Assembly (NCBI GenBank): GCA_031364845.1
Contig: JANLWX010000031.1
Location: 1-20,317 of the forward strand
Direction: 5' to 3'
Length of the DNA: 20,317 bases
From: Candidatus Eiseniibacteriota bacterium
GTDB lineage: Bacteria > Eisenbacteria > RBG-16-71-46
Shown here: positions 1 through 20,317 of the stretch, piece by piece
How positions within the stretch are numbered: the first letter of the stretch is position 1
Layout of the letters: each line of letters starts with the position of its first letter
Notes under the pieces: model-generated
Seen by the model: the letters and a program-made list of their open reading frames with translations, nothing else
What the model was told of the DNA's origin: nothing
The model's database searches: none
Position numbers and translations under genes: made by a program

Positions 1-393
1 TCGAGCCGCATCAACTCGACGTGGGGCGGGAACCTCGTGGACATGGTGCGGTGCGGGCGCTACCTCGAGATCATGCACGAGGAGAAGCTGGTCGAGCGCG
101 CGGCCGAGACGGGGGCGCATTTGAAGCGCGAGCTGGAATCGCTTCAGTCGGAGCGTCCCGAGCTGATGTCGAACGCGCGTGGTCTCGGGCTCATGTGCGC
201 GATCGACTTCACTGACGGCACGCTGCGCAACACCGTCGCCGACAAGGCCTATGAACTCGGCATGATCATCCTGTCGTGCGGCACGCACAGCCTGCGCTTC
301 CGCCCGCCGCTCGATGTGACGACGGACGAGATCGACGAAGCGGTCGGAATCTTGAAGCGCGCGGTGGAGCTGAGCGTCGCAAAAACCGCTTGA
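1..393 (+). CDS. lat: L-lysine 6-transaminase (class III PLP aminotransferase), 3' part; start lies outside the window
   Basis: Frame +1 is open from base 1 and reads SSRINSTWGGNLVDMVR...NARGLGLMCAIDF...LRFRPPL. SSRINSTWGGNLVDMVR is characteristic of lysine epsilon-aminotransferases. Stop TGA at 391-393. Confidence 0.85.
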   Translation, partial: SSRINSTWGGNLVDMVRCGRYLEIMHEEKLVERAAETGAHLKRELESLQSERPELMSNARGLGLMCAIDFTDGTLRNTVADKAYELGMIILSCGTHSLRFRPPLDVTTDEIDEAVGILKRAVELSVAKTA

Positions 394-445
394 AATTCGC
401 TGATGCGCAGCGGGGCCTGATGCGTAGGGCGCGGCCACGCTGGTT

Positions 446-487
446 AAAAAACGAAGGCCCGGAGCGATCGATGCTCCGGGCCTTCGT
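446..487 (-). terminator. Rho-independent terminator between convergent genes
   Basis: Perfect 15-bp stem ACGAAGGCCCGGAGC (451-465) / GCTCCGGGCCTTCGT (473-487) with a 7-nt loop. The A-run at 446-451 gives a U-tract on the minus strand, just downstream of the stop at 517. Confidence 0.85.
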
Positions 488-516
488 GCTGGCATTCGCG
501 CCGTGCGATGCGGCAG

Positions 517-1983
517 CTAAGGAGTCGCGCGCATCATCCTCACCGGGTCCACGACTCCCGGCGCATCGAGCGAGCCCGAGATTCTATAGATGACACCGAG
601 CGAGAACTGCTGATCGCTCAAGTCGCGTCCATCCTGGTGGCGGTTCCCGCCGCCCCATGACAACCCGAGTCGCCATGCGTCTTCGAGGTAGTAGGCGATG
701 GTGCCGCCATATCCCACGGCCCACGCCTCGGGCTCACCGGGCCTCCGACCTTGACGGTCCCAATCATGGCGGACATACGCATCGGCGGACCAGCGATCGG
801 CGATGAGGTACGTTAATTGCGCTGCTGAACTGATCACCAGGTACTCGGATTCGTCGAGGTAGAAGACCCTGGAGCCGGCATCGAACTGCAGGCGCAGATC
901 GATCGGTACGAACATCTCGGCGCGTCCGCCCACGCTCACGCGGGAATCGTGAGAGGTCGCGCGATCGCTCAGCGATCGATCGAATCGGTCGACGAGCGAG
1001 TCGTTGAAGAAGCGAACGCCCTCGAAGTCACTCGATCGGCGGCGAAACTCATTGAAGTCCAGCACGGTCACCGAAGGTCCGATGAAGAAACCGGCGTTGC
1101 GAGACACGGAGCGTTTCTCGAAGGCGGGTTCGATCACGCGGTACACCGCATAGGCGTCGAGAGCGTCGCCCTCGAGCGCGCCGTCCTCGCGCAGAATGCG
1201 TTCGACTTCGCGCCAGAAGAACTTCGCGGGCCGGTCGTGCGGGACCGAGAACGCGCTCTCGACGTAGAACAGTGCGGCGAGCTTCTCTCTCGCGTCTCGC
1301 GACAGCCCGCGCCTCAGCGTGTTCAAGTCGAGCAGACGTTGTTCGAGGAGCCGCGCGCGATAGACGCCGGTGGCATCCCGCACCCGCCCGACACCGAGGG
1401 ACATCGTCGCGCTCACCGATTGGCGGTTGAAGTCCGCATCGTCGCGCGAAACGGACCGCGTGCGAAACGGTGCAAACCTCTGATCGAATGCATTCTCTGC
1501 GCTCGACTGACCAAAGCTCGCATCGCCGAACGCCGACAGGTCGACACCCAGGGGGAATTCCCACGGATAGATCCGCGCGCTCCCCTGAAGTGCCAGGCCC
1601 TCCACCGCATCGTGTTGCGAGAACTCGTTCGAGCGCCGGCCGAGCGTATCGGCCGAAGTCCTTTCGGCATGACGGCGGCTTCCGGCCAGGTTTGCCGACA
1701 GTCCGATGCGATGCTGAAGGCGATCCGAATCGTACCCCCACTCCATCGTCGAGCGGAGATTGCCCGACAACGTGCCGTCGTCGGCGCTCTCACCTTGGAA
1801 GTCGCTGTGTTGCGACCGGCCGCTTCCGGAGAAGTCGACGAACCACGAGGACCATCGATGCTTCGGAATGCGGAAGTCGGTGAACTCGGAATCGGCGGCG
1901 GAGGCGGGAGGTGCGGATGACGTGCAGACGAGAACTGCGAAGACACACGCAAGGCCGGTACTTCTGCGGTAACCACGATTCAT
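517..1983 (-). CDS. Secreted hypothetical protein, probable outer-membrane beta-barrel (488 aa)
   Basis: ATG at 1983 has a GAGGAG RBS upstream, so it is preferred over the 2070 start in the ORF track. Signal-peptide-like N-terminus (MNRGYRR...CVFAVLVCTSSAPPASA-AD). Many amphipathic beta-strand segments with aromatic residues (WAVGYGGTIAYYL, WRLGLSWGG, QFSLGVIYR). Confidence 0.7.
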   Translation of the reverse strand: MNRGYRRSTGLACVFAVLVCTSSAPPASAADSEFTDFRIPKHRWSSWFVDFSGSGRSQHSDFQGESADDGTLSGNLRSTMEWGYDSDRLQHRIGLSANLAGSRRHAERTSADTLGRRSNEFSQHDAVEGLALQGSARIYPWEFPLGVDLSAFGDASFGQSSAENAFDQRFAPFRTRSVSRDDADFNRQSVSATMSLGVGRVRDATGVYRARLLEQRLLDLNTLRRGLSRDAREKLAALFYVESAFSVPHDRPAKFFWREVERILREDGALEGDALDAYAVYRVIEPAFEKRSVSRNAGFFIGPSVTVLDFNEFRRRSSDFEGVRFFNDSLVDRFDRSLSDRATSHDSRVSVGGRAEMFVPIDLRLQFDAGSRVFYLDESEYLVISSAAQLTYLIADRWSADAYVRHDWDRQGRRPGEPEAWAVGYGGTIAYYLEDAWRLGLSWGGGNRHQDGRDLSDQQFSLGVIYRISGSLDAPGVVDPVRMMRATP

Positions 1984-2194
1984 GCGGCGACTCCTCGATG
2001 AGCCGGGTTCGAGCCATAGGGAGGCTCTTGGGAGCAGTTGGAGCGAACCACAGCCACGAGGTCGTAGCAAGGACTCTGTTCGCGGACGCCTCGTCGATCG
2101 ACCCGCGGTTTGCTTCGGTCATACGCGGTTCGGACTCACTTGGGCAGCGCGCGCAATGCCCCTATGCTCGCCGTCTCCCACAGGAGTCCCCGAC

Positions 2195-3769
2195 ATGTCC
2201 GAAACGTCTCCGGCCCCGACCGGATCCCAGACCCCGCCGAAGTTCCGTGCCTCCGCCGTCGTCGTGCTGGTCCGCGGCCGCGGGGCCGACCTCGAGGTGT
2301 ACTGGGTGCGCCGCAGCGATGCCGTGCCCGCGATGCCCGGATTCGAGGCCTTCATCGGCGGGGGCGTGAATGCCGAAGACACCGCGTTCGCCGCCGCGAT
2401 GACGCCACCCGCGGGCGACGATGCCGCGGCGGCTGCCGACGGCTTCGATGCCGCGCAGTTGCGCGTGCTGGAAGCGTGCGTGATTCGCGAAGCGTTCGAG
2501 GAAACCGGCGTGTTGCTGGGGACCGGCGCTCGCTCGGAGGACGCGGCCCGCGGCTCGATGCGTGCCGGTGTGCTCGATGGAACCCTGAGCTTCGGCGCGC
2601 TCGCGCGCGAGCACGGATGGGCATTCGAAGGTGGCGCGCTCCGCTACATCGGACGCTGGACCACGCCGCCGTTTTCCGCAGCGCGCTTCGACTCGGCGTT
2701 CTTCATCGCGGAAGTGCCGAGTGGCCAGGAGCCCACGATCATTCCCGGCGAGCTTGCGCGCGGCGAGTGGATCGCACCCGGAGTTGCACTCGAACGTTGG
2801 AAGGCAGGAGAAGCCGCATTCGCCGCGCCGATCCTGCACGTGCTGCTCGAACTCGCGACGGCTTCTGCGTCGGGCGGCGACGCATTCGATCCGCCCGTGC
2901 TCGAGCGCCTGCGTTCGGCGCCGCGCCGCGCCGGGCAACCCGTGCGGCGCATCGAGATGCGATGGGGCATCGTGCTTCATCCGTCCAAGACGCGCCCGCT
3001 GCCGCCCGCGACGCATACCAACACGTATCTGGTCGGTGATCGCGATATGGCGCTGATCGATCCCGGAAGTGCGGATCCCGAAGAGCTGGATGCGCTGTAT
3101 GGCGTGATCGACTCGCTCGCCTCCGACGGACGGCGCGTCGCGTGCATCCTCGCCACGCACCATCATCCCGATCACATCGCAGGGATCGAAGCCGTGCGCA
3201 CCCGATTCACGGTGCCGGTTCTGGCGCATGCCGAATCCGCGCGCGCCGTGCGGCCCGATCGATTGCTCGAGGACGGCGAGATCGTCACGCTCGCCTCGGA
3301 TGCGCGCGACTGGAGCCTGCGCACGCTCTATACCCCCGGCCACACGCGCGGGCACTTAAGTTTCCTGCATGAAGGAACCCGCTCGCTGTTCACCGGCGAT
3401 CTCATTCCCGGCGGTGCGGGCAGCGTGATCATCGACCCGCCCGATGGCGACATGTTCGAGTACATGCAGTCGCTCGAACGATTGCTCACGGAGCCCGTCG
3501 ACATGCTGTTCCCCGGACACGGCTCGCCGCAGGGCGGCGCGATGAGGCGGATTCGCGCGCTGATCGAGCATCGATTGGGGCGCGAGGCGAAGGTCGCCGC
3601 CGCGCTCGATGCTTCGCCGCGCACGTTGCAGGAACTGGTCGCGCGGGCGTACGCCGACACCCCGCGCGAATTGTGGAGCTACGCCGAGCGCTCGCTGCTC
3701 GCCCATCTGCTCAAGCTCGAACGCGAAGGACGCGCCGCGCGCGATGGCGATCGGTGGTGCGCTGAGTGA
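2195..3769 (+). CDS. NUDIX hydrolase / metallo-beta-lactamase-fold hydrolase fusion (LACTB2-like, with C-terminal winged-helix-like tail), 524 aa
   Basis: CAGGAG RBS before ATG 2195. Nudix box (IGGGV...IREAFEETGV) and WTTP..RFDSAFF motif of NUDT19-like Nudix enzymes. MBL motifs THHHPDH, TPGHT, FTGD and PGHG. C-terminal AERSLLAHLLKL typical of the LACTB2 family. Confidence 0.88.
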   Translation: MSETSPAPTGSQTPPKFRASAVVVLVRGRGADLEVYWVRRSDAVPAMPGFEAFIGGGVNAEDTAFAAAMTPPAGDDAAAAADGFDAAQLRVLEACVIREAFEETGVLLGTGARSEDAARGSMRAGVLDGTLSFGALAREHGWAFEGGALRYIGRWTTPPFSAARFDSAFFIAEVPSGQEPTIIPGELARGEWIAPGVALERWKAGEAAFAAPILHVLLELATASASGGDAFDPPVLERLRSAPRRAGQPVRRIEMRWGIVLHPSKTRPLPPATHTNTYLVGDRDMALIDPGSADPEELDALYGVIDSLASDGRRVACILATHHHPDHIAGIEAVRTRFTVPVLAHAESARAVRPDRLLEDGEIVTLASDARDWSLRTLYTPGHTRGHLSFLHEGTRSLFTGDLIPGGAGSVIIDPPDGDMFEYMQSLERLLTEPVDMLFPGHGSPQGGAMRRIRALIEHRLGREAKVAAALDASPRTLQELVARAYADTPRELWSYAERSLLAHLLKLEREGRAARDGDRWCAE

Positions 3770-4611
3770 ATCCCGCGTACGCGAGTGCCGTGCTCTCGTC
3801 GGTCGTGTTCGGCACCGCCGACTTTCTCGGCGGCATCGCCGCGCGCCGCGCCTCGACGCTGACCGTGACGTTTGCGTCCGGAGCTGCGGGTTTGCTGAGC
3901 CTGTGCGTCGCCGCGCTGTTCATCCGTGGTGTCGCGCTGCCGCAGGACTACGCGTGGGGGAGCCTCGGCGGCCTGTGCGGGGGGCTCGGTGTCGCGCTGC
4001 TCTATCGCGCGCTCGCGATCGGCCCCGTGAGTGTCGCCGCACCCGTCGTGTCGCTGGTGGCGCTGACCTTGCCGATCATCGTGGGAGTCGCACTCGGCGA
4101 ACGTCCCTCGCTGCTCGCGTGCATCGGCATGGCGCTCGCCGCCGGATCGTTCCCGCTGATCTCCAACACCGGCCGTCGCGAAGACGCCTCCGACCCACGC
4201 GCACGGCGCTCGATGATCGTGATGTCGTTGATGTCCGGAGCGCTGGTCGGCGGATTTCTCGTGTGCATCGGCCGCGTGTCGGACAGCGCCGGACTCGCGC
4301 CGCTCTTCGCCGCGCGTATGACCACGGTGGTCGTGTTCGCCGCGATCCTGCTCGTGCGCCGCGAAACCCCATGGCCGCGCGGCGTCGTTCTGCCCACACT
4401 CGCCGCCGGCGTACTCGACTCGTTCGCCAACGTCGCCTACTTCATCGCGGTCCAGAGCGGACCGCTTGCGATCGTCGGCACGATCGTGTCACTCGCACCC
4501 GCTGCCACCGTGCTCCTTGCGCGAATCGTGCTGCGCGAACGCTGGACCGCGCCACAGCGCGTCGGTCTCGCCTTCGCCGGAGCCGCGATCGCGTGCGTGT
4601 CGCTCGGATGA
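3766..4611 (+). CDS. EamA/DMT-family transporter
   Basis: GTGA overlap with the upstream stop. About 10 hydrophobic helices arranged in two repeats. Motifs FGTADFLGG, YRALAIGPVSVAAP, LGERPS and SLAPAATVLLARIVLRER. Confidence 0.9.
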   Translation: MNPAYASAVLSSVVFGTADFLGGIAARRASTLTVTFASGAAGLLSLCVAALFIRGVALPQDYAWGSLGGLCGGLGVALLYRALAIGPVSVAAPVVSLVALTLPIIVGVALGERPSLLACIGMALAAGSFPLISNTGRREDASDPRARRSMIVMSLMSGALVGGFLVCIGRVSDSAGLAPLFAARMTTVVVFAAILLVRRETPWPRGVVLPTLAAGVLDSFANVAYFIAVQSGPLAIVGTIVSLAPAATVLLARIVLRERWTAPQRVGLAFAGAAIACVSLG

Positions 4612-4622
4612 GGTTTCAATAG

Positions 4623-5987
4623 ATGAGCAAGAAGATCGTTGTCGTCGGAGCCGGAGCCGCAGGACTGACCGCGGCGTTGCGTGCCGCCGAAGCCGGCGCG
4701 CAAGTCACCCTGTTGAACGCGCATCCCAAGATCGGGCTGAAAATTCTGATGTCGGGCGGCACGCGCTGCAACGTGACGCATCGCGAAGTGAGCGAGCGCG
4801 ACTATCACGGCGGCTCACGGCCGTTCGTGGCGCGCGTGCTGCGGGCGTTCACGGTGCTGCAGACGCTGGAGTGGTTCGATGCGCTGGGAGTACCGCTCAA
4901 GCTCGAGGAGACCGGGAAGTACTTTCCGGCGAGCGATGATGCGCAGACGGTGCTCGATGCGATCGTCGGCGCGGTGGAGCGGGCGGGGGTGGAGGTGCGG
5001 TACGGGGCGCGGGTGGTGCGGGTGGAGCGTGTTGGTGCTGATGGCGGCTCGGAGACCGGAGGCTCTGCCGCGCCGGCGCGATTCCGATTGGGGATTCAGA
5101 ACGTCGGTGACAGCGCAGCGTTCGCCGATGTGAGTGCGGTCGGCCGCTCGCACTGGGAGCCTGTCGCCGCAGAGCCCGACACGTGGATAGAAGCTGACGC
5201 CGTGATCATCGCCACCGGCGGACTCTCGTTTCCGCGCACCGGCAGCGACGGAACTGGCTACTCTCTCGTGGAGGCGCTTGGACACACGCTCGAACCCACG
5301 GTCCCCGCGCTCACACCGCTCGCCGCGGACGACCTGCTCTGCCGCACCGCGCAAGGCGTCACGCACGACGTCGAGTTGTCGCTATGGCGCGGAACCAAAC
5401 GCGTGGAGACCGTGGCCGGCTCGATGCTGCTCGCGCACTTCGGCTACACCGGACCCGCAGCACTCGATCTATCGCGACACTGGATGCGCGCGTCACTAAA
5501 TGCACGCGACGAAGGCGGCGCTGCCGCGCCGCTGCGCGTGACGGCGAACTTCATGCCCGGGATGAATCGAGAGTCGCTACTCGAGCGCTGGATCTACGTG
5601 GGGTCACGCGATTCTCGCGCTAACGTGCGGCGGTTCTTTGGCGCATCCATGCCGGATCGGCTCGCGCTCGAGTTGTCGCGCGAGTCGGGAGTGCATCCGA
5701 CCATGTCGCTGAGCCAGGTCTCGAAGTCGGACCGCGCGACCTTGATCATGCGCGTCGTCGAACGCGAACTGCCGGTGACCGGAACGCTCGGCTACGAGAA
5801 AGCCGAAGTGACCGCCGGAGGCGTGCGATTGAACGAAGTGAATCCGAGCACGCTCGAGTCTCGCACGACACCGGGAGTGTTTCTGTGCGGGGAAGTGCTG
5901 GATGTGGAGGGGCGGCTGGGTGGGTTCAACTTTCAATTCTCGTGGTCATCGGGAACGGTGGCCGGGCGAGCCGCGGCATCGACATGA
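4623..5987 (+). CDS. HI0933/BaiN-family NAD(P)/FAD-dependent oxidoreductase
   Basis: Motifs VVVGAGAAG, GLKILMSGGTRCNVT, ATGGLSFPRTGSDGTGY, VTAGGV and GEVLDVEGRLGGFNFQ are all diagnostic of the HI0933/YhiN family. Confidence 0.92.
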   Translation: MSKKIVVVGAGAAGLTAALRAAEAGAQVTLLNAHPKIGLKILMSGGTRCNVTHREVSERDYHGGSRPFVARVLRAFTVLQTLEWFDALGVPLKLEETGKYFPASDDAQTVLDAIVGAVERAGVEVRYGARVVRVERVGADGGSETGGSAAPARFRLGIQNVGDSAAFADVSAVGRSHWEPVAAEPDTWIEADAVIIATGGLSFPRTGSDGTGYSLVEALGHTLEPTVPALTPLAADDLLCRTAQGVTHDVELSLWRGTKRVETVAGSMLLAHFGYTGPAALDLSRHWMRASLNARDEGGAAAPLRVTANFMPGMNRESLLERWIYVGSRDSRANVRRFFGASMPDRLALELSRESGVHPTMSLSQVSKSDRATLIMRVVERELPVTGTLGYEKAEVTAGGVRLNEVNPSTLESRTTPGVFLCGEVLDVEGRLGGFNFQFSWSSGTVAGRAAAST

Positions 5988-6031
5988 GCGCGCTGCCCAG
6001 GGCAGCGCCTCTGGCATGCCAAGCGGCATCG

Positions 6032-6060
6032 TTGACGCGTGCGGAGTCGCGCCGTACCGT
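6032..6060 (+). promoter_or_regulatory. Putative sigma70 promoter for the TIR gene and cassette run
   Basis: TTGACG (6032-6037), 17-bp spacer, TACCGT (6055-6060). Lies 40 bp upstream of ATG 6100, with a GGGGAGG RBS in between. Confidence 0.5.
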
Positions 6061-6099
6061 CGCCGCGTCCCAAGATGTTGCAAGGGGGAGGATTGCGAA

Positions 6100-6825
6100 A
6101 TGGCTAGATGCACAGCACCTGTGATGGGCCATCGCTCAGCGAGCGCCGCCGCGAACTGCCCTGCATGCGGTAGTAGGTATGGACGATATGGCAGCCATAG
6201 CAGCTTCAGGTCGTACTCGTCCCCGTCGTACTCCTCTTCTGGGAGTAGTGGGGGCGGCCGGAGCAGCAGCGGGTTCGGCAGCAGCGCAAGGCCTCGCTGG
6301 TCGCCAGCCGGATCGTCAGTGGTCTACACGCCGACCGAGGTTCTGGCACTTACGCCGGTCCGCAACAGAATCGAGAACCTAGCGAAGCGGCCTGACCTTC
6401 GGGATGTCTTCCTATGCCACGCGTGGGACGACCGGCAGGGGGCCGCCAAGGAACTTCACGATCTGCTGGAGTCACGTGGTGTGCGGGTCTGGTTCAGCGA
6501 GAAGGACGTTGGCCTCGGCGTGCCGTTGCTCCGTGCCATCGACAAAGGCTTGGCGAACTCGCGAGTCGGAATCGTGCTGGTGACCCCAGCGTTGCTGGGC
6601 CGCCTCCCGGCAGAGGGCATCGCCGACAAGGAACTTTCGGCACTCCTCGCAGGTGAACGGCTCGTCCCAGTTGTGCACGGGACGACGTATGAAGCTCTCC
6701 GCGAAGTCAGCCCTCTCCTGGCCTCGCGAAGCGGCCTGAGCACTGCGGAAGGTTCGATGGTAGGTGTCGCGGCCAAAATTGCTGAGCTCGTTACCCTTGA
6801 GCTCTTTCCCGCAACCAAACCGTGA
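6100..6825 (+). CDS. TIR (TIR_2-type) domain protein with N-terminal C-H-C-C motif and Ser/Gly-rich linker, 241 aa
   Basis: RBS GGGGAGG before ATG 6100, preferred over 5902. TIR motifs DVFLCHAWDD, GVRVWFSE, AIDKGLANSRVGIVLVTP and ADKEL (putative catalytic E178). N-terminus MARC-x6-H-x8-CPAC. Confidence 0.88.
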   Translation: MARCTAPVMGHRSASAAANCPACGSRYGRYGSHSSFRSYSSPSYSSSGSSGGGRSSSGFGSSARPRWSPAGSSVVYTPTEVLALTPVRNRIENLAKRPDLRDVFLCHAWDDRQGAAKELHDLLESRGVRVWFSEKDVGLGVPLLRAIDKGLANSRVGIVLVTPALLGRLPAEGIADKELSALLAGERLVPVVHGTTYEALREVSPLLASRSGLSTAEGSMVGVAAKIAELVTLELFPATKP

Positions 6826-6829
6826 ATCG

Positions 6830-6927
6830 CGGTAAAATCTAGCATCGCAACGACCGGAAGGGCGGAGCGGCCCCTTGTGATTCCAACGCGACTTGTCCGG
6901 CCGGTGCTGAATGCTTATTCGTTAGCT
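6830..6927 (+). mobile_element. Degenerate integron attC site
   Basis: Starts a few bases after the TIR stop and ends in an R' box GTTAGCT (6921-6927). Imperfect inverted arms AGCATCGCAACGACCGGA (6841-6858) / TCCGGCCGGTGCTGAATGCT (6896-6915). The expected R'' box is eroded to GGTAAA (6831-6836). Confidence 0.5.
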
Positions 6928-6948
6928 ACGCAAGAGAGGACAACGGTA

Positions 6949-8004
6949 ATGGCAAAGACTAAGCGAAAACCCTCCCGGCCAACAACGCCGTCATCAAGTG
7001 GCGGGCGAGGCAGAGGCGGCCCCAAGTACCCTCGGCATAACCTTGAGAGGGCTCTACGTGCACCACGGGCCATCCTGGAACAGAACGCCGGGCACGCTTG
7101 CACAGATCGCGAGGCCGCTGGTTTTGTCGGGATCGGCTATACGGGCGAGTTCGGGTCTGAGCTTGCCTCTGCTATCAAGTACGGCCTTCTGGAACGACCC
7201 GAAACTCAGAAGGTCCAGCCAACCGAACTTGCCAAGAAGATCATACGTCCCCACACGCCCGGCGATGAGGTCGACGGGCTCAGGGAAGCGGCACTCAAAG
7301 CGCCAGAGATCTCCGGGGTGTACGCGCACTATCGTGGCGAGAATCTTCCCGACCGGCAGTTCTTTGCCAACACGCTGGCCGACCGATTCAACATCCCGGC
7401 CGAACGCGCCGACGAGTTCACCTCCATTTTCAAGGACACGCTCGGGACCGCAAAGCTGCTGGAGGAGCATGACGGGCGTATCAGACTCCTTGACGTCTCG
7501 CAGCAGCCGGCTGGCCAGGCAGCGAGCGACGAATCCATAAAGCGACTCGGAAAGACTGCGAACGTGCAGAGCGGCGACACGTGCTTCGTCATGATGCCGT
7601 TCGCCGATCCGATCGGGCGGTACTATGAACTCGTCTACGAGCCAGCGATCAAGAAGGCCGGTCTAGTTCCAGTGCGTGCCGATGCGGACATATTCGCAAC
7701 AGGCAAGATCATGGAACAGGTCTGGGCAGGGATCAACCGCGCCAAGATTCTCGTGGCCGAACTCACCTCTCGGAATCCGAATGTATTCTATGAACTCGGC
7801 TTGGCTCATGCTCTGGAGAAGCCAGTCGTGCTCGTGTCGTCGAACGAGGGTGACGTGCCGTTCGATCTTCAGCACATCAGGGTTATCTACTACGACGTAA
7901 CCGATCCTTTCTGGGGCGACAAACTGATCAAGAAGGTCGCGGAGAATGTCCTATCGGCACTCAACAACCCCGAAGAGGCGATGTTCAAGAAAGCAGGGAG
8001 GTAG
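6949..8004 (+). CDS. Putative winged-helix N-terminal domain fused to a nucleoside 2-deoxyribosyltransferase / N-glycosidase-like domain (351 aa), carried on a gene cassette
   Basis: GAGAGGA RBS before ATG 6949. C-terminal motifs CFVMMPF, VRAD, ILVAELTSRNPNVFYELGLAHALEKPVVL and PFDLQHIRVIYY match the NDT-like/TIR-like Rossmannoid family. The N-terminal YPRHNLERAL...LASAIKYGLL...TELAKKI pattern suggests a winged helix (inference). Confidence 0.8.
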   Translation: MAKTKRKPSRPTTPSSSGGRGRGGPKYPRHNLERALRAPRAILEQNAGHACTDREAAGFVGIGYTGEFGSELASAIKYGLLERPETQKVQPTELAKKIIRPHTPGDEVDGLREAALKAPEISGVYAHYRGENLPDRQFFANTLADRFNIPAERADEFTSIFKDTLGTAKLLEEHDGRIRLLDVSQQPAGQAASDESIKRLGKTANVQSGDTCFVMMPFADPIGRYYELVYEPAIKKAGLVPVRADADIFATGKIMEQVWAGINRAKILVAELTSRNPNVFYELGLAHALEKPVVLVSSNEGDVPFDLQHIRVIYYDVTDPFWGDKLIKKVAENVLSALNNPEEAMFKKAGR

Positions 8005-8062
8005 CTAACAACAGCATGCAGCGGACGGTGCTTCGCTGCGCCGCTGATGCTGATCGTTAGCC
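8003..8062 (+). mobile_element. Integron attC recombination site (about 60 bp)
   Basis: R'' AGCTAAC overlaps the stop codon and R' is GTTAGCC (8056-8062). Arms CAGCAT[G]CAGCGG[A]CG and CGCCGCTGATGCTG pair perfectly except for two extrahelical bases, with an unpaired spacer next to the R boxes. Confidence 0.88.
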
Positions 8063-8093
8063 GGACGGACGACCAGAGAGCCAGGACGAGAAG

Positions 8094-8282
8094 ATGAAGC
8101 TCTGCTTCGTGATAATGCCGATCGGTTCGGGCGACGCTTACGATGTGTATCTCAACCGATACACCAACATCATCAAGCCCGCCGTGAAAGATTACCAACA
8201 AGACGGCGCCAGAATCTTCGGGCTCTTCCGAGAATCGAATGGCTGCATTCACTGCCCGCGCGTGACGCCGTTTGAGATTTGA
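8094..8282 (+). pseudogene. Truncated NDT-like cassette gene (N-terminal fragment only)
   Basis: MKLCFVIMPIG...YTNIIKPAV resembles TCFVMMPF...YELVYEPAI of the upstream protein. Similarity is lost after about 40 aa, and there is no RAD or NPNVFYELG motif and no following attC. Confidence 0.7.
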
Positions 8283-8310
8283 TCCTCAGCTGCAGCGGAC
8301 ACGGGAGAGT

Positions 8311-8350
8311 AGAAGGGCGGCCGAACCCGGTTTGTTCGGCCGCCCTTCTT
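8311..8350. terminator. Strong hairpin, probable terminator between the convergent cassette and hsd units
   Basis: Perfect 16-bp stem AGAAGGGCGGCCGAAC (8311-8326) / GTTCGGCCGCCCTTCT (8334-8349) with a 7-nt loop. The U-tract is weak. Confidence 0.65.
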
Positions 8351-8991
8351 CTGGCAGATGCAGCGTGTTGGCGGTGCCGCCCGCCGAGTCCACTGGAGCG
8401 TGGATCCGGACGCCGCTCGATATCTCGACCGTTGCCCCGCTGCTCGCCGTGCGCGTCACAGTCCAGCGCGCGGGCCGCGCAGGCGACTCGTTCACGCAGT
8501 TGGGCGGATCGGCTCCGCAATCGCACCGCGTGACCGTGCCACAACTGTTCGAGAACATGGGGCTCCATCGGTCTTTGTCGGACTGCTCGACAGGTGGAAG
8601 ACGAGCCAATGGCAACAGATTGCGTCCATCGTGGCTCGTCGACCTCGTCTGAAGTTAGAAGTTAGCATTCAACTTCCAGCGGGCGTCGAGCAGCGGGACG
8701 GTTGCGGGGAGGGCGGCTAGGTGATGAGTCGCTTTACCTGGCGGGCACGGGATGACGACCAGGCCAGGCCGGTCGATTGGAACGCGAAGTTTGCGCGCGG
8801 AGATCGGGACGGTGACGCTACGATAAACTAGGAGCCCGGGCAGAGACGAACGGTACCGGCCGCTGCTGGAGTTTGTATTGGACGGAACGCCACGATCAGC
8901 GTCCTTCACCTTTGTCGTTCGCGAACAATTCCAGGAGCAATGCCGCGATGTCCTCGCCGCGCGCGTTTGGCAAACCTCCGGAGGCTGCCCA

Positions 8992-10620
8992 TCATGCATC
9001 GAGATGGTGAACTGCGGCCGCGGCGAAGGAGGCGTGAGCGCCGCGCGCGGCGCTTAGCCGCTCTTCCAGACGGTCGAGCAGGCGCATCAATTCCTTAACG
9101 CGGTCTGCGATGCGCTGTTGCTCGACCCACGGTGGAATCGGCATTGCGAGCGCGAGCAGCGCTTGCGTAGGCAGCTTGCACGTCCCGTGCGTGGACCTTT
9201 CGACCAAGCGGAGCACGGATCGCTTGAGACCTTTCGTCGCGATCAGGAGGAATTGCGCGATTACTGGATCGAAGGGGACGAGTGCTTTCATGTCCTGATT
9301 TACGGTGACCTCATTCACAGTCAGGGCGGTAGGGAAGGAGTGTGCGAGGATCATCCCCCGTACGACCATCAGCAGCGATCCGGGCGGCACCCTCTTGACG
9401 GCAGATCCGGTCAAAGCTGACTCCGTGACGTGATCCTCAGAGTCGGCGATGAAGTCACGCTTCATGTCCTTAGGAGTCACCCACGGAATCTGGCCGCCCC
9501 AAAACGCAGAATTGCTTTTGCTCGGTGTTCCCCCGCCCAGTACCCCGCCGAGCTTGCTGATGGACGACCACTCCCACCCATTCGGTAACGTGAAGGGTGC
9601 TTCGTCGGATGGGAGGCCGGACATTCGCCCGGCGAGTCGTTTGCGGGCGGGTTCATCTGCTGGATCCTGCGTTACGAGCTTCCCCCTCACCGCCAGATCG
9701 AGCACCGTCTGCCGCAGCGGCGCGATGTCGTTCGGGTCGATCACCAGATCGTCCACTCGCTCCGCGAAACGATTCCACGCGACCTCGATCTCTTCGGGCG
9801 TGTCGGCTTGGCGAAGCGAGCCGAGGGTTGAGTCGCGGGCAGACGCTCGTGTGGCGTCGCGGGAGGATCCCGCGGCCTCAAGTCGGGCGAGCAAGCCCAT
9901 CAGTTCGTCCACGCGGGCGACGACGCGGTGCTGCTCGGCGAGGGGTGGGAGAGGGACGAGTAGGTTCGTCAACGAGGCCGAGTTCAGGGTCTGACCCTTG
10001 ACGGCTGCGTTCGTCTCGACGCCTGCGGCGACCAGCGGAAGGAATCGGAACATGTAGCCGTCCATCCCGGCAACTGCTGGGAACACCGAGATGATGGCCT
10101 CATTGTGGTAGCCATCAACCGCGAGTCGGGCCACCTTCCCGATGGTCAGCTTGAAGCTCATCAAGATCGTGCCCTTTGGCACCGGCGGAGTGCGGAACAC
10201 CTCGGTCGCCGCCTTGTCGCTCACCCGGCGCTTCGTCGCGGAGACTTCTCCGTAGTGCTCCATGTCCGCGATGCTCACCCACGGATGACCGCCTTCGTCT
10301 TCCCAGAACCTGGAGTCCTTAGTTGGGGGAGTCCTGCCGAGCGAGAAGTTCGCGATTTCCGAAAGGCGCACCCAGCACCAGGAGGTAGGTAGCTCCCAGC
10401 GGGCATCCAGCGCGTCAACCGCCGCCGCGTCACTTGCCCTGCTGCCGAACCCGCTGTCGCGGATCTTCTGGATCAGGACGCTTGCGGGTTCATTTGCCGG
10501 GTCCTGAGGCACGAGCCGCCCTCGCACGGCGAGTTTGAGAACCAACTCGCGGAGCCTCTCAACGCCCTGCGGAGCTTCGGCCACGGCCTCAAACGCAGCG
10601 ATCAGGTCGTGCGGCGTCAA
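8992..10620 (-). CDS. hsdS: Type I restriction-modification specificity subunit (two TRDs, EcoAI-like layout)
   Basis: Duplicated conserved blocks LAVRGRLVPQDPANEPA / LAVRGKLVTQDPADEPA, LPTSWCW / LPNGWEW and PLPPLAEQHRVV / PIPPWVEQQRIA. The TTG start overlaps the hsdM stop (TTGA). Confidence 0.93.
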   Translation of the reverse strand: MTPHDLIAAFEAVAEAPQGVERLRELVLKLAVRGRLVPQDPANEPASVLIQKIRDSGFGSRASDAAAVDALDARWELPTSWCWVRLSEIANFSLGRTPPTKDSRFWEDEGGHPWVSIADMEHYGEVSATKRRVSDKAATEVFRTPPVPKGTILMSFKLTIGKVARLAVDGYHNEAIISVFPAVAGMDGYMFRFLPLVAAGVETNAAVKGQTLNSASLTNLLVPLPPLAEQHRVVARVDELMGLLARLEAAGSSRDATRASARDSTLGSLRQADTPEEIEVAWNRFAERVDDLVIDPNDIAPLRQTVLDLAVRGKLVTQDPADEPARKRLAGRMSGLPSDEAPFTLPNGWEWSSISKLGGVLGGGTPSKSNSAFWGGQIPWVTPKDMKRDFIADSEDHVTESALTGSAVKRVPPGSLLMVVRGMILAHSFPTALTVNEVTVNQDMKALVPFDPVIAQFLLIATKGLKRSVLRLVERSTHGTCKLPTQALLALAMPIPPWVEQQRIADRVKELMRLLDRLEERLSAARGAHASFAAAAVHHLDA

Positions 10621-12149
10621 TCTTTCTCCGAGAGAAGCGCCGCAGCGAGAACCTTTCGCAGTTCGTCTCGCAGCGCCGCCGCTGCCGCGCGCTCATTGTC
10701 GAAACGCGCCAGCAGGGTGTCGGGATCCTCGTGCTTGTCCTGCGGGGCGTTCGGGTTGGCGATGTCGAGGTTATAGCCGCGCTCGCGGATTTGCTCGATG
10801 GTGACCTTCCACGCGAGGGACGTCTCTTTCCGATCTGTCCACCACGCCTTCTCCGGCTCGAACTCCTCGATACGCATCGGCTTCGTCTTCGAGTACGAGA
10901 TGCAGCCCTCGGGGTACGGGTGCTCGTAGTACCACACCGCCTTCGTGGGCTGCCCCTTCGTGAAGAAGAGCAGGTTCGTCTTGATGCTCGTGTACGGCGC
11001 GAACACGGCGTTGGGCAGACGCACGATGGTGTGTAGGTCGCACTCGGCGAGCAGATGCTCCTTGATGCGCGTCTTCACGCCCTCGCCGAATAGCGTCCCA
11101 TCGGGCAACACCACTGCCGCTCGCCCGCCCGCCTTGAGCATCTCGACGATCAGCACGAGGAAGAGGTCTGCCGTCTCGCGAGTGCGGAACGCGACGGGGA
11201 AGTTGTTTTCGATCCCGTCCTCCTCCATGCCGCCGAAGGGTGGGTTCGTCATGATCACATCGACTCGGTCCTTCGAACCGATGTCGCGGAGCGGGCGCGA
11301 GAGCGTGTTGTCGTGGAGGATGCCAGTCGGCACGTCGATGCCGTGGACGATCATGTTCGTGACGCAGAGCAGGTGAGGAAGCGGCTTCTTCTCGACGCCT
11401 CGGATGCTGGCCTGAAGCCGGGCCTCTTGCTCGGGGGTCTTGACGTGCGACTTCCGCATGTTCTCGATGGAGCAGGAGAGGAAGCCTCCCGTCCCGCAGG
11501 CGGGGTCGAGAATCGTTTCGCCGAGCTTGGGGTCTACCATGTCCACGGCGAACTGCGTCACCGCCCGAGGGGTGTAGTACTCGCCCGCGTTCCCGGCGCC
11601 CTGGAGTCCCTTCAGGATCGTCTCGTAGATGTCGCCGAAGAGGTGACGGCTCTTCGCGTCATTGAAGTCGATGTCGGCCTGCAGGCGGTTGATGACCTGC
11701 CGCAGAAGCGTCCCCGACTTCATGTACTGGTAGGCATCCTCGAAGACGCTTCGGAGCAGGAGACGGCGACTTCGGAGCTTCTGGGCAGCCCTCGCCTTCG
11801 CGCTGTCCCCATCGACCTTCGGGCCGATCTCCATGCCCTTCAGCGCGGGGAAGAGAGTGTTGTTCGCGAAGTCGAGAAGGCTGTCGCCTGTCACGCCCTC
11901 GGGGTCGCTGGCCCACGCCTTCCATCGCAGATCTTCGGCGCGGCGCGTCTCGCCGTTCTCTTGCCACGCTACATCCACGAGGGGCGAGCGGAAGTCGTCC
12001 TCGATCAACTCGAGTTCGCGCTCGCGGTCGTCCCAAATCTTGAGGAACAGGAGCCAGACGAGTTGGCCGATGCGCTGTGCGTCACCATCGACGCCCACGT
12101 CCTTCCGCATGATGTCCTGAATCGACTTGATGGTGGTAGCGAGCGACAT
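10617..12149 (-). CDS. hsdM: Type I restriction-modification N6-adenine methyltransferase subunit
   Basis: EcoAI-like N-terminus IKSIQDIMRKDVGVDGDAQRI, GEYYTPR, motif I DPACGTGGF, motif IV NPPF, and VLPDGTLF. Confidence 0.96.
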   Translation of the reverse strand: MSLATTIKSIQDIMRKDVGVDGDAQRIGQLVWLLFLKIWDDRERELELIEDDFRSPLVDVAWQENGETRRAEDLRWKAWASDPEGVTGDSLLDFANNTLFPALKGMEIGPKVDGDSAKARAAQKLRSRRLLLRSVFEDAYQYMKSGTLLRQVINRLQADIDFNDAKSRHLFGDIYETILKGLQGAGNAGEYYTPRAVTQFAVDMVDPKLGETILDPACGTGGFLSCSIENMRKSHVKTPEQEARLQASIRGVEKKPLPHLLCVTNMIVHGIDVPTGILHDNTLSRPLRDIGSKDRVDVIMTNPPFGGMEEDGIENNFPVAFRTRETADLFLVLIVEMLKAGGRAAVVLPDGTLFGEGVKTRIKEHLLAECDLHTIVRLPNAVFAPYTSIKTNLLFFTKGQPTKAVWYYEHPYPEGCISYSKTKPMRIEEFEPEKAWWTDRKETSLAWKVTIEQIRERGYNLDIANPNAPQDKHEDPDTLLARFDNERAAAAALRDELRKVLAAALLSEKD

Positions 12150-12172
12150 GGCGTTACCTCACCCCATTCCCT

Positions 12173-14503
12173 TCATGCGACAGGTGCGTAGAGGGCGGTC
12201 TCAAGCTCGTGCACAGCGCGCTCGTAGCCTTCCTTCCCGCCGAAGTGGCCGACCAACTGAACCGGCGTCCCGAGATCCGAAAACGGCTGCACGCGCAGCA
12301 CGCTCATGTCCTCGATGGGAGCAAGCCCCTCGCTCGCGTACTTGTCGAGCAGCGCGTCGAGAACCGCGCGTGCCTGCTTGCCGTACTTGGTGAACACGTC
12401 GCGCTTCTTCACTTGCTCGGCCCGCTCACGCCGAGTGAGTGGGGGGCGGTCGTAGACGATGTGACAGATCATGTCGAATGAGTCCATGTCGTCGCCGACC
12501 CCGTCCCGCAGCGCCTCCAGCAGCACGCCCTGCTCACGCAGTTCGTCGATGATCACTTGCTTGCGCTCGGCGGACGTCCAGCGGCTGAGGAAATCATCGA
12601 AGGTCTTGAACTGTCGCGCAACGGCGTTCTTGGTGTAGTCGGCCAACGACTCGGTGATCAGCCTGCCGTCCTTGTCGTAGTACTGGACGCGCTCCGCCAT
12701 GACGGACACGGGGACACCACTCACGACGAACTTCGTGCGGCCATCTGGCTCGGGCGGCGGAGCCGGGGGATCGGGCGTACCGGGCGGCTCCGGTGGAACA
12801 GGTGAGCCACCCGGAGGTGGGTCGTAGATGACAACTGGCTCGCCATCCCAGTCGGGGTCGGCGAACAATTCCGTCGCCTTCTTGAAGTCCATGATCGTGA
12901 ACCAGAGCTTCCCCGTCTCTTCGTGGATGCGGGTGCCGCGACCGATGGTCTGTTTAAACTCGATCATCGATTGGATCGTCTGGTCGACGACGATGAGTTT
13001 GCAGGTCTTCGCGTCCACCCCTGTCGTGAGCAACTTCGAGGTCGTCGCGATCACGGGGTACCGCTTCTCCGGGTGGATGAAGTCGTCGAGGTGCTGCTGG
13101 CCCCCCTCGCTGCCACCCGTGATGCGGACCACGAACTTCGAGGTATTCCCGGCTTCAGCGGGGATCTGCCGCGCCACTTCGTTCACGAGTGCGGAGCGCA
13201 TTCGCTCAGCGTGGTCGATGTCCTCACAGAAGACGATGGTCTTGCCGTATGGGTCCGTCCCCACGAGGTACGTGACGATTCTCTCTGCCACGCGCTTCGT
13301 ACGCTCCTTGAGCACGAGCACGCGGTCCATATCGCGCAGGTTGTAGATCCGGTCCTCGACCACTTGACCGTGGTCGTCCGTCATGCCTGCGGGAGGCCGC
13401 CACCCTTGAAGGTCCTTGTCGAGGTCGATGCGGACGACCTTGTAGGGGGCGAGGAACCCATCATCGATGCCCTGCTTGAGGGAGTACGTGTACACGGGCG
13501 TGCCGAAATATGTAAGCGTTGAAACCTCTCGGGTCTCTTTTGGCGTGGCTGTCAGCCCCAGCTGGATGGCGGGCTGAAAGTAGTCCAGGATCTCGCGCCA
13601 TGCGCTGTCCTCCTTCGCGCTGCCCCTGTGGCACTCGTCGATGACCACAAGGTCGAAGAAGTCCGGGGAGAACTGCTTGTAGACCTGCTTCTCCTCTTCC
13701 TCACCCGTGACGGCTTGGTAGAGGGCGAGGTAGACCTCGTACGACTTGTCGGCGATGCGGCCCTGCACCTTCGTCATGACGCGACCGAACGGCTTGAAGT
13801 CGTTCGTGATCGTCTGGTCTATGAGGATGTTGCGGTCGGCGAGAAAGAGGACACGTTTTACCACGCCTGCCTTCCACAACCGCCAGATGATCTGGAAGGC
13901 GGTGTAGGTCTTCCCAGTGCCGGTGCTCATCGCGAGCAGGATGCGACGTTGTCCCCTCGTCACCGCCTCGATCGTGCGCTGGATCGCGATGCGCTGGTAG
14001 TAGCGCAGTTCCCGACCTGAGGCGTCCTCGTGGTAGGGGTACCTGATGATCTTGTCGGTCTCGTTCGTGATGTCCTTCCACGCTCGGTATCGCGCCCAGA
14101 GATCATCGGGCGACGGGAACTCATCGAGGGTCAACGTTCGCTCGACAGGGGTGGAGCTTCCAGTGCGGTCGTGGAAGAGGAACGCATCGCCGTTGCTGGA
14201 GAAGACGAACGGTACGTCGAGCGTTGCGGCGTACTCCAGCGCCTGCTGCATCCCGCCGCCCACAGGGTGGCTGTTGTCCTTAGCCTCAACGATTGCGAGC
14301 GGGAGATTGTTCTGGAAGTAGAGGAGGTAGTCGGCTCGCTTCTGCTTGCTGCGCGCTGCGATCTTGCCGCGCAGGATCACGCGGCCAGCGGTGAAGGAGA
14401 ACTCGCGGCGGACTTGCGTGTGAAGATCCCACCCCGCGCGCGTGATCGCGGGGGTGATCAAGTTCTGGCAGATCTCGGTCTCGTTGAGGTCCTTCTTGCT
14501 CAT
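12173..14503 (-). CDS. hsdR: Type I restriction endonuclease subunit R (EcoAI/EcoEI-like, 776 aa)
   Basis: Nuclease motif ADY...IVEAK, Walker A MSTGTGKT, DECHR, TATP, LLTTGVD and QTIGRGTR. C-terminal PLTRRERA...ARAVLDALLDKY resembles the EcoEI R C-terminal domain. Confidence 0.96.
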   Translation of the reverse strand: MSKKDLNETEICQNLITPAITRAGWDLHTQVRREFSFTAGRVILRGKIAARSKQKRADYLLYFQNNLPLAIVEAKDNSHPVGGGMQQALEYAATLDVPFVFSSNGDAFLFHDRTGSSTPVERTLTLDEFPSPDDLWARYRAWKDITNETDKIIRYPYHEDASGRELRYYQRIAIQRTIEAVTRGQRRILLAMSTGTGKTYTAFQIIWRLWKAGVVKRVLFLADRNILIDQTITNDFKPFGRVMTKVQGRIADKSYEVYLALYQAVTGEEEEKQVYKQFSPDFFDLVVIDECHRGSAKEDSAWREILDYFQPAIQLGLTATPKETREVSTLTYFGTPVYTYSLKQGIDDGFLAPYKVVRIDLDKDLQGWRPPAGMTDDHGQVVEDRIYNLRDMDRVLVLKERTKRVAERIVTYLVGTDPYGKTIVFCEDIDHAERMRSALVNEVARQIPAEAGNTSKFVVRITGGSEGGQQHLDDFIHPEKRYPVIATTSKLLTTGVDAKTCKLIVVDQTIQSMIEFKQTIGRGTRIHEETGKLWFTIMDFKKATELFADPDWDGEPVVIYDPPPGGSPVPPEPPGTPDPPAPPPEPDGRTKFVVSGVPVSVMAERVQYYDKDGRLITESLADYTKNAVARQFKTFDDFLSRWTSAERKQVIIDELREQGVLLEALRDGVGDDMDSFDMICHIVYDRPPLTRRERAEQVKKRDVFTKYGKQARAVLDALLDKYASEGLAPIEDMSVLRVQPFSDLGTPVQLVGHFGGKEGYERAVHELETALYAPVA

Positions 14504-14718
14504 GCCGCCTTGCTCGCGTCGATGTGGGTGCGACCGACTGCGATGCCCGGCACGTGAACCGCACGCGCATCGTCGGGTCGACCGCGGACGCAGGCTACCT
14601 GCCGTTCAGTGGTGAGTAGAACCGGGTGGAAGCTACCACAGGCCCTGCCCCGTCATGGAGCGAGCCCACTCGCGTCGCACTCGTGTCGTACGTCCGCCCG
14701 GCGGTGGATAAAAGACAG

Positions 14719-17661
14719 CTACTTCAGGATCAACGGCCTAGTAAGCACTGTTTCCCCCGCCTGTAAGCGACAGAAATACATGCCGCGAGGAAGCCCCGAC
14801 GTGTTCCACCTGACATCATGAACACCGGCAGTTTGAGGTGCGTTCTCCAAGGTTGTCACTCTACGGCCGGCGATGTCATAAACGGCAATCAGCACGCTGC
14901 GCGGCGTGGGCAGCGAATATTGCAGCCCAACAGCGTTGGCCGTGCTCTCAATGGTCTTCAGCCGTACTTCGGCGACGATATCGTGGCCTTTTCCATTCCC
15001 CTCAGGACATCCTTCGAGCGAGTCATAATTCTGCCCGTCGTCTACGCACGTCCTGTGTCCTTGGTCGTGTGGAACACAAACTTGTACGGAGCCATCGCAA
15101 GACCCGCCACGCCCGTCGCTCGCTGTAAACCAAATCGTGTAGACGCGCCCATTGCCGCTCCCCAAGCGTTCGGCGCGCACCGCGACCCTTCCATCGGGAT
15201 AGATCACTGCATCAGGGCATTCATTGCTCTTGTCGTCCACTCCGATCTCGTCTTCAATTGCCTCGACGTATCGTCGATCTCCAATAATTGCGCTCGCAAC
15301 CCGAACGTGGCTCCCCGCCGTTGGCTCATCTTGCGTCACCGCTGTCACCACGGTGGCGACAGGATCACCGTTCGCGTCAGTGATCCCTTGAATTGTGATC
15401 GGAACTAACTCGTGGCCGCGAGCCTTGAGAGTGGGCGGTACCGCGTGCGCAGTGGCGCAACTTGGATCGGCATTCGGCCCACGGCCGGAGTTGATAAGTA
15501 CGCTCACCGTGTTGGAGCCAGCATTGGTCACTGCCAGGTCCAGCTTCCCATCGCCGTTGACGTCCCCGATTGCGATTGAGTAGGGAAAGCTCCCTACGCC
15601 GAAATCGCTCTTAGCCTGCACGGTTCCGTCACCGTTGCCAAGCAGAACAGAAACCGTATTCGAAACCGCGTTTGCCACCGCCAAGTCCAGCTTTCCGTCG
15701 GCATTCAAGTCGCCCATCGTCACACAGTAGGGATTGCTTCCAGTGCCGTACTCGATCCTTGGTCCGAACGTGCCATCCCCGTTACCCATCATCACGGAAA
15801 CCGTGCTCGGACCGACGCATGCTGCCGCCAAGTCAGGCTTGCCGTCACCGTTTAGGTCGCCAACGGCCACAGATGACGGATGGTTCCCCGTCTGGAAGTT
15901 GCGGCGCGGACCAAACCCCCCACCGCCACTCCCCAAGAAAACTCCGACGGTCGCGTTTTCGAAGTCTGCCGTCACCATGTCCAAGTCGCCATCCCCGTTG
16001 AGATCGCCAACCGCGACAGATTGAGGGCCGCGCTCCGTTCCAAAATCGGCCTTCGTTCCAAACGTCCCATCGCCAATCCCGCGCAGTACCGAAACATTGT
16101 TTGAACCTTGGTTAGCCACGGCCAAATCCAGCTTGCCGTCTCGAGTGATGTCCCCGATCGCCAGTGCAACGGGTGTCACTCCGGTAGAAAAGTCCCTCTT
16201 GAATCCAAGCGTGCCGTCTCCGTTGCCACGTAAGATCGAGGCGGTTTGGGAACCCGCGTTCACTACCGCGACGTCGGCCTTTGCATCACCGTCAAAATCG
16301 CCGGCCGCCACCGAATACGGCAAGTTGCCAGTCGTGTAGTCGGCCTTGGGCCCGAACGTGCCGTTCCCGATTCCACGCAAGACCGACACCGTGCCAGAGC
16401 CGCGATTCGCCACCGCCAATTCGGGCTTGCCGTCTCCGCTCAAGTCTACAATTGCGACCGAATAGGGAGAATCGCCCGAATCGCAATCGGTCACGGGTCC
16501 GAATGTGCCATCCCCGTTCCCTAGTCGAACGGACACTGTACTGGAGAAGTAGTTTGTCGTTGCCAGATCAGGTGTCGTGTCTGCATTAACATCTGCTATC
16601 GCTACGGAGTACGGAGTTTCACCGGTCCCGAATGCTCTCTGCGAACCGAATGTGCCGTTCCCTATTCCCAGCAAGATCGAGACCGTATTGGAATGGACGT
16701 TGCCCACGGCGAGGTCCTGCCTTGAGTCGCCATTGACATCCGCAACCGCCACAGAGAAAGGAGCGGTCTCGGTGTCATAGTCTGTCTTGGATCGAAACGT
16801 TCCGTCACCGCTTCCCAATAGCACGGAAACCGAGTTCGACATTAGATTGGCGATCACAAGGTCAACCTTGTGATCGCCGCTGAGGTCTGCAATCGCTACA
16901 GAATAGGGCTCGTTGCCAGTGGCGTAATCGGTTCGGGGAGCAAAGGTCCCGTCTCCGTTACCCAGCAGAACGGAAACGGAGTGCGATTCTGAGTTCGTCA
17001 CCGCCAAGTCGGAGTGCCTGTCGTTATTCAAGTCGGCGACGGCGAGGGAAATAGGTGTAGCTCCGGTTCCGAAATCGGTCGGCGATCCAAATGTGCCAAT
17101 GCCAGTCCCCAAGAGTATTGAGACAGTGTTTGAGCTGATATTTGCAGTGGCAAGGTCTGGTTTGCCGTCCGCGTTGAAGTCCCCGATTGTCACGCATCGC
17201 GGATCGCCCCCCGTCGGAAAGAGGCTGGGTATGCGGAATGTGCCGTCGCCATTACCCAAGAATACAGCTACTCTATTAGACGTAAGGTTGGCAGTCGCAA
17301 GGTCAGGCTTTCCATCGCCATTTAGATCACCGATAACGACAGAGACTGGCGTCCTGCTGCCAGCCCCGTACTCTGTTTGGGATGCGAAGGTGCCATCACC
17401 ATTACCCAAGAGCACCGAGACGGTGGCGTAGTTAACGTTCGCGGTCACGAGATCGGGGCGTCCATCCGCGTTAAGATCGCCAATTGCCTCTGCGAAGGTG
17501 GCGCTACCCGCGTTGAACGAGAGATACGGGGCGATAAACAAGGACTCCGCATCTGCGTCCCCAGGTACGGCCGCAAACACCAGCGCGCAGGCGATCAAGA
17601 GAGCCCCCTGCGCTTGACGATGCGTCTTTAACGATGGCTCCGACTCGTGCAAACGATTCAT
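14719..17661 (-). CDS. Secreted FG-GAP/VCBS repeat protein (14 repeats) with an Ig-like domain and a T9SS-CTD/FlgD-like C-terminal domain
   Basis: Signal peptide (ALLIACALVFAAVPGDADA-E). Fourteen units of about 49 aa with consensus xDxNxDGKxDLxxxN...VSVLLGNGDGTF. RAERLGSGNGRVYTI domain. C-terminal VYDIAGRRV...W...LPRGMYFCRL. Confidence 0.9.
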   Translation of the reverse strand: MNRLHESEPSLKTHRQAQGALLIACALVFAAVPGDADAESLFIAPYLSFNAGSATFAEAIGDLNADGRPDLVTANVNYATVSVLLGNGDGTFASQTEYGAGSRTPVSVVIGDLNGDGKPDLATANLTSNRVAVFLGNGDGTFRIPSLFPTGGDPRCVTIGDFNADGKPDLATANISSNTVSILLGTGIGTFGSPTDFGTGATPISLAVADLNNDRHSDLAVTNSESHSVSVLLGNGDGTFAPRTDYATGNEPYSVAIADLSGDHKVDLVIANLMSNSVSVLLGSGDGTFRSKTDYDTETAPFSVAVADVNGDSRQDLAVGNVHSNTVSILLGIGNGTFGSQRAFGTGETPYSVAIADVNADTTPDLATTNYFSSTVSVRLGNGDGTFGPVTDCDSGDSPYSVAIVDLSGDGKPELAVANRGSGTVSVLRGIGNGTFGPKADYTTGNLPYSVAAGDFDGDAKADVAVVNAGSQTASILRGNGDGTLGFKRDFSTGVTPVALAIGDITRDGKLDLAVANQGSNNVSVLRGIGDGTFGTKADFGTERGPQSVAVGDLNGDGDLDMVTADFENATVGVFLGSGGGGFGPRRNFQTGNHPSSVAVGDLNGDGKPDLAAACVGPSTVSVMMGNGDGTFGPRIEYGTGSNPYCVTMGDLNADGKLDLAVANAVSNTVSVLLGNGDGTVQAKSDFGVGSFPYSIAIGDVNGDGKLDLAVTNAGSNTVSVLINSGRGPNADPSCATAHAVPPTLKARGHELVPITIQGITDANGDPVATVVTAVTQDEPTAGSHVRVASAIIGDRRYVEAIEDEIGVDDKSNECPDAVIYPDGRVAVRAERLGSGNGRVYTIWFTASDGRGGSCDGSVQVCVPHDQGHRTCVDDGQNYDSLEGCPEGNGKGHDIVAEVRLKTIESTANAVGLQYSLPTPRSVLIAVYDIAGRRVTTLENAPQTAGVHDVRWNTSGLPRGMYFCRLQAGETVLTRPLILK

Positions 17662-17956
17662 GTGGTTCTCCGAAGAGCGAGGTGGCGAGTCTGACCAGCG
17701 GCGACTATTGGCTTGAGGGAAGGACGAGGGCGACCATGTCGGAAACGGCTACAGTATGCCTCGGGTGCGGGCTATTCAAATGGCGTAGCGCACGAAGCGT
17801 GCCGTGTTCGTGACGGTGTAGAGCCTGTCCCAGATTCTGTGTAAGTGCCTGACGGCGTGACGCTGGTAGTCTCTTCTCACCAAGGAAGGGACACCATGAA
17901 CGAAGATTCGCAAGGAGCTGCTCGACGACTTGGAAGAGGCTGAGGGAGGTTCAATC

Positions 17957-18244
17957 ATGAAGAAGAAGGTGACGTCCCCCGGGCGCCTGGCAAGGCAGCT
18001 CAGCATCCCGAAGAGTCGGAGCGTGGAGGCTGTACTGAAAGCGCAGTTGATCGCTGCGATCGTCCGTGAAATCGACCGTCGCCACCTCGCCCACGTGGAG
18101 GTGGCGACGCGCTCGGGGCTTCCTCGAAGCGCGGTAACAGGCATTCTCTCGGGCAGCCTACAAAAGGTGACGATCGACCGAGTGCTTCGCCTCCTCGAGG
18201 CGGTGGGGCTGGAGGCGAGCGTCAAAGTGAAACGAGCGGCCTGA
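17957..18244 (+). CDS. XRE-family helix-turn-helix protein (HigA-like antitoxin type), 95 aa
   Basis: GGGAGG RBS before ATG 17957. LKAQLIAAI...LAHVEVATRSGLPRSAVTGILSG...KVTIDRVLRLLEAVG matches XRE/HTH_37-type regulators. Confidence 0.8.
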   Translation: MKKKVTSPGRLARQLSIPKSRSVEAVLKAQLIAAIVREIDRRHLAHVEVATRSGLPRSAVTGILSGSLQKVTIDRVLRLLEAVGLEASVKVKRAA

Positions 18245-18379
18245 TTCACTGAAGCGGATATCGGTCCGCGGTAGTGTCTTGCCTGCCAGTCCATGAACTG
18301 GAGTCGACCGAGTAGATCGCGGGCACGGTCAGATCACTCGCCCTGATTGGCTCCGGTGGCGAGCCGTAGCCCGCGCCGC

Positions 18380-18790
18380 TCAGCCGCGCGTAGGGATGTC
18401 GCGGCGGTACAGCAGAACGGCCATGAGCACGCCGAGCGCGACGTCGATCGATCCGCAGAACGCCGGCCAGAACACCGGCATGCCGGGGTTCGCGATCAGC
18501 GGGGGGTGGACGAACCAGTCGAACAGGCCGTGTCCCGAAATTCCGGCGGCGACCCACCACAGGCTGGTGCGGAACCCGATGATCGCGATGACGGTGAAGA
18601 TCGTCGCCGCGAACAACTCGGCGGGTAGTGCCTGTGCTCCACCCATCGTCGCGAACAGCACGTAGTACGCCGCGATCACGATGAGCGTGATCGGGTACAT
18701 CGCACGGTCGCGGTCGAGGCCCGACAGCCGTCCCAGCACGACGATGACCGCCGCGAGTGCGAGGGCGACGACTACCGGTATGGTGAACAT
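18380..18790 (-). CDS. Small conserved integral membrane protein (about 4-5 TM helices)
   Basis: 136 aa, mostly hydrophobic. Motifs GLDRDRAMYP, AAYYVLFA, HGLFDWFVH and PGMPVFWPAFCGSID. Confidence 0.8.
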   Translation of the reverse strand: MFTIPVVVALALAAVIVVLGRLSGLDRDRAMYPITLIVIAAYYVLFATMGGAQALPAELFAATIFTVIAIIGFRTSLWWVAAGISGHGLFDWFVHPPLIANPGMPVFWPAFCGSIDVALGVLMAVLLYRRDIPTRG

Positions 18791-18979
18791 GGGGTCGAAA
18801 TTACCACGCCGGTCCGCTCGGCCACACGCTAACTGCGCTGTCCGCTGCTGTTCACACGGAACGTCTGTTGTACCATTCAGGACATTCCAGAATCGGCGCC
18901 CGGTATTCGCGTCCTCGTCACGAGTGCCGAACCCGGCATCCCTTCATGGCTTGCGGGCCCGCAAGCGAGCGCTGGTTGA

Positions 18980-18995
18980 GGGCCCGATCATTGCA
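18980..18995 (+). promoter_or_regulatory. Putative sigma54 (-24/-12) promoter
   Basis: GGGCCCGATCATTGCA has GG-N10-GC spacing and two mismatches to TGGCACG-N4-TTGCW. It lies about 105 bp upstream of ATG 19100. Confidence 0.4.
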
Positions 18996-19099
18996 ACGGA
19001 AACCTGGAACCGGCGTCGCGTCGCGTCGGGTCCGATGTGCGCGACGACCGACCGAAGCCCGACCGGAACGCTCGAGACTCAACGCACGAGGCCGCCCTC

Positions 19100-20317
19100 A
19101 TGACCCATCCCAATGTTCCCACGCCGCGACCGGCCGCGATCCCGCGGTCCCATCGCGCTACCGCCGTCGGGGTGCCATGCGTGGCCGCCCTTCTGTGCTG
19201 GATGACGCTGGCTCAGGCGGCCTCGATTCCCACCGTGTGGCAATCGCGCGGCATCGGCGGTGGCGGCGCGGTGTATGTGACGAGCATCAGTCCGTGGAAC
19301 GGCAATGAGATCTGGCTGACCTGCGACATGAGCGACATGTTCCGTTCGCTCGACTTCGGTGTGACCTGGTCGACGATTCCGTCGGCCGCGCTGGTCGCGG
19401 GCAAGCACTCGGCGGTGCGCTTCACCGAAGATCCTTCGATTCTGTACACGCTGGGCAACAACGGGGGCGGTGCCTACCTGCCGCTGAAGAGCACCGACGG
19501 CGGCGTGACGTGGATTGCGATCGCCAACCCGAGCCAGAGCGGGCGCACGTTCGAACTGTTCGCCGATCCTGCCAATCACCTGCGGCTCGTGCTCTCGGAT
19601 CAGTTTCATCTCTTCTTCTCCGGCGATGGCGGCGCATCGTTCGGTCCGGCGTTCTACACCGACAACGTGGCGAAGGGCCTGCACCTTGCGGGTGTCTTCT
19701 TCGACGGCGCCGACATCTATGTGGCGACCAACAAGGGACTCATGGTGTCGCACGATGGCGGCGCGAGCTTCCCTCCGACGCTCGAGAACATCACGGGCAT
19801 CGACACGACGCAGGAGGAGATCGCGGGATTCGCAGGCTCCCGTCAGGGCGGCGGGGTGAAGTTCGTGTGCACCACACTCGCGCTTTCCGCCGTGACCCCG
19901 CAGATGATCGGCTACGCGGTGACCAGCTTCCGAAATCTCTACTCATGGAGGCCGGGTCAGCCGGCATGGGCTTCGATCAAAAACTCGCTTCCGGCTCCCA
20001 CGGTGGACAAGGCGATGTTCGTGGAGATTGTGAACGGCGACACCTCGACCGTCTACCTGGCCGGGCAGACGACGGTCGCCATCGCCGGCACCCATGCCGT
20101 CCACACTGTGTTCAAGTCCACCGACGGTGGTGCGCACTTCACGAACGTGTTTCTGGATTCCTCCGCGGTGGCCACCCATCAGGGCATCGCCACCGGCTGG
20201 CTCGGGACAGGTGCGATCGACCACAACTGGTTCGCGGTCTCCCAGGCGCTCGGACTGGCGATCGATCCGCATGATGTGAACCGCCTGATCGTGACCAACT
20301 CGAGCGGGCCTCATCTC
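19100..20317 (+). CDS. Secreted BNR/Asp-box beta-propeller protein (GH74/VPS10/sialidase-like); runs off the window end
   Basis: Manual translation, since it is absent from the ORF track for lack of a stop: MTHPNV...CVAALLCWMTLAQA-ASIPTVWQSRGIGGGGAVY...WLTCDMSDMF. Asp-boxes RSLDFGVTW, KSTDGGVTW, FSGDGGASF, VSHDGGASF and KSTDGGAHF. Confidence 0.88.
   Translation, partial: MTHPNVPTPRPAAIPRSHRATAVGVPCVAALLCWMTLAQAASIPTVWQSRGIGGGGAVYVTSISPWNGNEIWLTCDMSDMFRSLDFGVTWSTIPSAALVAGKHSAVRFTEDPSILYTLGNNGGGAYLPLKSTDGGVTWIAIANPSQSGRTFELFADPANHLRLVLSDQFHLFFSGDGGASFGPAFYTDNVAKGLHLAGVFFDGADIYVATNKGLMVSHDGGASFPPTLENITGIDTTQEEIAGFAGSRQGGGVKFVCTTLALSAVTPQMIGYAVTSFRNLYSWRPGQPAWASIKNSLPAPTVDKAMFVEIVNGDTSTVYLAGQTTVAIAGTHAVHTVFKSTDGGAHFTNVFLDSSAVATHQGIATGWLGTGAIDHNWFAVSQALGLAIDPHDVNRLIVTNSSGPHL

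Follow-up and report, generated by a model that had tools for sequence, protein, structure and literature searches.

Genes and features of the locus

The window analysed here is an entire contig (JANLWX010000031.1, 20,317 nt) of a Candidatus Eiseniibacteriota genome that is 97% complete in 233 contigs. Along the contig, a gene for an HI0933-family flavoprotein is followed by three plus-strand ORFs (gene 1 at 6100-6825, gene 2 at 6949-8004, and the ORF of gene 3 at 8094-8282) and then by hsdR-hsdM-hsdS on the minus strand. The features are listed below.

4623..5987, plus strand: HI0933-family flavoprotein gene (Pfam PF03486; TIGR00275 above cut-off)
6100..6825, plus strand: gene 1, TIR protein of 241 aa (Pfam TIR_2; full-length match to PADLOC PDLC00424)
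6831..6925, plus strand: possible decayed attC 3' of the TIR gene (the arms pair in the fold; z +0.48, not significant)
6949..8004, plus strand: gene 2, 351-aa protein with a predicted tandem winged helix and a MilB/NDT/DNPH1-like N-glycosidase domain (Pfam, predicted structure)
8004..8061, plus strand: canonical integron attC of 58 bp, overlapping the gene 2 stop codon (z -4.3; E 9e-11)
8094..8219, plus strand: 5' stub of 42 codons left from a gene for a 380-aa NDT-coil-NDT protein (identity to P0003)
8308..8352, no strand assigned: strong hairpin that may be a terminator or the middle of a damaged attC (z -4.3 for 8276-8380)
8668..8725, plus strand: decayed, displaced second HI0933 3' end, the right border of the inserted segment (nhmmer E 1e-7)
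8992..14503, minus strand: intact type I restriction-modification (R-M) operon hsdR-hsdM-hsdS, a neighbour beyond the inserted segment

The original prediction had described three co-oriented genes for TIR and NDT-like proteins, with E178 and E282 as key glutamates, next to a type I R-M locus. This description of the parts holds: all three ORFs were found, Pfam matches TIR_2 in gene 1 (E 2e-14) and, weakly, NDT in gene 2 (E 2e-5), both glutamates lie at these positions, and the adjoining R-M operon is intact. Also as predicted, the ThsA, cyclase, RT and pAgo families have no match among the 11 window proteins searched with Pfam or the 7 searched with PADLOC. The proposed arrangement fared less well. 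The single promoter suggested at 6032 has 8 of 12 consensus letters (read by eye) and falls under the threshold of the promoter scan. Since 709 nt separate the end of the third ORF (8282) from the hsdS side of the operon (8992), and the right border of an inserted segment lies within this gap, the gene trio and hsdRMS are not directly convergent, as had been stated. An Rfam search of 5500-9500, which bears on the msr-msd RNA that a retron would have, gave no family of note.

An inserted segment at the HI0933-family gene

The left border of the segment consists of the last ~60 nt of the HI0933-family gene, from 5925. Using an nhmmer profile built from the gene 3' ends of 18 relatives, we found a second HI0933 3' end at 8668-8725, one of two genome-wide matches below E 0.1, which places the gene trio inside a 2.74-kb segment and hsdRMS outside it. 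The R-M operon would be a separate neighbour; with the operon outside the segment, the earlier idea that the genes back up the R-M system finds no specific support. A duplicated core-gene piece bounds the segment at both ends, as in site-specifically integrated islands. The GCA/TTCAAC junction is identical in 7/7 relatives, chosen for two HI0933 3' copies on one contig, at distances of 1.2 to 40 kb from the HI0933-family gene. Cargo in these relatives is mixed (type III R-M, Sir2-HerA, primase-polymerase, efflux, trehalose genes and hydrolases). In the relative G014, the HI0933-family gene is immediately followed by a tyrosine integrase, and no integrase was found on the source contig. We infer that the segment was inserted site-specifically by an integrase that has since been lost at the source locus. 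The dusA-type islands described in PMC4482086 insert into protein-coding genes; the HI0933-family gene serves as target here, at its 3' end.

The attC at 8004-8061 has R and L boxes plus extrahelical bases, and near-identical copies (up to 91%) are found in many genomes of the phylum. The original prediction spoke of an attC-punctuated run, of which this one significant site stands, while the two further sites (~6831-6925 and ~8283-8378) have partial attC anatomy by eye and receive no score in the attC model search. At the position of the former, the sequence of three close TIR relatives runs on into attC-like sites. Across the genome (97% complete, 233 contigs) there is no TIGR02249 (IntI) match above cut-off, so we rejected an intact integron; the integrase adjoining one gene-2 relative (L092) is XerD. 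Four close TIR relatives (L003, L013, L018 and L048) adjoin attC-like sites, and an independent attC test was passed by 3/48 distinct gene-2 relatives and 1/76 TIR relatives, which makes cassette origin a minority state. The hits in relatives are partly circular, because the attC covariance model has only 9 pairs and its training set overlaps loci later searched. A loose attC pattern was unspecific (149 matches genome-wide), and a stricter pattern gave none. Gene 2, and probably also genes 1 and 3, would have arrived as integron cassettes. Integron cassettes are described as carrying phage defences (Kieffer et al., 10.1101/2024.07.02.601719; 10.64898/2026.03.17.712381). The phage-resistance cassettes presented in the first of these are attC-bounded single defence-like genes; such genes are also seen here, but with only one intact attC.

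Judged from its sequence, gene 3 is a dead stub. Its first 42 codons share 90% identity with P0003 (380 aa), which contains two NDT-like domains; the homology ends near 8219, ahead of the catalytic motif, and the frame goes on to 8282 through unrelated sequence. A frameshifted gene was rejected, as homology does not resume in any of six frames up to 9000, and so was an assembly error, as an identical contig of a second sample from the same study spans the break. The second NDT-like start of the original prediction is indeed the 5' end of an NDT gene, but only a 42-codon stub of it that lacks the catalytic motif.

The TIR protein and the predicted winged-helix NDT-like protein

Gene 1 encodes an N-terminal C4/H11/C20/C23 motif, a Ser/Gly linker and an AbTir/TcpB-type TIR domain. 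The four Cys/His residues are invariant in the aligned family and likely form a zinc-binding site. No NCBIfam model names the protein, and its closest solved structures are TcpB, PdTIR, BtTir and AbTir. For the AbTir, TcpB/BtpA and PdTIR NADases, TM is 0.77-0.86 on target and the catalytic glutamate is aligned. These NADases have an N-terminal coiled coil. Gene 1 differs from them in having the Cys/His motif and Ser/Gly linker at its N-terminus and Ile/Val where the WxxxE tryptophan would stand. E178 is invariant in 76/76 aligned sequences. Profile alignments to PdTIR and AbTir identify E178 as the catalytic glutamate and I174 as the WxxxE tryptophan position (TcpB alignments are gapped differently around I174/E178), and this position is Ile or Val in 76/76 sequences of the family. 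The cyclase TIRs covered by Manik et al. (10.1101/2022.05.07.491051) all carry an aromatic residue there. From this difference gene 1 is predicted to be a plain NAD+ hydrolase, which likely makes no cyclic signal, and Ile174 argues against phage-triggered cADPR production by it.

Gene 1 is the sole TIR_2 match of its genome. The family is widespread and patchy, with at least 542 matches among species-representative genomes, the best 80 of which share 64-86% identity with gene 1; it is also found on plasmids (195 with 80% coverage). In the phylum, it is near full length in 2/206 genomes (1/205 other than the source genome). Relatives occur as single genes in one E. coli island and on one Klebsiella plasmid. 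The primers given for cluster 8 by Wang et al. (PMC11350192) match on either side of the E. coli homologue (70% identity), at 0 and 2 mismatches; the homologue is the only whole gene between them, so it was probably cloned alone and tested against 111 phages. Wang et al. 2024 (PMC11350192) describe 32 clones challenged with 111 phages, 20 of them non-protective, and the homologue is probably among the 32. Like gene 1, the genes TIR-V, TIR-VI as well as TIR-IX of E. coli in that study are stand-alone short TIR genes. For TIR-V as for TIR-IX, the termini given in its supplement do not fit the gene 1 family, and cluster 8 may be TIR-VI or else belong to the 20 clones that gave no protection.

PADLOC model PDLC00424, which gene 1 matches over its full length (E 2e-126), is labelled ThsB, and a few relatives (L013, L026, L030, L059 and L070) have ThsB-like or caspase genes in their vicinity. 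Gene 1 could on these grounds be an orphan Thoeris sensor whose effector is encoded elsewhere, which we regard as highly improbable. Its fold is AbTir/TcpB-like. A SIR2-SLOG ThsA is near only 1/80 relatives, on the opposite strand and with its own ThsB, among the scanned neighbours (150 + 99, partly overlapping, out of 858 ORFs). STALD has no match in the 97%-complete genome, in a search that was positive in the control; Macro has none in the genome either, in a search run without a positive control. None of the SIR2-SLOG, Macro-TM or caspase effectors of Thoeris I, II and IV is found among the window proteins.

Gene 2 has no NCBIfam model naming its product, and the ESM Atlas returns unnamed clusters only. 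In its structure model (pLDDT 85), the best matches of residues 205-344 are to MilB, NDTs and DNPH1, closely followed by TIR folds; the top match is MilB, a CMP glycosidase (Z 13.2, rmsd 2.6, 133 residues aligned). E282 is invariant in 50/50 aligned sequences. Residues 30-180 of the model form two helix-helix-helix-hairpin units, a helix/strand pattern that we read as predicted tandem winged helices. A search with this N-terminal module matched 841 representatives; among the best 150 of these, 21 reach 270 aa or more, and in these the module is followed by an NDT domain in 11 cases and by a Cap12/Pycsar-type TIR in 6. One additional winged-helix-TIR fusion gene is found at L018. Gene 2 is full length in 1/206 phylum genomes, was not found in viral contigs, and reaches 80% coverage in 0/87 matching plasmid records.

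The fusion of the same module to a Cap12-type TIR suggests a one-gene sensor-effector family. We tentatively propose, at somewhat less than even odds, that gene 2 belongs to an undescribed one-gene immune family, in which a winged-helix phage sensor would be joined to an exchangeable killer domain, either NDT/MilB-like or a Cap12-type TIR. A literature search combining winged helix, NDT and antiphage returned retron papers only. In the retron II-A effectors covered by Mestre et al. 2020 (PMC7736814; Ec86/Eco1, Sen2), an N-terminal NDT domain is combined with a C-terminal winged helix and an RT is needed. Gene 2 resembles them in having both an NDT-like domain and a winged helix in one protein, but in reversed order and with no RT beside it: the genome's two RTs sit on other contigs, and none was found among 134 scanned neighbours of gene-2 relatives. 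Swarozyc, as presented in 10.64898/2026.05.01.722283, serves as a working analogy, being a one-gene combination of a winged-helix-type sensor with a Rossmannoid glycosidase. Its enzyme is a DUF4062 TIR-like NADase with an HTH/winged sensor, whereas gene 2 has no DUF4062 match.

Co-occurrence, defence context and interpretation

The original prediction held that TIR plus NDT matches no named system. However, a TIR combined with a CMP hydrolase has already been named type VIII Thoeris, described by Yirmiya et al. (10.64898/2025.12.03.692087) as a cADPR-making TIR (ThsB) with the CMP-hydrolase-TPR effector ThsI. The locus is like this system in that a TIR gene lies beside a gene of the CMP-hydrolase/NDT fold, and an attack on the nucleotide pool is proposed for both. 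As described there, ThsI contains a TPR domain and is responsive to cADPR, whereas in gene 2 the place of the TPR domain is taken by a predicted winged-helix module: no Pfam TPR family is matched, and its model has helix-strand modules and no repeats. Type VIII Thoeris is also a conserved TIR-effector operon, in contrast to the pairing of genes 1 and 2, which was seen in 0/74 and 0/80 cases.

These counts come from reciprocal searches. The gene-1 family profile has no match in the 74 gene-2 loci (upstream sequence of 900 nt or more is available for 49 of them, 36 to 38 being distinct), and full-length gene 2 was found in none of the 80 genomes bearing the best 80 of at least 542 TIR relatives; single-domain matches to the gene-2 profile occur in 13 of the 80. 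The profile likewise has no match in 27 TIR loci from viruses. Even the most frequent neighbouring gene family accompanies no more than 6/80 TIR loci. Two apparent partner cases were rejected: at L018, the gene directly after the gene-1-family TIR is the winged-helix-TIR gene, and at L048, an NDT-TPR-S gene two genes away aligns over the NDT domain only. The co-occurrence check suggested with the original prediction thus came out negative, and on the strength of the locus and whole-genome searches we reject a cooperating TIR-NDT pair, the headline reading of that prediction: the two families were found together in no other examined locus, and the TIR has no cyclising aromatic residue. The alternative offered with it, independently captured single-gene defences, fits the lack of co-occurrence, which makes it likely that the genes were captured separately.

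A TIR gene of another family lies within two genes of gene 2 at 5 distinct loci (three TIR families), directly upstream and co-oriented in two of them (L099 and L114/L115), so there is room for a looser coupling, in which the product of a nearby TIR (for example ADP-ribose or cADPR), here that of gene 1, would activate gene 2 in a Thoeris-like way. The TIR plus CMP-hydrolase composition of type VIII Thoeris, the fold match of gene 2 to MilB and the position of gene 1 as the only TIR_2 match of the genome are in favour of such signalling. We consider it decidedly unlikely, as most gene-2 loci have no detected TIR and none has one of the gene-1 family, a signal-binding domain of the TPR or SLOG kind is absent from gene 2, gene 1 is without the cyclising aromatic residue, and TIR genes also cluster near gene-1 relatives, as expected of defence islands.

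We then compared genes adjoining the relatives with 126 control genes, which lie in 19 stretches picked arbitrarily from TIR-bearing genomes. PADLOC matches over at least 70% of the profile length were found for 16/138 genes (gene 1) and 8/80 (gene 2), as compared to 1/126 in the control (p 2e-4 and 3e-3), with the caveat that this filter was set after the control was known and hits were counted by hand. Counted with no coverage filter, the numbers are 20/138 and 9/80 versus 10/126, which is not significant (p 0.12 and 0.46). Both counts rely on ORFs called crudely by a script and include related, hence non-independent, genomes.

The unfiltered counts bear on a further explanation, in which the genes are passengers with no anti-phage role, either cargo of a dead element or genes for nucleotide clean-up or stress (gene 2 would be a DNA-binding regulator fused to a glycosidase for damaged nucleotides). 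DNPH1 and NDT belong to the housekeeping enzymes. Decay of the segment shows in the stub, the loss of the integrase and the mutations of the border, and the cargo that relatives carry between the same borders is often non-defensive (efflux pumps, trehalose genes, hydrolases). Yet genes 1 and 2 have remained intact, their catalytic glutamates are invariant, they are patchy across phyla at high identity (gene 2 in 1/206 and gene 1 in 2/206 phylum genomes), and the exchange of modules with a Cap12-type TIR points to cell-killing effectors. A passenger role therefore appears unlikely.

We consider it probable that the locus is the remnant of a decayed island, in which two intact genes and a stub were captured separately and each intact gene is a solo anti-phage enzyme that destroys nucleotides. 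Of this picture, the analysis shows both borders, a single attC, the gene 3 stub, the protein folds with their catalytic glutamates and the absence of co-occurrence in the examined loci. On the island reading, gene 1 would likely oligomerise upon a phage cue and turn NAD+ into ADP-ribose. The winged-helix module of gene 2 would likely detect phage nucleic acid or protein, and the activated enzyme would then cut a nucleotide, or NAD+, at its N-glycosidic bond, so that the infected cell arrests.

The negative result clears away a false lead, as neighbours in a defence island are not necessarily a system, and it leaves two single genes as directly testable candidates. The HI0933-family gene, at its 3' end, is in addition an insertion site from which cargo of this uncultured group, part of it defensive, can be gathered. 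If the proposal for gene 2 is true, it would be an NDT fold used in defence with neither a retron nor a signal. If gene 2 protects alone, its sensor module would be one that swaps TIR and NDT effectors, and it would help to define the immune targets of NDT-like domains.

Insertion site at the HI0933-family gene

In this group, DNA has repeatedly been inserted at the HI0933-family gene, at its 3' end, as seen in the window (5925-5987 and 8668-8725) and at loci from other genomes (L213-L219 and L222-L223), and insertions there share the right junction GCA/TTCAAC. Displaced copies of this 3' end number at most three per genome (G002 and G017). In the relative G161, the HI0933 gene is followed by a gene similar to one found elsewhere in the window:

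17930-18244, + strand, HTH_37 antitoxin-like gene

Surroundings of the hsdS gene

Two further features flank the type I restriction-modification operon:

8888-8976, - strand, gene remnant directly downstream of hsdS
14719-17661, - strand, gene for a secreted FG-GAP repeat protein (980 aa)

The counterpart of the remnant on contig C78 is the 3' end of a putative GNAT acetyltransferase gene. The FG-GAP gene contains 147-nt repeats, encodes a C-terminal FlgD/T9SS-like domain and has a GC content of 58% (66% for the genome). The TIR linker (6267-6290) and hsdS (10433-10456) share 24 nt in inverted orientation (96% match), probably by chance.

Relatives of the three inserted genes

The gene 3 stub derives from the P0003 family, represented by a 380-aa protein in which a predicted coil connects two NDT-like domains; no study of this family was found in the literature searched. 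The commonest neighbour family of relatives of gene 1 (the TIR gene) is an IetAS-like ATPase/S8-protease pair, found at six alphaproteobacterial loci (L014, L016, L020, L023, L035 and L070). L048 (4320-6275) encodes an NDT + TPR-S protein that resembles the published type VIII Thoeris effector; a gene-1 relative whose start is damaged lies two genes away. L099 (4668-8087) encodes, all in one direction, a QueC-like gene, a ThsB-type TIR, a relative of gene 2 (winged-helix/NDT-like) and a TIR_2 gene. At L018 (72-2246), the order is attC, gene-1 relative, attC and winged-helix-TIR relative of gene 2; this is the module order of the window, found here in an unrelated genome.
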